This document shows, piece after piece, positions 1-64,000 of a DNA stretch of 64,000 nucleotides; the first letter of the stretch is position 1; the number at the start of each line of letters is the position of its first letter. Source of the DNA: Spirochaetota bacterium (lineage in GTDB: Bacteria; Spirochaetota; UBA4802; UBA5550). The position numbers were made by a program, and so were the translations under genes. The notes under the pieces were generated by a model. It searched no databases, was not told the origin of the DNA, and worked only from the letters and a program-made list of their open reading frames with translations. Where the stretch lies: positions 44,941 through 108,940 of the forward strand of contig DAIUKG010000006.1 in assembly GCA_036848375.1 (NCBI GenBank), read 5' to 3'.

Positions 1-845
1 ATATTAAGGTCTGATTTTAAATGCGATTCAATTATACGAAAGATTGTCAGATAGTTACTTTTCCCGTCTTTGAATGCCTGGTATTCTTTAGAAACAAGAA
101 TATCTTTAAGATGATCTCGAACGTACAATATTTTTTGTATAAATTCAGATTGCGTTACGGTGGATAATGTTTCTGCGTCTTCAACTAAACTTGTCAGGTC
201 CAGCAACAGTTGATAATATTTTTTTTCATTAAAAAGCTCTTCGCATCTTTTGATTTTACGTTCTGTATAATTACGTTCGGTATCAGTAAGATCTCTTTTC
301 CTCAATTCATAGGCAAATGCAAACCGCACGGCTTCAGTAAATATCTCGTCTAAAACCCTTTTTGAATAACAGGAAGGATCTTCGATACCTTTGATTTGAC
401 CTAAAAAAACAAAAGGGGTTCTTCGAATAATATCATGGCTTATTGAAAACAGTGGCTGCTGGATATACTCATACGTGGGAAGATATCGGTACAGTTCTCT
501 TGGCTGAGGAAATATAAAATTTTGCGCTTTTTCCTGTGCAATGTAGGGATTTTTATATTTATATAAATGTTTTAAGAACAAAATGTCTTCATCATCAAAA
601 TAGCCGTTTTGGTTTATATCTATTTTATGCTGGATCAGGCTGCTCTTCATGAAAGGATTATTTATAATGTTATTTAGCTCAGTTTCATCTAATTCATTCC
701 ATTGATTATCACTGTTTAAATCTCCAAGCATAATCAATTCTGAATTAATTTTAACTCGATTTACTGGAAGGTAATAGACTACTCCAGTAATTACACCTGC
801 CAATATAAAAATGATAGTAATGATTATTTTTTTTCTTTTATGCAC
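1..845 (-). CDS. hypothetical membrane-anchored protein, 3' end runs off the window (AT-rich, likely GTG start near 843-845)
   Basis: The minus-strand frame is open from ~845 to position 1. N-terminal K-rich segment plus hydrophobic helix (HKRKKIIITIIFILAGVITGVVYY). ~28% GC, unlike the rest of the window. The ORF track did not list it because it leaves the window. Confidence 0.4.
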   Translation of the reverse strand, partial: MHKRKKIIITIIFILAGVITGVVYYLPVNRVKINSELIMLGDLNSDNQWNELDETELNNIINNPFMKSSLIQHKIDINQNGYFDDEDILFLKHLYKYKNPYIAQEKAQNFIFPQPRELYRYLPTYEYIQQPLFSISHDIIRRTPFVFLGQIKGIEDPSCYSKRVLDEIFTEAVRFAFAYELRKRDLTDTERNYTERKIKRCEELFNEKKYYQLLLDLTSLVEDAETLSTVTQSEFIQKILYVRDHLKDILVSKEYQAFKDGKSNYLTIFRIIESHLKSDLN

Positions 846-1123
846 TTTAATTATCCTTAGCGAATTTAACGACTAAATGAGCTGACAACAGAAATAAAAA
901 AAATTTTAATTCCCATAACGAACAAATACCCCTAAATGATCCTTGACTTTTTGCTCATTAATTTCGATAATCTTACCAGTCATATGAGTCCTCCTTCTGA
1001 TTTAAAAAGTGTGGTTACTTAAATCGTCAGATCGAGGACTTTTTTATTATCTAAATGTGCGAAAGATATTTTCACTACCAGGGAGCGCAGTTGCTATGCT
1101 GAGCCAGGTGTCGTTTTTAATAT

Positions 1124-1243
1124 AAGGGAACCTCTATAAATTACATTTCGGATGTTCCCTTGTGGGCACAACCATTGGATAAATCAGGTTTTATCATTTT
1201 TCAATTAATGAAAAAACCTGATTTTTAGAGGTGCCCATAATTT
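1124..1243. repeat. structured ~120-bp repeat, copy 1 (family also at 4711-4828 inverted and 13115-13288)
   Basis: AAGGGAACCTCTATAAATTACATTTCGGATGTTCCCTTGTGGGCAC...AAATCAGGTTTT...AAAACCTGATTTTTAGAGGTGCCCATAAT. Nested inverted repeats: GGGAAC/GTTCCC, GGGCAC/GTGCCC, AAATCAGGTTTT/AAAACCTGATTT, and ACCTCTA/TAGAGGT between the two ends. Confidence 0.8.
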
Positions 1244-1648
1244 ATAGCCGTAGAAAATATAGATATTATTATTTTTCAAGTATTCAAATATTTTACCTGA
1301 TTCCAAGAAATCTAAATATTTTTCTGATTTAATTTTTAGCCATTCAATATCTTTATAATCTATATTACTTTGATCTCCAATATGCTCTATGAATGTTTCT
1401 TCATAAAATAAATTAGTGTTTTTATAGGATACTTTATTTTTATTATTATCATAGGAATAGAACTGACCAATTATTCTTGGTTTATCTTCATTAATTAATT
1501 TTATAGATAAAAACTCAACTTCAAAATCTACTTCATCTAATGAATCAAATAAATATTTCCATTTACTATTATTCATATAGCTATTTAGTTGTTTTTTCAT
1601 AATAAAATAATGAATATAAAAATGACGCTTAACTAAAATTAACCTCAT
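1205..1648 (-). CDS. hypothetical 147-aa protein, AT-rich; the last codons run into repeat copy 1
   Basis: Complete ORF in the six-frame track. ~27% GC and Asn/Lys/Tyr-rich. No recognisable domain. Confidence 0.45.
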   Translation of the reverse strand: MRLILVKRHFYIHYFIMKKQLNSYMNNSKWKYLFDSLDEVDFEVEFLSIKLINEDKPRIIGQFYSYDNNKNKVSYKNTNLFYEETFIEHIGDQSNIDYKDIEWLKIKSEKYLDFLESGKIFEYLKNNNIYIFYGYKLWAPLKIRFFH

Positions 1649-1649
1649 T

Positions 1650-2340
1650 TCATTTTATCACCACACACCCCATGAGGCACAACGCCAGCCCATCAATTAA
1701 CAGCGTTAGTTCTTCGCCAGCACAAACTGTAATCGACTCTATTGAATAGTCAAGGAAATAATGGGTCCCCCCTGTAGGGACCGGTCGCGACCGGTCCCTA
1801 CAGGGGGGACCCTCGACATCATATACCGGGCCCGCACTCTTCCCTCTCCCGATAGCGCGGTCATGGACGACCGTGCTGGGAAGCAACAGGATGTTGCACA
1901 TGCAGGCGCGTCCAGGATGGACAAAAAAGCGCCTGCCTAGTCTGTCAGGATGACAATACGAGCCCCGCACCATAGGTTCATGCCGCGGACGTGACGGAAG
2001 GTTCCGGTTACACTCTTTTCTGAATCCCGTCCGCCGTGAGGCGGACACCTGTCAGGCGTCTGTCTGAGCCGAAAGGAGCATAGCGACGTCGGCGAGTTTC
2101 GCCCGAAGCCCGTCGCGGCGTCTGAGCGACCGCCCTCTCTTTTCGGCCTTTTCTCTGGGCGATGCAGAGAAAAGGCCATCGTGTTCCCGGCCCCGGCAAC
2201 AACCCTCTCACGCCGGTAACGGCGTGCAACAAGCCGGAGGCTTATATTTTAGCTCGTTCCAAAAGCGGCAAACCCCCAACTCGTGTCACGAGTTAAAACA
2301 CCCCGGGCAGGCTGCCCGCATGATTTCCCACCCCTCTTTA
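1650..2340. other. GC-rich (~58%) non-coding block with many hairpins; candidate structured ncRNA or mobile-element remnant
   Basis: All six frames give Arg/Pro-rich nonsense ORFs. Perfect hairpins GTCCGCC-GTGA-GGCGGAC (2028-2045), GGCCTTTTCTCTG-N7-CAGAGAAAAGGCC (2145-2177), CACGCC-GGTAAC-GGCGTG and AACTCG-N5-CGAGTT. There is a sharp compositional jump against AT-rich flanks. Confidence 0.35.
1765..1810. repeat. 46-bp perfect palindrome GTCCCCCCTGTAGGGACCGGTC GC GACCGGTCCCTACAGGGGGGAC, followed by the conserved tail GGACCCTCGACATCAT
   Basis: Read directly from the sequence. The same C6-CTGCAG-G6 core recurs at 2939-2953 and 3636-3685. The tail recurs at 2952-2967. Confidence 0.9.
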
Positions 2341-2375
2341 TTAAACTTTAAGCGAGGAAGGCGAAAAGCAAAACT

Positions 2376-2780
2376 CTATATGAATACAGATGGTGATACC
2401 GAGAATTTTTTTGCTAATAATTTTATTTGTCTTATATTTAATTCTCTTTTGCCATGTAATATTTCAGATACAACACCCTGTGATCCTATTTCACGCAAAT
2501 CTGATTGTTTTAATCCATGTTCAGACATGAGTTCTTTTAAGATGGTCACAACGCCGGGCTGGTTAATTGTATATTTTTCCTCTTCATACTTTTCAATGAG
2601 CAAGCCAATGGTTTCCATGAGAAGAGCCAAAGGATGTTTATCATTATTGCCGACCTCATCGACGAGTTCATCTAATCTTTTACAAAGATTATTATAATCT
2701 TTTTTATTATGGGGCACGCTCAACAGTTCAGCTACTGAAGGCCACAATTTTTCAATGTTTTTTAATTCTGCACTTAACAT
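2376..2780 (-). CDS. higA: HigA-family antitoxin (C-terminal XRE-type helix-turn-helix)
   Basis: 134 aa. The C-terminus QSDLREIGSQGVVSEILHGKRELNIRQIKLLAKKFSVSPSVFI is a typical HTH_XRE. It lies 1 nt downstream of a higB-like reading frame, the HigBA gene order. Confidence 0.7.
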   Translation of the reverse strand: MLSAELKNIEKLWPSVAELLSVPHNKKDYNNLCKRLDELVDEVGNNDKHPLALLMETIGLLIEKYEEEKYTINQPGVVTILKELMSEHGLKQSDLREIGSQGVVSEILHGKRELNIRQIKLLAKKFSVSPSVFI

Positions 2781-2781
2781 T

Positions 2782-2938
2782 TTATTTTTTCCATTTGTTT
2801 TTATTATATTCAGTATGAGTCAAGACATGGCGAATGTATACTATTTTACGATTATAATGAATAGCCGCGATTAATCGATATTTATTACCTCCAATATTAA
2901 AAACGGTTAAATCATTAACAATATCAGCATATGGAAAT
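2782..2938 (-). pseudogene. higB: HigB (RelE/ParE-fold 'killer protein') toxin gene, missing its 5' end; only the C-terminal ~50 codons are recognisable
   Basis: The minus-strand translation ...YADIVNDLTVFNIGGNKYRLIAAIHYNRKIVYIRHVLTHTEYNKNKWKK* matches the HigB C-terminal motif (GGNKYRLI...Y[IV]R.[IL]GTHxEYDK). Upstream the frame runs into the palindromic element at 2939 with no start codon or toxin N-terminal domain. Confidence 0.6.
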
Positions 2939-3060
2939 ATCCCCCCTGCAGGGGGACCCTCGACATCATTTTTCGGCCTACACTCTTTCTCCCCCTTTAC
3001 GTAAAGGGGGCCGGGGGAATTTCTCCTCCACCTCCCCGGCGGCCCTGTGCGCCACTTTTA
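2939..3060. repeat. G/C-palindrome cluster inserted at the 5' end of higB: CCCCCCTGCAGGGGG + GGACCCTCGACATCAT tail, then CCCCCTTTACGTAAAGGGGG (2989-3008) and CCGGGG...CCCCGG
   Basis: The first ~55 nt (palindrome, ACCCTCGACATCAT, ~8 nt, CGGCCYRCACTCTTYC) are colinear with 1795-1850. This suggests a small palindrome-associated repeat or mobile sequence. Confidence 0.5.
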
Positions 3061-3162
3061 AAACTTTTTTTAATTATCCGGGAACCCCCTTCCTGTTCGC
3101 GGGTTAATTATATAAATTCCGGGAGATACGCCCGATTTCAGATAATAAAGGAAATAAATCCC

Positions 3163-3591
3163 ATGAAACACATGATATACCTGCTGTTCGCGCTGGTCCT
3201 TTTCGCGGTCGCCTGCACTGACGAGGAAAACGACGATTACCAGGTAAGGATCAAGACCTTCGGCTATCCGTGCCTTGGGTGGATCGACAGCGATGATGAA
3301 ACGATAACGTTCGCTGCAGACGATTTTGAGGGGGATGACGGCATCTATTACTACACGAAAAACCTCGACAGCCCCGACACGGTAAGCGTGATTGCCCAGG
3401 GATACTACAACAGCGAGTCAGAGTACACCGAAAGCATTTACGTGTCTATTTACGAGAACGACGAGAAGGTAGCGTCAGAAACCGATACCACGAGCATCAC
3501 CTATGACAACGGCGAGGTCGAATATGTGGAAAAGGCGTACGTTTCGCTTGATTACACCTTCGATGATGATGATGACGACGACGATGAGTGA
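3163..3591 (+). CDS. small acidic lipoprotein (signal peptide with AVAC lipobox; C-terminal poly-Asp tail)
   Basis: MKHMIYLLFALVLFAVAC|TDEEN... 142 aa. It ends ...FDDDDDDDDE. GGAAATAAATCCCATG provides a plausible RBS. Confidence 0.6.
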   Translation: MKHMIYLLFALVLFAVACTDEENDDYQVRIKTFGYPCLGWIDSDDETITFAADDFEGDDGIYYYTKNLDSPDTVSVIAQGYYNSESEYTESIYVSIYENDEKVASETDTTSITYDNGEVEYVEKAYVSLDYTFDDDDDDDDE

Positions 3592-3635
3592 AAGCAGTAA
3601 CACCACGGAATTGAGAGAACATGATGTTGGCAATA

Positions 3636-3695
3636 GAATCCCCCCTGCAGGGAACGGGCATGCCCGTTCCCTGCAGGGGGGATTCTATCTTTTTT
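3636..3695. terminator. 50-bp perfect palindrome (GAATCCCCCCTGCAGGGAACGGGC AT GCCCGTTCCCTGCAGGGGGGATTC) followed by a T-run; likely intrinsic terminator, possibly bidirectional
   Basis: A GC-rich stem is followed by TCTTTTTTACT, 45 nt downstream of the lipoprotein gene stop. Confidence 0.6.
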
Positions 3696-3774
3696 ACTAT
3701 TATTGAAACAGCAGGCGCAACCCGGCCTGTATGAGCCAGGCGTTGTCGAGCGAATATTTCACCCGGTACTCATC

Positions 3775-4644
3775 CTAGTATCTTTTAAACTCGCTTCTGC
3801 CGTAAATATATGACGCGCCGAACTGGTACCCGGCAAAAGCCACGAGGGCGATATTGCGGTGGATGTATGTGGAGATACGTTCGCCCGCGCGATGGTATTC
3901 ATAAAAGAGATTTTCTTTTTTGTTTTCCCTGCGGTTGAGCATGTACACGTCCTTGTCATAAGAATATTCCGTGCCCAGGATCAAAAACGAAAGCGGCCTG
4001 AACTCAAACGCGGTAAAGATTGACGCGACCGGAATATATCTGAACCGAAGGGTAAAATAGTCTTTCGGTTTCCAGACAAGCCGGGTTAACAACCCGAGGG
4101 TGAAGTCAACTTCATCATTTACAAACTTGTAACTGATCATGGGGATAGGTATGGGCAGGCCGATGTTGCGGGTTATCAGCGAAGAGTAGTTGACCCCGAA
4201 GCTGACCGAATGGGGCCCCTCCTGATAAATCTCATAGTACATCGTGGAAGTAATGGCAAAATCATCGAAACTTCTGAACGGCCTGTTGGTATTGTTGGAA
4301 AAACTGAAAAGAAAACTCACCTTGTCAAGATAAAAGCTGAAGGTCTCCTGTATCCGGTACAGCTCGACAGGCACAGGAATGTCCGTTTCGCGATTGGTGT
4401 AGGTAAAAAACAGATAGTTTTTGATTCTCGTGCCGCTGTTCACGTGAAACGTGTCAATGAACGAGGCGTCACAGGCATTGACATCCTCATCAGGGCCTTC
4501 ACTCTTGTGATACAGAAACGTGAGAATGTGGTCCGGCTGTTTTTCTTTTGGGGGGATGTTTTTGTTCTCGTCATCTGCCGTAACCCTGTGGGGAAAGAAA
4601 ATTATGCAGATGATCAGGGCTGTTGTGTAAAATATATGCTTCAT
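3775..4644 (-). CDS. hypothetical secreted protein, possibly an outer-membrane beta-barrel
   Basis: 289 aa from MKHIFYTTALIICIIFFPHRVTA (signal peptide). Alternating hydrophobic pattern with many aromatic residues. It ends ...GRSEFKRY. No family recognised. Confidence 0.5.
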   Translation of the reverse strand: MKHIFYTTALIICIIFFPHRVTADDENKNIPPKEKQPDHILTFLYHKSEGPDEDVNACDASFIDTFHVNSGTRIKNYLFFTYTNRETDIPVPVELYRIQETFSFYLDKVSFLFSFSNNTNRPFRSFDDFAITSTMYYEIYQEGPHSVSFGVNYSSLITRNIGLPIPIPMISYKFVNDEVDFTLGLLTRLVWKPKDYFTLRFRYIPVASIFTAFEFRPLSFLILGTEYSYDKDVYMLNRRENKKENLFYEYHRAGERISTYIHRNIALVAFAGYQFGASYIYGRSEFKRY

Positions 4645-4710
4645 TGACAAGCTCACCTCTCCACTGTCTCACGACTATTGTTACAAGACCCGGGAAGGGT
4701 CAAGATAATT

Positions 4711-4828
4711 TTAAGGGCACCTCTAAAAATCAGGTTTTTTCATTAATTGAAAAATGATAAAACCTGATTTATCCAATGGTTGTGCCCACAAGGGAACATC
4801 CGAAATGTAATTTATAGAGGTTCCCTTA
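4711..4828. repeat. structured repeat copy 2, reverse complement of copy 1
   Basis: AAGGGCACCTCTAAAAATCAGGTTTTTTCATTAATTGAAAAATGATAAAACCTGATTTATCCAATGGTTGTGCCCACAAGGGAACATCCGAAATGTAATTTATAGAGGTTCCCTT is a near-perfect reverse complement of 1124-1243. Confidence 0.8.
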
Positions 4829-4983
4829 AAATTCTGCTTTCACGATTTTCCAAAAGTACCGAAACCAGAACTTCAATTGCCGGGATGCGTGATGACGACG
4901 ACACAAGCCGTGCAGCAGATCAATGCCACGGATGTGACGGACGATACACGTGCACACGAGAGATGTCATCCCCCCTTGCACAT

Positions 4984-5012
4984 AAAAAAAAAGATGAACC
5001 GTGCGGTCCATC
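4984..5012 (-). terminator. hairpin (GATGGACC-GCAC-GGTTCATC on the minus strand) followed by a 9-nt U-run, downstream of the 5051-5788 gene
   Basis: The stem has one mismatch in 8 bp. It is followed by TTTTTTTTT on the transcribed strand. Confidence 0.4.
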
Positions 5013-5050
5013 TTAGCGAATGAACTTATTGAAACCCGGTTAGATGCCTG

Positions 5051-5788
5051 TTAAAACCGAATCCCGAAAAACACGGAAACCTCAACTCCGTTATAATCCG
5101 TGTTTTCAAAAATGTGGTAATACTTCGCCTCAACACCCACCGTGTATCGCTGCATAAACGTGTACATCACGTTAACGCCGCCGTCGATCATCATGTCCGC
5201 GGAAGCATCATTCATCACATTGTTCCGCTCTTCCATGTTCGCGATGATGACAGCAAGCCCCACTCCGGCCAGCAGCTGAAGGTCAAAGCCCTTTCCCAGG
5301 GGGAAGGTCAGGAACGGATGAGCGATAAAATACAGAAACCGGATGTTGCCGTCATACGTGTTGTCGTCAAGCTGGGTGAACCCCCCGTCAACTCCGAGCC
5401 CGAACCACCAGATGATGTCCTGGTACTGAAAGAATATCCTTCCGGACACCTGACCGTCGACGATGTCGCCCAGGTCCTGGAGGGGGACAAAGTAGCCCAG
5501 GTCAAACCCGAGGAGCATTTTCTTCTTCGGCACCGCAGCTGACTCGTCAAGTTTTTCATCCTTTGCCTGTTTTTCATCTTTAACCGCTTTTGCCGCCGCC
5601 TTTGACAAGGGCTTCGTTGTCTGCACGGTCTTTTTTACCGCGGTCTTTCCGGCCTGGGCTTTCTCGCCAGCGGCCCATGCCCGGCCAAAACCCGCGAAAA
5701 CAAGCATCGCGGCAAGGACGGCGGCGCATACCCACACAGGCCGGCGGCGCTCCGTGTATTTTTCAGAAGAAACATGCTTACTCATCAT
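5051..5788 (-). CDS. outer-membrane beta-barrel protein (OmpA-like barrel/OMP_b-brl type) with a Lys/Ala-rich linker; C-terminal Phe
   Basis: Start taken at MMSKH, where GAGG lies 7 nt upstream; the ORF track begins 21 codons earlier. Signal peptide VWVCAAVLAAMLVFAGFGRAWA. Amphipathic beta-strand patterning. It ends ...VSVFFGIRF. Confidence 0.55.
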   Translation of the reverse strand: MMSKHVSSEKYTERRRPVWVCAAVLAAMLVFAGFGRAWAAGEKAQAGKTAVKKTVQTTKPLSKAAAKAVKDEKQAKDEKLDESAAVPKKKMLLGFDLGYFVPLQDLGDIVDGQVSGRIFFQYQDIIWWFGLGVDGGFTQLDDNTYDGNIRFLYFIAHPFLTFPLGKGFDLQLLAGVGLAVIIANMEERNNVMNDASADMMIDGGVNVMYTFMQRYTVGVEAKYYHIFENTDYNGVEVSVFFGIRF

Positions 5789-5860
5789 CACCGGCCTCGC
5801 ATTCAAGTTCAGGTCACTTTTCATTGATTTTTTTCCATCCCTGTTATTCATAACCGCCTC

Positions 5861-8800
5861 CTACCAGTCAAACACGTCCTTGTCCCTGTTGTCATAAGCC
5901 GGGAATGATTTACTGATACTTGCAAAGGAATTGACCACCGAAATATCATCGATATCGATGACCTCGGTCGCTCCGGCAACCGTTATCGTTATCGCTTTCC
6001 ACAGGTACTTGCTGCCGGCGCCGCTCGGGAACGAGACCTCCCTGACCATGCCGTACTCGTTGTACACCCTCATGACCACATCAGAAGCATACCAGTTTGA
6101 CTCTGAGTAGTTGTGTACCGAGAACTTGTACACGCCGCCGGCATAATCGCCAACATTTTTGAAGATATTGATCGCCTCGGGCCCGTAGCCTTCGGTCGCG
6201 TCCTGCACCAGGCTCGTGGTCGAGCTGGTCCCGTTGGAATCTCCGCTTGAGCTGTAATACCCGCTGGTCACGGTCTCGTTGAACGACTTCTGGTTGCGGT
6301 AGAACACGTGGAACCGGTTGTTTGTCGGCCCGCCATAACTCGAATCCGTTTCCTGGACCGTATGGCTTGACGGCCCCACAACGTGCAGGTCAAGGTCCCG
6401 AGGATCTGATCCCCACTGCACGGTCACGCGTATCTGGTAGGGGGCGAGGTTCTGGCAGATCGCGATCCTTCCCTGTGCCTCGGCGCCGTCGCGGCCGTCG
6501 ACAACGACATTGTTCTTGGTAAAGGTGTAAAAACCGGATTTGGTCACGCGCAATGAATAGATCCCGGGGTCAACACTGGACATGGTGAAGGTCCCGGTTG
6601 AGGTTGTCGTGTACGTGAACTCGCTTACCTCGTCACCGCTGTAGTCAATGAGCTCAACGACTGCTCCTTCGACATTGTTTCCCCAGTTCGCGTCAACGAT
6701 CTGGCCGGTAATATTCGAAGCAGTGGCGCTGGTCTCGATAATGTAAATTGAACCGCAATCCGTTACTGCTCCATAGGTTACTGAAACGGAGTCCTTTTTA
6801 CCTGAATAGTATCCTGTTTTTTCAACCAGCAGGCTGTACCGGTTCGCGCCGATCGGAACGGTATCGGTAAAGCTGAATGAACCGTCGCTGAGCGTATCGT
6901 CAGTAGCGACAACGGTATCATCATCCGGGTCGTCAGGATCGTTGACGTCGATCAGCGAAACGGTCGCTGCTTCGATCATCTCGGAAGTGTTCAGGCCGTT
7001 CACCACGTGCCCGGTTATTGAGCCGACCACGTCAAGGCCGTCTGAACGATTTCCCCAGCCGCTCCAGTTCCCCAGGCTGTCGCTTACCCTGATGCGGGCG
7101 TAATACTGTGAACCGTCTTCGGTTGAAACCACGTACTGGTGGTGGCCCGCTTCGGTCACGCCGCCTTCGTATACAACACCTGAAAGGCTGAATGAATCAT
7201 CGGTTGAAACCTGGATTTCGGCTTCAGCTATGTCTGAATCGTCAGTCCAGTAAAAATCAACATAAAGGTCAGTGTTATATTCAACACCGTCGTCGTTGAC
7301 GTCCGGCACTGCCGGTGCTTCTTTGTCAACGGTCCAGGTGTAGGTCGCGATGTCCTCATCATCCACCCAGTTGCCCTGCGCGTCACGCCCTTTCACTTCA
7401 AGCACGTACTCGGTTTCAGGGTCGCCGGCAAGGTCGGTGAGAGTCAGGGCAGTCGCCACAGCCGTATCGGCTGACCAGCCAGTCCAGGTTGAACCGTCAG
7501 AGTAACGGTAACTGTAGTGTGAAACGTCAGTGCCGCTTACGCTGAAGGTAAAATCATCGTCAGCGGTGCTCCCGTTCTGGGGCACGGCAGGGTCAGGGGA
7601 TGTCATGGTCAGCGTTACCGACGCAGGCGGCGTCAGGTCAATGGACCATGAATATTCGGTGGCCATAAACTCAGGCTGCCAGTTCGCGCCGTCGTAGCCG
7701 ACTACCGCGATCTCATGGTCGCCTTCGGCCAGCGTTTCAACGATATAGTCGGCGATTTCATAGTCGGTGCTCCATGCGCCGCTGTCAATGCTGTACCTAT
7801 AATGGGTCACGCCGGTGCCGCCGACGCGGATGCCGGTCGAGCTGCTTCCGGTCGGGTCTGCCGGCTTGTTGAACAGTTCGGCAACGGGATACCCGGCAAG
7901 GCCCACGGTCCAGGTATGGGTCGTGGCGGATGACGGGTTCACCACGGAAGCGTCTCCCTGCCAGTTGCCCACGGCGTCTTTGCCGATCACTTCAAGATAA
8001 TAGGTCTCGTCAGGGGTCAGGTCGCTCAGTTCAATGTGCACTGAAACATCGGTCTCATCGCTCCATCCGTCAGCGTCGCCCCCGATCCATGAACCGCCGT
8101 CGATTTTGTACCGGTACTTGTAGGTTACGACCGAATCGCTCTCAGCGGTTTCGGCTTCAACCGTAATATCGGTAAAATTGAAAACACCGTCTTCAGGAAG
8201 GTCGCTCAGCACCGCGATCGGGGCAGTGACGTCCACGACCCAGGAACAGGATGTCGGGGATGAATCGCTCTGCCAGGTCCCGGCGCTGTTCAGGGCGATG
8301 ACGTCAACCTGGTATGATCCGTCTTCGAGGTCTTCAAGTGCGATGTGCTCCGATACCGCTGTCTGCGCGGACCACGATCCGCTGTTCACACGGTACTGGT
8401 ACGCAACGACATTCGTGCCGCCAACGGTAATGTCGGTTGTCTGTGATGCAGTGGATGATGCCGGTGTATTGGAAAGCACTGCCGTAGGGTCGGACGTATC
8501 GATCACCCATGAATACCACTGGGTCGTGTCCTCAAGGGGCTCTGAATACGGCGTTTCATTAAGGGCACGGTCAACACCGATCACGTAAAGGGTATAGGTC
8601 CCGTCACGGTCGAGCACCGCGCTCGTGAGGTTGATATCATCGCTCACCGGGTATCTTCCGGTCCAGGTTCCTTCATCGGTCTCGCCGCCGTAGGTGTAGT
8701 CCAGACGATATCGGTACCAGTACACATCATCCCCGCTCACCGCTATATTCGCGGTTGTCGTGTTCGTCGGGTCATTGGGTAAATTCGAAAGTATGATTGC

Positions 8801-10081
8801 GTCTTTTGATGGAGGCGTCATATCCACGGTCCAGGAATATGATGTCGGAGACAGGGGGTCCTGCTCCGTGCCCGCGCTGTTCCTTCCCAGGACTTCGATC
8901 GTGTGCTCATCTTCGGAAAGGCCGTCAACCTGAATCCGCTGTGCGATTGCGGTCCATCCGCTCCAGGAGGCGCTGTCGATCCGGTACTGGTAATGGGTTA
9001 TTTCCGTGCCGCCAACGGCGATGTCGATACTGTCACTGCTGGTGTATTCAGCCGGCTCGTCAGTGAGTTCCGCGACCGGGTTGTCCCGGTTTACCATCCA
9101 GGTGTAGGAATAGGCCGTCTCCTGCCAGTTCCCTGCGGTGTCCATTGCAAGGACCTCAAGTGTGTAGTCCGTGGGGGGTATGCCGGTGAGATCGCTCAGG
9201 GAAATGGGAACACTGGCCGCGGTTTCATCCGACCAGTCGCCGCCGGTTATGCGGTATTTATACGCGGAAATTTCAGTGCCGCTCACGGTTATGGTCGCGC
9301 TGTTTTCCGTGGTCACCGACGCGGGAAGACCTGACAGGGCCAGATCATCGCTTACCGGGCTTTTCCGGTCAATGCGCCAGGTAAACACCGTGGGCTCATC
9401 CTGCCACAGCCCGGCCTCACTTTTGCCGAGCACTGAAAGCGTGTGGGTTTCATCGCTGCCGGCAGGGGTCAGATCCGTGTCCACAATATCAGTTGAGGCG
9501 GAAATCTCTTCAGACCATCCGCCCCCGTCAAGATCGTATTTATAAAATCCGGCATCGTTGTCTTCGACCTCACCGTCGCCGTCTTCGTCTATGGACACAT
9601 CAATCTCGATGTCGCCGCTGTTCGTCAGCGCTGCCGGCGTGTTGGCAAGATACGCTGCCACAAGGCCCCTTCCTGAATAGTCAACGACCTGGCCTTTAAG
9701 CGTATTGCCTTTTTCATCCCTGATGCCGCTTGCGGACAGCTGATAAATTCGTCCGGTCACCATTCCCTGTGAAACCGTGAGAACAACGGTGTTCAAACCG
9801 GACAGTTCAGCGCCGGTTATCGTGATAACCGGTGATCCCTGTATAAAATAATTGCCGCTGTTTTCGGCAGTGGATTTGGTTATATTTTCTGAAAACTGGA
9901 CTTCAACCGTAGTATAGGACGAAGCCTGTACTGATGCTATCCTGGGCGGGGTCGTGTCCATCGAGGACCTGAAATCACTGTAGGACGAAATCGCCCCTTT
10001 ACATGACTGGATGAACCCAGCCAGAATGATGATTGCTATGATTTTCCCGTATTTTTTTGGAATTCCCTTTCCCGTTTTCAT
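5861..10081 (-). CDS. giant repetitive cell-surface lipoprotein: signal/lipobox, >=8 tandem ~95-aa beta-sandwich (Ig-like) repeats, then CarboxypepD_reg-like domains
   Basis: Start chosen at MKTGKGIPKKYGKIIAIIILAGFIQSC, where GGAGG lies 6 nt upstream. A repeated motif Y.Y[RK].D.G.WS...T.....L.DG.[HY].L.V.[GA].D.AGNWQ recurs about 9 times. The C-terminal part contains ...SDGSFSFTDTVPIGANRYSLLVEKTGYY... Confidence 0.7.
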   Translation of the reverse strand: MKTGKGIPKKYGKIIAIIILAGFIQSCKGAISSYSDFRSSMDTTPPRIASVQASSYTTVEVQFSENITKSTAENSGNYFIQGSPVITITGAELSGLNTVVLTVSQGMVTGRIYQLSASGIRDEKGNTLKGQVVDYSGRGLVAAYLANTPAALTNSGDIEIDVSIDEDGDGEVEDNDAGFYKYDLDGGGWSEEISASTDIVDTDLTPAGSDETHTLSVLGKSEAGLWQDEPTVFTWRIDRKSPVSDDLALSGLPASVTTENSATITVSGTEISAYKYRITGGDWSDETAASVPISLSDLTGIPPTDYTLEVLAMDTAGNWQETAYSYTWMVNRDNPVAELTDEPAEYTSSDSIDIAVGGTEITHYQYRIDSASWSGWTAIAQRIQVDGLSEDEHTIEVLGRNSAGTEQDPLSPTSYSWTVDMTPPSKDAIILSNLPNDPTNTTTANIAVSGDDVYWYRYRLDYTYGGETDEGTWTGRYPVSDDINLTSAVLDRDGTYTLYVIGVDRALNETPYSEPLEDTTQWYSWVIDTSDPTAVLSNTPASSTASQTTDITVGGTNVVAYQYRVNSGSWSAQTAVSEHIALEDLEDGSYQVDVIALNSAGTWQSDSSPTSCSWVVDVTAPIAVLSDLPEDGVFNFTDITVEAETAESDSVVTYKYRYKIDGGSWIGGDADGWSDETDVSVHIELSDLTPDETYYLEVIGKDAVGNWQGDASVVNPSSATTHTWTVGLAGYPVAELFNKPADPTGSSSTGIRVGGTGVTHYRYSIDSGAWSTDYEIADYIVETLAEGDHEIAVVGYDGANWQPEFMATEYSWSIDLTPPASVTLTMTSPDPAVPQNGSTADDDFTFSVSGTDVSHYSYRYSDGSTWTGWSADTAVATALTLTDLAGDPETEYVLEVKGRDAQGNWVDDEDIATYTWTVDKEAPAVPDVNDDGVEYNTDLYVDFYWTDDSDIAEAEIQVSTDDSFSLSGVVYEGGVTEAGHHQYVVSTEDGSQYYARIRVSDSLGNWSGWGNRSDGLDVVGSITGHVVNGLNTSEMIEAATVSLIDVNDPDDPDDDTVVATDDTLSDGSFSFTDTVPIGANRYSLLVEKTGYYSGKKDSVSVTYGAVTDCGSIYIIETSATASNITGQIVDANWGNNVEGAVVELIDYSGDEVSEFTYTTTSTGTFTMSSVDPGIYSLRVTKSGFYTFTKNNVVVDGRDGAEAQGRIAICQNLAPYQIRVTVQWGSDPRDLDLHVVGPSSHTVQETDSSYGGPTNNRFHVFYRNQKSFNETVTSGYYSSSGDSNGTSSTTSLVQDATEGYGPEAINIFKNVGDYAGGVYKFSVHNYSESNWYASDVVMRVYNEYGMVREVSFPSGAGSKYLWKAITITVAGATEVIDIDDISVVNSFASISKSFPAYDNRDKDVFDW

Positions 10082-10338
10082 AATCGCCTCCAAAATCTAT
10101 TAAGTTCATTCTCTCTTTTTCAAGCCCGCCCAGGTGGGCTTTATTTTTAAATTACTATTAATTGGCCGCATGGTCAAGAGTAATAATAAATTAATTGTGC
10201 CATTTATCATTTTTTTTGTAAATTTTATGCCGTTATATGACATAATAACGGTTATTCAAACGAATTAATGAATTAAAAAATGTTTGACATCTGCCCTTTT
10301 TTTCATGGGATTGATGAACACCAACAAAGGAAGACATT

Positions 10339-11766
10339 ATGCCTCTGAAAATTTACAACACCCTGTCATGCCGTATCGACGAGCTTATCCCGGGCGGAGA
10401 AAAAAAGGACCGGCTTGAGGACTATCCCCCGGTAACCATTTATTCATGCGGCCCTACCGTGTACAGTTACGCCCATATCGGCAATTTCAGGACCTTTATC
10501 TTTAATGACTTTCTCAGGCGGTACCTTAAATTCAGGGGCTTTAAGGTCAACCACGCCATGAACATAACCGATGTTGACGACAAAACCATTGCCGGCGCTG
10601 CCGCGGATCACATCACCCTGAAGGAATACACCGGGAAATACACTGATATCTTTTTTAATGACCTGGCGACCCTGAATATTGAGCCGGTTGAGCACAATCC
10701 CCGGGCGACTGAATCCGTTGACGCCATGATAGACATTATCGCGCACCTGGAGGAAAAGGGGCTCATGTACGAGAAGGAAGGGTCTCTGTATTTCAGCATC
10801 TCGAAATATGACCGCTACGGCAGGCTCAGCAATGTCGATTCGCGCGAGATCAAATCAGGCCTGCGCTATGATACTGATGAATACGAAAAGGACGATGTTC
10901 GCGATTTCGCGCTGTGGAAATCCTCAAAACCCGGCGAAATATCATGGGACACTCCCTGGGGAAAAGGAAGGCCCGGATGGCACATAGAATGCTCCGCCAT
11001 GATACGAAAAATTTTCGGCACCACGATCGACATCCACACCGGCGGCGTTGACCTTATTTTCCCGCATCACGAGAATGAAATCGCCCAGAGCGAGGCAGCG
11101 TACGGAGAGACCTTTGTGCGCCACTGGATCCACGCGGAGCACCTGCTTGTTGACGGCTCAAAGATGTCCAAGTCAAAAGGAAATTTTTACACCCTGCGCG
11201 ACCTGCTCGACCGCGGATTTTCACCCAGGGCGATACGGTACCTCCTCATATCGGCACACTATCGAAAACAGCTCAACTTCACCTTTGAAGGCATAGGCCA
11301 GGTTGACCAGGCCCTGTCGCGGCTGGACAACCTGCTGGTCAGGCTGAACGACATTAAAACCGTGAAAGAGCTTTCCCCTGAAACCGTGAAGCTCTCCGAA
11401 GAGCTGACGACGCGCTTTACCGAATCGCTTGATGACGACCTCAATATATCCGGCGGCATGGCCGCGCTTTTTGACTATGTTCACGCGGTAAACAGCCTTA
11501 TCGACCAGGACGCCATGGGCACGGCGGACGCGTCTCACGCGATTGACTGCCTGAAAAAAATCGATTCGGTCCTGGGCGTTATTTTCTTCCCGGTTGAAAA
11601 GAACGACGTGGATGAAAGCCGCATCGAAAATCTCGTAGAAGAACGCACGGAAGCTAAAAAGAACAAAAATTTCAAGCGGGCGGATGAAATACGCGACACG
11701 CTGCTCGCACAAGGCATTGTACTTGAAGACACCAAAGAAGGCACACGGTGGAAGATAAAGAAATAA
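10339..11766 (+). CDS. cysS: cysteine--tRNA ligase
   Basis: 475 aa. Class-I HIGH motif (YAHIGNFRT), KMSKSKGN and CGPTVYSY. Length and architecture are typical of CysRS. Confidence 0.95.
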   Translation: MPLKIYNTLSCRIDELIPGGEKKDRLEDYPPVTIYSCGPTVYSYAHIGNFRTFIFNDFLRRYLKFRGFKVNHAMNITDVDDKTIAGAAADHITLKEYTGKYTDIFFNDLATLNIEPVEHNPRATESVDAMIDIIAHLEEKGLMYEKEGSLYFSISKYDRYGRLSNVDSREIKSGLRYDTDEYEKDDVRDFALWKSSKPGEISWDTPWGKGRPGWHIECSAMIRKIFGTTIDIHTGGVDLIFPHHENEIAQSEAAYGETFVRHWIHAEHLLVDGSKMSKSKGNFYTLRDLLDRGFSPRAIRYLLISAHYRKQLNFTFEGIGQVDQALSRLDNLLVRLNDIKTVKELSPETVKLSEELTTRFTESLDDDLNISGGMAALFDYVHAVNSLIDQDAMGTADASHAIDCLKKIDSVLGVIFFPVEKNDVDESRIENLVEERTEAKKNKNFKRADEIRDTLLAQGIVLEDTKEGTRWKIKK

Positions 11767-12479
11767 TTTTCGGCCGCAATCCCGTTTTTGAATACCTCAA
11801 ATCGTCCGCGCATCAGGAAGGAGCCGAAGTCTATATCGCGGACCACGCTCACGGCAAAATAATCGACGAAATCAGGGCCGAGGCGGGCAGAAAAAAAATC
11901 CCCCTCGTCACGCGGGACAAAAATTTCTTTCACTCACTCGGCCCTTCATCCAGGCACCAGGGCGTGGCCATGAAGATACCCGGCAATGGCGGCAGGGGGG
12001 ATGCTGATCTGCTGCTGCATGCCGCGGCCCGGAAAGGGGTGCTGGTCATGCTCGACCAGATTACCGACCCGCACAACGCAGGGGCGATCATCCGCACGGC
12101 CGAGGCTCTGGGCTGCGACGGGATCGTGATTCCCAAAAGCCATTCATCAGGCATCACGCCGACCGTGATCAAGGCCGCGGCAGGGGCGACGGCCCATATC
12201 GGCATCGCCATGGTCCCCAACGCAGCCGCGTTTATTGACCGCGCCAAAGAAGCCGGGTTCTGGGTGATCGGGACCACTGACCACGGGGACAGGGTCCCGG
12301 ACGGGCTGAACAGTATCAGGCCCGCGCTGGTTATCATCGGAAGCGAAGGGGCCGGGATGCGCAGGCTCACCGAGGAGAAATGCGACTACCGGGTGCGCAT
12401 TCCCCTGAAGGGAAAGGTTTCGTCCCTTAACGCGTCAGTGGCGGCGGGAATTATCCTGTACGAAATAATGAAATCTTGA
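11748..12479 (+). CDS. rlmB: SpoU/TrmH-family RNA 2'-O-methyltransferase, RlmB-like (GTG start overlapping the cysS stop)
   Basis: Motifs VMLDQITDPHNAGAIIRTAEALGCDGIVI, LVIIGSEGAGMRRLTE and LNASVAAGIILYE. The N-terminal IFGRNPVFEYLKS is the RlmB-type substrate domain. Confidence 0.7.
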   Translation: MEDKEIIFGRNPVFEYLKSSAHQEGAEVYIADHAHGKIIDEIRAEAGRKKIPLVTRDKNFFHSLGPSSRHQGVAMKIPGNGGRGDADLLLHAAARKGVLVMLDQITDPHNAGAIIRTAEALGCDGIVIPKSHSSGITPTVIKAAAGATAHIGIAMVPNAAAFIDRAKEAGFWVIGTTDHGDRVPDGLNSIRPALVIIGSEGAGMRRLTEEKCDYRVRIPLKGKVSSLNASVAAGIILYEIMKS

Positions 12480-12875
12480 TTATTTCAGCATCACCAGCGA
12501 CAGTCCTTTAATTTCCTTAAAGTGCTTGTCTCGCGTTATGAGTTGCAGACCGTATTGAATTGCCAGTGCAGCAACCCAAATATCATTTTCGGGGATAGGT
12601 TTGCCTTTCTTTTTCAGTTCACTTTTAAGGCTGCCATATATTTTTGCTGTCTCGATATTATTTTCGAGGATTGAAGAACAGGCAATGAACTCTTCTAATC
12701 TTTTTTTATTCTCATTCTTTCGTAAAGAATTATGAATGCCATAGTACAATTCACCAATAACAGTATTACAAATAAAAATTTCTTTTGCTGTAGTAAGCTT
12801 TTTAATCACTTCCCGGTCATTATTAAAAAGAGCAATAATAATATTTGTATCGAGTAAATACTTACCACTCGCCAT
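12480..12875 (-). CDS. vapC: PIN-domain ribonuclease toxin (VapC family)
   Basis: MASGKYLLDTNIIIALFNND... carries the conserved PIN acidic residues. It overlaps the upstream small gene by ~14 nt. The stop codon abuts the rlmB stop with no intergenic space. Confidence 0.8.
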   Translation of the reverse strand: MASGKYLLDTNIIIALFNNDREVIKKLTTAKEIFICNTVIGELYYGIHNSLRKNENKKRLEEFIACSSILENNIETAKIYGSLKSELKKKGKPIPENDIWVAALAIQYGLQLITRDKHFKEIKGLSLVMLK

Positions 12876-13092
12876 TATCAACCTTCTCACAGCCATCTTC
12901 TATTACTTCAAGAATTTGGTGGGCCTCGGCATCACTTAATGTTCCTGCAAATTTCAATAAATCTTTACCGGATTTACCTTTCGTCTGAACGCTGGCCAAT
13001 GCATGGGCAAAATCCTGTACTTTTTTTTGCAGATCAAGAGGAAGCTTTTCCATATCATTTATCAGCTTCTTTTTAATTTCAGGTCTAATCAT
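12862..13092 (-). CDS. cognate antitoxin (DUF2281-like small protein)
   Basis: 76 aa, ...KLPLDLQKKVQDFAHAL... It sits immediately upstream of the PIN gene and overlaps it, as in type II TA operons. Confidence 0.55.
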   Translation of the reverse strand: MIRPEIKKKLINDMEKLPLDLQKKVQDFAHALASVQTKGKSGKDLLKFAGTLSDAEAHQILEVIEDGCEKVDNGEW

Positions 13093-13114
13093 AAAGCTCC
13101 TCCCGGATTAGAAT

Positions 13115-13288
13115 AAGGGAACCTCTCTAAATAACATTTTTGATGTTCCCTTGTGGGTATCCCGATTCCTTATAGCTATTTAATGAATCGGGAGATAAAT
13201 CAGGTTTTATACCCCTACTAACTCCCCCTATCAGGGGGAGAATAAAAGAGGGGGTTAAAAACCTAATTTTTAGAGGTACCCATAATAA
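13115..13288. repeat. structured repeat copy 3, same orientation as copy 1, expanded by two extra stem-loops
   Basis: It shares AAGGGAACCTCTCTAAATAACATTTTTGATGTTCCCTTGTGGGTA...ATAAATCAGGTTTTAT...AAAACCTAATTTTTAGAGGTACCCATAAT. Inserted hairpins are TCCCGATTC...GAATCGGGA and CTCCCCC-CTATCA-GGGGGAG. The GGGCAC/GTGCCC stem of copy 1 is replaced by GGGTA/TACCC, a compensatory change. Confidence 0.75.
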
Positions 13289-13423
13289 TTAATGTTTACT
13301 GTATTTTACGTTTCTAAAATGACAAATTAAAATTATTAAGTATAAGCTACTATCAGAATTGTTAGTAGTCACTTCTCCTTTTGTAAAGGATATTATTGAT
13401 CATAGAAAAAAATATTATCAGTC

Positions 13424-13468
13424 GCTGCGGGGATTGTGCTGTATGAAATAATGAAATCTTGATTATGC
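13424..13468. repeat. divergent direct duplicate of the last ~45 nt of rlmB (encodes SVAAGIVLYEIMKS*), about 0.95 kb downstream of the real gene end
   Basis: 43/50 identities with 12433-12482. The differences are mostly synonymous (I->V only). This gene-end duplication flanks the vapBC/repeat insert. Confidence 0.8.
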
Positions 13469-13504
13469 CTGCCGGACGGGATATATTTATGGAGAGGTGA
13501 TGTT

Positions 13505-13870
13505 ATGCTTCTCGTAAACAGAAATGTACGCCAGCACCCCGATTCAATTATACGGGGACGCAATATCATGGCCGGCCTGTGCGTCCTGATCTTGTTCGCC
13601 ATTATAATTATTGTGTCCCTTTCATGGCCCAGGGTGGGAACCATGTTTGACCGCCTGTATAAAACCATGGCAATTACCGGTCCCCTTGACAAAAAAATCA
13701 TCATCTACGCATTCTATCTTCTCCCTCCCCTGGGGCTGTTTTCGGTGATCGGCCTGGTATTGAATTCCATGCGCACGAAAAGAAAGTATGACCGCTGGAG
13801 CATGTCCCTGATCCTGGGGGCGGTGGTCGCTGCCGCGGGCGGGCTGGTGTATTTATTGGTGTTTATGTAA
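13505..13870 (+). CDS. small hypothetical membrane protein (3 predicted TM helices)
   Basis: 121-aa ORF with hydrophobic segments LCVLILFAIIIIVSL, IIIYAFYLLPPLGLFSVIGLVL and LILGAVVAAAGGLVYLLVF. Confidence 0.35.
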   Translation: MLLVNRNVRQHPDSIIRGRNIMAGLCVLILFAIIIIVSLSWPRVGTMFDRLYKTMAITGPLDKKIIIYAFYLLPPLGLFSVIGLVLNSMRTKRKYDRWSMSLILGAVVAAAGGLVYLLVFM

Positions 13871-13999
13871 GCAGTATAACATTTCCGGCATTAGAGGCAG
13901 TTTATTCATTTCTAAACTGCTTTTTCATCCCCCCTTTAATAAAAATTTATATCTGCCGGGTATTTTTTTGCAACGTTATCAAGTTAATAATGTGCAATA

Positions 14000-14941
14000 A
14001 TGTACCCGAACAACCATACCAACAACCGGCCCCTGCATAAAATATTTAGCGCAAGGGCGCTTCTCACTCTTATTCAGGTAGCAGTGATCACCGCCAGGCA
14101 TATTCGGCGTGCTGAAATTTCAAATCAAAAGACGGAACACATGCCCGGGACAGAGGTCCTTCACCACTGGGCCCGGGAGCTGATCATGGCTGGAAGAATC
14201 AGAGTTAAAGCCAGGGGTAACCATCCTGAAAAAAACGCACTTTATATATGCAACCACCGCTCATATCTTGACATTGTAGCGATTGGCAGTGTTCTGCCAG
14301 TCACTTTTCTGGCAAAAGATGAAGTCGCCTCATGGCCTTTGTTCGGGCGCGGCTGCAGGGTTGCGGATGTCGTTTTTGTCAAACGGAACGACTCCGAAAG
14401 CAGAACACGGAGCCGTGACAGCATTAGCCTGGTACTGGACAGAAAAATGAGTATCGCGGTGTTTCCCGAAGGGACTTCTTTTGCCGGCCCGGGGATACTT
14501 CCTTTTAAAAAAGGCCCCTTCTCTATCGCTGCAGAAAATAATTTCACCGTTGTTCCGGTAGCAATCGATTATGCCGATCCGGATGACGCGTGGGTGGGAA
14601 GCGACACGTTCATCAGGCATTTCTTCCAGACTTTCGCGAAGAAAAAAATAACCATACTTGTCAGTTTCGGCCCGTCGATACGAAGCGATGACCCGGACGC
14701 CCTGCAGGCATACTGCCGGCACTGGATACATCACGCACTTATAGATCAAAAGAATTCAGACAAAAACTATAATTTACTGGAGGTTTATAATGAACCACCC
14801 TACGGGAAGTCAAAAAGCATCCGGCAACATCCCGCCCGGAAAAGCGAAAGAAAAGAACCCCTACCGGTACCAGGTATTATTCAGGCCGGGATTACACATG
14901 AGCGACGAAAAGATAGCGCTCCTGGTCGAAAAAATCCGTGA
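14000..14941 (+). CDS. plsC: lysophospholipid (1-acyl-glycerol-3-phosphate) acyltransferase, PlsC family
   Basis: H(X)4D motif NHRSYLD and FPEGTSF motif. The ends are uncertain; it may start at 14187, and its C-terminal extension overlaps the next ORF. Confidence 0.7.
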   Translation: MYPNNHTNNRPLHKIFSARALLTLIQVAVITARHIRRAEISNQKTEHMPGTEVLHHWARELIMAGRIRVKARGNHPEKNALYICNHRSYLDIVAIGSVLPVTFLAKDEVASWPLFGRGCRVADVVFVKRNDSESRTRSRDSISLVLDRKMSIAVFPEGTSFAGPGILPFKKGPFSIAAENNFTVVPVAIDYADPDDAWVGSDTFIRHFFQTFAKKKITILVSFGPSIRSDDPDALQAYCRHWIHHALIDQKNSDKNYNLLEVYNEPPYGKSKSIRQHPARKSERKEPLPVPGIIQAGITHERRKDSAPGRKNP

Positions 14942-15641
14942 TACTGCATCAACAGCCTTTCACGAAATTCCCGATTACCAGGTCTTCAGAGGGACCCGTG
15001 ATGAACTCGCTGATAAAATAATCGCCATAGCATGGCGTGACGATGGGGAAATCGCCGGGTTCTGCTCAACGGTCATTCTTGAAGTGAAGGGAGTGGGAAA
15101 AGTGATTCACCTCGGCCTGACAATCGTCCGGCCTGAAGACAGAAGCGGCGGACTTACCCATATTCTCACTCACAAGGCAGTAGCGGCATTTCTTTTCAGG
15201 TACCGTCCCATTATTGGCAAACTCTGGATCACCAACTGCGCGGCTGTTCTGAGCAGCCTCGTCAATGTCTCGTTGTTTTTTGAAAAAGTCTATCCATCCC
15301 CGAAACCCGGAACAAAGATTACCAGGAAACACCAGATAATAGCCAGGGCAATTGACACATATTACAGAGATAAAATCTATATCAGCGACCAGGCGATGTT
15401 TGATCATGAGCACTTCGTTTTCAGGGGAAGCGTCAAAGACACAGTTTTCCAGAAAAAAGAAGAAGATACCAGCTACTATCACCGCAACATCCATTACAAC
15501 GAATATTTCAAACAGAAAATGAAATTCGAGAACGGGGACGAAGTGCTCCAGATAGGCTTTGCCAGCACTTTTGCGGCAATCAAGCACCTCTGGAGAAATG
15601 TACCATTGCCAAAGCCAAAGGTACAAAGCCAGAATTTATAG
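14897..15641 (+). CDS. hypothetical protein (start ambiguous; ORF open from 14790)
   Basis: Long ORF with ordinary codon usage. No confident domain. Confidence 0.4.
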
Positions 15642-15786
15642 CATCACCATAAAGGGCGGTACCTGTTAACGTCGTCCAGGTGCCGCCCGTACAACGTGAA
15701 TTTATTATATGCTTATATTAATTTTACTCATTCTTCATCTAAAAGTGATTATTTAAGTTTGAAACAATATCATAAGCAGGTCAAGA

Positions 15787-17400
15787 ATGAACGCTCCCAA
15801 GCTACAACAGAACAGTTTCAGTACAAGAAAGTCCCTCGTTGCCGGGCTTGTCCTTCTACTGGCCTTTATTATAACAGCGGGGATTATCGGACTCTACACA
15901 CTCAACAAGTCCTTCACCAACTCTGAAGAATACATTGACGCAATCGATTCCGCGCGTGAAACGCAGGTGCTCATCCAGAAACAGATACAGATATGGAAAA
16001 CAACAATACTTGAAAGTGATGATTATGACCAGTATCGTAAACTTTTTTACGAATTTTCACGGTATTCAACTGTTATACAGGATATGCTCTTCAACCTGAA
16101 AATAACCTGCTCATCGTTTGAAGAAACCCCTGACGAAATCATGAAATTGAGCGAGCTGCACAAACAACTATCAGAGGAATACATTCTCCTCCTGGTAAAT
16201 CTCGAGGAATCAGGATTCAGGAATAAAAAAACAATTATCGATGCCGCAAAAGGGAAAGACGCCCGGATCTTCGACAGCATCGACAGGATCGTCGGCAGAA
16301 TAAAAAATCATTCCCATTACATGATGGACCGTATAAACAAGTTTTATCTTGCAATCGTATTTGCAGTGCTCCTGATCATGATTTTCGCGGCAGTTTCCCT
16401 GAGTATTTACCTGAGCAGAAGAATTTTCAGGGCCCAGTACATTCTGGAAAAAAAAGTTTCCGAAAGAACAAAAGACCTTGTCGATGCGAACAGAAAGATC
16501 AAACTCTCCGAAGAAAAATACCGTCTTATAGTTGAAGGATCCCGTGATATCATTTTTTCACTTGATGAATCACTCAAATTCATCACCGTGAACAGGACTG
16601 TTTACGAGTTCTTTAAGGTGAAGCCAGAAAAAGTCGAAGGTAAAAACTTCTTCGATATTATCAACAGCGAAACACCGGAATCGCATTTCACCATAGGGCT
16701 TATCAAAGAAAAAATATCACATCTTATGGCCAACAGCGGCACAACCCAGTTCATTGCCGACATCAAGATCCCGGGGTTCATTGAATCAATTGCTCTTAAT
16801 GTAAAGCTGGAATCTCTTAACTTCGATGACAAAAAAGAAATTCTGGGACACGCCGCTCCGGCAGTCCAGGACACCATCGTGAACTATCTCGTAAGGGAAA
16901 GAAGAAAATTCCGCATCGACAATTCTCTCATTGCCGCTGACGACATGTCGCTGAAGCTCACTGCGGGTCTTTCAAAAATTCTGGACGATTCAGAAGTGAA
17001 AATCACCAGAATTGCGTTGAGGGAAATAATGATCAATGCAATTGAACACGGGAACCTGAATATCAGTTTCATGGAAAAAAGCACCGCGATGATAAAAGAT
17101 GAATACTTCAAGCTGCTTAAAAGCAGGCAGCTCGACCCGAAATACAGGGACAAAAAAATTGAAATTGAATACACCTTTGATCATGACAAAGTGGTTTACC
17201 GGATAACCGATGAAGGAAACGGCTTCGACCACAACAGTATGGTCAAACGCTCAATCAACAGGATTAACGACGGGATGATAACGCACGGAAGAGGCATAGC
17301 CATGGCCCGCCAGATATTTGACCACCTGCGCTACAACGAAAAAGGGAATGAAGTCCTTCTGGTAAAATATTTTAATCAGTGCGGGACGGCAGCGGGATGA
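15787..17400 (+). CDS. membrane-anchored sensor with a PAS domain and a C-terminal GHKL/HATPase-like (RsbW/SpoIIAB-type kinase) domain
   Basis: N-terminal TM segment, a second TM around aa 190-210, PAS-like KYRLIVEGSRDIIFSLDE..., then C-terminal EIMINAIEHGN...YRITDEGNGFD (ATP-lid G1 box). Confidence 0.55.
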   Translation: MNAPKLQQNSFSTRKSLVAGLVLLLAFIITAGIIGLYTLNKSFTNSEEYIDAIDSARETQVLIQKQIQIWKTTILESDDYDQYRKLFYEFSRYSTVIQDMLFNLKITCSSFEETPDEIMKLSELHKQLSEEYILLLVNLEESGFRNKKTIIDAAKGKDARIFDSIDRIVGRIKNHSHYMMDRINKFYLAIVFAVLLIMIFAAVSLSIYLSRRIFRAQYILEKKVSERTKDLVDANRKIKLSEEKYRLIVEGSRDIIFSLDESLKFITVNRTVYEFFKVKPEKVEGKNFFDIINSETPESHFTIGLIKEKISHLMANSGTTQFIADIKIPGFIESIALNVKLESLNFDDKKEILGHAAPAVQDTIVNYLVRERRKFRIDNSLIAADDMSLKLTAGLSKILDDSEVKITRIALREIMINAIEHGNLNISFMEKSTAMIKDEYFKLLKSRQLDPKYRDKKIEIEYTFDHDKVVYRITDEGNGFDHNSMVKRSINRINDGMITHGRGIAMARQIFDHLRYNEKGNEVLLVKYFNQCGTAAG

Positions 17401-18199
17401 ACCCGGCTTTACGGATGATATCCTGTCCCTGCCTGCTCAATAAAAATATAATGAATGACTTGACCTCTTTTTTTACGCTTCCATTTCGGGTGTACAGATA
17501 TAGCTCTCTCTGCAGGGGGTATGTTTCATCAGGATGTTCGATATCCGCGAGTTTCCCATCAACCGCAAGCGTTTTAACTTCACTGTTGATAAAGCTGCGG
17601 CTGACATAACCAATTGAACGCTGATTTTCTGAAACAAATCCCAGCACCGAACTGCTTGATGGTTTTCTTTCTACTGAAGCGCTCACAGTATCTTTTCCGA
17701 GGACCTTCCGGTTCCAGACAGTTCTGGTTCCTGAATTCGCATCACGGACCACAACAACAATCTCTCCGGCATCCCAGCCGAAGGTGGCCCATTGAGAATC
17801 CCTGCCGCTGAAAATCCGGTTAAGCTGGGATATTGAAAGGCCCTTTAAAGGATTCTTTTTATTCACCACGGGAACAATAAAATCACGCGCTATGGCATAC
17901 TCCTGCAACATGAGGCCTTTTTGCGCGGCCTTGGCACGCTCTTCATCGCTCAACGGGGATGACGATTCGGCAATATCACAATGACCATCAAGCAGGGAAT
18001 CAATGCCCGAATGTGAGCCATTCGCGTTGAGCACAATTTCAATCCCCTGCATCGCTTCAAAATTTTTCGCTGCCTGCATTACAATAGGCTCTATGGTGGT
18101 CGACCCCGCAATGACAAGGGTCCTGGTTTCCTTGATACATTTACAACCATTGAAGGAAAAAAGAACCATCAGTGCGCATATTAAAAAAATACGTTTCAT
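17372..18199 (-). CDS. PstS-like phosphate-binding periplasmic lipoprotein (PBP superfamily)
   Basis: MKRIFLICALMVLFSFNGC lipobox. IAGSTTIEPIV...NANGSHSGIDSLLDGHCDIAESSSPLSDEE resembles PstS-family binding proteins. Confidence 0.65.
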   Translation of the reverse strand: MKRIFLICALMVLFSFNGCKCIKETRTLVIAGSTTIEPIVMQAAKNFEAMQGIEIVLNANGSHSGIDSLLDGHCDIAESSSPLSDEERAKAAQKGLMLQEYAIARDFIVPVVNKKNPLKGLSISQLNRIFSGRDSQWATFGWDAGEIVVVVRDANSGTRTVWNRKVLGKDTVSASVERKPSSSSVLGFVSENQRSIGYVSRSFINSEVKTLAVDGKLADIEHPDETYPLQRELYLYTRNGSVKKEVKSFIIFLLSRQGQDIIRKAGFIPLPSRTD

Positions 18200-18524
18200 G
18201 TATACAGTCCTCCTCTCGCCAAGCAATGATAAAATATTAATGGAACTAATAATTCTTTCAACAAGTTTTCCTTTTTTTTATCATCACCACTTTTGGCGAA
18301 TTAACATTGAAATGCATAGTTATCAGTTCTTAACAATTTCTTTATAATGATCCTGATATTCCTTTAACCTTCTGCCTTGGCAAAACACTATTCATCTGAT
18401 TTACAATTTCTTTACAATTTCTTTAAAAAAAACCAATCACTTCAACCCATCTTAATAATTATTAAAAAACAGAAGGCGCCAATTGTTAATCTTCAAACCG
18501 GTGCCGGCATTATAGGGAAACTGC

Positions 18525-21203
18525 ATGGATTATTCACGGCCTTTTCACAATGAAATCATTAATCTCCTGGATGATTTTACATCCGGGGAGATGAAAAAAT
18601 ACCCGACTGAAGATCTTCTTACCATTGACCTCCACTGCCATGACCATAACAGCGACGTTCCGGATGAAATACTGGGACGAATCTTAAACATCCCCGAGAC
18701 ATGGCTTCAATCTGAAGACCTGATCGACTCACTGAAAAAACACAACTGCGACACGTTTACCGTGACCAACCACAACAACGCGCGCTCATGCTACATGCTG
18801 CGCGACATTATGGGCCTTGACATATTGACTGGCGCTGAATTCAGCTGCATGGTCCCCGATTTCAACACCGGGATTCACGTGCTCACCTACGGGTTCACCC
18901 CGTCACAGGAGGTCGAGCTTAACCGGCTCAGAAACGATCTTTACTCGTTCATGAGCTACACCCGAGAACACGACATCCCGACCATATGGGCGCACCCTCT
19001 GTACCACTATCACAGCAAAGGCATCCCGCCGGTTGACTTCTTCAATAAGATGGCGCTCGTATTCGAGCGATTTGAAGTGATCAACGGGCAGCGTGATTCA
19101 TGGCAAAACATGCTGGTCAAGCTGTGGGTCGAGAGCCTTGATCGTGAAAAGATCGACGCTCTTTCGGAAAAATACAGCATCCCCCCTGACCGCTACTGCC
19201 ATAACCCCTATAAAAAATCCATGGCAGGCGGATCGGACAGCCACATGGGCGTCTTCTCAGGTCTCACCGGGACCATGCTCTATGTTCCTGACCTCAAAGA
19301 AAAGCTTAAGATCATGCCGCGGTCGATGCTTGCCCTTGATGCCATTAAAAAAGGAAACATGCTTCCATTCGGATCGCACAACGACAGTGAAAAAATGACC
19401 GTGTCGTTTCTGGATTACTTCTGCCAGGTTGCCATGAACATCAAGGATCCCGGAGTGATCCGGCTGGTACTGCACAAGGGTGAGACACGGGACAAAGTAC
19501 TCGCCATGCTCATTGCTAACGGATTGAATGAGCTTAAGCGCCACAAGGTGACCATGAATTTTCTCCAGCTGTTTCACGAGTGTTTCTCAGGCAATGTTCC
19601 GGGGTTCACGAAAAAACTTTTCATTCCCCGGGTCTACAGGCCGATATTCAACCGCGCCACCGAAATGGCCGAAGTGAAGCGGGACAACCCCGAAGAAACC
19701 GCGACAAAATTCAAGGAATCAATCGATTCCATTTATACCAGCCTCAACGAGATTTTTTTCAGCAGGCTGCTGGTCAAACTCGAAGACATCACCCGAAAAA
19801 ATAATTTTGAGTCATTCGATATCAACGCTATTTTCGATTCGCTGGAATTCCCTTCGCAGATCAGGGGATATCTTGAAAATGACAAAAAGAAAATGAAAAA
19901 AGACCCGGGGGCCTATAATTCTCCGCACCTTAATGATTTTCTCGACGGTCTTTCATTTCCCTTTCTGGCTTCCGCAGTAATACTCAGCGCTACCTATGCC
20001 AGTGCCAGGGTAATGTATAATTCACGGAACCTGCTTAATGAGTTCTCCCGGGACCTGGGCATGCTGCAACATCCGGAGCGGATGCTGTGGCTTACCGATA
20101 CATTCGAGGACAACAACGGCGTTGCCATGGTGCTCCGGTCAATGCTGGATGAAATACGCGAAAGAAACCTCCCTATAGATATACTTATCTGCAGCAGCAC
20201 GGTCGCACCCGAAGACCACCTCATCGTGGTTCCGCCGCTCTTCGAATTCACGTTTCCGTTCTATGAGCAACAGCCGCTCAGAGTACCGAACATCATGGAC
20301 ATCCATAACATCTTCAAAGAAAGGGAATATGACCGTCTCATATGCTCAACTGAGGGCCCTATGGGATTTATTTCACTATTCCTGAAATCGGCATATTCCG
20401 TTCCCGCGTATTTTTATGTTCATACTGACTGGATGATGTTCGCCCGCCAGACCCTGAACCTGGATGAACATAACCTGAACCGGCTCAGGCGAATCATCAG
20501 GGCATATTACCGGGCATTTGACGGCCTTTTCGTGCTCAACAATGACCAGCGCAAGTGGCTCATTGGAAAGGACATGGGGTTCGACCGCTCTAAGGTTTTT
20601 CTCACCGCCCACTGGGTTGATAAATTCTTTACTCCCCTGAGCGGGAAAAAAACGGAACTCTTCGGCGTTGAAGAAAGCAGCCCGGTCCTTCTCTTTGCCG
20701 GGCGCATCAGCCATGAAAAAGGCGTTATGGAGCTGCCGGCAATTTACGAAAAAATAAAAAATGATTTTCCGCGTGCGAAAATGGTCATTGCCGGTACCGG
20801 CCCCAATGAAAAGGAACTGAAGAAAGCGCTGCCTGAAGGAATCTTCCTGGGCTGGGTCGACCATGACCGGATTCCGGAGATATACTCCGCTGCTGACATG
20901 CTTCTTCTCCCGTCAAAGTTTGACACCTTCGGATGTGTTGTGCTTGAAGCCCTTTCATGCGGGCTTCCGGTAACCGCATACAGGACCAAGGGGCCCAAGG
21001 ACATCATTATCCACAACGAGAACGGTTTCCTGGTGAAAAACAAAAATGAAATGGCATCCGCGGTACGGCTGTATCTGGGAGACAAAAAGCTCCAGAAGTC
21101 CTTTAAAAAAGCAGCGCTTAAACGCGCAGGGGAATACGACGCTGATTTAATTATTGGTCGACTTCTTGACGACCTCTCCCTTGGCCACCTTTCTGATGCT
21201 TGA
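18525..21203 (+). CDS. fusion protein: N-terminal PHP-family metal-dependent phosphoesterase domain + C-terminal GT4 (group 1) glycosyltransferase
   Basis: IDLHCHDHNSDVPDE ... TVTNHNN ... GSDSHM are PHP His motifs. The C-terminus LLFAGRISHEKGV...MVIAGTGP...FGCVVLEALSCGLPVTAYRTKGPKDII is a GT4 signature. Confidence 0.7.
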   Translation: MDYSRPFHNEIINLLDDFTSGEMKKYPTEDLLTIDLHCHDHNSDVPDEILGRILNIPETWLQSEDLIDSLKKHNCDTFTVTNHNNARSCYMLRDIMGLDILTGAEFSCMVPDFNTGIHVLTYGFTPSQEVELNRLRNDLYSFMSYTREHDIPTIWAHPLYHYHSKGIPPVDFFNKMALVFERFEVINGQRDSWQNMLVKLWVESLDREKIDALSEKYSIPPDRYCHNPYKKSMAGGSDSHMGVFSGLTGTMLYVPDLKEKLKIMPRSMLALDAIKKGNMLPFGSHNDSEKMTVSFLDYFCQVAMNIKDPGVIRLVLHKGETRDKVLAMLIANGLNELKRHKVTMNFLQLFHECFSGNVPGFTKKLFIPRVYRPIFNRATEMAEVKRDNPEETATKFKESIDSIYTSLNEIFFSRLLVKLEDITRKNNFESFDINAIFDSLEFPSQIRGYLENDKKKMKKDPGAYNSPHLNDFLDGLSFPFLASAVILSATYASARVMYNSRNLLNEFSRDLGMLQHPERMLWLTDTFEDNNGVAMVLRSMLDEIRERNLPIDILICSSTVAPEDHLIVVPPLFEFTFPFYEQQPLRVPNIMDIHNIFKEREYDRLICSTEGPMGFISLFLKSAYSVPAYFYVHTDWMMFARQTLNLDEHNLNRLRRIIRAYYRAFDGLFVLNNDQRKWLIGKDMGFDRSKVFLTAHWVDKFFTPLSGKKTELFGVEESSPVLLFAGRISHEKGVMELPAIYEKIKNDFPRAKMVIAGTGPNEKELKKALPEGIFLGWVDHDRIPEIYSAADMLLLPSKFDTFGCVVLEALSCGLPVTAYRTKGPKDIIIHNENGFLVKNKNEMASAVRLYLGDKKLQKSFKKAALKRAGEYDADLIIGRLLDDLSLGHLSDA

Positions 21204-21989
21204 GTCCATTATCATCTCGACCAGAGCCGGGAAAAGGCGCTTGACCAGGAAGGTAAGCTTGCCGTCAAAGCCGGGGATGATCATGAACTTTTTGCTGGCC
21301 ATTCCCTTGAAGAGCTCCCTGGCGACATCATCAGGCGACATCAGCTTCGCCCCGGCGGAAACAGCCCTGGTTTCTTCGGGCTTGGTGAGGTTTTCGGTCT
21401 GGAACCCGGGCGTGTCCGTATCGGGGGGGCAGAGCACGGACACGGTGATGCCGTATTTTTTCGCTTCGCTTTTAAGGGCCTCGGAAAAACCGATGACGCC
21501 GAACTTCGACGCGCTGTAGTCTGTGTATCCGAAAACACCGAGAAACCCGGCCATTGACGAAACATTGACGATATAGCCCCCGCGCTCCTTCATGGAAGGG
21601 AACAACGCTGCCACACAATTCCAGATGCCGTAGAGGTTGACCTTCATGGTATCGTCAAACTGTTCATAGGTTATCTCCTCGAAATAGGCGGGGAAGGCGC
21701 GGCCCGCACAGTTGATCAGGACATCGGGAACACCGAAAGAACGCACCGCGTCTTTCATCACGGAAATCACGTTTTTACTGTCAGTAATATCAAGGGACCT
21801 GCCTTCAAAACGCTGCAGCCTGTCGGATTTAGCTGCTTCAATTTCAACAAGCGCCTTCTTAATAACATCTTTTCTGCGCGCGAAAATGATCACGTGAGCC
21901 CCTTGTGCGGCGAAGAGTTTCGCGGCTGACAGGCCGATCCCGCTTGAGCCGCCTGTAATGTAAACGATTTTATTCCGGTAATTTTTCAT
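21147..21989 (-). CDS. short-chain dehydrogenase/reductase (SDR) oxidoreductase
   Basis: ITGGSSGIGLSAAKLF (TGxxxGxG Rossmann motif) and a YxxxK catalytic motif (YSASK). 280 aa. Confidence 0.85.
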   Translation of the reverse strand: MKNYRNKIVYITGGSSGIGLSAAKLFAAQGAHVIIFARRKDVIKKALVEIEAAKSDRLQRFEGRSLDITDSKNVISVMKDAVRSFGVPDVLINCAGRAFPAYFEEITYEQFDDTMKVNLYGIWNCVAALFPSMKERGGYIVNVSSMAGFLGVFGYTDYSASKFGVIGFSEALKSEAKKYGITVSVLCPPDTDTPGFQTENLTKPEETRAVSAGAKLMSPDDVARELFKGMASKKFMIIPGFDGKLTFLVKRLFPALVEMIMDSSIRKVAKGEVVKKSTNN

Positions 21990-22174
21990 GACACTCTGTT
22001 ATCCTGCAAAATATTTGATATGCTCATTGCATGTCCGTAATGCGTTCTGTGCTTATAAAGCTTCTCAATACGGTAAAATATACGGCATAAATTCACATCC
22101 CCGTATATAGGAAACATGCAACACCATGATAATGAAACTGTCAAGAAAAAGCGGTGTGACCGCGCCTTATTTAT

Positions 22175-23923
22175 CTACCGGAACAAGTACAGAAAGCGCA
22201 CGAAATCAAAAGACCCTCCCTGCACCGCGACCTTGCCCGAAGAGAACGCGATAACCGGGCTGGTCATACCGGCCGCGATCTCCTTCCACAGATTTGAATC
22301 AACCGTGACCGTGGTGTCAGCCCCTTTCATCCGCCCTCTGCTGATCTCGGCAACGCCCCGTCGCACGGTGACTGTCCAGTACTCACCCCGGTCAGGGAAA
22401 TGGAACACGACCGACCGGTTCACCTCAACCGATTTTTCAGGGTCAAGCCTGACCGCCATCCCCCTGAAGATCGCCTCAAGGGGAACTGAATGCACGACAT
22501 CACGCTCATGGATTTTCCTGTCCTTGATCGACAGTTTCCCCGACTCTTCAAGGCTGCTGGTCAGGTAGTAATTCCTGGCTGTCGCGGCCTTCTGGAGTTC
22601 ACCCAGCTTCCTGAGGCAATCGCTCCTCAGCTTTCTGGCGGCGCTGTCATCCGGATCAAGGGCGATAATATGGTCCGCCAGCTCCAGGGACCACTGAAAA
22701 TCTCCCTGCTCAAACGCTCTGTGGGCCCGGTCCATAAGGGCGCTCTCTCCACCGGCTAGATCGGCCATCCGTGCCGCCTTTTCTTTTCGCGGAAGCGGGA
22801 AAAGGTCAGTGGCATTGCCGCCGAACCAGCCAAGGTATCCGCTGAAGATCGCCCGCACTGACCACGCGACCGTGCCGTAAAATTCCTGGAGCCAGGGCTT
22901 TTGCGCGAGGTGTTCGGGCAGTTTCACGGCCTCAACGATCTCCTGCGGCGTCATCCCCCTGTTTATCAGCCTGATGGTCTGGTCATGGACATACTGTATG
23001 GCGTCACGGTAATCGGTAAGGGCCTGGTAAATCTGCTCACTGCCCGTCATCGGCCTGGTATGCGACGGCACCAGATATTCGGCGTTCAGCTGCCGCATCT
23101 CATCAAGGCTCGCGACCCATTTCATCACATCGCGGTAGGCCGTGCCCCGTATCGCGTAAAGATTGCGAAAAGACCGGTAAAAATTGTCCGCGGGAAGCAG
23201 CACGCGTTTATCGGGAAGCCAGATAAAGATCTGGTCGTCAGTCTCGCCGGGCGCGTGGACAACGACCATGCGGATTCCGGCAAGAACGAGTTCGGTTCTA
23301 TGCCCGGTAAACATTTTCGTCGGGCGTTTGAGCGCGACAGTGCTCTGCGCGTTGAAATCGAGGAAGGGGCCGATGCCTGAATTGACAAAGTCCTTCCGGG
23401 GCAGCATGGTCCCGAACTGGCGCGTGGCGCGGCGGAAGGTGGTCTCCCTGGTCACGCTGGTAATGCGGTCGAGAAATGCCACGGTGCTTTCGTGCGCATA
23501 GATATCGACGTTCCTGTTTTCAGTAAATACTCCCGCGCCGAAGGTGTGGTCTGAATGGAAGTGGGTGTATAGTATGGCCCTCAGCGGTTTGCCCTTCACA
23601 AGAGTATCAACATCCTTTTTAACCCTCGCCGCAGCCTCAGCGCTTTCCATGGTGTCGACCAGAACACAGGCGCCGGGACCTTCCAGAACAATGACATTCG
23701 CCAGGCCATAGCCGACCAGAACATGCACCCCTTCGGTAACCGTAATGATGTCCTTTTTAAACTCATCGCTGTGTTTCGCCAGCTCGCTTTGAGCAGGGCC
23801 TGTTCCCGCAGGCCTGTCCTGCTGTGAACACCCCGAAAGCAGGGCCGGCGCGAGGATGGTTACCGATAATAAAAGGCACAGGCGGGCGGATATTATACGT
23901 TCAGTGGCATGTTTTTGCATCAT
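22175..23923 (-). CDS. alkyl/aryl-sulfatase of the metallo-beta-lactamase superfamily (SdsA1/BDS1-like), lipoprotein signal
   Basis: HFHSDHTFG metal-binding motif. Dimerisation domain and C-terminal SCP2-like domain. Signal LLSVTILAPALLSGC. Confidence 0.75.
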   Translation of the reverse strand: MMQKHATERIISARLCLLLSVTILAPALLSGCSQQDRPAGTGPAQSELAKHSDEFKKDIITVTEGVHVLVGYGLANVIVLEGPGACVLVDTMESAEAAARVKKDVDTLVKGKPLRAILYTHFHSDHTFGAGVFTENRNVDIYAHESTVAFLDRITSVTRETTFRRATRQFGTMLPRKDFVNSGIGPFLDFNAQSTVALKRPTKMFTGHRTELVLAGIRMVVVHAPGETDDQIFIWLPDKRVLLPADNFYRSFRNLYAIRGTAYRDVMKWVASLDEMRQLNAEYLVPSHTRPMTGSEQIYQALTDYRDAIQYVHDQTIRLINRGMTPQEIVEAVKLPEHLAQKPWLQEFYGTVAWSVRAIFSGYLGWFGGNATDLFPLPRKEKAARMADLAGGESALMDRAHRAFEQGDFQWSLELADHIIALDPDDSAARKLRSDCLRKLGELQKAATARNYYLTSSLEESGKLSIKDRKIHERDVVHSVPLEAIFRGMAVRLDPEKSVEVNRSVVFHFPDRGEYWTVTVRRGVAEISRGRMKGADTTVTVDSNLWKEIAAGMTSPVIAFSSGKVAVQGGSFDFVRFLYLFR

Positions 23924-24132
23924 AAACCTTCCGCAAGGGATTATAGAAACGCGAGCAAGAAATATGCACCTATTAGTACATGCTTACCAGAACATGTCAA
24001 TAATGTTATACCGGGGCATTCAGGCACCCGATACAGAACATCCCCCTGAAAAAACAAATGCAATAAAAATTTTCTTGCAATATGGGGCGCCATAACTGTA
24101 ATAACCGCTATCAGCAGGGAATGTTAAACCAT

Positions 24133-25929
24133 ATGGATTTAAATCACATACGAAACTTTTCAATTATCGCCCATATCGACCATGGAAAATCGACCCTGGC
24201 GGACCGGATCATTGAAGCGTGCCACCTTGTCGGCGAGCGCGACCAGGTCGACCAGATGCTTGACACCATGGACATCGAACGCGAGCGGGGCATCACGATA
24301 AAATCAAACACCATCACCCTGGACTATGAGTCGAAAAGCGGCGACAAATACGTACTGAATCTCATTGACACCCCGGGCCATGTTGACTTTACCTACGAGG
24401 TTTCGCGGGCGCTCGCTGCCTGTGACGGGGTGCTGCTGCTCGTTGACGCGACCCAGGGTGTTGAGGCCCAGACCATCGCGAACCTTTACCTGGCCCTGGA
24501 GAATGATCTTCACATCGTACCAGTGATCAACAAGATAGACATGATAAGCGCGGATATCGAAGGCACCAAGGAAGGCATTGAAAAGAGCCTCGGGCTCGAC
24601 GGGGATGACGCGGTCCCCGTATCCGCGAAAACCGGCGCCGGGGTGGGAGACCTCCTTGAAAAAATAATCCAGGCGATCCCTCCGCCCACGGGAGACGAAA
24701 ACGCCCCCCTGAAGGCGCTGATCTTCGATTCCTACTTCGACAAATACCAGGGCGCGGTCATCAAGGTCAGGATATTTTCCGGGACCGTAAAAAAAGGCGA
24801 CGTGATAAAATTCATGTCAACCGGCAAGACTTTCGAAGTGACCGAGGTGGGCGTTTTCAGGCTTGATCTTGAAAAGAGAACATCTCTCATGCCCGGGGAT
24901 GTTGGATACATTATCGCCGGCATAAAAACGGTCGTTGACACGAAAATAGGCGATACCGTTACGCTGACGAAAAACCCGACACCCGAACCGCTCAAAGGCT
25001 TCAAGGACGTCAAGCCCATGGTCTTCGCCGGGCTCTACCCCATGTACAGCGACGATTATGACGACCTCAAAGACGCTCTGTATAAATTGAAACTCAACGA
25101 CGCGTCGCTTCTGTTCGAACCTGATAACTCGTTCGCGCTCGGGTTCGGGTTCCGCTGCGGGTACCTGGGGCTCCTGCACATGGAAATCGTGCAGGAACGC
25201 CTTGAACGCGAGTTCGACCTGGCCCTGGTCACCACCGCACCGAGCGTCAAATACCGCATCACCCTTACGAACGGCGAAGTCATAACCATCGACAACCCGG
25301 TCAAGATGCCGGACCTTTCCACGGTGGAAATGATCGAAGAACCGTTTGTCGACGCCACCATTGTCACTCCCACCGATTTCGTGGGCAACATCATGACCCT
25401 GGTAAGCGAGAACAGGGGCGTGCATAAAAACATGGAATACATCGACCAGCGCAGGGTGCAGCTTCACTACGAGCTGCCGCTTTCTGAAATCGTGTTCAAT
25501 TTCTACGACAAGCTCAAGTCAATATCCCGCGGCTACGCATCGTTCGATTATGAGCTGAAGGACTTCCGGCGCGCGGACATGGTCCGCGTCGATATCCTGG
25601 TAAACGCCGAGCCCGTTGACGCGCTTTCATTCATCGTGCACCGGGACAAGTCTCGATTGCGGGGCAAGGACATTATTTCGAAGCTCAAGGACATCATCCC
25701 CCGTCACCAGTTCAAAATCCCGCTCCAGGCGGCGATCGGGTCAACCATCATAGCGCGTGAAAACATTTCGCCCACACGAAAAGACGTTACCGCGAAATGT
25801 TACGGGGGCGACATCACCAGAAAGCGCAAACTTCTGGAAAAGCAGAAAGAAGGCAAAAAGCGGATGAAACAGATCGGTTCAGTAGAAGTTCCCCAGGAGG
25901 CCTTTCTGACGATTTTAAAGATCGAGTAG
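24133..25929 (+). CDS. lepA: elongation factor 4 (LepA)
   Basis: [30 protein letters not shown] and the LepA-specific C-terminal domain. Start set at MDLNHIRNF; the ORF track starts 17 codons earlier. Confidence 0.95.
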
Positions 25930-25931
25930 CC

Positions 25932-26588
25932 ATGGAACTCCATCAGAAAAAAATCATTGATACAGCGACTTCTTTCGCGCGTGAAAAGATGCGCGCTATG
26001 CATGCCAGCCACGGATGGGACCATGTCAGCCGCGTGGTCAACCTCGCGCACATGATCGCGCTGACCGAACCGCATGCCGACCCGTTTGTCGTTAAAATTT
26101 CCTCGCTGCTCCACGACATAGCACGCCCCGACGAGGCTCGCAGCGGCGGCTCGGTCTGCCACGCGGAGCTCGGAAGCAGAATGGCGTTTGATTTCCTCAT
26201 GGAGTCAGGCGTTGACCATGCGACCGCTTCCCATATCGCGCAGTGCATCCTCTCGCACCGGTACCGCAACAGCCATGCGCCCGAAACCATTGAGGCGAAA
26301 ATTCTTTATGACGCTGACAAGCTCGATTCCATCGGCGCGGTCGGCATCGGCAGGGCATTTCTGTTCTCCGGCGAGGTCGGCGCGAAACTTCACAATCCGG
26401 AAATCAACATCGACGCCACAAGCGCGTACAGCGAAGAAGACACCGCGTACCGCGAATACACGGTAAAACTCCGCTTTGTCAAGGAAAGGATGCTTACCGC
26501 CGAGGGAAAACGCATCGCCCTTGAGCGCGACCGGTTCATGGAACTTTTTTTCAAAAGAATCGATGAAGAAGTCAGGGGCCTTCTCTGA
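25932..26588 (+). CDS. HD-domain phosphohydrolase
   Basis: SHGWDHVSRV...LLHDIARP... are HD motifs. The start lies 2 nt after the lepA stop. Confidence 0.7.
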   Translation: MELHQKKIIDTATSFAREKMRAMHASHGWDHVSRVVNLAHMIALTEPHADPFVVKISSLLHDIARPDEARSGGSVCHAELGSRMAFDFLMESGVDHATASHIAQCILSHRYRNSHAPETIEAKILYDADKLDSIGAVGIGRAFLFSGEVGAKLHNPEINIDATSAYSEEDTAYREYTVKLRFVKERMLTAEGKRIALERDRFMELFFKRIDEEVRGLL

Positions 26589-26600
26589 AAAGGAGACCGC

Positions 26601-28304
26601 TTGTTCATACCCACGACAATCGATGACGTCAGGCAGCGCGGATGGAACGCGCTTGACGTAATAATCGTCACCGGCGACACCTATATTGACTCGCCCTTTT
26701 CCGGCGCCGCGATCATCGGCCACCTTCTCATAAAAAACGGATTCAGGACCGGCATCATCGCCCAGCCCGATACATCTTCCTCTGCCGATATCGGGCGTCT
26801 CGGAGAGCCTTCCCTGTTCTGGGGAGTCACCTCGGGCGCGGTTGATTCGATGATATCAAACTATACGTCATCCGGAAAAAAAAGAAACAAAGACGACCTG
26901 ACTCCCGGCGGGGCCAACAACCGCAGGCCTGACCGCGCGCTCATCGCCTATACCAACCTCATCCGCCGTTATCACAAGAACACCGCTCCTGTCGTTCTCG
27001 GCGGGATTGAAGCGAGCCTCAGGCGCGTTGCCCACTATGACGCGTGGGACGACCGCGTCCGGCGGTCTGTGCTTTTTGACGCGAAAGCGGACCTCATCCT
27101 TTACGGCATGGCCGAAAATTCAGTGCTAGCCCTTGCCCGGGCAATCAGGTCCGGTACCGATCACACATCCATTCCCGGAATCTGTTATGCCGTAAAATCA
27201 CAGCCTGATGGGCTCATCGAGCTCCCTTCGTTCGAGGAAGTCTCCGCTGACAAAAAAACTTTCGCTGCGATGTTCATGGCTTTCCTAAAAAATTCAGAAT
27301 CCGCCTCATCAAAGGGGATGTTCCAGAAGCATGGCGACCGGTATCTCATCCACAACCCGCCTTCTCCGCCACTTGCGCCCGACGAGCTTGACGCGGTCTA
27401 TACCCTTCCCTTTGAACGAAAAGTCCATCCGTTCTATGCCGCGATGGGCCGGGTCAGGGCAACTGAAACGACCGCTTTTTCAATAACAACGCACCGGGGA
27501 TGCTTCGGCGGATGCAGTTTCTGCTCGATTTCGATCCATCAGGGAAGGAAGGTCACCTCACGCAGCAGGGCATCGATCATCAAGGAGGCGCGCGCCCTGA
27601 CCGCGCACCCTGATTTCAAGGGGATCATCCCCGACCTTGGCGGGCCGACCGCCAATATGTACGGCATGGGCTGCGCCGCGCGAAAGGACGGATACTGCGG
27701 CAACCGTGACTGCCTGTATCCCTCACCCTGCCCTTCATTGAACGCATGCCATAAAAAGCTCATTGATCTTTTGGATGAAATAAAAAACATCCCCGGAATA
27801 AAAAAAGTATTTATCGCGTCTGGAGTGCGCCACGATCTCATCCTCCGTGATGAAACACACGGCGAAGCCTGCCTTGAAAAAATCATTGCCAGCCATATTT
27901 CCGGCCAGCTTAAAATCGCGCCGGAGCATTCAGAAAAAAAAATATTATCCCTGATGAAAAAACCCGGGCCCGAAATACTGCTGCGTTTTAAGAAACTGTT
28001 CGAGACGCTCAACCGTAAACACGGGAAAAAACAGTACCTGACCTATTATTTTATTGCCGCCCATCCCGGGTGCGGGGAACGGGACATGCTGTCGCTGGAA
28101 AAATTCATTGAGCGCAATCTTCACCTCGTTCCGGAGCAGGTGCAGATATTCACCCCGTCACCTTCCACACTGTCAACCCTGATGTATTACACGGGAAAAG
28201 ACCCTTTTACCGGAGAGACACTTTTCGTTGAAAAAAATGCCGCTAAAAAAGCCCGGCAGAAAAATATTATAACGCAGACCCATAAAAAAAGAACGGGCCG
28301 CTGA
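26601..28304 (+). CDS. ygiQ: YgiQ-family (UPF0313) radical SAM protein
   Basis: N-terminal MFIPTT...GWNALDVIIVTGDTYIDSPF and a radical-SAM cysteine-cluster region. ~567 aa, typical of the family. Confidence 0.8.
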   Translation: MFIPTTIDDVRQRGWNALDVIIVTGDTYIDSPFSGAAIIGHLLIKNGFRTGIIAQPDTSSSADIGRLGEPSLFWGVTSGAVDSMISNYTSSGKKRNKDDLTPGGANNRRPDRALIAYTNLIRRYHKNTAPVVLGGIEASLRRVAHYDAWDDRVRRSVLFDAKADLILYGMAENSVLALARAIRSGTDHTSIPGICYAVKSQPDGLIELPSFEEVSADKKTFAAMFMAFLKNSESASSKGMFQKHGDRYLIHNPPSPPLAPDELDAVYTLPFERKVHPFYAAMGRVRATETTAFSITTHRGCFGGCSFCSISIHQGRKVTSRSRASIIKEARALTAHPDFKGIIPDLGGPTANMYGMGCAARKDGYCGNRDCLYPSPCPSLNACHKKLIDLLDEIKNIPGIKKVFIASGVRHDLILRDETHGEACLEKIIASHISGQLKIAPEHSEKKILSLMKKPGPEILLRFKKLFETLNRKHGKKQYLTYYFIAAHPGCGERDMLSLEKFIERNLHLVPEQVQIFTPSPSTLSTLMYYTGKDPFTGETLFVEKNAAKKARQKNIITQTHKKRTGR

Positions 28305-28327
28305 CTGTCGCGGCCCCTGCTGAATAT

Positions 28328-30907
28328 TTACGTTGCCCAGGTGATCATCAGGTCAGGATCAAACTTTCTGGGAAGCAATTCACTCCTTGGCAGCACCCTT
28401 ACCGTGAAGCCGAACTGTCCGGCCCTCAGGCACAGCATCTGCCCTTCATAGATATAGATCCCGTCTTTATCTTTCGAAATATATCTCATGGGCATGGCAA
28501 CGCCCTCGACAATCTGCTGGTACTGGTTCAGTGAACCGAAATATAGTTCCACGCTGACATCATCAGGCTTGAAATCACCCAGCACGACTTCAGTCCTGAC
28601 AATAACACGGGACCCGACGGTAATTTCCTGTTTCTCATCAAAGATAATATTTTTAACAAGAACATTCCCCCATTTGTCGCACACCCGTTCTTTCCATTTT
28701 GTGTGGACCTTTATCTTTTCGTAGCTGTTTTCCTTAAACGCCATATAGTTTTTATGCGCTTTCTTGTAATACTTCTCCGTGTAGTCCTTGACCATCCTGT
28801 TCGTGTTAAATTCGGGATTCAACGACTTCATCGATTCGCGGATCAGGCCGAGCCACTCCCTGGGAAGCCCGTCAACACCCCGGTTGTAAAATATGGCCTT
28901 GACTTCCTTTTCAAGGATGTTATAAAGCGAAAAACTCTCGACATCATCCTGATAGGCGAGGTCAGTGTATTCCTCTCCCTTTCCTATGGCCCATCCGTTT
29001 TTTGAATTGTACGCCTCGTCCCACCATCCATCCAGCACGCTGATATTGAGACCGCCATTGGGGATTACCTTCATCCCGCTGGTTCCCGATGCCTCTTTGG
29101 GGCGTATGGGAGTGTTGAGCCAGACGTCAACCCCCTGAACCAGGTAGCGCGCAATATTTATGTTGTAGTCTTCGATAAAAACAATTTTATTCCTGAACCG
29201 ATCGTCATTGGTTATGTGGATGATTTGCTTTATCAGCTCTTTTCCCATGTTATCGCGCGGGTGGGCCTTGCCGGCAAAGATGATCTGCATCGGCCTTTCC
29301 CGGTCATGCAGAAGTTCTTTGAGCTTTTCGATATCGCGAAGAATCAGGTTCGCGCGCTTATACGTCGCGAAGCGCCTGGCAAAACCGATAGTCAGTGTAT
29401 CAGGATGAAGCACGGAATTCGCCTGCTCGGCCTCTTTCGGTGAAGCGCCGCGCGCCAGGAGCTGCTCTTTAAGCTTGCGCCGCGCGAATGCCACCAGCCG
29501 CTCTCTCAAACGCTCCCTGCACCGCCAGAGTTCCGAATCAGGAATCGCGTCAATGTTTTTCCAGATTGTGTTGTCACCGGGATTATCAATCCATCTCGGG
29601 CCAAGATACCGGTTGAAGAGGCGCATCATTTCATCCGATGTCCAGGACAGGGTCTGTACCCCGTTGGTGATATTGCCGATGGGGACCTCATGAACCGGAA
29701 GCGATGTCCAGATATTTTTCCACATGTTTTTCGAAACCTGGCCATGCAGTTTAGAAACGCCATTGCAGCCTGCGGATGTTTTGATGGCCAGCACCGTCAT
29801 GCAGAAGGGTTCTTTCCTGTCAGCAGGATTTTCCCTTCCCAGCGCGAGAAACTCATCCTCGCTCAGCCCGAGTTTTATATGGTAATTGTGAAAATATTTC
29901 TGAATGAGTTCCTGGCCAAAGCGATCATTCCCCGCAGGGACAGGCGTATGTGTCGTAAACACGTTGCTCGCCGTGACAAAATTCATTGCTTCTTTAAATG
30001 AAAGGCCTTCATTATGCATCATCTCCCTGATCCTTTCAAGCGCAAGAAACGCGGCATGCCCCTCGTTCATGTGAAACACCGTGATGTTTTTTTTCAACGT
30101 GCGCAGAGCCCGGAGGCCGCCTATCCCCAGGATCATTTCCTGTTTTATCCGCATTTCATTGTCACCGCCGTAAAGCTGGTCGGTGATGCTTTTATCCTCG
30201 TCACTGTTGCGGTCAATATTGGTGTCGAGAAGGTACAGGGAAATTTTCCCGACCTTGACTTCCCATATCTGCATGAATACATCCTTTCCGGGAAATTCGA
30301 CACTGACCTGCACCGGCTCCCCTTTGTCATCAAGAACAAGCGATGCGGGGATGTTATGAAAATCGGTTTCAGGAAAACGTTCGTTCTGCCATCCGTCAAG
30401 ATTCAGGTACTGCTGAAAATAACCAAGACGGTAAAGCAACCCGATGCCGGTAAAAGGGAGCCCCAACTCACTGGACGATTTAAGGTGGTCTCCGGCGAGC
30501 ACTCCCAGGCCTCCAGAATATATCGGGAGACATTCGTGTATGCCGAATTCCGCCGAAAAATAGGCGATCCCGGCATCTGCCACTTCCTTCATGTTTTCAT
30601 CATACCAGGTTTTTCTGGTCAGATGCCAGTCAAGTTCTTCTTCAACACGTTGCATATGGGCAATGAAGCTTTCTGATTCTGAAGCTTCATCCAGACTTTT
30701 CTGTGAAATGGCACCAAGTAATTTTAAAGGATTCTGATGAGTCTCGCGCCACAGCTCAACGTCAAGCCGCCTGAAAAGTTCAATTGCCTCAAAATTCCAT
30801 ACCCACCACATGTTCTTTACTATCTTCATGAGCGGTTTTAATTTATCTGGAAGGTAGGGCACAACTTTAAATCTTTTTATTTTTGTCATCAGTTCCTCTT
30901 TTACCAA
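28328..30907 (-). CDS. glgP: alpha-glucan (glycogen/maltodextrin) phosphorylase, GT35 with N-terminal DUF3417
   Basis: 859 aa. GISQKSLDEASE... Pyridoxal-phosphate Lys region ...TSGMKVIPNGGLNISVLDGWW... Confidence 0.85.
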   Translation of the reverse strand: MVKEELMTKIKRFKVVPYLPDKLKPLMKIVKNMWWVWNFEAIELFRRLDVELWRETHQNPLKLLGAISQKSLDEASESESFIAHMQRVEEELDWHLTRKTWYDENMKEVADAGIAYFSAEFGIHECLPIYSGGLGVLAGDHLKSSSELGLPFTGIGLLYRLGYFQQYLNLDGWQNERFPETDFHNIPASLVLDDKGEPVQVSVEFPGKDVFMQIWEVKVGKISLYLLDTNIDRNSDEDKSITDQLYGGDNEMRIKQEMILGIGGLRALRTLKKNITVFHMNEGHAAFLALERIREMMHNEGLSFKEAMNFVTASNVFTTHTPVPAGNDRFGQELIQKYFHNYHIKLGLSEDEFLALGRENPADRKEPFCMTVLAIKTSAGCNGVSKLHGQVSKNMWKNIWTSLPVHEVPIGNITNGVQTLSWTSDEMMRLFNRYLGPRWIDNPGDNTIWKNIDAIPDSELWRCRERLRERLVAFARRKLKEQLLARGASPKEAEQANSVLHPDTLTIGFARRFATYKRANLILRDIEKLKELLHDRERPMQIIFAGKAHPRDNMGKELIKQIIHITNDDRFRNKIVFIEDYNINIARYLVQGVDVWLNTPIRPKEASGTSGMKVIPNGGLNISVLDGWWDEAYNSKNGWAIGKGEEYTDLAYQDDVESFSLYNILEKEVKAIFYNRGVDGLPREWLGLIRESMKSLNPEFNTNRMVKDYTEKYYKKAHKNYMAFKENSYEKIKVHTKWKERVCDKWGNVLVKNIIFDEKQEITVGSRVIVRTEVVLGDFKPDDVSVELYFGSLNQYQQIVEGVAMPMRYISKDKDGIYIYEGQMLCLRAGQFGFTVRVLPRSELLPRKFDPDLMITWAT

Positions 30908-30940
30908 TAGTTATTGAAGCAATAATTGAAAGAAATGTTT

Positions 30941-32860
30941 CTATCCCTGGACCGGAAGATAAACATGAAATGTTGATCCTGATCCAGGCTCGGACTTGAC
31001 ATCAATATATCCGCGATGTCTTTTAATTATGGCATAGCTGGTCGCCAGCCCCATGCCGCTGGCAAATTCTTTGGTTGAAAAATACGGGTCAAATATATTT
31101 TCAATAATATCTGAAGAAATACCGGGACCGTTATCAGATATGCTGATAACGACATAATTCCCCGGCTGCAGGGTAATTTCATGGTGAGATTCTTCCTCAT
31201 ATATTTTCACGTTTTTGGCAGCAATTGTAATATAACCGTCATTATTGACCGCTTCTATTGCATTATTGATGATATGCTCAATGACATGACTTATCTGTAT
31301 CTCGTCAATTTCAACTTCCCAGAGATCATCGGGAATTGAAAACTCAAATCCCCCTTTATATTTATACAAAACCGAATCCGCCGTTTCCCTAATAAAAAAC
31401 GTCATCGGGATTAATTTTTTAATTGGTCTGCCGCCTTTGGAAAAATTACTCAGCCTTTTTGTGAGCTCCATCACCTTGAGGGAAGCCTTTTCCGCATCAT
31501 TTAAAATATCTGTGAGGCTCTGATTTTCCTCTGACTCCATTTTAGCCAGAGAAATGTTTCCCATGATAGCGGTCAGAGCATTATTATAATCATGTGCTAT
31601 GCCCCCGGCAAGTATCCCTATTGCCTCAAGTTTTCTGGCCCTGAGCAGTTCCTGCTCAATTTTCAATTTATCAGTCGAATCACGAACTATTCCCCGAAAA
31701 CCGGTTGAGCGTCCATTGAAGTCCTTTATGAGTGAGACGGATCCTTCAACATTTCTCCTTTTGCCGTCTTTCCGTATTATAATCCAGTTAAGCAGTTTAG
31801 CCTGGTCACCCGTACTGTATACCTCATGAAAAGTTTTATAAATTCTTTCAACATCGATCTTATCAAAAAGTTTGCGGTAATTATTGCCAATAATATCACC
31901 ATACTGGTAGCCAACCATATCACAGAAGGATTTATTGACAAAAACGAAATCACCCTCCAGGCCAACTTCATAATATCCATCTTCAAGGCTGTTCAATATT
32001 GAAACCCATTTTTCCTTGCTTTCAAAGAGCTCAAGCTCTATGTGCCTCTTCTTCGTGATATCACGCGCTATGCCCTGGGTGCCAATAAAAAAACTGGTAT
32101 CATTATCGCAGCTTATATATATACCCTCGGAATTTATCAAAAAAATCTGATCTCCCTCGATATCGCTGTCCTCAAATTCAAATGCGACCGCTTTTTTCTT
32201 ATTGGTCAGGAGCCTGATCTCGAATAATCGTGTTTTCCTCGGACCTGTCCTCCTTTCATTGATCCGGTACCGGGCTTTTTCCCTGTCTTCAGGATGTATC
32301 AGGTCCAGAATACTGGTGCCGACCAACTCATCGGGATGATAACCATATTCAATTATCGCGTTATTGATAAAAGTAATTGTTCCCTTGGGATCAACCCGGT
32401 AAACAATATCTGGAATGGTATCTACAATTGAAGAAAGCTTTTTCTGTGAGCGCCGCAAATCGATTTCACACTGCTTATGATCAGAGATGTTTCTCAGAAC
32501 AAAAAGATAACCGGTTATCTTATTCAGCTCCTGCTGGGGGAAAACATCAGCCAGCACCCAGCCTGTTGATTCATTGATATTTTCAACCTGTATTTCCTGA
32601 TTTTTCAGGAATTCCCCTGACAGGGCTTTTTGAAAGAGATCTTTACAGATTGAATTGATTTCGGCTATATTCTTTCCGACCAGTTCATCCGTATCTTCAT
32701 TCGCATATAACGATAGAAATATCTCCGAAGCACTTGAATTGGCGTATATTATTTTTCCTTCAATATCACAGTTGCATATAGCGATATTAACTGAATTCAA
32801 TGCATTATCTAGAGTATGGAAATAACTGTCCCCCCATTTTTTTTTATCTCTTTCAGGCAT
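30941..32860 (-). CDS. cytoplasmic multi-PAS sensor histidine kinase
   Basis: No TM segment. Several PAS blocks. H-box HDYNNALTAIMGNISLA. HATPase_c with G-boxes (DNGPGI, GMGLATSY). Confidence 0.8.
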   Translation of the reverse strand: MPERDKKKWGDSYFHTLDNALNSVNIAICNCDIEGKIIYANSSASEIFLSLYANEDTDELVGKNIAEINSICKDLFQKALSGEFLKNQEIQVENINESTGWVLADVFPQQELNKITGYLFVLRNISDHKQCEIDLRRSQKKLSSIVDTIPDIVYRVDPKGTITFINNAIIEYGYHPDELVGTSILDLIHPEDREKARYRINERRTGPRKTRLFEIRLLTNKKKAVAFEFEDSDIEGDQIFLINSEGIYISCDNDTSFFIGTQGIARDITKKRHIELELFESKEKWVSILNSLEDGYYEVGLEGDFVFVNKSFCDMVGYQYGDIIGNNYRKLFDKIDVERIYKTFHEVYSTGDQAKLLNWIIIRKDGKRRNVEGSVSLIKDFNGRSTGFRGIVRDSTDKLKIEQELLRARKLEAIGILAGGIAHDYNNALTAIMGNISLAKMESEENQSLTDILNDAEKASLKVMELTKRLSNFSKGGRPIKKLIPMTFFIRETADSVLYKYKGGFEFSIPDDLWEVEIDEIQISHVIEHIINNAIEAVNNDGYITIAAKNVKIYEEESHHEITLQPGNYVVISISDNGPGISSDIIENIFDPYFSTKEFASGMGLATSYAIIKRHRGYIDVKSEPGSGSTFHVYLPVQG

Positions 32861-33018
32861 TCCTGTCTCCTATTTAGATTACCACAAGTGCATTTTCACG
32901 GGTATTCCACATACTTTTTCACGTAAAAAAACATGTCTATATAGTATAGTAAAATTTTTGCAAAAAAGTCCAGCACTATATAATGCTGAACATAATAATA
33001 TGCGGATGAATTTTAATA

Positions 33019-33831
33019 TCAATTATTTTTTATGCCTGCGTGAGTAATATCTCCGGTGCAAAGTCTGAAACCATAAAAAGGGCTCCGTGCAGTCGGACAG
33101 CGCCTGAAACGATATTCTTTTATTTTTTGCGTTTCAGTGCTCATCAACGAGCCCCCTCTCAAAACCCGGTAGACATTTCCAAAGTCCTTATTGGGATATC
33201 CTCCAGGATAACCGTCATACCAGTCGGAAGTCCATTCCCAGACAAGGCCTGCTGGAGTGATCAGGCTGTTTTTCGTGCAGATTCGTTTAAGCGCAGTGAA
33301 ATACTCCTCCACCGTTAGTGCAGATACGCCCTTTGGAGAAGGAATTTTTTCAAAAACTGATGCAAAAATCTCCCACTCAGATTCCGCTGGAAGTCTGAAT
33401 CCGGTCCCGTGAACCCCGGTGATCCACTGGCAGTATGCATACGCATCATTCCAGCTGACCTGTAATACCGGCAACACTTCTTCATTATCACGGTAGTCAT
33501 CATCCAGAAAACTCTTAAACGGATTTTCCCATGTAAGGCCTTCAATTTTTTTCCATCCATTAATCCACGTCCATCCCCACCCTTCTTTTTCAGCGTCAGT
33601 GATATAATTCGTCGCGTTCATAAAATCCCTGAATTCTTTCAGCGAAACAGTTTTTTTTGCTATATAAAATTCCTGTTGTTCTATTTTCCGCGAAGGATAA
33701 GAGGCGTAGACATAATCACTTTTCAATTGATCATCACCTGTTTCAAGGATCTTCATCACAGCTTTGTCGTCTAGTCCGATGGTATATTTCCCGGACGGGA
33801 CATGAATATAGTTGTCATGAATGAATGGCAT
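33019..33831 (-). CDS. formylglycine-generating-enzyme (SUMF1/FGE) family protein
   Basis: WEWT.DWY... and RVLRGGSLMS motifs typical of the FGE-sulfatase fold. 270 aa. Confidence 0.7.
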   Translation of the reverse strand: MPFIHDNYIHVPSGKYTIGLDDKAVMKILETGDDQLKSDYVYASYPSRKIEQQEFYIAKKTVSLKEFRDFMNATNYITDAEKEGWGWTWINGWKKIEGLTWENPFKSFLDDDYRDNEEVLPVLQVSWNDAYAYCQWITGVHGTGFRLPAESEWEIFASVFEKIPSPKGVSALTVEEYFTALKRICTKNSLITPAGLVWEWTSDWYDGYPGGYPNKDFGNVYRVLRGGSLMSTETQKIKEYRFRRCPTARSPFYGFRLCTGDITHAGIKNN

Positions 33832-33867
33832 AATTATTTTTTCTCAACAGAAGAGGACCGGCAATTA

Positions 33868-35910
33868 TTAATCAATCGCGTCCATAAGACTATAAACGCT
33901 GTTTCCGTCTTCAGGATATTCGGCGGTTAAAAATGTCAGGAGGAGTTGTATTTCTTTTTTCTTGAAGCTTTGAACAATTTCATTTCTAATTGCGTTTGCG
34001 AGGGGGACGGCAAATTTTTTATCTTTCCCTGGAAGGACTATTAATATTTTGTGCCTGTCATACCTGACAGAAAAATCCCCATCAGAAAGCCTGCTTCTGA
34101 TAATTTTTTCAAAATGATCAAGCAGCTTCCTCGCCTCATCAATACCATAGAGATTATAATAACGCTTGTAATTTTTTATTGAAAAAAGAACAAGGGTCAA
34201 GGGAATATTGATATTCTTTGCGTTTGTGATTTCATCTTCAATTTTTTTATAGATCAATTCAACATTATCAATATATTTTTTCTTTTTCAGGTTTAGAGTT
34301 TCCATGCTTATGATCAGGGGAAATATCATTTCCGAAATTTTTTTTACTTTTATATCGATTTCATCCAGACGTTCATAGTCGGCTATTTTATTTATCATAA
34401 TAAATCCGGGGATTTCTCTGCCAAAACGAAAGGGATAGAGCCGTAACAGTAAAAAATGTGCGATCTGATTTTCATTGAAAACTTCTGAAATTAGCCGTGA
34501 ATGATTGATATTCTCAATTTTTAAGGGAACATCGCCTTCCTGCAAAAAGCTGATAAAATTTGATTTCGCTTTTATTCCGAAATCAAGTTCTCCATACAGA
34601 AGATAATCTTCCTTTTCATAAATCAAAGGAACATAACGGTCAAAATTTGTCGATCTGATATATACTCCGAAGCACTCGACCCCGAGACTCCTGAACTCGT
34701 TTTGAATTATCTCTCTGACTGTTTTTGCCTCTGGACTCAAATTGATTTGTGCGATTACCCGGTCAAGGTCTTTGGTATAACTGATATACTTTTCCAGCGT
34801 ATCATTGTCTTTCAAATCCTTTGCCTGTTTAAGAAGGAACATCAGATGAAACGCAGAGAACTCGGCAACAGCATAAAGATAATCCTGTTCCTCTTCACTG
34901 AAATTCTCAGCGGTAATTTTATCTCCGACCGTGATAATCGCAACTACTTCATCTCCCGAATGGAGAGGCACAAGAAGGCGAGCATCTATTGATATATATT
35001 TGTAAAACTCCTCAATAAATCTGTCGTCATCTTTAAAATCCTCGATATCGATTATCTGTTTTTCCCGTAAAACCTGAGAAAGGATAGCGCTGTATGATGT
35101 CAGATCGATGTCTTTATCTTCAATTATAATGCCCTTTGATTCTGCGATATACCATTTTCCCGGTTTGTTCGACTCTTGAAGAAGCAATGCTGATGATGAA
35201 ACACCAATCTGACCCATAATCAGAAAAGAAAGGACATCGAAAAAAGATTCAACAGTCGTCGTTTTCTCAATTTCTTTACAATTCTCATACAGTGCCATAT
35301 AATCGGAATACACACCCTTGAAATAACTCTGATATGCTTTATCATCTGCGTTTGACTCACCAGAAATTTTTAAGCCTGAATCATCCATTACGCCAAAATC
35401 CGAATGAATATCAGTATCAAAATCATCAAATTCTAAATTTTTAAAATCATCATCGCTTTTAACCGGTGACTCGTCTTCCACCCCGGTCAAATCAGCTTTA
35501 TCTGAAAAATGATCGTGTCCCGGAATCTCATGTTTATCTGCGTCAGCCTGTTTACTGATTCCATTTTCTATTTCATCAAGCTCATTTTCTGAGAGAAATA
35601 CAATATCTTCTTCAGAAGTTACGGGCATCTCTCCATCGTTGCTCTGTTCTTTCGAATCAAATTCTGAAAAAGTATCATCGCTTTCTAATGATACCTCTGA
35701 TTTTTTTATGGATTCCTGCTTATGAATGAATTCATCAATTTCAAGCTGATTTGACAGGCGCTCTGTCTTGTCGGAGTTTATGCCTTCCGGTGCCGGCTCA
35801 TCTTTAAGCATTACTGTTTCTGCGGGGCCGATTATCTTATCGATCAGGGTTTCTTTTCCCCGATTGTTTAACTGGTTTTTAAACTGTAAAGCCTTTTCAA
35901 GCAAACCCAT
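33868..35910 (-). CDS. large regulatory protein: acidic disordered N-terminal region, two GAF-like domains, C-terminal degenerate GGDEF-like domain
   Basis: The GGDEF position reads RYDRHKILIVLPG (no GG[DE]EF). Its start overlaps the upstream gene's stop (ATGA overlap at 35910-35915). Confidence 0.5.
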   Translation of the reverse strand: MGLLEKALQFKNQLNNRGKETLIDKIIGPAETVMLKDEPAPEGINSDKTERLSNQLEIDEFIHKQESIKKSEVSLESDDTFSEFDSKEQSNDGEMPVTSEEDIVFLSENELDEIENGISKQADADKHEIPGHDHFSDKADLTGVEDESPVKSDDDFKNLEFDDFDTDIHSDFGVMDDSGLKISGESNADDKAYQSYFKGVYSDYMALYENCKEIEKTTTVESFFDVLSFLIMGQIGVSSSALLLQESNKPGKWYIAESKGIIIEDKDIDLTSYSAILSQVLREKQIIDIEDFKDDDRFIEEFYKYISIDARLLVPLHSGDEVVAIITVGDKITAENFSEEEQDYLYAVAEFSAFHLMFLLKQAKDLKDNDTLEKYISYTKDLDRVIAQINLSPEAKTVREIIQNEFRSLGVECFGVYIRSTNFDRYVPLIYEKEDYLLYGELDFGIKAKSNFISFLQEGDVPLKIENINHSRLISEVFNENQIAHFLLLRLYPFRFGREIPGFIMINKIADYERLDEIDIKVKKISEMIFPLIISMETLNLKKKKYIDNVELIYKKIEDEITNAKNINIPLTLVLFSIKNYKRYYNLYGIDEARKLLDHFEKIIRSRLSDGDFSVRYDRHKILIVLPGKDKKFAVPLANAIRNEIVQSFKKKEIQLLLTFLTAEYPEDGNSVYSLMDAID

Positions 35911-35912
35911 TA

Positions 35913-37736
35913 TTAAACACCTAACTCCGTAAGAACTTTAATGTATAAATCAAAATATTCAGAATTTACAAATTTTCTTAATGTTTCTCTCGGAAGTTTT
36001 TCAAAGAGACCATCAAGATATTTCAGCAATCTTTTAACCTCAACCTGCCGTTTATCAGGAAATTCCCTGACGAACTGGTCAATATCATATTCATCTTCAA
36101 TAATAACAACTCTATCAGTGATATCATAAACTTCATCTATAACTTTAATTTTTTGTGCCCGCTCGCTCCCGGCTGTCTTGATAAAAAGATCCCTGATATC
36201 CTCGACATCTTCTTCAAAAATCAGGGCTGTTGAAGATGATATATCTCTTTCTATTGATTGTCTTTCTTCATCAAGAAGGCTTTCTGGCTCTGGCAGAATA
36301 TAGGTACAATCCTTACTTATTGAGGCTCGTTCTTCACCATCAGCATAATCAGTTTTAAAAAAATCAAATATTTCGTATAGATTTACATCCTTATATTCTT
36401 CATAAAAAAGCTTATCTTCGACCAGTCCAAGTTCATTTGTATTTAAACCAATTAATTCTATAGCGGCAGTTGAGTCTTTTTTGCTTTTAATTCCATAATA
36501 TTCATCAATATATTTAATATAATTTGAATAATCATCCTCTGTAAGCATTGAGTGAATAAATTCAATCTCTTCATCAACATATTTATACTCATCTTCAAAT
36601 TCAAGAAGGAGATCCTCAAAAACCGGAGCAATACCGGTTAAAACATGTGCAACAAGCTCTTTATCATCTTCGATTTCAGCTTCCTGAAGAACTTTTGTTT
36701 TCCCTTCAATAACCTCAACGATATCACTGGTAATCGCTTCAAGCTCATTATCTTCAAATATTTTCTCTGCAACAACATCATCCTTAACTACATAGCTGTC
36801 ATCTATAAAGCGGACATTGTCATATGATTTTTCCAGCTGTGTGAATTTTTCCGGAATTACTTCAACTTTTTTTTCATCAATAACGTCTTCTGGTTTTTCT
36901 TCATTTACTGTTTCTTTTTTATTTATAATTTTTGCAAATTCTTCATCATTGATTTGCTGCGTTTGTTTACTTTCTTTCTTTTCTTTTTTAGAACTGACTT
37001 TTAATTGTTCTTCTTGTAGCTTGTTTTCAAAAAGTTCATTTAAATCCAGTACTTCTTCGCTGGTGATTTCTTCAATTGTATCTTCCCTGGATGGAATAAG
37101 ATTTCGCGCGTCTACCGTTTTTTCCCTGGGTTTGACACTTTCATTCAAATTATCTACAGGAATAAAATCATGATCTCTATCTTCTTTTACTTTAACCGGT
37201 TTGTGCTTACGATCAAAAACGGCAGGCTTCTCGTCTAATCCTTTTCCAACATCCGGTTCACGGGCATCATCATTTACAGGAATTAAATCAAAATCTTCAA
37301 TCCCCTCAATTAAATCTTCTTCATTTAAAAAGAGTATTTCTTCATTTGCTATTTTTTCAGCTTCAAAAAGGTCAATTTTGCCGATTTCAGCAAAATCAAA
37401 ATTTTCAGGCAGCTTTGATTTCAGCAATGTTTTAATTTCACTGCTTGCCTGTTCCAGATTTTCAGAATCGCTCATATTTTGAAGTTCTTTTTCAGGCTTT
37501 ATTTCGTCTTTATCTTTATCTGAAGTAAGTTGAACAGTATAATCATCATCAATGTCTTTAGATAAATGATGTTTTTCCTGAATGCTGGTTATTTCCTCAA
37601 ATTTTCCATCCTGCATGTCATTTTGAAAATCTGGGGTACCAGTACCATGATCAATCCCCTTTGTATCGGCGATTTTTTCCGGGATGTCAGCAATTTCCTC
37701 AAACTGTTGTTCTTTAATTTCTTCCATTATAATCAA
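35913..37736 (-). CDS. 607-aa extremely acidic, low-complexity hypothetical protein
   Basis: Long ORF with Glu/Asp/Lys-rich repeats. No recognisable domain. Co-oriented with and overlapping the next gene. Confidence 0.5.
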   Translation of the reverse strand: MIIMEEIKEQQFEEIADIPEKIADTKGIDHGTGTPDFQNDMQDGKFEEITSIQEKHHLSKDIDDDYTVQLTSDKDKDEIKPEKELQNMSDSENLEQASSEIKTLLKSKLPENFDFAEIGKIDLFEAEKIANEEILFLNEEDLIEGIEDFDLIPVNDDAREPDVGKGLDEKPAVFDRKHKPVKVKEDRDHDFIPVDNLNESVKPREKTVDARNLIPSREDTIEEITSEEVLDLNELFENKLQEEQLKVSSKKEKKESKQTQQINDEEFAKIINKKETVNEEKPEDVIDEKKVEVIPEKFTQLEKSYDNVRFIDDSYVVKDDVVAEKIFEDNELEAITSDIVEVIEGKTKVLQEAEIEDDKELVAHVLTGIAPVFEDLLLEFEDEYKYVDEEIEFIHSMLTEDDYSNYIKYIDEYYGIKSKKDSTAAIELIGLNTNELGLVEDKLFYEEYKDVNLYEIFDFFKTDYADGEERASISKDCTYILPEPESLLDEERQSIERDISSSTALIFEEDVEDIRDLFIKTAGSERAQKIKVIDEVYDITDRVVIIEDEYDIDQFVREFPDKRQVEVKRLLKYLDGLFEKLPRETLRKFVNSEYFDLYIKVLTELGV

Positions 37737-37901
37737 TGTTCTATTACATTACTAATATATATCAATAATAAATCATAAGTATTATATTTTGAGGTTTTGT
37801 TCCATCGATCAATGCATAACTATAATATCAATTAATTATCGGTATTAATCAATTTTAATAATAATTAAAAATACCCGTACCACGAGATGATAATGATCAA
37901 T

Positions 37902-37936
37902 AAAAAAAGGGATGCATATATACTGCATCCCTTTTT
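37902..37936. terminator. intrinsic terminator of the atp operon (GGGATGCA-N7-TGCATCCC flanked by A-run/T-run; works on both strands)
   Basis: Perfect 8-bp stem at 37909-37931 with a 7-nt run on each side, 20 nt downstream of the atpC stop. Confidence 0.6.
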
Positions 37937-37955
37937 GTTTTACTTGTGTAATTAA

Positions 37956-38363
37956 CTATCTGTTTGCGACTTTAAGTCTTACTTTTAATTTCTTTTCTTC
38001 AAGTTGAATAAGAAATTTTTCGTTTGAAAAAGGCTTTGTTTCCTTTTCTTTCAAAACTTCCAGTTCTTTTAATTTCTTCTCTATATCTGCAGAATCCAAT
38101 TCACTCTTTCTATAGGCGTTCTCAGCAATAACGATCATTCGATTTTTGCATATTTCAACAATTCCGCCCTCAATTACAATATATTCTGTTCTATTTTCAT
38201 CTCGCAGTCTTAGTTCTCCGATTCCAAGCTCAGAAACCAGGGGAGCATGGTTATATAGAAATCCCATTTCACCATTATGAGCCTGAACAACCGCAAATCC
38301 AACAGATCCTTCATAAAGGGTTTTTTCAGGTGTCAATATGCTGCAGTCAATCTTTCTAATCAT
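37956..38363 (-). CDS. atpC: F0F1 ATP synthase subunit epsilon
   Basis: 135 aa. It follows atpD at a 2-nt gap in the canonical operon position. Confidence 0.85.
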   Translation of the reverse strand: MIRKIDCSILTPEKTLYEGSVGFAVVQAHNGEMGFLYNHAPLVSELGIGELRLRDENRTEYIVIEGGIVEICKNRMIVIAENAYRKSELDSADIEKKLKELEVLKEKETKPFSNEKFLIQLEEKKLKVRLKVANR

Positions 38364-38365
38364 TG

Positions 38366-39799
<1,434 letters not shown>

Positions 39800-39832
39800 T
39801 TATGAATAATCTCATATGTCTTTTTGTCGATA

Positions 39833-40717
39833 TCAACCCAGAGCAGCAGCACCACCAACGATCTCAGCGATTTCGTTAGTGATCTTCGCCTGTCGCGCTC
39901 TGTTATAACTGATCGTAAGTTCTTTTATCATTTCATCAGATGCATCAGTTGCGTTCTTCATAGCGACGCGCCTGGCAAACTGCTCAGAAAATGCTGATTC
40001 CAAAAAGCAGGAAAATATTTTTACCTTTAAATAAAGAGGTATTAAATATGAAAAGACTCTTCCTACATTCGGTTCATAAATATACTCAGTTACTTCGGTT
40101 TCTTTCACCGGATCTTTCCCAAAATAGGTATCGGCTGAAATTGGAAGTAATCGAATTATCTCAGGTTGTTGAGATGATGAACTGACCACTTTTGTATACG
40201 ATATATATACTTCATGTACTTCACCACTCAAAAAAAGTTCTTCCAACTCGTTACTGATTTTTGCTGTATCTTCTGAACTTAACTTGTCTTCAGGATTTGG
40301 CATTGATTTGTAAAAAGGAAGTTTTATAAACTTAAAGTAGTTTATTCCCTTTTTACCAACAACATAGTTTAATACTTCTTTACCTTCATCAACAAACTTA
40401 TCCCGAAAATTTACCGTATTATCAATAACGTTCGAGTTGAAACTGCCGCAAAGTCCCCGATTACCGGTTATTGAAAGTATCAGAATCCTTGAAGGATCAG
40501 CTACCTCCCGAAAAAGAGGATGTTGCAAAGCGGTAACACCAGTGTTCATGAGATTAGCAATGATCTCGTTGATCTTCAAATTTGCAGGCATCGACATTTC
40601 AAGTCTCTGCTGCATTTTTTTCATCTTTGAAGTAGAAACCATCTCCATCGTGCTGGTTATTTTTCTGGTGTTCTTGATTGAACTTATTCTGTTTTTAATG
40701 TCTCTTTGATTAGCCAC
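39833..40717 (-). CDS. atpG: F0F1 ATP synthase subunit gamma
   Basis: 294 aa. MANQRDIKNRISSIKNTRKITSTMEMVSTSK is a typical gamma N-terminus. Confidence 0.9.
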   Translation of the reverse strand: MANQRDIKNRISSIKNTRKITSTMEMVSTSKMKKMQQRLEMSMPANLKINEIIANLMNTGVTALQHPLFREVADPSRILILSITGNRGLCGSFNSNVIDNTVNFRDKFVDEGKEVLNYVVGKKGINYFKFIKLPFYKSMPNPEDKLSSEDTAKISNELEELFLSGEVHEVYISYTKVVSSSSQQPEIIRLLPISADTYFGKDPVKETEVTEYIYEPNVGRVFSYLIPLYLKVKIFSCFLESAFSEQFARRVAMKNATDASDEMIKELTISYNRARQAKITNEIAEIVGGAAALG

Positions 40718-40738
40718 GACATTTTCCTTTTAACCGTA

Positions 40739-42812
<2,074 letters not shown>

Positions 42813-42858
42813 TTTCTTTAACCCTTATCTTATAATTATAGTTGAAGGACAGTTCAGA

Positions 42859-43368
42859 TTACTGAACTGTCCTCATTTTATTAAGAGCCTCTTGAACGAG
42901 GGCCTTTTGGTCATCAGGATTAATGTTTTTGCTAATAATTTTCGATGCAATTTCTGTAGACAGAAGAACTACTTCATTCTTAATTTCCGCAAGTGCGTTT
43001 TCTTTTGCCAGATCAACTTCTTTTCGAGCTCTTTCCACTACCATTGAAGCTTCTTTGTTAGCTTTTTCAACTATTTCGTTCTTTATCTTTTCTGCTTCTT
43101 CTCTGCCTTTCGAAATTATCTCAGCAGCATCATCCTTGGCTTTCGCCATTTCCTGTCTGTGGGCATTGAGCACCTTTTCAGCCTCTTCACGGGCCTTTTC
43201 GGCGTTCTCAATATCGCCACGAACCTTTTCTGCCCTTGCATCAAGTGCATCAACTATAGGTCTCCAGGCCGTTTTCCAGAGGAGCAACACCAAGACAGCA
43301 AATGTAATGATAGTCCAGAGGAGTAGTCCTGGATCAACCTTGAGCAAACCTTCTTTTATTATAGCCAT
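42859..43368 (-). CDS. atpF: F0F1 ATP synthase subunit b
   Basis: 169 aa. N-terminal TM helix plus a long charged coiled coil. Confidence 0.8.
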   Translation of the reverse strand: MAIIKEGLLKVDPGLLLWTIITFAVLVLLLWKTAWRPIVDALDARAEKVRGDIENAEKAREEAEKVLNAHRQEMAKAKDDAAEIISKGREEAEKIKNEIVEKANKEASMVVERARKEVDLAKENALAEIKNEVVLLSTEIASKIISKNINPDDQKALVQEALNKMRTVQ

Positions 43369-43394
43369 AGCTAACCTTTAATAAACCTTTAAAA

Positions 43395-43682
43395 TTAGTG
43401 TGCTGCTTCTTCAGCTGCAGGAGCTACCGCAGCGCCCTGAGGAACAGCTTTCGGCGTTTGTGTTGCAAGCATGAAAGTAATAACAAGCGCAAAAAACGTG
43501 AAACCTTCGATCAGAGCTGCAGCAATAATCATAGCAGTTCTCAGGTCACCGCTCAGTTCCGGCTGACGAGCCATACCTTCAAGAGCACCGGCTGCCAATC
43601 TACCGATACCAAGAGCTGCTCCAAGAACAACCAGACCAGCACCAAAACCTGCTCCCAGATACGAAAGACCTAAATATTCCAT
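43395..43682 (-). CDS. atpE: F0F1 ATP synthase subunit c
   Basis: 95 aa. Two TM helices, with the conserved carboxylate in ...IAAALIEGF... Confidence 0.9.
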   Translation of the reverse strand: MEYLGLSYLGAGFGAGLVVLGAALGIGRLAAGALEGMARQPELSGDLRTAMIIAAALIEGFTFFALVITFMLATQTPKAVPQGAAVAPAAEEAAH

Positions 43683-43842
43683 TGAATCCTCCTAAAGTTT
43701 TTGTAATGTTCTTTAATATCAATTTACATACTAAGAATAATTTTTAAAGAACATTTTTTAATATTGTTTTTTATTTTTGAGCACCTTTAAATAAAACTTA
43801 AAACAAATCCTCTTTATCATCCAATCAGACAAGCCCATTTTC

Positions 43843-44703
43843 TTAGTGAGCGTGCATGGACTGACCGACAAACATTGAAGAAAGAGTCGCGAAAATATAC
43901 GCCTGGATAAACGCCACCAGGAGTTCAAGAAGGTATATCATCAGTGAACCAACAACTGAACCTATACCAACCCAGGGGTTCTGAAACATCATTACAAGAT
44001 ACAGGAATATTATAATAACAATGTGACCTGCTGTCATGTTTGCAAAAAGTCGGACGGTGAGAGCAAAAGGCTTAATGATCAATCCCATAATCTCTATCGG
44101 CCACAGGAGAAAATACATTACGAACGGGATCCCATGAGGAACTATACCTTTAAATATCCAGAGCGGCCCCTGCCTGATCATCCCTACAATTATCATTAAT
44201 GAAAGCGTGAACAGAGCAAGACCGAGTGTAACACCAAGGTTGCCTGTTGCAGTAGATGAACCCGGAATCAGACCTGCAAAGTTGCAGAAAAGGATATAAA
44301 AGAAAACCGTCGAAAAATAAGGCATCGCGGTTTTAATATGCTTGTGGTCGTAATAAGGTTCAACAATCTCGTCATGAACAAAACCGATCAACGCTTCCCA
44401 CATGTTGACCCATCGTGACTTGGAACCCATTTTAGCTTTCTTGAGTTTCCTTCCGAGAGGAACAAAAACAAGAACCATAAGTATAAAAGATACCCAGAGC
44501 ATAAAAACCCATTTGGTAATTCTCATGTCGAAAATACCGAAGAGTTTTTCATTTAAGACAGTTTCATTGATTTTGCCTATAAATCCGCCTGTTAATACAT
44601 GGTCACACATGTGGTGCATAACAACATCATACATCGTTTCTTTTTCACCACTTCCATGCCCCGAGGTAATGTAGGTATTAAAAAATTGCATTAAGTTGAT
44701 CAT
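43843..44703 (-). CDS. atpB: F0F1 ATP synthase subunit a
   Basis: 286 aa polytopic protein with the conserved Arg in ...LTVRLFANMTAGH... Confidence 0.9.
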   Translation of the reverse strand: MINLMQFFNTYITSGHGSGEKETMYDVVMHHMCDHVLTGGFIGKINETVLNEKLFGIFDMRITKWVFMLWVSFILMVLVFVPLGRKLKKAKMGSKSRWVNMWEALIGFVHDEIVEPYYDHKHIKTAMPYFSTVFFYILFCNFAGLIPGSSTATGNLGVTLGLALFTLSLMIIVGMIRQGPLWIFKGIVPHGIPFVMYFLLWPIEIMGLIIKPFALTVRLFANMTAGHIVIIIFLYLVMMFQNPWVGIGSVVGSLMIYLLELLVAFIQAYIFATLSSMFVGQSMHAH

Positions 44704-44845
44704 GCTTTATCCCCTGAAATTATCATTTATGTACAAGTTTTAAATTGATTTATATTCAAACTTCAATATCTTATTTTTTCTGTAGCCAATCTAAAATGAT
44801 ACCATTTATTAATCAAATAATTTTCAACTATGACTGAATTTTTTT

Positions 44846-45115
44846 TCACATCCATCGAACTCTTTTCTTTGGATTCTCTTTTTCCTCCTTTTCATGCCTG
44901 GTTTCAGTGTTTAACTGCTTGATAAGATGATAAAAACCCAGAACCATCCCTATAACAGCGCCAATGGTAACAAAAAGTGGCGATTTTCCATAATGCTCAT
45001 CGAGCCGGTACCCGCCATAGACAAAAATCAATACTGTCATTGCGAGTTCTAACCCAATTGTTATGTGCGTAAAAAGCACCTTTGATGTTTTCTGGTTGGC
45101 CACGTTTCTGTTCAA
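44846..45115 (-). CDS. atpI: AtpI/AtpZ-like small membrane protein preceding atpB
   Basis: 89 aa with two TM helices, at the first position of the operon. Confidence 0.5.
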   Translation of the reverse strand: MNRNVANQKTSKVLFTHITIGLELAMTVLIFVYGGYRLDEHYGKSPLFVTIGAVIGMVLGFYHLIKQLNTETRHEKEEKENPKKRVRWM

Positions 45116-45271
45116 ACTTTAATTTTTATTCATTGAAATCACCGGATACCCGGAGTCAAGTTTTTTTTGCTCACTCCAAATGATAACTTATTAGCGGGCA
45201 TTTAATAAAGCATTATTCCGTGGTTGACGATAATATTAACGCTGGAGTGATAAAATCCCTGATTCTGAGGC

Positions 45272-45532
45272 TTGATAATGAAGATTTCAATTAAACTGAT
45301 AGAAAATAACAATGAAATAATTGCTAATTGTCCTGAACTGGATATCAATTGCTATGGATCAAATAAAGATGAAGCCATCCGCAGAATTGGAAGCGTCATT
45401 AACTTTTATATTAACTCGGCCAAAGAACTCGGGCTGGATGTTGAAAACCTCAGCGAAATAGTTATCGATGGCGAGAAAAAAAGTATCATCCTGCATGAAT
45501 CTGAATGCCTGGCCAATGAAACCATAAACTAA
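45272..45532 (+). CDS. HicB-like antitoxin-fold protein (UPF0150), apparently orphan
   Basis: IIANCPELDINCYGSNKDEAIRRIGSVINFYI matches the HicB N-terminal domain. No hicA-sized ORF is adjacent. Confidence 0.45.
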   Translation: MIMKISIKLIENNNEIIANCPELDINCYGSNKDEAIRRIGSVINFYINSAKELGLDVENLSEIVIDGEKKSIILHESECLANETIN

Positions 45533-45590
45533 AGCCCCGGTTTTGTACCGGGGCTTCGAGCTCATAAGACATTCTTAATTATATCTAAGT

Positions 45591-46991
45591 TTATTCACCC
45601 TCAAGTTCTGATTCAATAATTTTGACATCATTTACTTTAAAGAGATTATCTTCCCATTCCTTCCTTTTTTGTGATTTCTTTTTATTGGATAAAATGTACT
45701 CGATTCGTCCCTTGACTTCACTGAAGGGCATAACGGTTTTTACTGTTTTACCGCCTACTTTTTTCTTTCTCGTATACAGCCTGTCTTTATTTTTATCATA
45801 CTCATCCCTGACTTCCTTTGGAGTTACCGTAATTCCTTCCATGAGGACATCACTTTTATAGGCACCGGAAAGAGAATTGATCTCAAAAACTTTCCAGCTG
45901 TTCATAAAAGCCTCATCCTTATCCAGACCCGTCTTTATTGCTTCCCGGTATAACAGTTTTTCATTAAAGAGCTTCTGGAGCATCTGTTTTTTGATATTAT
46001 CATCGACTTTCGATTTATCTGTTTTATTTTTTCTTTTTTTATCAATATAAACAATAAGCTTATTTAAATCTGCAACCGTATACGCATCATTGCCTATTTT
46101 AAAAAGAACAGTTGCCGGATTTTTACTTGAAACCAGATCAATATGGTCTTCAACATCCGCGGCTTTGCTTAATTTTTCCTCAATGCCTTTTGATTTGTTA
46201 CGCTGAATCGCCCTCATCATCCTCTGGGCTTTTGTCTTGTCTTCAACAACATCCTCAATCGAATCTTCAGTCACTTCACGTCTTTCATTAAGCTGGATGA
46301 TATAGATACTGTTGCCGATCTTAACCGGTTCCCTGGTGTATTCCCCTTTTTTCAGGGAAAATGCCGCTGCAGAAAACTCGGGCCCCTTCATATCACTGCT
46401 GATATAGCCGATATCGCCCCCGTCCTTCTTCGAATAATCATCAGAATATTTCTTCGCAAGGTCCGAGAATGATCCGCCTCTTTCAAGCTCCTGAATGATT
46501 GAGCGCGCGTTGTTCATCTTTTCATCAACGACCCTTTGAACTTCAGCAGCGGAAAGTTTTATTCTGCGGTTTTTATCTATTTTATAATCCTTTACATAAA
46601 GCTTTATCATGCTTATTTTTGCGATTTCTTCTTTAAATGTCGCATCTTCAGTAAGTTTTTTCTTCAAATAGCCGCCATAAAAATTCGGCTTCAGCAGACT
46701 GAACAGAAACAGGTAATCTTCGGATTTATCATATCCCGCTTTTTTCGCTTCTTCGGCAGCGAGAATATCGAGAACCATTTTTTTCAATTTATTCTGCTGC
46801 TGTGATTTTTTCTTTAAAATGTTCTCTCTGGGAAAGCGGTTGGCATCAAGCCAGTCATAGAACTGGCCCCGTGTTACCGTGCCGGATTTATACGTGACAA
46901 TAACATCATTCTTCCCTTTACAGCCAAAGGAAAAAAGCAAAACAAAAACTATAAAAGAGGATAAAACGATATTTTTTTTCATACTCTCCAC
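45591..46991 (-). CDS. parvulin-type peptidyl-prolyl isomerase (SurA/PrsA-like) lipoprotein
   Basis: Lipobox LLFSFGC. PpiC domain ...GGDIGYISSDMKGPEFSAAAFSLKKGEYTREPVKIGNSIYIIQL... Confidence 0.7.
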   Translation of the reverse strand: MESMKKNIVLSSFIVFVLLFSFGCKGKNDVIVTYKSGTVTRGQFYDWLDANRFPRENILKKKSQQQNKLKKMVLDILAAEEAKKAGYDKSEDYLFLFSLLKPNFYGGYLKKKLTEDATFKEEIAKISMIKLYVKDYKIDKNRRIKLSAAEVQRVVDEKMNNARSIIQELERGGSFSDLAKKYSDDYSKKDGGDIGYISSDMKGPEFSAAAFSLKKGEYTREPVKIGNSIYIIQLNERREVTEDSIEDVVEDKTKAQRMMRAIQRNKSKGIEEKLSKAADVEDHIDLVSSKNPATVLFKIGNDAYTVADLNKLIVYIDKKRKNKTDKSKVDDNIKKQMLQKLFNEKLLYREAIKTGLDKDEAFMNSWKVFEINSLSGAYKSDVLMEGITVTPKEVRDEYDKNKDRLYTRKKKVGGKTVKTVMPFSEVKGRIEYILSNKKKSQKRKEWEDNLFKVNDVKIIESELEGE

Positions 46992-47200
46992 TCCACAAAA
47001 TAATATAGACCGGTTTCAGGTTTTTTCACTTTACGAAGATGAGGTCTATCAAAAACGCGATAATCAGTAATGACGCATTCTTTCAGAACCATCCACCGCT
47101 TAAAACAAACACCATTATTCCAACAATTTCCAAATGTCAATTGTATTTTTACTATTTAATTGTTATAAGGGGCCTAACGTCAAAAAGAGGGACGATACAT

Positions 47201-48322
47201 CTATATCTGTATTCTGAAAGCAAGCTGCATGTTGATATCTTCCCTGTTGATCAGGTTGACATTGGTTTCAAAGGACAAATACACTTTCCACAGCGCAAGT
47301 TCAAGGCCGAGCACGAGAACCGGCATAAACACCATGGGTGCATATTCGCTGCTTGTTTTAATATTGACTGTTCCGATCGGGTCGGGCCCGGTGTATGCGG
47401 GGTCGTCAGTACTTGCTTCCCCGTTGCCATCCACATTGACTTCAAAAGATCCGAAATTGACCGGGAACGCAAAGCCGAGATACGCGTTAAATATCCATAA
47501 AACATTAAAATAAGTGAGGATCTCCGGAGTAATAGAAATAATATACCATTCGACTTTTGCGGTATATTCAGGTTCAAAATCCATATCGACCGATATCGGG
47601 TCCGACCCTCCTGCCCCGTCCGGGTCCACTTCAATTTCAGTCAGGGGATATGACTGGCTCCCGGAAAAACCGATAATCCCGTATAGGAAATCAACACCGA
47701 AGCTTACGTTCATCCCCCCGAACTTCAGCAGGCCCGGAATGATCTTCTTTTCTTTCAAAAAACAATACCGTGCTTTTGCTCCAAACGAATAAAAACTGAA
47801 ACTGGTAAGGGTCGCTGACTCGAATTTGAACTCAGGCAGATAAAAATCATCGCTGTACACGAATATCTTGCCAATAAAATCGAAGCTTTTACTCAGGCCC
47901 ATTCCAAAATAAAGAAGCGGATTGATGCCGCCGACCGGGACAACGCCCTGGCCGACTTCTTTTTCATGATCAAAATAGTCAAGATTCGAAAGGCCCACGC
48001 CCCCGGCTGCACCGACAAAAAAAGACGGAAACTTACCGAGGGTCGCAACACCCAGAGGGTAACCGGAAATGTTTGTCATCGCGAACGCATTCGCGATCGC
48101 TTTGCCGTTTTTCTGCAGAATATCATCGAACTGGTTCCCGACTTCATAACTACCGGTATCGGTAAACGGGCCGGTAAACGTAACCCGTGTTCTCGAGAGG
48201 GCAGAATGAGTATCAAAAACAATCAGTATCACAACAAGACACAAAATTATCGCATATACTCGCGATATCATTGAAAGAGATAGTGTTGACGACATTGCCA
48301 GATGTTTTCTGTTTTTAATCAC
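47201..48322 (-). CDS. hypothetical outer-membrane/secreted protein
   Basis: 373 aa. N-terminal signal/anchor, Gly/aromatic-rich beta-strand patterning. Confidence 0.4.
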   Translation of the reverse strand: MIKNRKHLAMSSTLSLSMISRVYAIILCLVVILIVFDTHSALSRTRVTFTGPFTDTGSYEVGNQFDDILQKNGKAIANAFAMTNISGYPLGVATLGKFPSFFVGAAGGVGLSNLDYFDHEKEVGQGVVPVGGINPLLYFGMGLSKSFDFIGKIFVYSDDFYLPEFKFESATLTSFSFYSFGAKARYCFLKEKKIIPGLLKFGGMNVSFGVDFLYGIIGFSGSQSYPLTEIEVDPDGAGGSDPISVDMDFEPEYTAKVEWYIISITPEILTYFNVLWIFNAYLGFAFPVNFGSFEVNVDGNGEASTDDPAYTGPDPIGTVNIKTSSEYAPMVFMPVLVLGLELALWKVYLSFETNVNLINREDINMQLAFRIQI

Positions 48323-48524
48323 GCCAAATTTCGAATCCGTATTTTAAACTTCGTATTTCCGTGTGTGCCTTATATTATTGTCGGATATGTCCGTTAAGGT
48401 CATTATCCAACTTGCCACTTAAATGCTATTGTACAATAGTATATCGCTGAAAATCCAGAAAAATCAGTTTTAATTCTCTTTTTTTGCTTAAATATCAAAG
48501 GCGGGGATGATAAAAGATTAAGAA

Positions 48525-49307
48525 TTACGGCAAATCCTTTTCAATTTGCGCGTAAGCTGAGTGATTGTGAATGGATTCAATATTCTCCGATTCAACCGAA
48601 AACCATAGCAGGCCCTTTAACTGCATCAGCCGCTGGGCCGCATTCCGCACCATGTCTTCGACAAAAACCGGGTTTTCGTATGATCTTTCCGTGATGAATT
48701 TTTCATCCTCGCGTTTCAGAATAGAATAAATATCGCTGCTGGCCGAAGCCTCTGCGACAGCGATGATATCCTCGATCCATATTCTGTCGTGGGCCTTTAT
48801 TTTCACTGACATGATCGACCGCTGGTTGTGGGCGCCGTATTTGCTGATCTCACGCGAACAGGGGCACAGCGAAAGCACCGGGACCCTGACCTCAAGCTGG
48901 TAAAAATCCTCATCTGAATTGGCGGTAAGGCGGCAGGTGTACTCCATCTTTGCCTCTTCACCGGATACCGGCGCCTTTTTGGTGACAAAATAGGGAAACT
49001 CAATCTCAAAATGCGCTGTTTCAGCATCAAGCTGCACCTTCATCTCATCGAGTATTTCGCGGATGTTTGTTGTGCTGATGCCTTTGCGGTAGCGGTTGAG
49101 GATCTCGACAAAGCGGCTCATATGGGTGCCGCGGAAATGATGGGGAAGGTTCACATACATATTGACCCGCGCCACCGTATGCTGGATTCCTTCATCCCTG
49201 TCCAGAACAACAACAGGATACGAGATGTCCTTGACCCCGACCTTGTTGATGGGAATATTCCGTGTATCCGGTTCAGACTGGATGTCTTTAAGCTTCTTCT
49301 TTTCCAT
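48525..49307 (-). CDS. folE2: GTP cyclohydrolase FolE2/MptA family
   Basis: 260 aa. N-terminal ...IPINKVGVKDISYPVVV... and conserved Cys/His region CPCSREISKYGAHNQRS. Confidence 0.8.
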   Translation of the reverse strand: MEKKKLKDIQSEPDTRNIPINKVGVKDISYPVVVLDRDEGIQHTVARVNMYVNLPHHFRGTHMSRFVEILNRYRKGISTTNIREILDEMKVQLDAETAHFEIEFPYFVTKKAPVSGEEAKMEYTCRLTANSDEDFYQLEVRVPVLSLCPCSREISKYGAHNQRSIMSVKIKAHDRIWIEDIIAVAEASASSDIYSILKREDEKFITERSYENPVFVEDMVRNAAQRLMQLKGLLWFSVESENIESIHNHSAYAQIEKDLP

Positions 49308-49349
49308 GGCGCACTTTTTAGTCCATGATACCGTGACCGTGTATTTTTA

Positions 49350-50108
49350 TCAACCAGTTAATATCAGGGGGCCGGCATCGGTTACCGCGATCGTGTGCTC
49401 ACAATGCGCCGAGAGCTTCCCGTCAACAGTTACCGAGGTCCATCCGTCAGGGAGACGGACGATATCTGCGGCGCCCTCGTTTACAATGGGTTCAACCGCG
49501 AGCACCATTCCGGGAACAAGGGGCCGTCCCAAACCCGGCATGCCCCAGTTCGGCACAACCGGCGGCTCATGCAGGGCGAATCCCGTTCCATGGCCGCTAA
49601 AATGTTTCACCACGGAAAAGCCGCCAAATTCGGCGGCTGTTTGAATGCTGTGGCCGAGGTCACCGATGGTGTTTCCCGGCACCATGCGCGCTATTGCGCT
49701 GTCAAGTGCGTGCTGCGCGGTCATCACCAGTTTTTCAGCTGTTTGCGAGACCGGCAGCACCGGAAAGATACGGCACGCGTCAGAAAAAAAACCGTTCATG
49801 ACCACGCCGATATCTATTTTAACGATATCACCGGTGGTGAATTTTTTTCTTTTTAAAGGAATTCCATGAACAACTTCATTGTTCACCGAAATACAGGAAG
49901 CGTAATCATATCCGCGTATGGTTTTAAAAGCCGGCCTGGCCTGTTTTTTAACAATGCAGGAATCTATGAAAGAATCAAGTTCCCATGCCGTTGCGGAACA
50001 AAAATCAACCGCCTCAAGCGCTTTAAAAATCCCGGCTAGAACCAGGCCGCATTCCCTGATCCTTTTGATATCATCCGCGCTCTTTAGAGCAAGATCCTTC
50101 GCTGTCAT
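49350..50108 (-). CDS. map: type I methionine aminopeptidase
   Basis: 252 aa. Metal-ligand motifs D..D...H...E..E of the M24A fold (FSDACRIF, GHGTGFALHEPP, EPIVNEG). Confidence 0.9.
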   Translation of the reverse strand: MTAKDLALKSADDIKRIRECGLVLAGIFKALEAVDFCSATAWELDSFIDSCIVKKQARPAFKTIRGYDYASCISVNNEVVHGIPLKRKKFTTGDIVKIDIGVVMNGFFSDACRIFPVLPVSQTAEKLVMTAQHALDSAIARMVPGNTIGDLGHSIQTAAEFGGFSVVKHFSGHGTGFALHEPPVVPNWGMPGLGRPLVPGMVLAVEPIVNEGAADIVRLPDGWTSVTVDGKLSAHCEHTIAVTDAGPLILTG

Positions 50109-50156
50109 CTGAGAATTTCATGCCGCAGAAGTCATTCCCCGCGGCAGATACGGGCC

Positions 50157-51251
50157 CTATGCTTCAGCTAACTTGATCTCTTTGGCGGAATCGCCCTTCT
50201 CCTGTTTCGCCTCGCCTTTGCCGGTTTTGGCTTCGCGGCTGTCAGTGATGAGGCCCACTGCCTGTTTGACTTTCATCTCAACTTCGGCAGCGATTCTCGG
50301 GTTCTCCCTGATATAATTCTTCGCGTTCTCCCGGCCCTGGCCTATGCGCTCATCCCCGTAGGAAAACCAGGTGCCTGCTTTTTTAATGATATCGTATTTC
50401 ACGCCCATATCGAGAATGCCGCCTTCACGGGAAATGCCGCCGTTGAACATGATATCAAACTCGGCCTGCTTAAACGGAGGCGCGACCTTGTTCTTGACGA
50501 CTTTAACACGCACCCTGTTGCCGATGGCATCTTCGCCGCTTTTAATGGTTTCGATTCTGCGGATGTCAAGGCGCACTGAGGAATAAAACTTCAGGGCATT
50601 GCCGCCGGTCGTTGTTTCGGGAGAGCCGAACATGACGCCGATCTTGTGACGTATCTGGTTGATAAAAATGACGCAGGTCTTGGACTTGGCGATAACGCCG
50701 GTGAGTTTGCGCAGCGCCTGGCTCATGAGCCGCGCCTGGAGCCCCATGTGAGAATCGCCCATGTCGCCGTCAATCTCGGCCTTGGGCACCAGCGCCGCGA
50801 CCGAATCGATAACGATCACGTCAATCGCTCCCGAACGGACCAGGGCCTCGGTGATCTCCAGGGCCTCTTCGCCCGTGTCCGGCTGTGAAACCAGAAGCTC
50901 ATCGGTGTTCACCCCGAGTTTTGCCGCATAAACCGGGTCAAGGGCGTGTTCCGCGTCGACAAAGGCCGCGACCCCGCCGAGCTTCTGGGCTTCGCCCACG
51001 ATATGGAGAGTAAGTGTTGTTTTACCGCTTGATTCAGGTCCGTATATTTCCACAACGCGGCCGCGGGGAACACCGCCCAGGCCCAGGGCCACATCCAGTT
51101 CAATGGACCCGGTTGATATACAGGGGATCTGTATCCTGCTGGATTCATCCCCCAGTTTCATGATCGACCCCTTGCCGAACTGTTTTTCGATCTGCATTAT
51201 GGCAGACTCAAGGGCCTGGCTTCTCTGGTTCAGTTCCTTCTGCTCTGACAT
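50157..51251 (-). CDS. recA: recombinase RecA
   Basis: GPESSGKTT Walker [30 protein letters not shown]. Confidence 0.97.
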
Positions 51252-51499
51252 TGTTTTACCTCGCGTTAACCGTGTTTTACCTTATATACGAATGAAACTA
51301 CTCGATTTAAAAATTTTTTCGTATCCGGCTTAAAATCCGGAAAGAAGCCTGCTCCCGAACATATGGGCATCATCCTCTTCCCGGAGTCCCGTGATCTAAT
51401 GTCACATAATACCTGATCGGAATAAATATCAAGTAAAATTAGCAAAATACTTAAATTTTGTTAAGTATTTTGCTTTTTCATACCGGATCACGCTACGGT

Positions 51500-53083
51500 T
51501 TACAACGCCACGTTCTTGACCTTTTCCTTCAGCCGGTCAAGGCCCTTGCGGTATTCAAGCTTGTTCAGCGCATCGACATAGCAGAGGATCCCGGCAATCG
51601 TTATATCGATATGGATGCCGTTGCCGAACACCTTGTATTCGTCGCCATTGATGTTCTCGATGACCTCGGCCGACACTTCGGAGAGCGCGTCAGAGCCGCC
51701 GGTGATGGCCACGAGGTTAAAAGAGACCAGCCGCGCTTCGCTGCCGGTGATCTTTCTCACCGCGGTAATGCCCGCGTCAACGCCGCCGCTCCCGTGCGCG
51801 ACCTCAAAAACAACCTCATTGCCTTTGGCGCGGTCCTTGAGCGTAACCATGGTCATCGGGGGAGAATGCATACCGGTGGAAACCTGAATATTTTCGACCT
51901 TGAAGCGCCTCTTTTCATCCTCGCGGTACATCGACTCGCTGATAAGCGCGATGAGGTCTTCATCAAAGATCTCTTTCTTCTTGTCGGCCAGGGACTTGTA
52001 GTATTTGAAGAAGCGCTCCATTTCCTCGTGGTCCAGCTTAAAGCCCAGGGACTCGAGCCTGGACAGGATCGCGTGCCTTCCCGAATGCTTGCCCAGCACC
52101 AGAAGAGACTTCTTGATCCCGACATCCGCGGGCTTCATGATCTCGTAGGTCATGGAATTTTTCAGCAGGCCGTCCTGGTGGATACCCGATTCATGCGCGA
52201 ACGCGTTCGCCCCCACAATGGCCTTGTTCGGCTGCACCGACACGCCCGTTATCCTGGTGAGGAGCTTGCTCGTGGGCATGATCTGCTCGGTCCTGATGTC
52301 AGTGAACACGCCGAAAAAGTCACTGCGCGTCTTGATGCCCATCACGATCTCTTCCATCGCGGTGTTGCCCGCGCGCTCGCCGATACCGTTGACCGTGCAC
52401 TCGATCTGCCGCGCGCCCGCTTCAATGGCGGCGAGTGAATTGGCAACCGCCAGGCCGAGGTCGTTATGACAGTGCACCGAGATGATGGCCCGGTCAATGC
52501 CTGATACATGGGCGAAGAGGTGGCTGATGATCCGGTGAAACTCAGAGGGGACGGTATAGCCCACGGTATCGGGGATGTTTACCGTTGTCGCGCCCGCGTC
52601 AATCACTGCCTGGACCATCATGGTAAGAAAGTCAAGGTCGCTCCTGGTAGCGTCCATGGGCGAAAATTCCACGTCATCCACGTGGCTGCGGGCGCGTTTG
52701 ACCGCGGCGACCGCCATTTCGAGCACTTCATCCCTCGATTTTTTAAGCTGGTGTTCGATATGAATGTCAGAACTTGAAACAAAAGTATGGATGCGGGGAC
52801 GCTTGGCCTTCTCAATCGCCCGCGCCGCGGTATCGATGTCAGTGTTATTGGCCCTGGCAAGTCCGGCAACGGTGATGCCCCGCACCTTTTCTGCAATCCT
52901 GGCCACGGCCTCAAAGTCGCCGTCCGAGATAACGGGAAACCCCGCCTCGACAACATCCACCCCGAGCCGTGAAAGCTGTTCGGCAAAGATGATCTTCTCT
53001 TCTATATTCATGCTGAATCCCGGGGACTGTTCGCCGTCCCTGAGTGTCGTATCAAAAATAACTATTTTATTCTTTTTATTCAT
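51500..53083 (-). CDS. leuA: 2-isopropylmalate synthase (long form with C-terminal regulatory domain)
   Basis: FDTTLRDGEQSPG and HCHNDLGLAVANSLAAIEAGA. 527 aa. A Leu-rich leader lies upstream. Confidence 0.85.
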   Translation of the reverse strand: MNKKNKIVIFDTTLRDGEQSPGFSMNIEEKIIFAEQLSRLGVDVVEAGFPVISDGDFEAVARIAEKVRGITVAGLARANNTDIDTAARAIEKAKRPRIHTFVSSSDIHIEHQLKKSRDEVLEMAVAAVKRARSHVDDVEFSPMDATRSDLDFLTMMVQAVIDAGATTVNIPDTVGYTVPSEFHRIISHLFAHVSGIDRAIISVHCHNDLGLAVANSLAAIEAGARQIECTVNGIGERAGNTAMEEIVMGIKTRSDFFGVFTDIRTEQIMPTSKLLTRITGVSVQPNKAIVGANAFAHESGIHQDGLLKNSMTYEIMKPADVGIKKSLLVLGKHSGRHAILSRLESLGFKLDHEEMERFFKYYKSLADKKKEIFDEDLIALISESMYREDEKRRFKVENIQVSTGMHSPPMTMVTLKDRAKGNEVVFEVAHGSGGVDAGITAVRKITGSEARLVSFNLVAITGGSDALSEVSAEVIENINGDEYKVFGNGIHIDITIAGILCYVDALNKLEYRKGLDRLKEKVKNVAL

Positions 53084-53191
53084 GGTTTTCTCCTCTTTAT
53101 CACAGAATGCGGCCGAAACGGCCGGTAAAAACTATTCCCGTGAAAGAGAGCCAAGCATACATGGGAAAAACATCCCCGCACCTCCTGATAC

Positions 53192-53226
53192 AAAAAAGGC
53201 CGTCAGAATCTGGTTCGTGACGGCCT
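53192..53226 (-). terminator. attenuator/terminator hairpin in the leuA leader (AAGGCCGTCA-N12-TGACGGCCTT + UUUUUU on the minus strand)
   Basis: 10-bp perfect stem then a T6 run, ~110 nt upstream of the leuA start. The loop is complementary to the end of the leader ORF. Confidence 0.45.
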
Positions 53227-53252
53227 TACAGTATATTCGTTTTCTGTTGACA

Positions 53253-53330
53253 TCACGAACCAGCGCCAGGTTTTAGCAGGCTAAGAAGGAGGCCTAATAA
53301 AAGGGTGCTGTTGTGTTCGAATGACGTCAT
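53253..53330 (-). CDS. candidate leucine-rich leader peptide MTSFEHNSTLLLGLLLSLLKPGAGS (25 aa)
   Basis: 8 Leu in a 10-codon stretch. The stop codon is embedded in CTGGTTCGTGA, which is perfectly complementary to TCACGAACCAG in the downstream terminator. Confidence 0.4.
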   Translation of the reverse strand: MTSFEHNSTLLLGLLLSLLKPGAGS

Positions 53331-53443
53331 GATGTATTATCGTAAATTTTAAAAAAGTGAAATCAACCTATAAAGTATATCGATCTGTGTCAATATAATA
53401 TTTCAGTTTTTTCTAAAAAAGATGTAATTATTGGGGATGTTAT

Positions 53444-53507
53444 GTGCTCTGACCCCAGGCAGGTTGGAAACCTGCCCCTCTAGACCACATTATTGTGCTC
53501 TGACCCC
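53444..53507. repeat. intergenic repeat module: 2x GTGCTCTGACCCC flanking the GNRA-loop hairpin GGCAGGTT-GGAA-AACCTGCC
   Basis: Direct reading of the sequence. The same module occurs at 57661-57800. Confidence 0.8.
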
Positions 53508-53595
53508 AAAATCCCACCTTAACAACAGGCTTATATTCGACCATATAAAAATCGCTTGACGTTACTATAGAACATACAACAATTTCGCAGACACT

Positions 53596-54441
53596 ATGCC
53601 CCGGAGCCCAGAAATGAACAAAGTCTCTGCAGTTATCGCTTCACTTTTCATGCTTATCACAGTAACCGTATCCCTTGCACAGGAACAACAACCCAGCACC
53701 GAGCTAAAAGAAGAAATAACTACTGTCGAAATCGGGGAACACGGGAACACCGCAGGCACTCCTCAGACAAAAAATGAAAACACGGTTAAAATCCACTCTG
53801 TCCCGGGGGAAAAATGCATCACTGATACCGGCGACCTGCTCCTGAGCATAGGTAATTTTCTGGCCTTTAGGAGTTTTTCAGGTGAGCTTTATGAAGATTA
53901 TAATAAGGATTTTTCCTTCAATCCTTCGGTAAAGATGTCTCTTGAAGTATTCTTATATAAAGGACTGGCCCTTGGCGGAATAATAAATTTTGATTTTAAA
54001 AATTACAGCGGTTATTATGAATCAACATGGGGATGGTTCTATGAAACCAACACCGACGACTTTTCATTTCAGATTGGACCCTCTCTGAATTACTACCTTA
54101 ACTTTTATAACAAATATATCCCGTATTTCGGCATAAATTTTTTATATTCTCAGAGGGGAATAGAGATTAAAACAAAAGAAGACGATGATGTTGTCCTTTC
54201 ATACAAGCGGCATTATTTTAACTATGAAGGGTCGATTGGTTTCATGTATGTCATAAAAACATACTTGGGCATCTATATCAACTACACATACACGATCAGC
54301 ATGAGTAAAGTGGATGATGAAAAAATACGATCGGATGCTACAGATGCTTTATTGGCAGATATAAAATACTATCATAAAGAACACTGGGGCTACTGCCATA
54401 CTCTGAGCATCGGATTTAAAGTTTTTTTCGATATACTCTGA
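53596..54441 (+). CDS. hypothetical outer-membrane beta-barrel protein with signal peptide
   Basis: MNKVSAVIASLFMLITVTVSLA signal. Tyr/Gly-rich alternating strands. Confidence 0.45.
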   Translation: MPRSPEMNKVSAVIASLFMLITVTVSLAQEQQPSTELKEEITTVEIGEHGNTAGTPQTKNENTVKIHSVPGEKCITDTGDLLLSIGNFLAFRSFSGELYEDYNKDFSFNPSVKMSLEVFLYKGLALGGIINFDFKNYSGYYESTWGWFYETNTDDFSFQIGPSLNYYLNFYNKYIPYFGINFLYSQRGIEIKTKEDDDVVLSYKRHYFNYEGSIGFMYVIKTYLGIYINYTYTISMSKVDDEKIRSDATDALLADIKYYHKEHWGYCHTLSIGFKVFFDIL

Positions 54442-54661
54442 TATGGCTGTCTCCTCACGGGGACAAAACAGTCATCCAATTCCCCGAGACATTATATAGC
54501 ACACCGTCATGCATTGCGTAAAATTCCCATAATAAACGTCTTTTCGGAAAAAAAGATGACAGGATAAACCGCTTCTGTAAAATCACCCCCATGCGCTTGC
54601 GGCGGTTCTGCTCCCGAAAAGGCCCCTGCCGCAGGACATACCACCCGAAAGGAGAACCGAT

Positions 54662-55561
54662 ATGGACGCTTTTTTTTCCAGTGAGCTCTTCTTCAGCGAA
54701 GAGACCCTGAACGCGATTCATCTGTACGCCGGGCCGCTCATGGACTATTTCATGAGAGGCGTGACCGCGCTCGGAGGGCACTGGTTCTTCTACCTGGCCC
54801 TGCCCCTGGTTTACTGGTGCATTGATACCAGGACCGCGGTAAAGATCGGCGCGGTGTTCTTCTTTTCGGCCATATTCAACACCCTGGCCAAAGACCTGTT
54901 CAACAACCCGCGGCCCGACCCTGAAAAGCTCGCACCGCCGATACGGGACCTGTTCCTGATATACTCACCGCGCAGCCCCGGCTTTCCCAGCGGGCATACC
55001 CAGGGAACGATCGCGTTCTGGGGAGCGGCCATGGCCTTTACCCGGAAAAAAAGAGTGCTCATCGCCGGGGCACTGCTGTTTGTTCTGATGCCCTACTCCC
55101 GCATGTATCTCGGCGTGCATTTCCTCGGCGACGTGCTGGGGGGATATGTTTTCGGCGTGCTGTGCCTGCTTGTCATGCTCCCGGTGGTTTTCCGGTGCGA
55201 ACATAAACAGTTCCCTTCGCATGACATCATCGCGCTCCTGCTCACGGCAGCGCCCTGGGCCGTGTACGCGGCATACCCGCAGCGCTTTCTGTTTATGAAC
55301 CTTTCCCTGCTCGCGGGCCTGGCAGCGGGCCTGATCATGGCAAAGGAAAGAATAAGCTTTAACGCGCGAAACAGCACTGCAGCACAGGTAATCAAGGCCG
55401 CGATCGGGTTTGCGGGCCTCGCGGCCATTATCTTCGGGCTGAACGTTTCGGGGAGAAACCCGGGCATGGTCTTCTTTCAGAACTGGGTGAGCGGCTTCTG
55501 GGTCACGTTTATCGCGCCGCTCCTGTTCAGCAGAGTTCCCCACCTAAAAGGCGCGGACTGA
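54662..55561 (+). CDS. PAP2-family membrane phosphatase
   Basis: KDLFNNPRP, PSGHT and SRMYLGVHFLGDVLGG are the three PAP2 motifs. Multiple TM helices. Confidence 0.75.
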   Translation: MDAFFSSELFFSEETLNAIHLYAGPLMDYFMRGVTALGGHWFFYLALPLVYWCIDTRTAVKIGAVFFFSAIFNTLAKDLFNNPRPDPEKLAPPIRDLFLIYSPRSPGFPSGHTQGTIAFWGAAMAFTRKKRVLIAGALLFVLMPYSRMYLGVHFLGDVLGGYVFGVLCLLVMLPVVFRCEHKQFPSHDIIALLLTAAPWAVYAAYPQRFLFMNLSLLAGLAAGLIMAKERISFNARNSTAAQVIKAAIGFAGLAAIIFGLNVSGRNPGMVFFQNWVSGFWVTFIAPLLFSRVPHLKGAD

Positions 55562-56416
55562 AACGATCACGTGGCGGCCTTCCCGGTCGCGGTTAACGGC
55601 CATGAGCCGGTCCGGGCCGCCTGTCTTTTTGAGGAAGCTGCTCAGGCCGCAGGGAGCGATTGAATCATTGTACCCCAGCATGCTTATGTGATCGAACTCG
55701 CCGCGCGGAAACAGCTTCTTCCATTCATCCTTTTCGCTGCCTGAAATGAGCATGCCGAAAGAAACAGCGCATTCAGACAGCCCTTCCTGCCCGGCGAGCC
55801 ACTCGCGCGCTTCATCCGCGCCGGTGAACGATTTCACCGCGTCAATAGACCCGATCGCGCCCTGTTCCTCGGTTGACAGTAAAAGCCATCCGCTCGCCTC
55901 AACCAGACGCACCCCTGATGAGGCGGCGCCGAACCTGCTTTCGAAGAGTTCGCGCGAAAACACCGCCTCATCCACACTGCCCACCAGGCCCGTGCGCGCC
56001 GTGCCCGAGACAAACTCCGACTGCATGAGCTGCAGTGCCCGCTCGAACGAAAGGTGCTTGCCCGAGACCATGATGTTTCGTCCCGTGATCTTCATGCTCT
56101 GCGCGATGTAAAACGCGGCAACGTTGCTCATGGTGTTGATGAAGTTGATCGGCTTGGGAAACGAATGCGCGCGGTATATCTGGCCCAGCACGATCTCGGT
56201 GTCATGCAGATTGCCGTTCTCCGTGGCGAAATAAACCGGCATGTCGTCAGGGAAAGGATGACCCTTCACGCACGCATGGGCCCCCAGAAGCGCGAGCATG
56301 ATGAACTTGTTCGTCCGGCGCAGGTAAAAATCGGTCAGCTTTTTCAGCTCCCCCTGGTACGTGCCGGGGTCAGCGAAGGGCTCGGCGATAAAATGTTCAG
56401 CAGCGTGTATATACAT
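55544..56416 (-). CDS. beta-ketoacyl-synthase-like protein lacking the catalytic Cys (chain-length-factor-like partner)
   Basis: 290 aa with thiolase-fold-like segments. It starts 4 nt after the stop of the upstream KS gene. Confidence 0.45.
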   Translation of the reverse strand: MYIHAAEHFIAEPFADPGTYQGELKKLTDFYLRRTNKFIMLALLGAHACVKGHPFPDDMPVYFATENGNLHDTEIVLGQIYRAHSFPKPINFINTMSNVAAFYIAQSMKITGRNIMVSGKHLSFERALQLMQSEFVSGTARTGLVGSVDEAVFSRELFESRFGAASSGVRLVEASGWLLLSTEEQGAIGSIDAVKSFTGADEAREWLAGQEGLSECAVSFGMLISGSEKDEWKKLFPRGEFDHISMLGYNDSIAPCGLSSFLKKTGGPDRLMAVNRDREGRHVIVSVRAF

Positions 56417-56419
56417 GGT

Positions 56420-57580
56420 TCATTCCCTGTTCGTGACCGTCATGGACGTGCAGTTGCCGCCGAAGCCGAAATAGTTGAGCATGATGTTCCCATCGGCAAA
56501 CGGCATGTTTTCTCTCAGCGGCTCCACGCCGAGCTCGGGGTCGACCTCCTCGAAGCCGGGAGTCGCGGGTATAAACCCGGCCCTGGCGCACTCCGTTATC
56601 AGGATGAGCTCAGTCGCGCCGGCTGCCCCCACGGTGTGGCCCATGAACGGCTTGATTCCCGTGACCGGGGGAAGCGAGCTCCCGAACACGCGCTTCATGC
56701 CATTGGACTCGGTCTTATCGTTGTACACGGTCCCGGTCGCGTGCGCCTTGATCACTGAAACGTCAGACGGCGCGAGCCCCGAGTTCTTCAGCGACAGGCC
56801 TATCACTTTTTCAATGACCGGTCCTTCGACGTCATGCGTGGTCACGTTGTTGGTGTCACACAGGTTCGCGCCGCCCAGAACCCTGAACGGGTTGCCGCGA
56901 CTGTTCCGGTCGAGTACCACGGCGCCGCACGCCTCGCCCATGACAATGCCCTTGCGGTTTTTGTCAAAGGGGCGGTACGGGCCCTGCGTTATCAGGATGA
57001 GCGACTCGAAGCCGAAAAAGCCCAGGTCGTTGTACAGGTCATAGCCCACGACCAGGGCCCGGTCGATCATGCCGGCGCGAATCATGGCCGCGGCGTATAT
57101 CATGGCGTTCGCGGTCGAGGTGCACGCGGTGGTGAAGGTGAAGCACGGCCCCTTAAGGCCGAACCTGCGGGCGACCGTGTCTGCGATCTTTCCGTACCCT
57201 GGCGAGTCAGCTGAAAAGATGTTTTTCACCTCAGGGCCGGTATTGCGGTAGCGGTTTTCGTAAAGGGGGATGTCTATGGACGTTGACCCGAAAAACAGGG
57301 CGCACGCCCCGGTCTCACCGGAGGAAAGGCCCGCGTCCTCAAGGGCCCGGGCCACAGTGGTGTTCAGCACGTCGTAGAAATAGTCGTCGCAGCTGAAGTC
57401 GGTAAAGGTCTCCTGTTCGCGGTGGATGCGGTAGTACGGACGGGTGTAGTCAACGCCGCCGAACGACAGGGGAAGCTGGTCCACGGCCACCTTTCCCTGT
57501 TTAACTGAAGATACAATGGAATCGATATCGGTCCCCAGGGAGCAGGCGATTCCCCTGCCCCGGATAAACACGTCCTTCAC
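56420..57580 (-). CDS. beta-ketoacyl-ACP synthase (FabF/FabB-like)
   Basis: Active-site Cys in FTFTTACTSTANAM, KAHATGTVYND and GHTVGAAG His motifs. 386 aa. Confidence 0.85.
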   Translation of the reverse strand: MKDVFIRGRGIACSLGTDIDSIVSSVKQGKVAVDQLPLSFGGVDYTRPYYRIHREQETFTDFSCDDYFYDVLNTTVARALEDAGLSSGETGACALFFGSTSIDIPLYENRYRNTGPEVKNIFSADSPGYGKIADTVARRFGLKGPCFTFTTACTSTANAMIYAAAMIRAGMIDRALVVGYDLYNDLGFFGFESLILITQGPYRPFDKNRKGIVMGEACGAVVLDRNSRGNPFRVLGGANLCDTNNVTTHDVEGPVIEKVIGLSLKNSGLAPSDVSVIKAHATGTVYNDKTESNGMKRVFGSSLPPVTGIKPFMGHTVGAAGATELILITECARAGFIPATPGFEEVDPELGVEPLRENMPFADGNIMLNYFGFGGNCTSMTVTNRE

Positions 57581-57660
57581 ACTAACATCCCCGCGCCTGG
57601 ATTTTCAGCAACAGGGTTCACTTAAGCGCGAGGAGGATTATTCGTCAACCGACATTTTTA

Positions 57661-57800
57661 GGGGCTGGCTGGGAACCTGCCCCTGCAGGCCCCATATATT
57701 ATGCTCTGACCCCCTGAAACGGTGCTCTGACCCCCGATTATCCGCACGAATGATTTGCTCTGACCCCAGGGCAGGTTGAAAACCTGCCCCTACGGACCCC
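57661..57800. repeat. intergenic repeat module: 3x (G)TGCTCTGACCCC plus GNRA hairpin GGCAGGTT-GAAA-AACCTGCC and a related GGGAACCTGCCCCTGCAGG
   Basis: Direct reading. It lies in the divergent promoter region between the KS gene and the 57978 gene. Confidence 0.8.
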
Positions 57801-57827
57801 CATTATCTGCTGTTTTTTACCTCTTTC

Positions 57828-57871
57828 CCTTCGTTACACCTTCGTTACACCTTCGATACACCTTCGTTACT
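57828..57871. repeat. 11-bp tandem repeat x4 (CCTTCGTTACA, CCTTCGTTACA, CCTTCGATACA, CCTTCGTTACT)
   Basis: Direct reading. It ends ~105 bp upstream of the 57978 start codon. Confidence 0.85.
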
Positions 57872-57977
57872 GTACCTAACTTCGCTTTTTCCCGCCAGGA
57901 CGCAATATAATTCCAGCAAGAGTGTCCCCACCCCCGAAATTCTTGACAGGCGCAGGGCATTGTGCCAATAATCCCCG

Positions 57978-59039
57978 GTGATCAAAAAAACACTACACCG
58001 CTTTTCAGAAGGCTTCCGGCCACGGAAAGAATTCCCTCCGGGAATGACGGGGTTTTTTCGATGGGTCGAGGAAATCCTGGTAAACACTCCCCCGGGCCTG
58101 GCGCGCCTGATGAAAATACAGCCCGTGTTCGCGCTCGTATCCAGTTTTTTTGTCCTGTTCCTGTTTGAAAAAGGCTTCGAAAAAGCGCCCCTGATCATAG
58201 CCCTGTGCCTGTTCGCGGTTTTTTACATCACCTCAAAGCTGTATTTCATTAAAGACCCTAAAGGCGTCTTTACCATGCTGCTTGACACCGCGCTGGTTTT
58301 CGCGCTGAGCAGCATGCTCCTGTTCGTGACGCCCTTTTACCTTGAATCGATGAGCATCCCGTCCCGCAACATGCTGTTCACGCCGCTCATCCTCGTCCTG
58401 GCGGTCATAGCGAGCTGGTACGAGCTGTACCTGAAAATCATCGCGCCGCACCCCCTGCGCAGTTCGCTGTTTTACGCGCTCACGTTTTTCTGCGTGCTGA
58501 ACTTTCTGCTCCCCGTGATCTTCGGCGTGCGCAACATATGGAGCCTCATGATCGCGGGCGCGGCAAGCGCGCTCATGGCGCTCGTGTTCGTGTATCCCAA
58601 GGCGGAGTTCATGAAAAGCGGCAGGAACACGGCGATGTTCTTCGCGGGCATAGCCCTGTTTCTGGCGTTTCTCTGGGCAGGGAGAAGTTTCATCCCCCCG
58701 GCGCCGCTCAGGCTCACCAGGGCGACAGCGTGCAAAGCGATAGAGGCTTACCGGCCAGCAGGCGCCTTTTCGTCCGCCCCGCTTGAAGAAAACCCCGAGG
58801 TTTATTTTTACTCCGCGATCTTCGCGCCCCGGGGCCTTGCGGAAAAGATAAACCACGTGTGGCGCCACAACGGCAGGCGGCTGTTCACGGTTTACCTGAG
58901 CGAGATCCGCGGCGGCAGGAAAGCGGGCTTCGGCACCTGGTCAAAGCACCGCATACTCGAGGGCGCCGGCACCTACACGGTCGAAGTGTGGACCGCGGGC
59001 GGCCAGTATCTGGGAAGCGAAAAATTTGTGTTGCGCTGA
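57978..59039 (+). CDS. hypothetical polytopic membrane protein with a C-terminal soluble domain
   Basis: 353 aa. ~7 hydrophobic helices then ...RHNGRRLFTVYLSEIRGGRKAGFGTWSKHRILEGAGTYTVEVWTAGGQYLGSEKFVLR. Confidence 0.5.
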   Translation: MIKKTLHRFSEGFRPRKEFPPGMTGFFRWVEEILVNTPPGLARLMKIQPVFALVSSFFVLFLFEKGFEKAPLIIALCLFAVFYITSKLYFIKDPKGVFTMLLDTALVFALSSMLLFVTPFYLESMSIPSRNMLFTPLILVLAVIASWYELYLKIIAPHPLRSSLFYALTFFCVLNFLLPVIFGVRNIWSLMIAGAASALMALVFVYPKAEFMKSGRNTAMFFAGIALFLAFLWAGRSFIPPAPLRLTRATACKAIEAYRPAGAFSSAPLEENPEVYFYSAIFAPRGLAEKINHVWRHNGRRLFTVYLSEIRGGRKAGFGTWSKHRILEGAGTYTVEVWTAGGQYLGSEKFVLR

Positions 59040-59104
59040 GACGCGCACATGGCCATAATCAGGGTATCCGCGCAGGCAAAGCTCGGCGCGCCGGGGAGGT
59101 CACC

Positions 59105-59605
59105 ATGGAAATAATCGATAGAAGGCGCAGCATACGCGTATATACGAATGAACCGGTCGGCATGAACGACCTTGACGGGATTATAAGGGCGGGGATGAAG
59201 GCCCCTTCCGCGCGCAACCAGCAGCCCTGGCATTTCATCATCATCACGGACAGGGCGACCCTTGACCGCATCCCGTCCATACATCCCCATTCGTCAATGA
59301 TCAGACAGGCTCCGGCAGCGATACTGGTCTGCGCAGACCACTCGCTTGAACAGAGCGAAGGGTACTGGGTCCAGGACTGCGCCGCCGCAATGGAAAACAT
59401 GCTCCTTGAAACGGTCAGCCGCGGGCTCGGGGCCGTATGGCTCGGCGTTTATCCGAGAGATGAACGGGTACAGGGGCTTAAAAAACTGCTGAACATTCCG
59501 GAACACGTGACGCCCTTTTCGCTCATGCCGGTCGGGCACCCGGGCGAGGCAAAGCCGACCAAGGACGATTACAGACCGGAAAGAATACACATGAACGGAT
59601 GGTAA
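59105..59605 (+). CDS. nitroreductase-family protein
   Basis: RRSIRVYT...APSARNQQPWHFIII is the FMN-binding signature. The ORF track starts earlier, but that N-terminal extension is Arg-rich non-coding-like sequence. Confidence 0.8.
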   Translation: MEIIDRRRSIRVYTNEPVGMNDLDGIIRAGMKAPSARNQQPWHFIIITDRATLDRIPSIHPHSSMIRQAPAAILVCADHSLEQSEGYWVQDCAAAMENMLLETVSRGLGAVWLGVYPRDERVQGLKKLLNIPEHVTPFSLMPVGHPGEAKPTKDDYRPERIHMNGW

Positions 59606-59613
59606 AGGCGGGT

Positions 59614-60195
59614 TTAATCCTGGACCGAGCCGCGCAGGCCGATAGCGTCCGCGACAGCGCGCATGCCGGCAATCGCATCCGTGATCAGTTCGCCGAGCTC
59701 AATGCCGAGCATGTCCGCGCCCTTTTCGATCACTGAACGGTCAACTCCAGCGGAGAACCCGCGGTCCTTCCATTTTTTCTTCACCGATTTCGCGTCCATG
59801 TCCAGAACGCTCTTCGAGGGCCGCACCAGGGCGGTCGCGGTCACCAGGCCGGTGAGCTCATCAACCGCGTACAGCACCTTTTCCATGAACTCAACAGGCT
59901 CAACGTCCGAACAGATGCCCCAGCCGTGGCTCACCACCGCGCGGACGTATTCTTCGGGCCAGGCCTGTTCGCGCAGTATTTCGGCGGTCTTTGTGCAGTG
60001 CTGGTCAGGATACATTTCATAGTCAAGGTCATGCACCAGGCCGATCACGCCCCATTTGTCCTGGTCTTCACCGTGCTTTGCGGCGAAGTGCCGCATCACC
60101 GCCTCAACTGCCAGGGCGTGCCGGATCAGGGCGTCATTGCAGGTGTATTTCTTCAGCAGGGTAAAAGCTTCTTCGCGAGTCGGCCGGGATGGCAT
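59614..60195 (-). CDS. HD/HDIG-domain phosphohydrolase
   Basis: ...IGLVHDLDYEMYPDQHCTKTAEIL... 193 aa. Confidence 0.65.
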   Translation of the reverse strand: MPSRPTREEAFTLLKKYTCNDALIRHALAVEAVMRHFAAKHGEDQDKWGVIGLVHDLDYEMYPDQHCTKTAEILREQAWPEEYVRAVVSHGWGICSDVEPVEFMEKVLYAVDELTGLVTATALVRPSKSVLDMDAKSVKKKWKDRGFSAGVDRSVIEKGADMLGIELGELITDAIAGMRAVADAIGLRGSVQD

Positions 60196-60231
60196 GGGAA
60201 CTCCCTCCTTGAACTGACAGAGCGCGCCCTG

Positions 60232-60603
60232 TCAGGATCTGGTATAAGCTACAGCGTCTTCAACAGAATGGAAGACAGCGTAAAAATCAAACATCTGCGG
60301 ATGGGCAAGCATGATCTCCTGCAGCAGGGCTTCGGTGATCACCAGGATCATGTACCCCTTGGTCTTTTTCACCAGGCCCAGGGACTTCATCAGGTAGCCT
60401 ATTGCCGGATTGGATACTTTAGTCACGTTCAGTGCGTCGAGGATGAAATGCTCGTATGAAGGCTGCTTGTCTTTTTCAGTTTCAACGTAATCGTATATCT
60501 GCGCCCCCTCTTCTTTATCAAGGACATCCGGAAGAACTTTTCCGATAAGGATTTTGTCTTTTTCGTGAAAGTTGAACTCGAACATGGCTCCTTTCTGTGT
60601 CAT
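60232..60603 (-). CDS. STAS-domain protein (anti-sigma-factor-antagonist-like)
   Basis: 123 aa, alpha/beta pattern ...FILDALNVTKVSNPAIGYLMKSLGLVKK.. Weak assignment. Confidence 0.4.
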   Translation of the reverse strand: MTQKGAMFEFNFHEKDKILIGKVLPDVLDKEEGAQIYDYVETEKDKQPSYEHFILDALNVTKVSNPAIGYLMKSLGLVKKTKGYMILVITEALLQEIMLAHPQMFDFYAVFHSVEDAVAYTRS

Positions 60604-60767
60604 GTACCCCTCTCAGGTGTTGATTATTATGCCGGAAAAATTCCAGACCGGCAAAATATAGTAACTCTTCAGCATGCTGTCAATAACATTATGAAAACGG
60701 CGTTAACGGATACGTGAAGAGGATGCCGTTTTTTATTTGTATAATTTTCCTGCTTTTATAATAAATC

Positions 60768-60827
60768 CACTCTTTCCGAATTTTTGGGAAAGACCGCCAC
60801 GGAGACACAGAGAACACAGAGGTTTTT
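60768..60827. repeat. ~58-bp direct repeat copy 1 (CACTCTTTCCGAA...CCACGGAGACACAGAGAACACAGAGGTTTTT)
   Basis: Matches 60909-60967 with CACAGAG iterations and a terminal T-run. Confidence 0.7.
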
Positions 60828-60908
60828 ATTATTTTTTTAACATTCCGGGTTTTACTGTGTGACTTTTTTGGCCGCGTACCCCGCGATTCAGCCTGAACAT
60901 CTTCTTTT

Positions 60909-60967
60909 CACTCTTTCCGAAATGCGTAAAAGACAGCCACAGAGACACAGAGGCACAGAGGTTTTTT
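60909..60967. repeat. ~58-bp direct repeat copy 2 (CACTCTTTCCGAAATGCGTAAAAGACAGCCACAGAGACACAGAGGCACAGAGGTTTTTT)
   Basis: See copy 1. Followed by hairpins ATTCCCG-CTTTC-CGGGAAT and GGCCCGGGCC. Confidence 0.7.
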
Positions 60968-61303
60968 ATGCATTGATATGGATTCCCGCTTTCGCGGGAA
61001 TGACAGGGCCCAGATGCGCACCGGTTATGACAGATTGGCCCGGGCCCTTTCCCATCCATATAATTATCTTTCTCCGCGAGCTTCGCGCCTCCGCGTGAAC
61101 ATCTCTGTCTTTATACATAATTCAATCCGATCGCATCCCTGTTTATCTGTGTCAATGCTTCGACCGGGCTCAGCACAGGTCTGTGTTAAAATCTTTCATC
61201 TTTCTCTGTGTACTCTGTGACTTAGTGGCCATCTTTTTCACAGTGCTTTTGCCATTTAAATCCCAACATTCCGGAATGAGCCATATTTTTCAGGATATCG
61301 GTA

Positions 61304-63193
61304 TTAAAATTCCTCAAACCCTTCATGGTGGAGGAGTTGTTTAATTTTTACTGCATGATCGTGCGCTGACGGCACAGCTTTTTTCTGGCGATTCCCGTTT
61401 CCATTGCCGTCAGAGGATTCTTTCGCCGTTTTTTCGTGCGCGATGCTGTTTTCAACTCTGTGGACATTAAAGCTGTTTTTTCTGAATTGATTGCTGATTT
61501 TGAATTTTTGTACGGTCTCCATAAGGCCCTGGGCCTGGTTTGCCATCTCTTCACTGGCTGATGCTGTTTCTTCAACCAGGGCCGCGTTTTGCTGGGTCAT
61601 GTTGTCCATTTCAGTCACGGCAATATTGATCTGGTTTATGCCCTGTTTCTGTTCTATGCTCGCCTGAGCTATTTCGGTGATGATCTGTACCGTGGTCTTT
61701 GATGATTTTTCAATTTCATCCAGAGCTATGCTCGTTTTGTTGACCAGGTCGGTGCTTTTTTCCACCTTGCTTACGGTCTCCTTGATCAGGGTTTCGATTT
61801 CTTTTGCGGCATTGCCGGAACGCTGTGCGAGGTTTCTTACTTCTCCGGCTACAACTGCGAAGCCCCGGCCCTGTTCGCCCGCCCGGGCCGCTTCGACTGC
61901 CGCGTTCAGGGCAAGCAGGTTGGTCTGAAAGGCTATTTCATTGATCAATGATATGATTTCCACGACTTTTTTGCTTGAGTCATTCATCTCGTTCATCGAA
62001 TTCACGGTTTCGAGTGCAAGCGTATTCCCTTCTGATGATTTTCCCGCTCCTTGCTCGATGAGTTTCTGGGCTTTAGTCGCGTTTTCTGAATTCTGGTTAA
62101 TTGCCGCTGCCGCTTCTTCAATCGTTGACGCGATTTCTTCTAACGAAGAGGCCTGCTCCGATGTTCGCTGTGACAGATTTTCGTTTCCGCTCGCGATCTG
62201 CTCAACTGCCTGAGAAAGGTTTTCTGATGCCAGTATCAGGTCGGAAATAAGTTTTTCCAGGTTGTCCGCCGAGTCGTTAAGGGCCTCTGCCACTGTTCCG
62301 AGCATCCCCATTTCTCCCAGGTTGTCGGTCTTGATTCTGTTGGTCAGATCGCCCCGGGCCATGTTTTCCGAAAAGTTCTGTATCTGCGTGATGATGTTTT
62401 CCAGCTTCTGGGCAGAGTCATTAAGGGCCATCCCCAGCATCCCGAGTTCGTCGGTCTGGTTTAAATTGATGCGTTGCGTAAAGTCACCTTCAGCAATTTT
62501 TTTGGCGAACGCGAGTCCCATTCCAACCGGCCGTGAAACAGCACGCGACAAGATCATCGTAATAATCATTCCGAATATGATGGAGATAATGAGAAGTCCT
62601 ATGGTTATTTTTATTACATCTGCTGTTTCCTGTTTTTGTTTATTTGAAATTTCTTCGCCGCGTTTCTGCTGGATCTGGAGCAGCGAATCGGTCAAATCGC
62701 GTACTTCGCGGTATGCCTCGGCCCACTGGCCCAGAGTCAGTGCTGATTTCTTCAGATCGTGTTCCGTAAGTGTTTTTTCAAACTCAGCCTCAATTTTCTC
62801 CTGTTTTTCCAGGATGGTCTCCCATTTGTTTATTATCGCTATTTCTTCGTCACTGTGCTCATGGGCCTTGAACTGGCCCCAGCGGTCAATGTATACTTTC
62901 TCGAGTTCTTTAGAATCATCCAGCCTTTTTGAGACTTCAGCCCACTCGCCTTTCCCGGCAGAAATATATGCCTGTATCATATTGACCCTGGTCTGCAGCA
63001 TGTTTCTCATGATTCTGTTAAGTTGCCTGACGGCCATAAACTTTTCCTGATAAAATGATTCGAAATTATTTTCCATCTGTTTTATGGTGAATAGTCCCTG
63101 CAGTGATATGCCAATAATGATGAGAATGAAGATCGTTGCCGCCAGCATCACTTTTTTGGCGACCTTTAGATTATTGAACCAGTTAGCTTTCAT
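61304..63193 (-). CDS. methyl-accepting chemotaxis protein (two TM segments, HAMP, MCP signalling domain)
   Basis: Highly conserved MCP core ...[38 protein letters not shown]... Confidence 0.9.
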
Positions 63194-63451
63194 TTATCCC
63201 TCCGATGAGTTTGAATAAGTTCTATTTTTTTAAAAATGGATGAGTAATTGCTGTGCTATTTATTTTTATGCGAACACTTCCCAAGATATCACCATATTTA
63301 AAAAATATAATTAAGTGTAGGTGTGAAATTTAATTTGAACAATAAAAGAATGGTGATTTATTGGGTAACTGATAAATTTATGGATTGAAATCTCGTATGT
63401 GATTTTTCGTCACATATAATGTGATAAATTTTGGGCGTGAGGTTGAAGGTG

Positions 63452-64000
63452 TCAGGCCTGGGGGCTCGTCTCCCCGTTATTGTGGGTATCGTTGTTATTA
63501 TAGCCTTTTAACTGGTAGAATAAAACCGCCCTGCGTACGAGGTCGCTGTGGTTTTTTATGCCGAGTTTTTCTTTAATGTGCCTTTTATATGTCTGGACAG
63601 TGTTAATGCTTATCCCGGTTTTCTGGGCTATCTCAGTAGTCTCGAGGCCGTTGCCGATCATTTGAAAAATTTCAAATTCCCGGTTGCTGAGGTTGTCCGA
63701 AATATTGTCATGCTGATTGTTTTCTTTAACGTAGGTTTTATGGATGAGCTGCTTTGACATCGCTTCGCTTAAATAAAGTTCACCGCTCAGAACTTTATTT
63801 ATCGCGTCAATGATGGTGTCATAAGCATTTTTTTTCGCTACATAGCCCCGTGCTCCTGCGCGGATGGCCCGTTCAACATACATGATATCATTATGCATTG
63901 ATAAAACCAGTGTTTTAATGCCTGAAAACCGGTTTTTTACCGCTTTAATGAGCTCAAGTCCGCTCATGTCATCATCAAGAGATATGTCCACAAGCACCAG
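63452..64000 (-). CDS. NarL/FixJ-family response regulator (receiver + LuxR HTH), N-terminus beyond the window
   Basis: C-terminal LuxR HTH EFEIFQMIGNGLETTEIAQKTGISINTVQTYKRHIKEKLG. The receiver domain continues off the window edge. Confidence 0.8.
   Translation of the reverse strand: MVLVDISLDDDMSGLELIKAVKNRFSGIKTLVLSMHNDIMYVERAIRAGARGYVAKKNAYDTIIDAINKVLSGELYLSEAMSKQLIHKTYVKENNQHDNISDNLSNREFEIFQMIGNGLETTEIAQKTGISINTVQTYKRHIKEKLGIKNHSDLVRRAVLFYQLKGYNNNDTHNNGETSPQA

What the first reader, a model, noticed from the sequence alone, without database searches (positions are those of the whole stretch)
1124..4828. Two inverted copies of a structured ~120-bp repeat bracket a 3.5-kb patchwork segment
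Copies at 1124-1243 and 4711-4828 are near-perfect reverse complements of each other. Between them lie an AT-rich orphan gene, a 690-nt GC-rich non-coding block, higA plus a truncated higB, an acidic lipoprotein and a putative outer-membrane protein. Base composition jumps abruptly several times across the segment. The layout resembles a composite element or accessory islet bounded by MITE-like inverted repeats. No transposase is present, so any mobility would have to come in trans, or the repeats are recombination or regulatory sites.
Basis: seen in the sequence. Interest (0 to 1): 0.6.

Follow-up and report, generated by a model that had tools for sequence, protein, structure and literature searches.

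The report
Two independent MITE insertions, not a composite element
The two inverted 120-bp repeats are separate insertions of a small non-coding transposon (a MITE) that is scattered in dozens of copies through this spirochaete genome and its relatives, and their bracketing of a 3.5-kb segment is a coincidence of landing in AT-rich accessory DNA.

Summary
Window 1126-1236 (+) and 4715-4825 (-) are 111/111 identical reverse complements.

They are not a special pair. A third, diverged copy lies at 13117-13281, and the family is a dispersed MITE.
- It is 109-117 bp long, with imperfect 15-bp terminal inverted repeats (GGGAACYTCTAWAAA / GGGCACCTCTAAAAA).
- It is flanked by a 4-bp target-site duplication, preferentially ATAA or TTAA.
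- I found 124 unique insertion loci in 14 Spirochaetota genomes and in digester metagenomes.
- At least 25 copies occur in one assembly of the window's own species.
- Eleven distinct loci carry exactly the A/B sequence.
- Two filled/empty site pairs between related genomes show precise insertion.

Copy A has its own ATAA/ATAA duplication and copy B its own TTAA/TTAA. They therefore inserted separately. The segment has not transposed as a unit and shows no net inversion.

In a related species, about 6.1 kb between the conserved OMP gene and a conserved 162-aa gene is absent. This block extends beyond both repeats, so the repeats lie inside the variable islet and do not bound it.

The two-hairpin fold is real and covaries, but nothing points to an orientation-dependent function. 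The transposase was not found.

Verdict: an ordinary, previously unnamed MITE family.

Side observation: the GC-rich "non-coding block" is a mosaic of a second, unexplained repeat family.

The parts
1122..1240 (+). MITE copy A. Element proper 1126-1236 (111 bp). 4-bp target-site duplication ATAA at 1122-1125 and 1237-1240.
   Evidence: The insertion replaced the last codons of the DUF6678 ORF; without it the ORF would end ...YGYKLY* (read from the sequence).
4711..4829 (-). MITE copy B. Element proper 4715-4825, 111/111 identical to A. Target-site duplication TTAA at 4711-4714 and 4826-4829. It sits in the intergenic gap between the 266-aa OMP gene and the 289-aa OMP-like gene.
13113..13285 (+). 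MITE copy C, a diverged long variant of 165 bp with two extra hairpins. Element proper 13117-13281. Duplication ATAA/ATAA. It lies about 10 nt upstream of the vapB ribosome-binding site.
1205..1648 (-). AT-rich ORF of 147 aa (DUF6678). Its last 11 codons are derived from the MITE and its duplication.
1650..2340 (.). GC-rich block with no convincing ORF. It is a mosaic of GC-rich, hairpin-forming repeat units. Unit X lies at 1826-1881 plus 1929-2011. Unit Y lies at about 2010-2277. Both recur at other accessory loci of the same species.
   Evidence: No Rfam match.
1763..1812 (.). Perfect 25+25 GC-rich palindrome (GGGTCCCCCCTGTAGGGACCGGTCG/...). It is followed by about 50 nt that is repeated at 2951-2997.
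2376..2780 (-). higA-like antitoxin (HTH_3), 134 aa.
2781..2939 (-). Remnant of a higB-like toxin gene. Only the C-terminal ~50 aa remain. It is cut exactly where the short palindrome TCCCCCCTGCAGGGGGGA (2940-2955) begins.
   Evidence: The HigB assignment is by eye.
3163..3591 (+). Acidic lipoprotein ORF of 142 aa, with a lipobox Cys and a poly-Asp tail.
   Evidence: No Pfam hit.
3633..3688 (.). Perfect 28+28 GC-rich palindrome between the convergent lipoprotein and OMP-like genes. It is terminator-like on both strands.
3775..4656 (-). OMP-like ORF (289-293 aa, signal peptide, C-terminal Tyr). In one MAG it is interrupted by an IS3-family element at 4154.
5051..5851 (-). 266-aa beta-barrel OMP gene. 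This is the first gene conserved in the related species, so it marks the right edge of the species-specific block.
1..872 (-). 5' part of an AT-rich 487-aa ORF with a dockerin-like stretch. It is also inside the species-specific block, which continues about 1.1 kb beyond the window start.
12480..13092 (-). vapB (12862-13092) and vapC/PIN (12480-12875) module next to copy C. It is absent from the syntenic locus of the relative.

Best explanation
The repeat is a miniature inverted-repeat transposable element (MITE). It is a roughly 111-bp non-coding DNA transposon.

Shown here:
- It has imperfect 15-bp terminal inverted repeats.
- It inserts precisely at (A/T)TAA and duplicates those four bases.
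- It is present in many copies.

Inferred, not shown: it is moved in trans by a DDE-type transposase encoded elsewhere. This follows from the inverted repeats plus a fixed-length duplication.

Copies A and B are two independent, recent insertions of the currently most abundant subfamily. They landed in AT-rich, intergenic, species-specific DNA between a conserved OMP gene and murB. Copy C is an older insertion next to a vapBC module.

The copies cluster here because the target is AT-rich and because insertions in accessory intergenic DNA are tolerated. The 3.5-kb segment between A and B is not a mobile unit.

The element folds, as DNA or RNA, into two hairpins. P1 pairs GGGAAC with GTTCCC. P2 pairs GGGCAC with GTGCCC and encloses a variable hairpin, P3. 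These are maintained by compensatory changes. I read this as a constraint of the element's own life cycle or stability, not as evidence of a host function.
For: Family size and spread:
83 of the stretches come from 14 Spirochaetota assemblies. 37 come from one MAG and 17 from another.
- A 22-mer scan of metagenomes gave 83 stretches, which resolve into about 61 distinct loci.
- 25 copies occur in the single assembly ERZ795048, which also holds the window locus.

Target-site duplication:
- Over 124 unique loci the flanks are ATAA/ATAA 98 times, TTAA/TTAA 7 times and ATCA/ATCA twice.
- Non-ATAA flanks co-occur on both sides with Fisher p = 1e-7.

Mobility:
- L058 (filled) against L053 (empty) reads ACA-ATAA-[element]-ATAA-ATT against ACA-ATAA-ATC.
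- L084 (filled) against L039 (empty) is equally precise.

Independent insertion of A and B:
- Each has its own flank pair.
- No similarity extends beyond the duplication.
- The A/B sequence is the commonest variant, at 11 distinct loci.

Location:
- 0 of 72 copies (window species) and 6 of 76 (other genomes) fall in ORFs of at least 100 aa, against about 82% background.
- Flanks have 38% GC against 46% for the loci.
- There is no significant orientation bias relative to flanking genes: 19:12 and 19:10.
- Close pairs in either relative orientation are frequent.

Synteny:
- The relative (JAKLIV01 / DAOTBY01) keeps SpoU-CysS-1408 aa-OMP and 169 aa-...-MurB.
- It lacks L001 9595-15740, which corresponds to window about -1095 to 5050.
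- It has no MITE at that locus.

Stability of the arrangement: all assemblies that span the region are colinear at 99.9-100% identity.

Structure:
- 94.8% of cells are paired, against 85.9% in shuffles and at most 59% for slid controls.
- 23 of 28 pairs show double changes, and 13 of 13 in P3 (per-subfamily arms).
Against: - No autonomous element with matching inverted repeats was found in about 1.4 Mb of fetched loci. The transposase, and therefore the DDE mechanism, is inferred.
- The near-invariant ATAA means the duplication rests on the minority of non-ATAA sites plus two empty sites.
- In one empty site the tetranucleotide reads GTAA rather than ATAA.
- The invariance of the central 16-19 nt is by ascertainment, because it was my search pattern.
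- The covariation count was made on an alignment fitted to the structure, among related sequences.
- No empty allele of copy B was found in metagenomes, and copies A and C were not tested. Insertion polymorphism is therefore shown for the family, not for these three copies.
Confidence: 0.85

Rival explanations
1. The two inverted copies and the DNA between them form a composite transposon or mobilisable islet. It would move as a unit when a transposase acts on the two outer ends.
For: - Two identical elements lie in inverted orientation 3.5 kb apart.
- The cargo is accessory-like: a TA remnant, orphan genes and mixed GC content.
- The whole region is absent from a related species.
Against: - The outer flanks differ (ATAA vs TTAA).
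- Each copy's inner flank matches its own outer flank, which is the signature of two single insertions.
- The species-specific block extends about 2.2 kb beyond A and about 0.2 kb beyond B.
- Every contig of this species that reaches the interval carries it, and all that span it have it in the same place. The one exception is a MAG whose contig diverges at an IS3 insertion at 4154.
- No empty junction was found for copy B.
Confidence: 0.04
2. The 111-bp inverted repeats serve as recombination sites that invert the 3.5-kb segment. This would switch expression of the enclosed lipoprotein and OMP-like genes (phase variation).
For: - Perfect 111-bp inverted repeats are adequate substrates for homologous recombination.
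- The segment encodes two predicted surface proteins.
- Copy B lies about 60 nt upstream of the OMP-like gene start.
Against: - All assemblies that span the region show one orientation.
- Intact ATAA/ATAA and TTAA/TTAA pairs mean no net inversion since insertion.
- No recombinase was found among the segment's ORFs or the called genes of the block.
- The same element sits at dozens of unrelated loci.
- Low-frequency RecA-mediated inversion cannot be excluded from consensus assemblies.
Confidence: 0.05
3. The repeat is primarily a structured RNA or regulatory module whose copies are kept for a host function. Candidates are an sRNA, a 5'-UTR element or a bidirectional terminator.
For: - The fold is strong and conserved, with compensatory changes.
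- P3 is followed by a T-run on both strands in most subfamilies (read from the alignment).
- Copy C sits directly upstream of vapB.
- There is a mild excess of same-sense orientation, 38:22 pooled.
Against: - The element shows target-site duplication and filled/empty sites.
- No Rfam family matches, even at E <= 1.
- There is no significant orientation bias and no consistent end facing the adjacent gene (window copies).
- The simple terminator scan does not call the window copies.
- Exaptation of individual copies remains possible.
Confidence: 0.06
4. The element is mobilised as single-stranded DNA by an HUH (Y1) transposase. It would then resemble IS200/IS605-derived palindromic elements or REP/RAYT systems, with the hairpins as recognition structures.
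For: - Both termini sit at the feet of hairpins (P1 and P2).
- The structure covaries.
- The flanking tetranucleotide is nearly invariant, as for IS200/IS605 target sites.
Against: - Non-consensus flanks co-vary on the two sides (TTAA/TTAA, ATCA/ATCA; p = 1e-7). This indicates a true duplication, which HUH transposition does not make.
- The element has 15-bp terminal inverted repeats, which those families lack.
- No TnpA or RAYT gene was seen next to any copy. This was not searched systematically.
Confidence: 0.04

Closest known systems
Bacterial MITEs in general, for example Correia elements (CREE/NEMIS) of Neisseria
   Same: - Roughly 100-160 bp and non-coding.
- Terminal inverted repeats and a short fixed target-site duplication at an AT-rich target.
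- Tens to hundreds of intergenic copies.
- A strong hairpin-forming potential.
- Subfamilies with internal length variants.
   Different: - Correia elements duplicate TA and have 26-bp inverted repeats.
- This family duplicates 4 bp ((A/T)TAA) and has 15-bp imperfect inverted repeats.
- It has a two-hairpin architecture: P1, a TTGT linker, then P2/P3.
- The sequences are unrelated.
- No promoter, IHF-site or RNase III data exist for this family.
Conserved MITEs ('cMITEs') reported as enriched in Leptospirales/Spirochaetes (Nucleic Acids Res 2024, PMC11602168)
   Same: That survey reports about 150 MITEs per genome in Leptospirales and Spirochaetes, about 90% of them intergenic. This matches the host range and location found here.
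   Different: - I could not check whether this particular family is among them, because no supplementary files are held.
- The core sequence occurs in no searchable paper in a relevant context.
- The hosts here are uncultured digester and environmental Spirochaetota MAGs.
Composite transposons (two IS or MITE copies flanking cargo)
   Same: Two identical elements in inverted orientation flank accessory genes.
   Different: - There is no shared outer duplication, and each end has its own.
- The ends are non-autonomous.
- The variable block does not coincide with the ends.
IS families that make 4-bp duplications (IS5 group of IS5, IS701, IS1380, some IS3 groups), as candidate mobilisers
   Same: A 4-bp duplication and an AT-rich target. 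The IS5 group's YTAR target includes TTAA.
   Different: This is a recollection, not a test. No such IS with matching inverted repeats was found here. The one IS seen nearby (IS3 family, in L098) starts with TG, not GGG.
Integron attC sites / CALIN arrays (considered for the GC-rich units, not for the MITE)
   Same: AT-rich TA and orphan cassettes, each followed by a structured repeat of about 130 nt, and co-oriented in one related locus (L175).
   Different: No RYYYAAC...GTTRRRY boxes are visible in the units, by inspection. No integrase was seen. No attC model was run.

Membership tests
MITE (non-autonomous DNA transposon) | Small size and no coding capacity | tested here: met
   109-117 bp in most of 124 loci. 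No ORF fits.
MITE (non-autonomous DNA transposon) | Terminal inverted repeats | tested here: met
   GGGAACYTCTAWAAA at the left end and GGGCACCTCTAAAAA (reverse complement) at the right end, 13/15 matching, conserved across the alignment.
MITE (non-autonomous DNA transposon) | Target-site duplication of fixed length | tested here: met
   4 bp. ATAA/ATAA 98 times, TTAA/TTAA 7, ATCA/ATCA 2. Fisher p = 1e-7 for co-variation. The empty sites hold one copy of the tetranucleotide.
MITE (non-autonomous DNA transposon) | Many dispersed copies per genome | tested here: met
   At least 37 stretches in one MAG in a truncated scan. 25 copies in one assembly of the window species. Three in the window.
MITE (non-autonomous DNA transposon) | Insertion polymorphism (filled vs empty orthologous sites) | tested here: met
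   L058/L053 and L084/L039. Not found for window copy B.
MITE (non-autonomous DNA transposon) | A cognate autonomous IS with the same inverted repeats | tested here: inconclusive
   None was found among inverted-repeat pairs 300-6000 bp apart, nor among multicopy ORFs in the fetched loci. IS copies are usually lost at contig ends in metagenome assemblies.
Composite transposon | One shared target-site duplication at the two outer ends | tested here: not met
   Outer flanks are ATAA (1122-1125) and TTAA (4826-4829). Each matches its own inner flank instead.
Composite transposon | Presence or absence of the unit coincides with the terminal elements | tested here: not met
   The block absent from the relative spans window about -1095 to 5050, beyond both copies.
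Invertible DNA switch | Both orientations present in the population | tested here: not met
   Only one orientation is seen in all spanning assemblies. Consensus assemblies cannot show minority forms.
Invertible DNA switch | Adjacent site-specific recombinase | tested here: not met
   No recombinase domain in the segment's ORFs, nor in the precomputed Pfam of genes in the 20-kb locus.
Known RNA family (Rfam) | Match to a curated covariance model | tested here: not met
   No hit at gathering threshold in the window. No hit at E <= 1 in three loci with copies. Only hairpin noise far below threshold in 1000-5100.
IS200/IS605-derived or REP-type ssDNA elements | No target duplication, no terminal inverted repeats, subterminal hairpins | tested here: not met
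   Hairpins are present, but so are a co-varying 4-bp duplication and 15-bp inverted repeats.
Integron attC (for the GC-rich units) | R''/R' boxes RYYYAAC ... GTTRRRY closing an imperfect hairpin | tested here: not met
   Inspection of unit X and Y sequences only. No attC covariance model was available.

The most novel reading that the evidence does not exclude
Two readings are not excluded.

(a) The element's covarying two-hairpin architecture reflects something beyond DDE recognition. In this architecture each terminus is paired with an internal copy of itself around a TTGT linker. The fold could be a structured single-stranded intermediate, or an exapted mobile RNA module such as a terminator or 5'-UTR element spread through Spirochaetota.

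(b) Together with the second family of GC-rich structured units, the MITEs may mark an undescribed cassette-like organisation of accessory DNA in these spirochaetes. Those units follow TA and R-M modules and coincide with truncated toxin genes.
Probability: 0.1. Interest if true: 0.6.

Novelty: new member of a known kind. Interest (0 to 1): 0.27.

Why it matters
For annotation: the three copies should be labelled as MITE insertions. The 3.5-kb interval should not be called a transposon or an invertible element.

For mobile-element biology, the family is a clean, well-bounded example with several useful properties:
- Its ends and its 4-bp (A/T)TAA target are precisely defined.
- It shows a recent burst of identical copies.
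- Its subfamilies swap a whole hairpin while keeping the pairing.
- It is spread across at least 14 uncultured Spirochaetota species.

These properties could be used to hunt for its transposase. The insertions could also serve as strain markers in digester communities.

For assembly: the MITE and the GC-rich repeat units explain why several contigs of this organism break inside this region.

Tried and rejected
- **Rfam.** I searched at gathering and at permissive thresholds, on the window and on loci with copies. Nothing meaningful was found.
- **Autonomous partner.** I looked for inverted-repeat pairs 300-6000 bp apart and for multicopy ORFs in about 1.4 Mb of fetched loci. No candidate transposase emerged.
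  - The one multicopy ORF family found (about 160 aa, in two Leptospira-labelled MAGs) has no Pfam match and is not consistently adjacent.
- **Empty site of copy B.** Joining its flanks found no match in metagenomes.
- **Viral contigs.** One hit, which is a chance 19-mer without element ends.
- **Annotated plasmids and phages.** No match.
- **Literature by sequence and by keywords.** No description of this family was found.
- **Orientation bias relative to neighbouring genes.** Not significant.
- **Terminator call on the window copies.** Not made by the simple scan.
- **RNAalifold on the plain MAFFT alignment.** It recovered only P2, because the P3 arms of different subfamilies are misaligned by one column. 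I therefore used per-subfamily folds and a model-based alignment.
- **IS256 fragment guess.** I guessed that the 25-aa ORF at 905-983 is the start of an IS256-type transposase. There is no Pfam support, so I dropped it.
- **attC/integron reading of the GC-rich units.** No R boxes were seen by inspection.
- **tRNA/tmRNA near the units.** None found.

Full report
**1. The observation**

The inverted pair is real. The repeat finder gives arms 1123-1240 and 4711-4828, 118 nt and 99% complementary. A 24-mer from the repeat occurs only at these two places, and never in shuffles.

Read base by base, copy A is GGGAAC...GTGCCC at 1126-1236 and copy B is the same 111 bases on the minus strand at 4715-4825. 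They are 111/111 identical. The one mismatch in the 118-nt arms lies in the flanking tetranucleotide: ATAA on both sides of A, and TTAA on both sides of B.

The repeat folds far better than shuffles (-44.2 against -23.0 +/- 3.6 kcal/mol).

- An AT-rich DUF6678 ORF.
- A GC-rich stretch at about 1650-2340 without a credible ORF.
- higA with an HTH_3 domain.
- A remnant encoding only the last ~50 residues of a HigB-like toxin (the assignment is by eye).
- An acidic lipoprotein and a signal-peptide OMP-like ORF.
- Abrupt GC steps.

**2. The repeat is a family, not a pair**

A short-word BLAST found a third, diverged copy at 13113-13285. It shares the ends and framework but carries two extra hairpins. 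A profile search finds exactly these three copies in the 64-kb window.

- 83 stretches come from 14 Spirochaetota assemblies, some labelled Leptospira or Leptospirales by their depositors.
- 37 stretches come from one MAG and 17 from another.
- The other five are chance matches in unrelated phyla without the element's ends.

A 22-mer scan of metagenomes returned 83 stretches, most of them from the anaerobic-digester samples that hold the window's organism. These resolve into about 61 distinct loci. 25 copies lie in the single assembly ERZ795048.

**3. The repeat is a MITE**

Across 124 unique insertion loci the element is 109-117 bp in most cases. It starts GGGAACYTCTAWAAA and ends TTTTTAGAGGTGCCC, which is an imperfect 15-bp terminal inverted repeat.

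The four bases on either side are ATAA/ATAA in 98 loci, TTAA/TTAA in 7 and ATCA/ATCA in 2. Non-ATAA flanks co-occur on the two sides far more often than chance (Fisher p = 1e-7). The flanks are therefore a true 4-bp target-site duplication with a strong (A/T)TAA preference, not part of the element.

Joining the flanks of every copy and searching the other loci found two orthologous empty sites in a sister genome.
- L058 reads ...ACA ATAA [element] ATAA ATT..., where L053 reads ...ACA ATAA ATC...
- L084 and L039 behave the same way, with GTAA in the empty allele.

Copies are essentially never inside ORFs: 0 of 72 and 6 of 76, against about 82% background. Their flanks are AT-richer than their surroundings (38% against 46% GC).

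**4. The pair does not bound a mobile or invertible unit**

- *Flanks.* Each copy has its own matching duplication, and the outer flanks of the pair differ (ATAA vs TTAA). A unit that had transposed on its outer ends would carry one shared duplication. An odd number of inversions between the copies would have swapped the inner flanks.
- *Identity.* The perfect identity of A and B is not special. Their sequence is the commonest variant in the population, found at 11 distinct loci including these two. This indicates a recent burst.
- *Clustering.* Close pairs of copies 0.1-12 kb apart, direct or inverted, are frequent. One inverted pair lies around a restriction-modification/TA island in L175.
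- *Synteny.* The closest relative I could reach has a 266-aa OMP orthologue at 60% identity.
  - It keeps SpoU-CysS-large surface protein-OMP on one side and 169 aa ... MurB-RNase T/WYL-... on the other.
  - It has nothing corresponding to L001 9595-15740, which is window about -1095 to 5050.
  - It has no MITE anywhere in the 21-kb syntenic locus.
  - The variable block is therefore about 6.1 kb, and the two copies lie inside it.
  - vapBC and copy C are likewise absent from the relative.
- *Population.* Within the species, every assembly that spans the region is colinear at 99.9-100% identity.
  - One MAG has an IS3-family element inserted at window 4154.
  - No empty allele of copy B exists in the metagenome collection.

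**5. Structure**

Three subfamilies fold independently into the same shape. P1 pairs the left terminus GGGAAC with GTTCCC. A TTGT linker follows. P2 pairs GGGCAC with the right terminus GTGCCC and encloses a long hairpin, P3.

The arms of P3 differ between subfamilies but stay complementary. Examples are AAAACCGCTTTC/GAAAGCGGTTTT, AAATCAGGTTTT/AAAACCTGATTT, AAATCAGGAGTT/AACTCCTGATTT and AAATTAGATTTTT/.... P2 shows GGGCAT/ATGCCC six times.

On a model-based alignment of 120 distinct copies:
- 94.8% of cells pair, against 85.9% in shuffles and at most 59% for slid partners.
- 23 of 28 pairs have double changes.
- All 13 pairs of P3 have double changes.

Three caveats apply. That alignment is fitted to the structure. 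The sequences are related. The invariance of the central 16-19 nt is imposed by my search patterns.

The data cannot say whether the fold matters in DNA or in RNA. There is no Rfam match and no significant orientation bias relative to neighbouring genes. The simple terminator scan does not call the window copies.

**6. Mechanism**

Shown: precise insertion at (A/T)TAA with a 4-bp duplication, terminal inverted repeats, multicopy spread, and a recent burst.

Inferred: mobilisation in trans by a DDE-type transposase. This is the class that produces inverted-repeat-bounded elements with fixed staggered-cut duplications.

I could not find the enzyme. Metagenome assemblies usually lose IS copies at contig ends. 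A single-strand (HUH) mechanism is disfavoured by the co-varying duplication.

Local consequences here are minor.
- Copy A replaced the last two codons of the DUF6678 ORF with eleven element-derived ones.
- Copy B sits about 60 nt upstream of the OMP-like gene.
- Copy C sits about 10 nt upstream of the vapB ribosome-binding site.
- Effects on expression are untested.

**7. Comparison and novelty**

This is a typical bacterial MITE, comparable in size, location and foldability to Correia elements. It differs in sequence, inverted repeats and duplication length.

A 2024 survey reports that Leptospirales and Spirochaetes are unusually rich in MITEs, at about 150 per genome and about 90% intergenic (PMC11602168). 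I could not check whether this family is in that catalogue. Its core sequence appears in no searchable paper in a relevant context. It has no match in annotated plasmids or phages or in viral contigs.

I file it as a new member of a known kind.

**8. Side finding**

The GC-rich "non-coding block" is not unique sequence. Pieces of it recur at 81-89% identity at other accessory loci of the same organism.
- Unit X (about 130 nt) lies at window 1826-1881 plus 1929-2011, with a weak fragment at 4889-4948.
- Unit Y lies at about 2010-2277.
- In L175 the units follow a type I restriction-modification block and two vapBC modules. A 137-138-nt tandem array there has each unit starting GCACTCTT.
- In L123, unit Y flanks a hicAB module whose hicA looks truncated at the unit boundary (my reading of the sequence, with no domain search). 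This parallels higB in the window, which is cut at the palindrome at 2940.
- One hairpin shows a compensatory change (GCGCGGGC/GCCCGCGC to GCGCGGTC/GACCGTGC).
- The units have no Rfam match and no attC boxes by inspection.

I could not explain them. They are the least ordinary thing in the interval. They also account for contigs of several assemblies ending between 1977 and 2944.

Noticed in passing
window 1650-2340 (unit X 1826-1881 + 1929-2011; unit Y ~2010-2277; weak fragment 4889-4948); also L175 3219-3348, 8526-8655, 9653-9758; L126 70-271, 1723-1852; L123 811-941, 3096-3923: The GC-rich 'non-coding block' is a mosaic of GC-rich, hairpin-rich repeat units that recur at other accessory loci of the same organism. 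In L175 they follow a type I R-M block and two vapBC modules, and in L123 they flank a hicAB module. One hairpin shows a compensatory change. They have no Rfam match, no tRNA and no attC boxes by inspection. Their nature is unexplained.
   Followed up: partly
window 1763-1812, 2940-2955, 3633-3688; direct repeat 1745-1850 vs 2920-3000: GC-rich perfect palindromes built on TCCCCCCTGYAGGG occur only at these three sites in the 64-kb window, all between the two MITE copies. The first two are followed by the same ~50 nt (GGGGGACCCTCGACATCAT...CACTCTT). The higB-like remnant ends exactly at the second one.
   Followed up: partly
L175 8121-8541 and 2971-3234: A tandem array of a 137-138-nt GC-rich unit (3.1 and 1.9 copies), each unit starting GCACTCTT. 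It lies next to unit X and to a type I restriction-modification module in another contig of the same community.
   Followed up: no
L098 11699-12900 (NCBI MAG GCA_040774325.1), corresponding to window 4154: An IS3-family element (HTH_Tnp_1 + rve ORFs, end starting TGGTC...) interrupts the OMP-like gene in one MAG. The contig then continues with DNA that matches nothing else fetched, so that strain or bin differs to the left of 4154.
   Followed up: partly
window 13117-13281; L057 1788-1934; L130 4743-4893; L153 1224-1371; L159 829-978: A long subfamily of the MITE (139-165 bp) has the P3 loop replaced by a GC-rich hairpin (...ACTCCCCCTATCAGGGGGAG...). Copy C also has a second inserted hairpin after P2. 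These look like nested micro-insertions.
   Followed up: no
L037 3655-3997; L128 2492-2833; L132 789-1130; L148 1768-2109: Two MITE copies lie in tandem about 105 nt apart (starts about 225 nt apart), at apparently orthologous or recurrent sites in two species.
   Followed up: no
L017, L053, L055, L058, L085 (and a second clade in L050, L072, L088): A multicopy ORF family of about 160 aa (MIKTTYMMTKEVL...IWWGLP...) with no Pfam match lies near MITE copies in two Leptospira-labelled MAGs. One of the filled/empty sites is about 100 nt upstream of a member.
   Followed up: partly
window 1-5050 plus ~1.1 kb left of the window (L001 9595-15740); window 12480-13285: Two species-specific insertions flank the conserved SpoU-CysS-surface protein-OMP block: the 6.1-kb islet, and vapBC with MITE copy C. 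The relative has Usp, an MCP and an SDR gene at the first position instead.
   Followed up: yes
window 1122-1125 / 1237-1240 and family-wide: The preferred target (A/T)TAA contains a stop codon, and copy A landed on the stop region of the DUF6678 ORF. The window-type MITE is about 93% identical between two species whose orthologous proteins are only 60-88% identical. This suggests recent horizontal spread or strong constraint.
   Followed up: no
window 5861-10093: A very large (1410-aa) repeat-rich surface protein with a CarboxypepD_reg domain is conserved next to the OMP gene in all three related species examined.
   Followed up: no

Follow-up and report, generated by a model that had tools for sequence, protein, structure and literature searches.

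The stretch of DNA analysed here (64,000 nucleotides; the window) comes from an uncultured Spirochaetota of anaerobic digesters and carries, between a DUF6678 gene and a higA-like antitoxin gene that both lie on the - strand, a block (positions 1650-2340) with a GC content of ~58-62% as against 20-36% in its flanks. In 200-nt windows the GC fraction stays at 0.57-0.625 across 1701-2300, compared with 0.195-0.235 on the left (1201-1600) and 0.295-0.36 on the right (2401-2900), and since the remaining intergenic gaps of the 64 kb mostly have a GC fraction of 0.23-0.40, a non-coding stretch of 0.6 kb at ~0.6 is unusual here. The features of the locus are given below, L092 and L093 being loci of relatives from the digester assembly ERZ23495388.

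1650-2340, unstranded: the whole GC-rich, hairpin-dense non-coding block (GC profile, no coding signal, fold z-score).
1656-1736, unstranded: left segment, moderately GC-rich, origin unassigned, not common to L092 (identity left of 1737 in the L092 alignment is at random level).
1737-1762, + strand: left flank of palindrome A, kept in L092, with a promoter-like pair directed towards the block (TCGACT and AATAAT, 18 nt apart; 1733-1762) (blastn, alignment; putative function).
1763-1812, unstranded: palindrome A, perfect over 50 bp, outer arms CCCCCCTGTAGGG, followed on the - strand by CCATTATTTCC and terminator-like there; L092 has a degenerate, imperfect copy (repeat search).
1804-1861, + strand: module A, a 19-bp core GGGGGACCCTCGACATCAT (1804-1822) identical to 2951-2969, then C/U-rich CACTCTTCCCTCTCCC (repeat search, nhmmer).
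1809-3018, unstranded: segment of ~1.2 kb absent from the syntenic locus of L092, ending at GGGGG(G)A runs (blastn, alignment).
1853-1878, + strand: hairpin with a 10-bp stem (two G·U pairs on this strand) and loop AUGGAC (hairpin enumeration).
1883-1897, + strand: first CAGGAUG hairpin, gcaaC-AGGAU-Gttgc (hairpin enumeration, shuffle test).
1902-1936, + strand: 8-bp outer stem (GCAGGCGC/GCGCCTGC) around the second CAGGAUG hairpin (1910-1922) (folding, hairpin enumeration, shuffle test).
1943-1955, + strand: third CAGGAUG hairpin, tgtC-AGGAU-Gaca (hairpin enumeration, shuffle test).
1978-1994, + strand: hairpin with loop CCGCGGA, the fifth GGA loop (hairpin enumeration).
2029-2046, + strand: 7-bp stem with GNRA cap GUGA (hairpin enumeration).
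2145-2177, unstranded: perfect 13-bp stem with a 7-nt loop (hairpin enumeration).
2209-2226, + strand: 7-bp stem with GNRA cap GUAA (hairpin enumeration).
2231-2252, + strand: GGA-triloop hairpin AAGCC-GGA-GGCTT, then ATATTTTAGC; weak terminator-like site (putative function).
2278-2294, unstranded: hairpin with the only SNP of the block (assembly comparison, hairpin enumeration).
2304-2318, - strand: hairpin CGGGCAG-N-CTGCCCG, then GGGTGTTTTA on this strand, which looks like the higA terminator (terminator scan).
2376-2780, - strand: higA-like antitoxin gene (HTH_3, Pfam).
2782-2937, - strand: higB toxin remnant, with profile positions 27-73/74 left, cut exactly at palindrome B (PF09907, E = 4e-21).
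2938-3038, + strand: unit B, upstream of the lipoprotein gene; it combines a short palindrome (CCCCCCTGCAGGGGG) with module B (2951-2996), a palindrome perfect over 20 bp (2991-3010) and, at 3011-3038, a hairpin whose loop is C/U-rich.
3163-3591, + strand: lipoprotein-like gene, whose homologues gave the relatives L088-L093 (homologue search).
3633-3688, unstranded: palindrome C, perfect over 56 bp, of the family of A (the arms of the two are 81% alike); L093 lacks 49 nt of it.

By every test applied the block is non-coding, in keeping with the initial annotation, which had seen no plausible frame. Its hexamer coding score does not exceed 0.06 in any of the six frames or 150-nt windows, where most real genes tested score 0.26-0.84 (the exception, 14000-14941, scores -0.03), and its period-3 power is 0.88 against 2.3-38 in genes. 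Pfam searches with the individual ORFs and with all six frames returned no match in the block, whose ORFs have 132 and 80 codons. An exhaustive phmmer search with the 132-codon ORF against 1.84 billion representative proteins found no real relative: its matches were the ORF itself and giant repeat adhesins, the latter with weak summed scores that we took for noise. A confident protein homology, which had been named beforehand as an argument against a structured RNA, did not appear in the six-frame Pfam search or in the phmmer search with the longest ORF. A six-frame chimeric query against 5.8 billion proteins likewise had no match, a weak negative because the ORF's own database entry was missed as well.

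The hairpin density of the block exceeds chance. Relative to shuffled sequence, the fold z-score of the whole block is -6.5 on the + strand and -6.2 on the - strand, and that of the body without the big palindrome (1813-2340) is -4.8 and -3.8, respectively. Hairpins made of Watson-Crick pairs only, with stems of at least 5 bp, number 11 as against 3.1 ± 1.7 in dinucleotide shuffles, a count reached in 0 of 300. Together with the GC profile and the coding tests, these values uphold the original description of a GC-rich, hairpin-dense non-coding block. The body hairpins are mutually unrelated in sequence, and nearly all of their stems are pure Watson-Crick and hence pair alike on either strand; the 10-bp stem at 1853-1878, with its G·U pairs, is continuous on the + strand only, and the two GNRA tetraloops also occur on that strand only. 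Several structures had been named in the initial annotation: the perfect 13-bp stem at 2145-2177 is present as described, and the palindrome is perfect as claimed but measures 50 bp rather than 46 (1763-1812); of the GNRA loops given there, GUGA caps a 7-bp stem, whereas GAAA has no closing stem of at least 5 bp in our enumeration, and a second GNRA hairpin is the one with GUAA at 2209-2226.

Comparison with L092, which is ~82% identical at the DNA level, places the block in a larger segment. L092 keeps the left flank and the degenerate copy of palindrome A (its positions 230-302 match 1737-1809 of the window at 81%, blastn) and joins the palindrome directly to position 3019 onward. Because it runs straight from the palindrome into the upstream region of the lipoprotein gene, ~1.2 kb (1809-3018) are lineage-specific, comprising module A, the block body, higA, the higB remnant, palindrome B, module B and one further hairpin. 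The best explanation is that the block is the non-coding body of a ~1.2-kb lineage-specific insertion upstream of the lipoprotein gene and directly after a conserved palindrome; the difference may instead be a deletion in L092. A duplicated "palindrome + 45-nt module" frames the segment; its copies share an identical 19-bp core, the flanks of which are related but diverged. Units A and B both begin right after a ...CAGGGGG run, and nhmmer finds only two module copies in 64 kb (E = 9e-15 and 3e-11). Palindromes A and C each consist of two inverted copies of a 21-25-nt unit, and the motif of this palindrome family, CCCCCCTGYAGGG, is confined, in 72 kb, to three sites clustered within 2 kb; searching the literature for the palindrome sequence gave nothing.

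Three further assignments at the locus were considered and rejected. A body composed of two or three diverged tandem module copies gave a marginal local alignment (7/200 shuffles), and the module profile finds A and B only; a second higB remnant in the left flank (1653-1762) shows no similarity; and a role of unit B as a + strand terminator conserved across relatives is unsupported by comparison. Synteny was also sought via MurB, where the nearest relative is 63% identical and its contig ends short of the locus. In another relative, a Phage_integrase fragment adjoins the homologous lipoprotein gene.

Within the species, the block is near-unchanged in every assembly recovered, with a single SNP (2281 T>C, in four assemblies), and all contigs with higA or DUF6678 show the same arrangement, so that a population variant without the block was discarded. 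Several short-read assemblies are interrupted at the palindromes and the poly-C/G runs. No search, at the DNA or the protein level, returned a homologue of the body. A 17-mer scan of 185,579 genomes gave 76 matches, the chance expectation, none of which extended, and a module pattern of 23 specified bases recovered from metagenome contigs the same species only, in a search whose coverage was partial and which missed known copies. Viral contigs scanned for the block held nothing relevant, blastn against plasmid and phage collections found no similar DNA, and there is no second copy of the body in 72 kb. Rfam 15 (4227 models), applied to the whole window at gathering thresholds and to 1000-3800 at E ≤ 10, matched no family; the matches at E ≤ 10 were meaningless microRNA and snoRNA hits on palindromes only. 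This agrees with the initial annotation in its failure to match the block to RNase P, tmRNA, SRP, 6S or a group II intron, and speaks against its suggestion of a HEARO, GOLLD or ROOL kind of RNA, for which no match emerged even at E ≤ 10; OLE and group I/II introns were also without a covariance-model match.

On the + strand, 6 of 19 hairpins present GGA in the loop, compared with 0.69 ± 0.87 in shuffles, none of 2000 of which reached six. Across the window GGA lies in the loop of ~4% of hairpins, and the cluster in the block is the densest in the 64 kb on either strand. Five of these loops form a 140-nt array (1853-1994) with spacings of 22-42 nt, and the sixth lies at 2231-2243. Three of the hairpins share an identical 5-nt loop, AGGAU, closed by a C-G pair, on stems that differ (GCAAC/GUUGC, GUC/GAC and UGU/ACA), and three identical loops on at least four Watson-Crick pairs arose in 0 of 2000 dinucleotide shuffles. 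GGA loops are thus enriched on differing stems, and the sequence itself holds three paralogous hairpins in which the loop is constant and the stems are varied.

CsrB and RsmZ titrate a CsrA/RsmA-type protein away from its mRNA targets. We tentatively favour the reading that the block specifies an accessory, + strand, multi-hairpin RNA that may serve as a sponge for a CsrA-type protein. Such a candidate RNA would span ~480 nt, starting from the promoter-like site just left of palindrome A, whose 23-bp hairpin would cap and protect the 5' end. The array at 1853-1994 and the hairpin at 2231-2243 would then present six GGA loops, among them three exact CsrB repeats (CAGGAUG) on differing stems, and because GGA loops are what CsrA/RsmA-type dimers bind, these dimers, or another protein that reads GGA loops, would be titrated from mRNA targets. 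Further stability would come from the downstream hairpins, two of which have GNRA caps, and the possible 3' end of the RNA would lie close to the weak terminator at 2231-2252. The promoter-like site lies directly upstream, within the flank conserved in L092, and is weak (consensus score 9/12), as is the terminator-like site (a 5-bp stem and a T-run). Transcription of the RNA, its strand and its ends are inferred from these sequence features, and so are the protein that would bind it and its action as a sponge. Neither csrA nor fliW is found in the 72 kb covered (tblastn on the window and loci L001-L009; Pfam on window ORFs); a chemotaxis receptor gene is present in the 64-kb window, which fits a motile organism.

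The binding determinant of CsrA is GGA in a hairpin loop, and the defining repeat of CsrB is CAGGA(U/A/C)G in hairpin loops (PMC7652899). Among spirochaetes, CsrA has been studied in the genus Leptospira (PMC8668096). Csr sponge RNAs have been described from Gammaproteobacteria; in Bacillus subtilis and Campylobacter jejuni the reported CsrA antagonist is the protein FliW, and C. jejuni is said to have no antagonising small RNAs (PMC7652899, PMC4894983). Were the RNA reading true, CsrA titration by RNA would not be confined to Proteobacteria, sponges could be gained as small accessory insertions, and models of CsrA control would change for bacteria in which FliW antagonises CsrA. The stronger claim that the block is the first CsrA RNA sponge outside Proteobacteria, an accessory, horizontally inserted and CsrB-like RNA in a spirochaete, we regard as distinctly unlikely.

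Like CsrB/CsrC and RsmX/Y/Z of Gammaproteobacteria, the block is a non-coding chain of stem-loops with GGA in multiple loops (6/19 hairpins, three of them exact CAGGAUG), and the three loops reproduce the CsrB repeat at the spacing given above. In size, the core array (~140 nt) resembles RsmZ and the whole candidate RNA resembles CsrB. The GGA density, however, is far lower than in CsrB (six in ~390 nt as against ~18 in the whole RNA), and the Csr RNAs are without the long perfect stems and two GNRA hairpins of the block. The block also differs from the Csr/Rsm RNAs in lying in a spirochaete and in a lineage-specific insertion, and in having no Rfam match to the CsrB, CsrC, RsmX, RsmY and RsmZ covariance models, even at E ≤ 10 over 1000-3800. 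Further points argue against a sponge: the body is not a conserved core RNA, because the syntenic locus of L092 is entirely without it, and the big palindromes are perfect to the centre and the stems strand-symmetric, which points to symmetry at the DNA level.

That symmetry is accommodated by another explanation, which we consider possible but somewhat unlikely, namely that the block is inert and the non-coding part of an integrative or otherwise mobile segment, now degraded, which had recombined through the 19-bp core beside the conserved palindrome. The segment would have brought in higBA, with duplication of the palindrome and module, and later deletions would have truncated higB and removed any recombinase gene; the hairpins would be DNA palindromes without a function today other than terminating transcription incidentally. 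Consistent with this course are the absence of 1809-3018 from L092 with GGGGG(G)A runs at its ends, the identical core within diverged flanks (an attL/attR pattern), the truncation of higB exactly at palindrome B, the Watson-Crick-symmetric stems and perfect palindromes, the insertion or deletion of palindrome C itself relative to L093, the Phage_integrase fragment mentioned above and the failure to find any homologue of the body. It leaves unexplained the three identical AGGAU loops on differing stems and the roughly nine-fold excess of GGA loops, and it has to contend with a block that is intact in all recovered assemblies, with the lack of a second body copy and with the absence of an integrase or transposase gene in the 64 kb and in the gene calls of 7.6 kb to the left (the transposase scan covered window ORFs of ~120 codons and up and the ORFs next to the block).

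Known mobile and repetitive elements resemble the segment in part. As in att-flanked toxin-antitoxin islets, direct repeats that are identical over a 19-bp core (1804-1822/2951-2969) and diverged beside it enclose higBA, and a relative (L092) has the empty site; unlike them, the segment has no integrase, is only 1.2 kb long, carries a truncated higB and has a non-coding arm that is GC-rich and hairpin-dense rather than AT-rich, and no recombinase lies inside or beside it in the window or in L001-L004. The initial annotation had also proposed the end of an IS200/IS605-like element. A hairpin near one end, the CAGGGGG run just ahead of both units and the lack of the usual target-site duplication recall IS200/IS605 elements and TnpB/IscB guide RNAs; but tnpA, tnpB and iscB are absent from the 64 kb and from the gene calls of the extra 7.6 kb on the left, there are no further copies and no Rfam HEARO match, and the palindrome stands at the left end only, the right end having no matching hairpin, where such elements carry similar subterminal hairpins at both ends and occur in several copies. 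The link to IS200/IS605 is thus not supported, whereas the wider association with mobile DNA gains support from the 1.2-kb segment absent in L092, the direct repeats with their 19-bp core and the truncated higBA. REP/REPIN/BIME sequences share with the locus GC-rich, perfect or near-perfect palindromes between genes, A and C being two inverted units each, and a palindrome (C) present here and absent in a relative; instead of one palindromic unit dispersed in many copies, only three related palindromes were found, all in a 2-kb stretch, with none in the remaining 70 kb, the body hairpins are unrelated to one another, and no RAYT gene was seen. On direct reading, the palindromes at 1763-1812, 2938-2956 and 3633-3688 are perfect and without the core sites of attC (an imperfect palindrome, RYYYAAC...GTTRRRY), and the window has no integrase. 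Should the remnant reading hold, perfect palindromes of one family would mark a place, upstream of a surface lipoprotein gene, where DNA was gained or lost on either side, and the locus would be a clear case of palindrome-associated genome change in an uncultured lineage. On either reading, sponge RNA or remnant, the block is an orphan, and its annotation to an existing RNA or transposon family is unwarranted.

RNAIII of Staphylococcus aureus is a multi-hairpin regulator whose C-rich loops pair with Shine-Dalgarno regions. Read on the - strand, the block would resemble it as a putative RNA of ~0.5 kb with 14-20 hairpins and several UCC loops, although the two are unrelated in sequence and the block encodes no peptide. 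It is unlikely, in our view, that the functional product is such a - strand RNA, be it a long 3' extension of higA, a leader of DUF6678 or an independent RNA of ~0.5 kb ending at palindrome A, with loops (CAUCCUG/UCC) that could pair with the Shine-Dalgarno sequence (AGGA) of target mRNAs. Stems lengthened by G·U pairs are in excess on this strand only (17 hairpins of at least 6 bp as against 8.7 ± 3.0, reached by 4/300 shuffles), and the SNP at 2281, which turns U-A into C·A on the + strand, turns A-U into G·U on the - strand, so that pairing is kept on the latter alone. On the - strand, palindrome A and the CCATTATTTCC that follows it score as a terminator, and both flanking genes, higA and DUF6678, lie on this strand. 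They are opposed by the restriction of the GNRA loops and of the exact CsrB-type motif to the + strand, by the terminator-like hairpin at 2304-2318 between higA and the body, and by a promoter scan that found no - strand promoter-like site inside the block.

Less probable still, and in our judgement highly unlikely, is a cis-acting DNA element such as a hot spot for recombination or attachment, a single-strand origin or a protein-binding array of ssDNA hairpins. Perfect palindromes of one family, three times in 2 kb and nowhere else in 72 kb, lineage-specific DNA on both sides of palindrome A and stems alike on both strands would suit such an element, but no replication, transfer or recombinase genes lie nearby, the body hairpins all differ in sequence and so offer no repeated binding site, and the conserved part is an asymmetric loop, suggesting single-strand recognition, which is more usual for RNA. 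A decayed protein gene or a described large RNA class (HEARO/omega RNA, GOLLD, ROOL, OLE or a group II intron), for which the size of 0.5-0.7 kb, a GC content like that of a native gene or a large ornate RNA and the two ORFs (132 and 80 codons) might speak, is in effect refuted within the sensitivity of the searches by the hexamer score (≤0.06), the period-3 power (0.88) and the lack of any Pfam, protein or Rfam match.

A hairpin identical to that at 2029-2046 stands in a phage contig (L094), in T-rich, terminator-like surroundings; this match is due to chance, not homology.

The block at 1650-2340 has sharp edges and a GC content of 0.57-0.625 in 200-nt windows, against 0.195-0.235 in the left flank, 0.295-0.36 in the right flank and 0.23-0.40 in most of the other gaps between genes in the window. 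Its features and those of its surroundings are as follows (window positions; L092 is a contig from a relative, and the body is the block without its big palindrome, 1813-2340).

1205-1648, - strand: DUF6678 gene, GC 0.21, on one side of the block
1763-1812: palindrome A, perfect, 50 bp, at the start of the block
1804-1822 and 2951-2969: module core GGGGGACCCTCGACATCAT, 19 bp, identical in both copies
1809-3018: segment absent from L092, with module A, the body, higA, the higB remnant, palindrome B, module B and one further palindrome
1883-1897, 1910-1922 and 1943-1955, + strand: three neighbouring CAGGAUG hairpins with differing stems
2029-2046: 7-bp stem with the GNRA cap GUGA
2145-2177: perfect 13-bp stem
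2209-2226: 7-bp stem with the GNRA cap GUAA
2376-2780, - strand: higA antitoxin gene, intact, on the other side of the block
2782-2937, - strand: higB toxin remnant, upstream of higA (PF09907 profile positions 27-73 of 74, E = 4e-21)
3633-3688: palindrome C, perfect, 56 bp, same family as palindrome A, after the lipoprotein gene (3163-3591) and before a convergent 293-codon gene

No coding signal was detected in the block. Hexamer scores from a model trained on the GC-rich genes of the window did not exceed 0.06 in any frame of any 150-nt window, compared with 0.26-0.84 for most real genes (one test gene scored -0.03), and period-3 power was 0.88 versus 2.3-38 in genes. The six frames gave no Pfam match, and an exhaustive HMMER search of 1.84 billion representatives with the longest ORF returned only the ORF itself, a singleton on one contig; giant repeat adhesins also matched weakly in summed score, which we took for noise. 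A six-frame chimeric protein query likewise found nothing, a result of little weight because this word-indexed search also missed the ORF's own entry. Rfam 15 yielded no match at gathering scores across the whole window and, at E<=10 within 1000-3800, only spurious microRNA and snoRNA matches on the palindromes; the block thus falls outside described RNA families.

The secondary structure of the block exceeds chance. For the whole block the fold z score reaches -6.5 (+ strand) and -6.2 (- strand), and besides palindrome A, the 13-bp stem and the two GNRA stems there are approximately 12 more hairpins. Counting only Watson-Crick hairpins with stems of at least 5 bp, we found 11, versus 3.1 +/- 1.7 after shuffling, a number reached in none of 300 shuffles. 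The GC profile, fold z scores and coding tests therefore bear out the initial annotation of a GC-rich, hairpin-dense, non-coding stretch, although the perfect palindrome it described measures 50 bp rather than 46 bp. Its suggestion of a large structured RNA holds insofar as the block looks like one, but not one of the HEARO, GOLLD or ROOL kind.

A single loop, AGGAU with C-G closure, is common to the three CAGGAUG hairpins; three identical 5-nt loops on at least four Watson-Crick pairs occurred in none of 2000 shuffles. GGA lies in the loop of 6 of 19 hairpins (0.69 +/- 0.87 in shuffled sequence, 0/2000; approximately 4% window-wide), five of these loops fall within 1853-1994 at a spacing of 22-42 nt, and the cluster is the densest in 64 kb with both strands counted. 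The determinant for CsrA binding is GGA within a hairpin loop, and the repeat that defines CsrB is CAGGA(U/A/C)G in hairpin loops (PMC7652899), which the three loops fit. A constant asymmetric loop on varying stems is the outcome of selection on a hairpin recognised single-stranded. Our best explanation, still a tentative one, is that the block is an accessory multi-hairpin RNA made from the + strand, whose GGA-loop array would titrate a CsrA-type protein.

The block lies in DNA that differs between relatives. All recovered contigs of the species carry it and show one SNP among them (2281 T>C); a variant lacking it was not seen. Several assemblies made independently (L004, L006-L009) have contig ends at approximately 1829-1831, 2945, 2962 and 3661, beside or inside palindromes, which could reflect coverage loss at GC-rich hairpins or cell-to-cell difference in the population. 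A search with the lipoprotein found relatives 77-91% identical in protein, the most informative being L092 (approximately 82% DNA identity). It keeps the 26 nt to the left of palindrome A, followed by the palindrome in degenerate, imperfect form, and from there runs directly into window position 3019 onward (C/U-rich hairpin, promoter region, lipoprotein gene), so that 1809-3018 is absent there. L092 also lacks 3607-4950 (palindrome C, the 293-codon gene and a MITE-like repeat), palindrome C is short of 49 nt in L093 (89% identical; L093 575-600), and in the more distant L088-L091 the lipoprotein gene, together with its promoter, has other neighbours. The palindrome is therefore old, and the DNA on either side of it turns over. 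The body most likely belongs to DNA gained in this lineage; loss from L092 by slippage between the GGGGG(G)A runs at both ends of the segment is less likely.

An inert leftover of such inserted DNA is the nearest competitor, somewhat less probable than the titrating RNA; the identical AGGAU loops on differing stems and the excess of GGA loops speak against it. The mobile element proposed initially is right as to inserted DNA, but nothing links the block to IS200/IS605. Transposase, integrase, TnpB/IscB and reverse transcriptase genes, like those for CsrA and FliW, were not found in the window. Homologues of the body were equally elusive: a 17-mer scan of a genome collection gave the 76 matches expected by chance, none of which extended, viral contig scans gave nothing relevant, and blastn against plasmids and phages gave no match. 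The module pattern was found in metagenome contigs of the same species only, a weak negative, as the scan did not return JGI contigs known to contain the pattern.

For the strand of the putative RNA, the sequence leans modestly towards +. The CsrB-type loops and both GNRA tetraloops belong to this strand, as do a promoter-like site immediately to the left of palindrome A (9/12) and a weak terminator-like site (2231-2252); one 10-bp stem is continuous only with + strand G.U pairs, and the fold z of the body is slightly better (-4.8 versus -3.8). In favour of the - strand, G.U-lengthened stems are in excess on that strand only (17 versus 8.7 +/- 3.0; 4/300 shuffles), SNP 2281 preserves pairing there only, palindrome A and its T-rich tail score as a - strand terminator, and the flanking DUF6678 and higA genes are both on the - strand. 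As an explanation of the block, a - strand RNA with UCC loops is less probable than the inert leftover. Least probable of the main rivals is a DNA-level element, despite the palindromes, since a double-stranded-DNA-binding protein would not need the constant loop, which speaks for single-strand recognition.

The same module follows palindrome A and the short palindrome B (2938-2956), and past its core approximately 28 C/U-rich nt are related but diverged; a profile search found only these two copies in 64 kb. The motif CCCCCCTGYAGGG does not occur beyond the three palindromes in the 72 kb examined. Only the C-terminal two-thirds of higB remain, truncated exactly at palindrome B. The outermost 7 nt of palindrome C (ATAGAAT) are an inverted copy of its right flank, ATTCTAT, and as they invert neighbouring sequence, they suggest fold-back copying rather than insertion of a fixed element. 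The region 2938-3075 (short palindrome, shared module, perfect 20-bp palindrome, CUCCUCCACCUCC-loop hairpin, T-rich run) resembles the gene of a small RNA, or a leader, upstream of the lipoprotein gene; Rfam returned Pxr alone (E = 0.23, not significant). The lipoprotein gene is itself apparently mobile between sites, since in L088-L091 it lies between Peptidase_C69 and a split GntR/FCD regulator, and in one metagenome (a contig of P0125) a Phage_integrase fragment adjoins it.

By its MurB homologues, the nearest of which is only 63% identical (5.8 billion proteins), the organism belongs with uncultured Spirochaetota, and the window is ordinary chromosome (CysS, SpoU, PIN toxin, ATP synthase operon, RecA, LepA, chemotaxis receptor and other housekeeping genes). 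Core genes vary from 0.33 to 0.61 GC, so low GC by itself is no mark of foreign DNA here; this unevenness is unusual, the F-type ATP synthase operon with adjoining genes (35913-45115) having just 0.33-0.46 and the RecA, LeuA and KAS genes 0.56-0.61. The N-terminal portion (3-845, - strand) of a membrane-anchored protein of 487 residues has a type I dockerin domain (E = 3e-5), unexpected for a spirochaete. A MITE-like repeat with the ends AAGGGAACCTCTATAAAT ... ATTTTTAGAGGTGCCCATAA occurs at 1117-1240, 4711-4828 (inverted; missing from L092) and 13108-13286 (middle differs); the first two match at 99% over 118 nt, lie 3470 nt apart and bracket the entire locus. Another hairpin repeat, CCCAGGCAGGTTGGAAACCTGCCCC, and an 11-nt tandem repeat in three copies, CCTTCGTTACA, are present at 53453-53499, 57765-57811 and 57828-57870; L092 has a similar CCTTCGATACACCTTCAGTACACC run (about 915-950) downstream from its lipoprotein gene.

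Follow-up and report, generated by a model that had tools for sequence, protein, structure and literature searches.

Three perfect palindromes lie within 2 kb of one another in the window, the 64,000-nt stretch of contig DAIUKG010000006.1 from an uncultured Spirochaetota bacterium that we analysed (Table 1). They are copies of a bacterial repeat type that is widespread and already described. Copies 1 and 3 are intergenic, and copy 2 sits at the edge of a higB toxin gene that is now a pseudogene: what remains of it, beside its intact partner higA, matches positions 26-73 of the 74 positions of the HigB_toxin family (PF09907, E 1.4e-21). This bears out the claim of an earlier, sequence-only reading of this DNA that one of the palindromes lies at a gene break. 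The segments around copies 1 and 2 form direct repeats spaced ~1.17 kb, and between them lie a GC-rich block dense in hairpins and the higA/truncated-higB cassette; copy 3 lies between two convergent genes, at 3163-3591 on the plus strand and 3775-4656 on the minus strand, and is followed by CTTTTTT. These three are the only REP copies in 73 kb, the window together with 8.8 kb of its left flank, which is sparse next to REP-rich genomes.

Table 1 Features of the REP-bearing segment, in positions of the window.
Feature	Positions	Strand	Description and basis
REP copy 1	1763-1812	.	50-nt perfect palindrome; direct sequence reading
REP copy 2, short allele	2942-2955	.	perfect palindrome, CCCCCTGCAGGGGG
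REP copy 3	3633-3688	.	56-nt perfect palindrome
Copy 1 tail	1813-1850	+	right part of the ~98-nt unit; whole unit ~1753-1850
Copy 2 tail	2956-2995	+	right part of the shared unit; whole unit ~2932-2995
higA, intact partner	2376-2780	-	HTH_3 match
5'-truncated higB toxin remnant	2781-2935	-	ends at copy 2; translation and Pfam

At the centre of copy 1 is a 28-nt double-foot core (1774-1801, GTAGGGACCGGTCGCGACCGGTCCCTAC) with the feet GTAG...CTAC, extended outward by CCCCCCT/AGGGGGG and then by GGGT/ACCC. Copy 3 has its own 28-nt core (3647-3674, GCAGGGAACGGGCATGCCCGTTCCCTGC) and the same C6T/AG6 extension, followed by flanks peculiar to it, ATAGAAT/ATTCTAT, and it is without the tail that follows the other two copies. 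The feet of copies 2 and 3 read GCAG...CTGC, and copy 2 has a left arm with C6 and a right arm with G5. All of the window copies have GGG...CCC after the foot and fully paired stems with a 4-nt tip. As DNA hairpins, copies 1 and 3 are very stable (dG -31.5 kcal/mol, z -9.1, and dG -33.8 kcal/mol, z -12.7, respectively). Direct reading of copy 3 against the family consensus reveals that each of its half-site differences, five of five, is compensated in the opposite arm.

The palindromes are real and far above chance: perfect palindromes reached at most 22 nt when the window was shuffled 100 times with its dinucleotides preserved, and CCCCCTGYAGGG, allowing at most one mismatch, occurs 7 times where 0.31 occurrences are expected. 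Different assemblers, applied independently to at least four samples, recovered the same structures, and this agreement rules out that the palindrome sequences are assembly artefacts. The sequence-only reading had reported three perfect palindromes with a CTGCAG core. All three are present, but their extents and core were partly misread. Its copies 1 and 3, at 1765-1810 and 3636-3685, both fall inside the true palindromes; copy 3 does carry C6-TGCAG...CTGCA-G6, whereas the core of copy 1 is CTGTAG/CTACAG rather than CTGCAG. For copy 2, the sequence given at 2939-2953 (ATCCCCCCTGCAGGG) is not palindromic; the palindrome is CCCCCTGCAGGGGG, a few nucleotides to the right.

The palindromes do belong to one family, as had been suggested, and the family extends well beyond this genome. 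Copy 1 is one compensated base pair away from the family consensus, GTAGGGACAGGTCGCGACCTGTCCCTAC, and its core is identical to those of two metagenome loci (L040 and L141). A metagenome scan with the inner 22 nt of the consensus returned at least 119 loci, and a genome scan found the CCCCCTGTAGGG-N16-CCCTACAGGGGG architecture in at least eight phyla. In 12 such copies the inner stem, which the search pattern left unconstrained, is 98.6% paired, with 32 double-sided changes and zero wobble pairs, and no shuffle reached their covariation score. Because the compensated changes are all Watson-Crick, they point to selection or generation at the level of DNA rather than RNA. Foot bases outside the search pattern are also conserved over 250 half-sites (G 89%, T 88%, A 94%); the C at foot position 2 found in copies 2 and 3 is present in 20 of the 250 half-sites (8%) of this related metagenome set. 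The centres of related copies are not palindromic in every case. Palindromic extensions bring some of them to 50-84 nt, and extensions of at least 4 bp occur in 12 of 91 copies compared to 0.36 expected.

Our literature search found no paper with the exact inner 22-mer, and Rfam returned nothing at gathering scores across the whole window; at E ≤5, searched over 900-5100, there were only spurious microRNA-type matches to the hairpins. A scan of viral contigs for the palindrome gave a single match, adjoining a contig end, that is probably a fold-back.

In other genomes the palindrome is tied to RAYT transposase genes. The consensus GTAGGGACAGGTCGCGACCTGTCCCTAC flanks such genes, or sits in frame inside them, at a Bacteroidota locus, at a Leptospiraceae locus and at metagenome loci; a RAYT homologue lies at or around the palindrome in 20 of the 119 metagenome loci among the matches listed, several with the palindrome in frame. 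At locus L015, a 183-aa Y1_Tnp protein (Pfam score 28 bits against a cutoff of 23) is encoded between two such palindromes, one of which is a single compensated pair from window copy 1. Its best NCBIfam match is the REP-associated tyrosine transposase (E 1e-17) and it carries the motifs NHIH, WQ and YIKNNP; phmmer found no significant match to it among PDB sequences. The peptide GTGRD, encoded by the REP, is present in 75 of the 120 closest homologues. The Leptospiraceae gene (L152), from the window's own phylum, has one internal REP and three more nearby. Within the 73 kb read here, a single-sequence search found no RAYT gene or fragment, and neither did a RAYT/Y1_Tnp profile search (best E 1.7).

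These features match a described class. Quentin et al. (2018; PMC6006769) report that the REPs of TnpA_REP/RAYT subclass 2.4 are double-foot, with 5' GT[AG]G and 3' C[TC]AC feet and three G-C pairs at the bottom of the stem, that the proteins have the motifs NH[IFV]H, WQ and YIxNNP, and that REPs are inserted in frame in tnpA_REP. At the level of sequence, the relatives establish the REP type of the window as the cognate sequence of one clade of domesticated HUH/Y1 transposases, TnpA_REP/RAYT subclass 2.4 (Bertels group 4): their Y1 proteins have these motifs, and REPs lie beside the subclass 2.4 genes and often in frame within them. The occurrence of the type in Bacteroidota, Cyanobacteria and scattered other phyla is also shared with the subclass. 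All of the window copies have the three G-C pairs at the base of a long, fully paired stem, and they are extragenic. The feet of copy 1 fall within GT[AG]G...C[TC]AC; the GCAG feet of copies 2 and 3 do not, but they are covered by the GYAG degeneracy of the GTAG REP foot (Di Nocera 2013; PMC3733652). The window differs from the class description in three further respects: all three copies have the additional C5-6T/AG5-6 extension, copies 1 and 3 have locus-specific palindromic flanks besides, and the 73 kb contain no cognate gene. Taken together, we consider it quite likely that the three palindromes are double-foot REPs of subclass 2.4. With this, a repeat that lacks annotation in an uncultured Spirochaetota genome would join subclass 2.4 / group 4, a REP/RAYT class that has been described but little studied.

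The mechanism that we propose for double-foot REPs borrows from groups 2 and 3, as biochemical work on the enzymes of subclass 2.4 is, to our knowledge, lacking. The 28-nt unit consists of a 5' G[T/C]AG foot, a fully paired stem whose first three pairs are G-C, a tip of 4 nt and, as the reverse complement of the first foot, the 3' foot C[T/C][A/G]C, with the further C5-6-T / A-G5-6 extension in the window. Since the unit is symmetric, the hairpin that forms, with its GTAG foot, is the same on either DNA strand. By analogy with group 2 and 3 enzymes in vitro, a RAYT would bind the folded single-stranded hairpin together with the GTAG foot and would then cut at the CT dinucleotide adjoining the hairpin, allowing the hairpin to be copied or moved in trans. 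In the work of Corneloup (2021; PMC8266576), the enzyme uses a single-stranded hairpin and GTAG and cleaves at CT; every window copy has a CT directly 5' to its foot.

The sequence-only reading had also described a common tail after copies 1 and 2, and this tail is real: GGACCCTCGACATCAT is identical downstream of both. A local alignment of the two units spans ~98 nt, made up of the hairpin, ~7 nt on its left side and ~40 nt on its right, in which 21 identical nucleotides after the hairpin are followed by ~20 similar ones. This raises the alternative that the mobile unit is the ~98-nt hairpin plus tail, a non-autonomous element specific to the lineage (analogous to REPINs or PATEs but with one hairpin) that inserted independently upstream of a DUF6678 gene and into higB. 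In its favour, copy 2 lies exactly at the higB break point, and the two copies differ by a compensated change (GTAG/CTAC in copy 1, GCAG/CTGC in copy 2), which indicates that they diverged as hairpins and that neither is a very recent duplicate of the other. But the tail signature, ACCCTCGACATCAT...CACTCTT, is absent at copy 3 and at ~130 hairpins of the same type in 1.1 Mb of related loci from other genomes; with up to two mismatches allowed, a search of all the loci collected finds it only in the organism's own contigs, and the viral-contig scan gave no match. Neither the claim that a guide-like tail is a feature of the family nor the expectation that its similarity would reach copy 3 or the relatives in other genomes survives this comparison, and we infer that the ~40-nt tail is not part of the REP family. 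Nor does the missing 5' part of higB lie beyond the shared unit, as translation and direct reading of 2996-3160 reveal, which argues against a simple insertion. Only two copies of the unit are known, and as direct repeats at this spacing they fit local duplication or recombination. We therefore regard an independently mobile ~98-nt element as unlikely. In the account based on subclass 2.4 REPs, local duplication or recombination between REP-bearing segments would have produced the shared unit, and higB would have lost its 5' part in the process. A decayed RAYT gene in the tail or in the GC-rich block was ruled out, as neither has any similarity in any frame.

Copy 2 occurs as two alleles. At its site, L004 has the full 40-nt palindrome CCCCCTGCAGGG-ACCGGTCGCGACCGGT-CCCTGCAGGGGG; aligned against L004 along with L002 and L005, copy 2 of the window is 25 nt shorter. 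The short allele folds into a far less stable hairpin (dG -6.4 vs -27.0 kcal/mol for the full allele). It is also found in L151, from the same sample as L004, so that both alleles were assembled in a single sample. The length difference itself is observed directly; it may have arisen by a later deletion of 25 nt from inside the hairpin of copy 2, as would fit the instability of long palindromes. Long perfect palindromes also break metagenome assemblies at this site, and their length varies between the contigs of one sample.

A bolder proposal, which we think improbable, is that in this Spirochaetota lineage the REP and a fixed ~40-nt 3' tail move as a ~98-nt composite that is still active, to which the truncated higB and the segregating hairpin-deletion allele would attest; more generally, the locus-specific perfect extensions may reflect a process in which inverted duplication of the flank lengthens a palindrome on both sides of its REP centre. 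The REP/RAYT literature cited here contains no description of such outward growth for REPs.

Subterminal hairpins with a guide-like tail, used by a classical TnpA, are the hallmark of IS200/IS605 ends and of PATEs, to which the palindromes had been assigned on sequence alone. The appeal to an HUH/Y1 transposase names the right superfamily: the wider REP family is associated with HUH/Y1 enzymes that are relatives of IS200 TnpA (Pfam Y1_Tnp), and in both systems hairpins are recognised as single-stranded DNA (PMC8266576) and the guide is a tetranucleotide located 5' to the foot of the hairpin. The kind of element is contradicted by the anatomy, however. IS200/IS605 and PATE elements are bounded by distinct, imperfect left and right hairpins, whereas every window copy consists of a single hairpin, symmetric and perfect, that has GTAG-type feet at both ends; there is no element body, and another type of end was not found. 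In REPs it is the GTAG foot itself that acts as guide (PMC8266576), and the tail is not conserved at copy 3 or across the 1.1 Mb of related loci. In addition, the best match of the associated proteins is to the RAYT model, they have subclass 2.4 motifs, and the 73 kb hold no Y1_Tnp gene or fragment. Symmetric REPs account for these features, and we regard IS200/IS605 or PATE ends as highly improbable.

We also considered that the palindromes are ordinary terminators or protein-binding sites, alike by chance or by local gene conversion and without mobile-element ancestry. A consensus scan does score copy 3 as terminator-like on both strands and copy 1 on the minus strand. Copy 3, a GC-rich hairpin followed by a T-run between convergent genes, has the layout of a Rho-independent bidirectional terminator, in line with the suggestion that the third copy doubles as one. 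The C-variant matches in the genome scan are plain terminator hairpins with loops, of which, on our estimate, ~20 could be chance products of the many hairpins in 185,000 genomes. But a perfect stem of 26-28 bp far exceeds what a terminator needs, and the sequence belongs to a dispersed repeat family. Terminator function explains neither the constant length of 28 nt nor the conservation of the feet. Moreover, the core of copy 1 is identical in unrelated metagenome contigs and lies one compensated pair from the sequence of at least 119 loci tied to RAYT genes; this identity across genomes and the association with RAYT contradict the reading, to which we attach almost no credence. As double-foot REPs, the very stable hairpins may instead act as transcription terminators secondarily. 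On this basis, the annotation of the locus gains a predicted terminator, in that copy 3 probably serves the two convergent genes, as well as the higB pseudogene; a role for copy 1 as a minus-strand terminator is possible. The earlier caveat, that these might be REP terminators of the kind found at gene ends everywhere in a species, was right in that they are REPs, but three copies clustered in 73 kb are not everywhere.

Two further candidates were discarded: an integron attC site or cassette array, as there are no R boxes (RYYYAAC...GTTRRRY), the feet are GTAG/CTAC and the perfect stems have no unpaired bases, and a hairpin telomere or protelomerase site, which the perfect pairing through the centre had suggested and which was dropped given the RAYT link and the related centres that are not always palindromic.

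The window copies resemble the GTAG REPs and REPINs of Proteobacteria (PMC3733652; Bertels and Rainey 2011, PMC3116915; PMC8266576) in having a GTAG tag beside a GC-rich hairpin, in their extragenic location, often after genes, in clustered copies, and in the presumed single-strand recognition and cleavage at CT. The two differ in structure. In the classical Proteobacteria REPs the tag is unpaired and present at one end only, and the stems are 6-13 bp and often bulged; in the window both feet carry the tag, in paired form, and the stems are 12-26 bp and perfect. They differ in distribution as well: Proteobacteria REPs are species-specific and present in hundreds of copies, often as REPIN doublets, whereas the window type has a low local copy number, and one exact 28-mer recurs in many unrelated metagenome contigs and at least two phyla.

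Direct reading, a repeat search and a perfect-palindrome search of the window define three related palindromes (copies 1 to 3), and these are the only copies of their kind in 73 kb, the window plus its left flank.

The palindromes of the window and the gene remnant beside copy 2
Feature	Position	Strand	Description
Copy 1	1763-1812		50-nt perfect palindrome, GGGT-CCCCCCT-GTAGGGACCGGTCG/CGACCGGTCCCTAC-AGGGGGG-ACCC
Copy 2	2942-2955		short form, CCCCCTGCAGGGGG only
Copy 3	3633-3688		56-nt perfect palindrome, ATAGAAT-CCCCCCT-GCAGGGAACGGGCA/TGCCCGTTCCCTGC-AGGGGGG-ATTCTAT
higB remnant	2781-2935	-	HigB_toxin positions 26-73 of 74; abuts copy 2

These palindromes far exceed chance: 100 dinucleotide shuffles of the window produced no perfect palindrome longer than 22 nt, and the arm motif occurs seven times against 0.31 expected. 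Folded as single strands of DNA, copies 1 and 3 form hairpins of very high stability (-31.5 and -33.8 kcal/mol; z-scores of -9 and -13). The shuffle and motif counts bear out the palindromes as the real feature that the sequence-only reading took them for, with corrections of detail; its coordinates fall within copies 1 and 3, but 2939-2953, given for copy 2, is itself no palindrome, and the CTGCAG core claimed for copy 1 is actually CTGTAG/CTACAG.

The window organism is an uncultured Spirochaetota bacterium from anaerobic digesters, and because near-identical contigs come from several samples and different assemblers, an assembly artefact is ruled out as the origin of the palindromes. At the copy 2 site, the fetched contig L004 carries a full 40-nt palindrome (CCCCCTGCAGGG-ACCGGTCGCGACCGGT-CCCTGCAGGGGG); the window allele is 25 nt shorter. 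Since the inner 16 nt of the full allele are identical to copy 1, copies 1 and 2 are one and the same element, with a compensated change in both arms (GTAG/CTAC versus GCAG/CTGC) and an internal deletion. L151, a second contig from the sample of L004, ends in the short allele, and two further contigs break at or near this site. Assemblies come apart here at long perfect palindromes, and polymorphism at the site is possible. Contig ends from several samples lie at or near copy 2 (L004:1-245, L005:1-120 and L151:1-60; window about 2843-2962); of two such ends that overlap in sample 3300009775, one has the full 40-nt hairpin and the other the short form.

We scanned 185,000 genomes, one per species, with the pattern CCCCCTGYAGGG-N0-30-CCCTRCAGGGGG and obtained 23 loci in two classes; the window's own genome did not appear in this set. 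Members of the CTGCAGGG class are ordinary hairpins bearing a loop, and we estimate that chance would yield roughly as many among the very many terminator hairpins of so many genomes. The CTGTAGGG class nearly always has exactly 16 nt between the arms; this interior is palindromic or nearly so and varies from genome to genome. Its hosts are Obscuribacterales, Oscillospiraceae, Bacteroidota, two cyanobacteria, Fibrobacterota, Spirochaetes, Leptospirales and Desulfacinum. When 12 CTGTAGGG-type copies are aligned, pairing is 98.6% in the six inner base pairs left free by the search pattern, with 32 double-sided changes and no wobble or one-sided change; compensation is thus strictly Watson-Crick, and no shuffle or slid register approaches this covariation score. 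What is conserved is therefore the foot CCCCCT-GTAG-GG together with a fixed-size hairpin.

Scanning metagenomes for the inner 22 nt (GGGACNGGTCGCGACCNGTCCC) returned at least 119 loci; those listed include no contig of the window organism. Among the matches listed, the consensus is a 28-nt perfect palindrome, GTAG-GGACAGGTCGCGACCTGTCC-CTAC, and at the three foot positions that the pattern leaves out, the base is respectively G in 89%, T in 88% (C in 8%) and A in 94% of 250 half-sites. One exact 28-mer recurs in many unrelated metagenome contigs and in at least two phyla, and the core of copy 1 recurs exactly in two loci (L040 and L141). Some loci (L070:3186-3733, L048:1836-1939 and L140:8976-9200) are tandem arrays in which a REP (repetitive extragenic palindrome) or half-REP alternates with short fixed spacers; in L070 the REP alternates with repeated N-terminal fragments of a gene for a RAYT, the REP-associated domesticated transposase. 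In a Spirochaetes MAG (L025:3300-3514), a Cas12a-type CRISPR array (repeat ...AATTTCTACTGTTGTAGAT) ends in a degenerate repeat, and a C5-type REP follows downstream within about 50 nt. A DUF488 gene adjoins the REP there, and another adjoins the RAYT in L152.

The link to transposases comes from the relatives. In the Bacteroidota locus L015, a palindrome whose core (CCTGTAGGGACAGGTCGCGACCTGTCCCTACAGG) is one compensated pair away from copy 1 overlaps the stop codon of a 183-aa gene, and just upstream of the gene stands a second one, of 62 nt, whose inner sequence is identical. The protein matches Pfam Y1_Tnp (28 bits, cutoff 23), its best NCBIfam match is the REP-associated tyrosine transposase (E 1e-17, under the equivalog cutoff), and it contains the motifs NHIH, WQ and YIKNNP. 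Homologues occur at or around the palindrome in 20 of the 119 metagenome matches listed, in several of which the palindrome lies inside the RAYT reading frame. The family is large (3360 matches, E up to 1e-5), and many members carry the JGI label 'REP element-mobilizing transposase RayT'. GTGRD, the translated palindrome, appears in 75 of the 120 closest homologues (the best 120 of 3360), often more than once. In the window's own phylum, a Leptospiraceae RAYT has one REP within the gene and three more at most about 1 kb downstream. We found no RAYT gene or fragment in the window plus 8.8 kb to its left, which says little because RAYTs are mostly single-copy (PMC5581495).

These features agree with TnpA_REP subclass 2.4, which is Bertels group 4 (Quentin et al, 2018, PMC6006769). 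Its proteins average about 194 aa, bear the motifs NH[IFV]H, WQ and YIxNNP, and are found in Cyanobacteria and Bacteroidetes and, here and there, in other phyla; among its REPs, which are long and start their stem with three G-C pairs, some have a 'double foot' (5' GT[AG]G, 3' C[TC]AC), and in-frame REP insertions occur within the tnpA_REP genes themselves (PMC6006769). Motifs, hosts, REP anatomy and in-frame insertions all match our data, the transposase features being those of the relatives. Copies 2 and 3 have GCAG feet, which lie outside GT[AG]G but within the reported degeneracy of the GTAG tag to GYAG (Di Nocera et al, 2013, PMC3733652). We conclude that the window palindromes are very probably double-foot REPs, with a foot at both hairpin ends, of a RAYT subclass 2.4 system. 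The earlier assignment to IS200/IS605-type or PATE ends named the right transposase superfamily but the wrong kind of element, and is set aside. Group 2 and group 3 enzymes recognise the folded single-stranded REP plus GTAG and cleave on either side of the hairpin (5' or 3'), at a CT dinucleotide, with GTAG aiding site choice (Corneloup et al, 2021, PMC8266576). By analogy, a subclass 2.4 enzyme would recognise the folded hairpin and GTAG and cleave at CT; a CT lies directly 5' of the foot in every window copy (CCCCCCT-G[T/C]AG). The REP class itself is already described.

The shared tail that had been read as part of the transposon signature is real but local. GGACCCTCGACATCAT lies 3' of both copies 1 and 2, within a common unit of about 98 nt in local alignment (1753-1850 versus 2932-2995) beyond which the flanks are unrelated. 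Because it is missing from copy 3, from all other fetched loci (1.1 Mb, about 130 related hairpins) and from the viral collection, the tail appears to be private to these neighbouring copies within the sequences searched, and no feature of the family. Where the shared unit ends, 36 nt past copy 2, lies another 20-nt perfect palindrome (2991-3010, CCCCCTTTACGTAAAGGGGG), with the C5...G5 frame of the REPs and without the GTAG foot.

One copy was also thought to interrupt a gene. The higB remnant does abut copy 2, with an intact higA adjoining, but this is no simple insertion because the 5' portion that higB lacks does not resume across the unit. Between copies 1 and 2, which form direct repeats at a distance of 1.17 kb, lie a non-coding block rich in GC and dense in hairpins (1813-2345) and the AT-rich cassette of higA; we read this arrangement as a putative duplication or recombination between REP-bearing segments. 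The 530-nt block stands amid AT-rich genes, holds about ten unrelated local hairpins, has RNA fold z-scores of -3.9 (minus strand) and -4.8 (plus strand) and matches no Rfam family; it may represent a structured RNA or the accumulated remains of palindromic elements. Copy 3, with CTTTTTT behind it, separates two convergent genes, 3163-3591 (+) and 3775-4656 (-). By its score it resembles a terminator on both strands, in keeping with its predicted second role as a terminator; copy 1 does so on the minus strand.

Some copies extend outward into 50-84-nt perfect palindromes. Extension by at least 4 bp is seen in 12 of 91 copies of the 28-nt REP against 0.36 expected, giving perfect palindromes of 46-84 nt whose flank sequence is unique to each locus (L052, L056, L063, L098, L105, L118 and L122 from metagenomes, and L015:4993-5060); window copies 1 and 3 belong among them. 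Possible sources are inverted duplication of the flank or insertion at the tip of a hairpin already in place.

All three REP copies lie in a 3.47-kb segment enclosed by a 118-nt repeat in inverted orientation (1123-1240 and 4711-4828, 99% complementary), with a third, diverged copy at 13113-13291. Each repeat has its own terminal inverted repeats of about 17 nt (AGGGAACCTCTATAAAT / ATTTTTAGAGGTGCCCT) and an internal 18-bp hairpin, and so looks like a MITE. The inverted pair could permit inversion of the segment; its orientation is identical in all assemblies seen. Window positions 1-3000 form an AT-rich island (32-43% GC, versus about 55% in core genes) with higA and its truncated higB, a DUF6678 gene and small orphan ORFs. 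A PIN-toxin pair (12480-13090) adjoins the third MITE-like copy, and the region 12480-12875 was noted together with the AT-rich left end.

What the first reader, a model, noticed from the sequence alone, without database searches (positions are those of the whole stretch)
12480..13468. vapBC plus repeat islet inserted exactly at the rlmB stop codon, flanked by a divergent duplicate of the rlmB 3' end
rlmB ends at 12479 and the PIN toxin gene ends at 12480, with no spacer. About 945 bp later, 13424-13468 repeats the final 15 codons of rlmB (43/50 nt identical, encoding SVAAGIVLYEIMKS* against SVAAGIILYEIMKS*). This architecture is the hallmark of integrative elements that target the 3' end of a conserved gene and carry a replacement gene end (attL/attR). 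Here the cargo is only a toxin-antitoxin pair plus the structured repeat, with no integrase. That makes it a minimal, possibly trans-mobilised cassette. It also hints that the structured repeat may be the recombination-site part.
Basis: seen in the sequence. Interest (0 to 1): 0.65.

Follow-up and report, generated by a model that had tools for sequence, protein, structure and literature searches.

The report
Old toxin-antitoxin insertion behind rlmB
A small foreign toxin-antitoxin gene pair was inserted long ago exactly behind the ribosomal-RNA methylase gene rlmB of an uncultured spirochaete, duplicating the last 49 bases of the target; it is now a fixed, vertically inherited relic, an ordinary kind of event.

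Summary
rlmB ends at 12479 and a convergent PIN (vapC) gene ends at 12480. A 49-nt direct repeat (12435-12483 and 13418-13466, 43/49 identical, last 22 nt exact) brackets a 934-nt low-GC insert. The insert holds vapC, vapB, their promoter and a 165-nt structured repeat.

The insertion reading holds:
- The insert is compositionally foreign (GC 0.30-0.38, against 0.65 in rlmB).
- It is absent after rlmB in the 68% outgroup and in 80 other rlmB loci.

The "minimal, trans-mobilised cassette" reading does not hold:
- The cassette is single-copy. The nearest other VapC is 69% identical.
- It is identical in 13 assemblies.
- It sits at the same nucleotide in a relative about 8% diverged in DNA. There, vapC has diverged in step with its neighbours (dS 0.21 against 0.27-0.36) and under purifying selection (dN/dS 0.19).

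The structured repeat is a separate MITE-like element with terminal inverted repeats and WTAA flanks. Copies lie in other Spirochaetes genomes, with no TA-sized gene pair in the raw ORF lists of their flanks. Here it landed between the vapBC promoter and the ribosome-binding site.

The relic copy supplies the -35 hexamer (TTGATT, overlapping the old stop codon) of the next gene's promoter.

Best reading: an ancient single-crossover integration, probably a decayed integrative element. The recombinase is unknown. This is a new member of a known kind, of low-to-moderate interest.

The parts
11748..12479 (+). rlmB, 23S rRNA (guanosine2251-2'-O)-methyltransferase, the target gene, intact
   Evidence: NCBIfam TIGR00186 at 205.5 bits (cutoff 160.15). 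Pfam SpoU_methylase plus SpoU_sub_bind. cysS-rlmB synteny is conserved in at least 15 Spirochaetota loci.
12435..12483 (+). Left copy of the 49-nt direct repeat (attL-like). It holds the last 14 codons and stop of rlmB plus TTAT. The TTA at 12480-12482 is also the vapC stop codon on the other strand.
12480..12875 (-). vapC, a PIN-domain toxin of 131 aa (mechanical ORF start 12896). The acidic residues D9, E41, D97 and D115 are present by inspection.
   Evidence: Pfam PIN E 3.8e-19. NCBIfam VapC models match but below their cutoffs. dN/dS is 0.19 against the L014 lineage.
12862..13092 (-). vapB-like antitoxin of 76 aa, overlapping vapC by 14 nt
   Evidence: Weak DUF2281 and VapB matches. Homologous 76-aa partners (55-59% identical) sit upstream of the homologous VapC in L025 and L027.
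13099..13104 (-). Ribosome-binding site GGGAGG of vapB
   Evidence: Conserved as GGGAGG or AGGAGG in L025 and L027
13113..13285 (+). Structured repeat copy C, a MITE-like element. The body GGG...CCC is 13117-13281, flanked by ATAA on both sides. It is inserted in the vapBC 5' leader.
13298..13325 (-). Probable vapBC promoter (TTGTCA-16-TACAGT). It is positionally homologous to TTGACA-15-TATAGA upstream of vapB in L025 and L027.
   Evidence: consensus match plus comparison; not shown to be functional
13418..13466 (+). Right copy of the 49-nt direct repeat (attR-like), an untranslated relic of the rlmB 3' end that would still read SVAAGIVLYEIMKS*
13459..13487 (+). Promoter-like site of the downstream gene. 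The -35 TTGATT overlaps the relic stop codon, followed by a 17-nt spacer and the -10 TATATT.
   Evidence: Both hexamers and the spacing are conserved in the 86% relative L021, while 8 of 17 spacer bases differ.
13505..13870 (+). Downstream host gene, a 121-aa membrane protein of unknown family

Best explanation
A foreign, self-contained vapBC toxin-antitoxin operon entered the chromosome of an ancestor of this Spirochaetota lineage. It was about 760 nt before a later MITE insertion. It entered by one reciprocal crossover (Campbell-type) within the last 45 nt of rlmB plus the 4 nt that follow. That topology leaves the 49-nt target on both sides.

The left copy still finishes rlmB. The right copy is an untranslated relic whose TTGATT, lying over the old stop codon, is kept as the -35 of the next gene's promoter. 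So the duplication preserved both functions that overlapped at the target.

The most likely vehicle was a small integrative element, or a larger island that has since decayed. That is the cis-mobilizable-element (CIME) state: att-like repeats kept, recombinase gone. The TA pair would be the last survivor because it is addictive. It is still under purifying selection.

The element is no longer mobile, and it is fixed and vertically inherited. The structured repeat is an unrelated MITE-like element that later landed between the vapBC promoter and the ribosome-binding site.

Shown: the duplication, the foreign composition, absence in outgroups, co-divergence with flanking genes, purifying selection, and the independence of the MITE.

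Inferred: the single-crossover mechanism, the kind of recombinase, addiction as the reason for retention, and promoter function.
For: - The 49-nt direct repeat is far beyond chance.
- The insert has GC 0.30-0.38, against 0.65 in rlmB.
- vapC, vapB and a promoter form a complete operon, homologous in layout to vapBC loci in L025 and L027.
- vapBC is absent after rlmB in the 68% outgroup L015 and in 80 further rlmB loci, while cysS-rlmB synteny is kept.
- The junction is identical in the 93% (RlmB amino-acid identity) lineage L014. DNA identity between the lineages is 93.1% for vapC and 91.4-91.6% for rlmB and cysS. dS is 0.21 against 0.27 and 0.36, and vapC dN/dS is 0.19.
- There is no variation among 13 loci from ENA, JGI, NCBI and Logan records.
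- The relic's last 22 nt are unchanged, and the TTGATT-17-TATATT hexamers are conserved in L021 although the spacer differs at 8 of 17 bases.
- A homologous vapBC in L027 lies beside three tandem tyrosine recombinases, so this TA family does travel with recombinase-bearing elements.
- The CIME concept, and the e14/icd/icdC precedent of a displaced gene end, come from the literature (PMC5704250, PMC6323972, PMC6379469, PMC13626634).
Against: - No recombinase is visible in the insert or in a raw ORF list of the window; most window ORFs were not profile-scanned.
- No related autonomous element or attP-like sequence was found. The two viral hits to the 18-mer are chance. Plasmid and phage DNA searches were empty.
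- None of the 80 rlmB loci shows a duplicated rlmB end, so rlmB is not a known integration hot spot.
- The vapC stop codon lies inside the repeat, which leaves no room for arm-type sites on that side.
- No empty site in a close relative could be obtained.
- The two copies may have been identical at the start, which fits RecA-mediated or repair-associated routes equally well.
Confidence: 0.5

Rival explanations
1. Homology-driven acquisition from a related bacterium. DNA carrying an rlmB end followed by vapCB entered by transformation or transduction. It was joined by RecA through the rlmB homology. Either a small circle recombined by a single crossover through about 49 nt, or homology-facilitated illegitimate recombination made the right-hand junction 49 nt upstream of the recipient's stop. 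No dedicated recombinase was involved.
For: The topology is the same as in the best explanation. All differences between the copies are synonymous or conservative: 5 of 6 lie at third codon positions, plus one I/V change. The relic still encodes an intact RlmB C-terminus, identical to that of the L014 lineage, as expected if two orthologous gene ends met. No recombinase or att-bearing relative was found.
Against: It needs a donor in which vapC already abutted rlmB. No such locus exists among 80 rlmB loci apart from the same clade. The insert's GC (0.30-0.38) is very unlike this clade's. A 49-nt homology is close to the lower limit for RecA-mediated exchange, according to general knowledge that was not tested here. 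The third-position bias rests on only 2-3 relic-specific changes (P about 0.04-0.1).
Confidence: 0.2
2. Break-repair or transposition-like insertion that itself generated a 49-nt target duplication. Staggered nicks 49 nt apart were filled in after capture of a linear vapBC fragment. The copies were identical at birth and have drifted since.
For: Only 2-3 changes are specific to the relic. That is no more than neutral drift since the lineage split would produce: dS between the lineages is 0.21-0.36, which predicts about 5-9 changes in 49 neutral sites, against 2-3 observed. So no initial divergence is required.
Against: From general knowledge, no known bacterial transposition system makes target duplications of this length. 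The insert has no terminal inverted repeats of its own. The vapC stop codon is supplied by the duplicated target sequence, which would be an odd coincidence for a captured linear fragment.
Confidence: 0.1
3. One reading: a minimal cassette of a TA pair plus a structured repeat that is still mobilised in trans, with the structured repeat acting as its recombination site (integron-cassette-like).
For: A TA pair next to a structured, imperfectly palindromic repeat of 110-165 nt looks superficially like TA cassettes with attC sites in chromosomal integrons. A second TA relic (truncated higB plus higA, 2376-2940) lies between two other copies of the repeat in the window.
Against: - The repeat lies 132 nt inside the right boundary of the insert and 24 nt from the vapB start codon, not at a junction.
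- It splits a promoter-RBS arrangement that is contiguous in homologous vapBC loci.
- Its other copies are solitary and intergenic, occur in either orientation, and carry their own WTAA flanks. No TA-sized gene pair appears in the raw ORF lists of the flanks of the 5 copies from other MAGs.
- The cassette is single-copy, invariant and vertically inherited.
Confidence: 0.04

Closest known systems
Cis-mobilizable elements (CIMEs): decayed ICEs or IMEs that keep attL and attR but have lost integration and transfer genes (defined in PMC5704250 and PMC6323972)
   Same: It is flanked by direct repeats that include the 3' end of the target gene. It has no integrase or transfer genes and its composition is foreign. 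TA modules are typical maintenance cargo of ICEs and IMEs.
   Different: No related ICE or IME and no cognate integrase are known for this site. The element is far smaller (0.93 kb). The repeats have diverged, so their competence as att sites is unproven. It is old and fixed rather than polymorphic.
e14 cryptic prophage in the E. coli icd gene, with the displaced icdC 3' fragment (PMC6379469, PMC13626634)
   Same: Integration into the 3' end of a conserved protein-coding gene. The gene stays intact, and a homologous 3' fragment differing mainly by silent or conservative changes is left at the far end of the insert.
   Different: e14 is about 15 kb, encodes its own integrase and still excises. 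Its duplicated segment is 163 bp. Here there is no recombinase and no sign of excision.
Type II VapBC toxin-antitoxin modules (PIN-domain VapC, tRNA(fMet)-endonuclease type as in Leptospira and enterobacteria)
   Same: PIN domain with four acidic residues. A small upstream antitoxin gene overlaps the toxin gene. It has its own promoter, and homologues are widespread in Spirochaetota and cyanobacteria.
   Different: It scores below NCBIfam's equivalog cutoffs (95.9 bits against 140), so the RNA target is not established. The antitoxin has only weak family matches.
TA gene cassettes with attC sites in chromosomal integrons
   Same: A promoter-bearing TA pair next to a structured, imperfectly palindromic repeat of roughly 110-165 nt.
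   Different: There is no cassette array and no integron integrase in the window. The repeat is not at the cassette boundary, occurs singly in both orientations, and has transposon-like terminal inverted repeats with 4-nt flanks.

Membership tests
Integrative element at a gene 3' end / CIME | [quoted passage not shown] | tested here: met
   49 nt, 43/49 identical, 12435-12483 and 13418-13466
Integrative element at a gene 3' end / CIME | Foreign DNA between the repeats that is absent from the site in related genomes | tested here: met
   GC is 0.30-0.38 against 0.65. There is no vapBC after rlmB in L015 or in 80 other rlmB loci. However, no alignable empty site in a close relative was found.
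Integrative element at a gene 3' end / CIME | No integration or transfer genes inside the element (this distinguishes a CIME from an IME or ICE) | tested here: met
   The only genes are vapC and vapB. The remaining 325 nt hold no ORF above 30 aa apart from one antisense ORF running out of the downstream gene.
Integrative element at a gene 3' end / CIME | Descent from, or att sites shared with, an autonomous element whose integrase uses the same site | tested here: not met
   The two viral hits to the core 18-mer share nothing beyond the 18-mer. No viral VapC relatives were found. There were no plasmid or phage DNA matches. No duplicated rlmB end occurs in 80 loci. The collections are incomplete, so this is weak negative evidence.
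Integrative element at a gene 3' end / CIME | Site-specific excision or accretion at the att sites | not testable with these tools
   This needs raw reads or an experiment.
Type II TA, VapBC | PIN-domain toxin with conserved acidic residues | tested here: met
   PF01850 E 3.8e-19 over 119 of 120 profile positions. D9, E41, D97 and D115 were seen in the sequence.
Type II TA, VapBC | Small antitoxin gene immediately upstream, in one operon | tested here: met
   A 76-aa ORF overlaps vapC by 14 nt. The same 76-aa partner (55-59% identical) sits upstream of the homologous VapC in L025 and L027.
Type II TA, VapBC | Score above the curated cutoff of a VapC equivalog model (tRNA(fMet) endonuclease) | tested here: not met
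   NF047863 scores 95.9 bits against a cutoff of 140, and NF047959 scores 45.4 against 80. Family-level assignment only.
Type II TA, VapBC | Toxicity neutralised by the antitoxin | not testable with these tools
   Indirect only: dN/dS of 0.19 between the lineages indicates a maintained protein.
Integron gene cassette | attC site at the cassette boundary, arrays of co-oriented cassettes, and an IntI integrase nearby | tested here: not met
   The repeat is internal to the insert. Copies are solitary and in both orientations. No integrase-like ORF was noticed in the raw ORF list of the window. The attC consensus was not scanned formally.
MITE (for the structured repeat only) | Terminal inverted repeats, short flanking direct repeats, non-coding, multiple dispersed copies | tested here: met
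   The terminal inverted repeats are GGGAACCTCTATAAA and GGGCACCTCTAAAAA. WTAA lies on both sides in 6 of 7 copies and co-varies (TTAA/TTAA in copy B, ATAA/ATAA elsewhere). There are 3 copies in the window and 5 in two other MAGs. No autonomous partner was sought.
Xer/dif-type module | 28-nt site with XerC and XerD arms | tested here: inconclusive
   The best match to E. coli dif, recalled from memory, is 17/28 at the attR/attB side, with a poor XerD arm (6/11). Twenty sites in the window score at least 17/28. A Spirochaetota dif consensus was not available.

The most novel reading that the evidence does not exclude
vapBC-only mini-elements could form a class of recombinase-less integrative cassettes. 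They would insert at the very ends of conserved genes by borrowing a host or co-resident recombinase, duplicating some tens of bases of the target so that both the gene end and the overlapping downstream promoter survive. This locus would be a fossil of that class. The reconstructed junction does carry an 8-nt perfect inverted repeat, GAAATAAT/ATTATTTC, around a 9-nt spacer.
Probability: 0.06. Interest if true: 0.6.

Novelty: new member of a known kind. Interest (0 to 1): 0.27.

Why it matters
It is a clean, datable example of how a toxin-antitoxin pair settles into a chromosome. It sits at the stop codon of a housekeeping gene, and a target duplication keeps both the gene end and the neighbouring promoter working. 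The pair then persists under purifying selection after any mobility functions are gone. It also shows a MITE-like element landing inside a TA leader, which may alter TA expression. None of this changes current understanding of integrative elements or TA biology. Its main value is for annotation: the relic rlmB end, the vapBC pair and the MITE family in uncultured Spirochaetota.

Tried and rejected
- **Rfam.** A scan of the whole window at gathering thresholds gave no hit, so the structured repeat is not a described RNA family.
- **Exact-protein look-ups.** RlmB and VapC always return the same context and never an empty site.
- **Metagenome DNA scan.** A scan for the 22-nt core found nothing, because that collection evidently lacks this organism (the pattern was checked).
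- **Homologues of the downstream 121-aa protein.** There is only one relative. It lies on a 905-nt contig that starts inside the core (AAATCTTGATTAT), so it cannot show what lies upstream.
- **Viral contigs.** The core 18-mer gave two hits with no similarity beyond the 18-mer, so they are chance. The VapC search found no relatives.
- **Plasmid and phage DNA searches.** No match to the insert.
- **Duplicated rlmB ends in 80 rlmB loci.** The best hit was a 15-nt match in a Bacillus-like rlmB-yacP-sigH locus, judged to be chance.
- **Flanking repeats around the homologous vapBC in L025.** None found.
- **PADLOC defence models.** No hit for VapB or VapC.
- **90% clusters of VapB, VapC and the 121-aa protein.** No variant from the second lineage was found.
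- **dif/Xer resemblance.** Weak and not distinctive.
- **Integron-cassette reading.** Rejected on the position and orientation of the repeats.
- **I11 inverted match (200-225 against 13406-13431).** Judged by inspection to be an AT-rich chance match inside a coding region.

Full report
**1. What is in the sequence**

The + strand carries cysS (10339-11766) and rlmB (11748-12479). rlmB scores above NCBIfam's curated cutoff for RlmB (TIGR00186, 205.5 bits against 160) and has both SpoU domains.

A PIN-domain ORF on the - strand ends at 12480, directly against the rlmB stop codon (PF01850, E 3.8e-19). It is preceded by a 76-aa ORF (12862-13092) that overlaps it by 14 nt, which is the usual vapBC layout. 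Public gene calls start VapC at 12875, giving 131 aa.

Next comes 325 nt with no credible ORF. It holds a 165-nt structured repeat. At 13418-13466 there is a second copy of the end of rlmB.

The two copies are 49 nt long and 43/49 identical, and their last 22 nt are identical. They cover 14 codons, the stop codon and 4 further bases. The translation given, SVAAGIVLYEIMKS*, is right.

A 31-nt probe with three mismatches allowed finds only these two sites and none in 100 shuffles. The arrangement is identical, with 0-1 differences in 1.6 kb, in 13 loci fetched from ENA, JGI, NCBI and Logan records, some of them the same contig fetched twice. So it is not an assembly artefact. GC drops from 0.65 in rlmB to 0.30-0.38 across the insert.

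**2. It is an insertion, and an old one**

The organism is an uncultured member of the Spirochaetota (source names).

The closest outgroup with a usable contig is L015, at 68% RlmB identity. It has rlmB followed after 85 nt by another gene, with no TA pair.

Eighty further rlmB loci were fetched from metagenomes. At least 15 of them keep the cysS-rlmB pair. None has a vapC or vapB homologue downstream of rlmB, and none has a duplicate of its own rlmB end. The best such hit is a 15-nt match in a Bacillus-like rlmB-yacP-sigH locus, judged to be chance. What follows rlmB differs from lineage to lineage.

By contrast, the one sequenced relative at 93% RlmB identity (L014) has vapC abutting rlmB at exactly the same nucleotide. 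Between the two lineages:
- vapC is 93.1% identical in DNA.
- rlmB is 91.4% identical and cysS 91.6%.
- Synonymous divergence is of the same order: dS is 0.21 for vapC, 0.27 for rlmB and 0.36 for cysS.
- vapC has dN/dS of 0.19, like rlmB at 0.16.

So the cassette was already in place in the common ancestor. It has been inherited vertically and is still kept by selection.

**3. It is not a spreading cassette**

- The next most similar VapC in 5.8 billion clustered proteins is 69% identical.
- The 90% clusters of VapB and VapC have a single member each.
- The insert has no DNA relative in the plasmid or phage collections.
- It has no protein relative in viral contigs.

Homologous vapBC pairs (55-60% identical) do exist in other Spirochaetota. 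One lies between an acyl-CoA synthetase gene and tyrS with no flanking repeats. One lies beside three tandem tyrosine-recombinase genes. The family therefore moves, sometimes in the company of recombinases, but this copy shows no sign of recent movement.

**4. The structured repeat is a separate element**

Three copies occur in the window:
- A: 1122-1240, + strand.
- B: 4711-4829, - strand, 99% identical to A.
- C: 13113-13285, + strand.

Five more were found in two other Spirochaetes MAGs.

Aligned, all share inverted termini (GGGAACCTCTATAAA and GGGCACCTCTAAAAA) and conserved internal stems. Two positions carry hairpins of different size. One stem shows a compensatory change, TGGGCA/TGCCCA to TGGGTA/TACCCA. 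The copies fold far better than shuffles on either strand, with z of -5 to -7. There is no Rfam match.

The body GGG...CCC is flanked on both sides by WTAA. This is ATAA/ATAA in five copies and TTAA/TTAA in copy B, with one mixed pair. It looks like a target duplication.

The copies in other genomes are intergenic, and the raw ORF lists of their flanks show no TA-sized gene pair.

The vapBC loci in L025 and L027 have a contiguous TTGACA-15-TATAGA promoter, 12 nt, then the RBS. In the window the equivalent TTGTCA-16-TACAGT lies at 13325-13298 and the RBS GGGAGG at 13104-13099. The repeat sits exactly between them. It is therefore a MITE-like element that landed in the vapBC leader after, or independently of, the vapBC insertion. 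It is not the cassette's recombination site. Without it, the original insert was about 760 nt: a bare vapBC operon.

**5. What the duplication tells us**

A direct repeat of the target on both sides of an insert is the signature of a single reciprocal exchange between the chromosome and a circular molecule carrying the same segment. Staggered cuts would give the same signature but are much less likely.

The vapC stop codon (TAA, complement of 12480-12482) lies inside the repeat. So in the incoming molecule vapC already abutted the rlmB-like segment.

The window's rlmB end, L014's rlmB end and the relic were compared:
- Seven sites vary, all within the first 27 nt.
- Six of the seven are third codon positions.
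- Three changes belong to the window's rlmB (including V to I), one to L014, and two or three to the relic.

With dS of 0.21-0.36 between the lineages, about 5-9 changes would be expected in a neutral 49-nt relic since the split. The 2-3 seen need no initial divergence, so the copies may have been identical at insertion. Equally, all relic changes are silent (P about 0.04-0.1). That would also fit an imported, once-coding gene end. The data cannot separate these two possibilities.

The invariance of the last 22 nt has a plausible reason. TTGATT, overlapping the stop codon, with TATATT 17 nt downstream, is a promoter-like site for the next gene. Both hexamers and the spacing are conserved in the 86% relative L021, while 8 of the 17 spacer bases differ. 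The target thus held two overlapping functions, and the duplication kept both.

**6. Mechanism and rivals**

I commit to an ancient Campbell-type integration whose vehicle was most probably a small or since-decayed site-specific integrative element (confidence 0.5). That is the state the ICE/IME literature calls a CIME: att repeats kept, recombinase lost (PMC5704250, PMC6323972). The textbook parallel for a displaced gene end is e14 in icd with the icdC fragment (PMC6379469, PMC13626634). A TA pair is the expected last survivor of such decay.

Against this reading:
- No cognate recombinase, no attP and no second island at rlmB were found.
- There is no room for arm sites next to vapC.

The rivals are:
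- RecA-driven acquisition from a relative (0.2).
- A repair-type insertion that itself created the duplication (0.1).
- A dif/Xer-type site. The resemblance is weak: 17/28 to E. coli dif with a poor XerD arm, and 20 equally good sites in the window.

**7. Verdict**

The insertion reading is supported. The mobile-cassette and recombination-site readings are not.

This is a new member of a known kind: a fixed TA islet bracketed by a duplicated gene end. It has a neat side story, in which the duplicated end doubles as the neighbour's promoter and a MITE sits in the TA leader. Interest is low to moderate.

The decisive missing data are an empty site or a second attR from intermediate lineages, and read-level tests for excision.

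Noticed in passing
window 1122-1240 (+), 4711-4829 (-), 13113-13285 (+); L016 about 4955-5088, L017 about 1778-1948, L019 about 5141-5290, L020 about 2422-2577; partial copy at L018 5387-5441: A MITE-like family of about 111-165 nt in uncultured Spirochaetes. It has inverted termini (GGGAACCTCTATAAA and GGGCACCTCTAAAAA), WTAA on both flanks, conserved stems with one compensatory pair, and two positions where hairpins of different size are swapped in. The C-rich hairpin module of copy C recurs in L017. It has no Rfam family.
   Followed up: partly
window 1122-4829: Copies A and B of the repeat are 99% identical and inverted. They bracket a 3.47-kb patchwork: a GC 0.21 DUF6678 gene, GC-rich non-coding DNA, a truncated higB plus higA, a small acidic lipoprotein-like ORF and a 293-aa ORF. 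This could be a composite-transposon-like unit or two independent insertions.
   Followed up: no
window 2376-2940 (-): A second TA relic. higA (HTH_3, 134 aa) is intact. higB is cut to its last 52 codons (HigB_toxin profile positions 27-73 of 74, E 2.9e-21). The break coincides with a CCCCCCTGCAGGGGG repeat.
   Followed up: partly
window 1763-1812, 3633-3688, about 2938-2960: Perfect GC-rich palindromes of 50-56 nt built on the motif CCCCCCTG(T/C)AGGG (for example GGGTCCCCCCTGTAGGGACCGGTCG and its complement). This is a second repeat family, one copy of which sits at the higB truncation point.
   Followed up: no
window 13459-13487; L021 6-34: The promoter-like site of the 121-aa gene uses TTGATT, overlapping the (relic) rlmB stop codon, as its -35. 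The hexamers and the 17-nt spacing are conserved in an 86% relative although the spacer has diverged.
   Followed up: partly
L027 1-1742 and 2429-3053: A vapBC pair 59-60% identical to this one lies about 700 nt from three tandem tyrosine-recombinase genes (a recombinase-in-trio-like arrangement). It is followed by ParE/RelB-like and HTH genes.
   Followed up: partly
window 13505-15641 against L015 6729-6814: The 68% outgroup goes from rlmB straight to a homologue of the C-terminal part of the window's 537-aa PAS/HATPase protein (15787-17400). So the 121-aa gene, the acyltransferase and the 283-aa ORF are also lineage-specific. Gene content after rlmB differs in every Spirochaetota locus examined.
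   Followed up: partly
window 12462-12486: At the left junction, GAAATAAT and ATTATTTC form a perfect 8-nt inverted repeat around a 9-nt spacer. At the right junction the second arm is ATTATGCC. This could be a core-type recombinase site or AT-rich chance.
   Followed up: no
window 57828-57870 and 53453-53499 / 57765-57811: An 11-nt tandem repeat (CCTTCGTTACA, about 4 copies), and a pair of 47-nt hairpin-containing repeats (GGCAGGTTGGAAACCTGCC) 4.3 kb apart.
   Followed up: no
window 3-845 (-): A low-GC (0.32) ORF running off the window start has a Dockerin_1 match (E 3e-5), which is unusual for a Spirochaetota genome.
   Followed up: no
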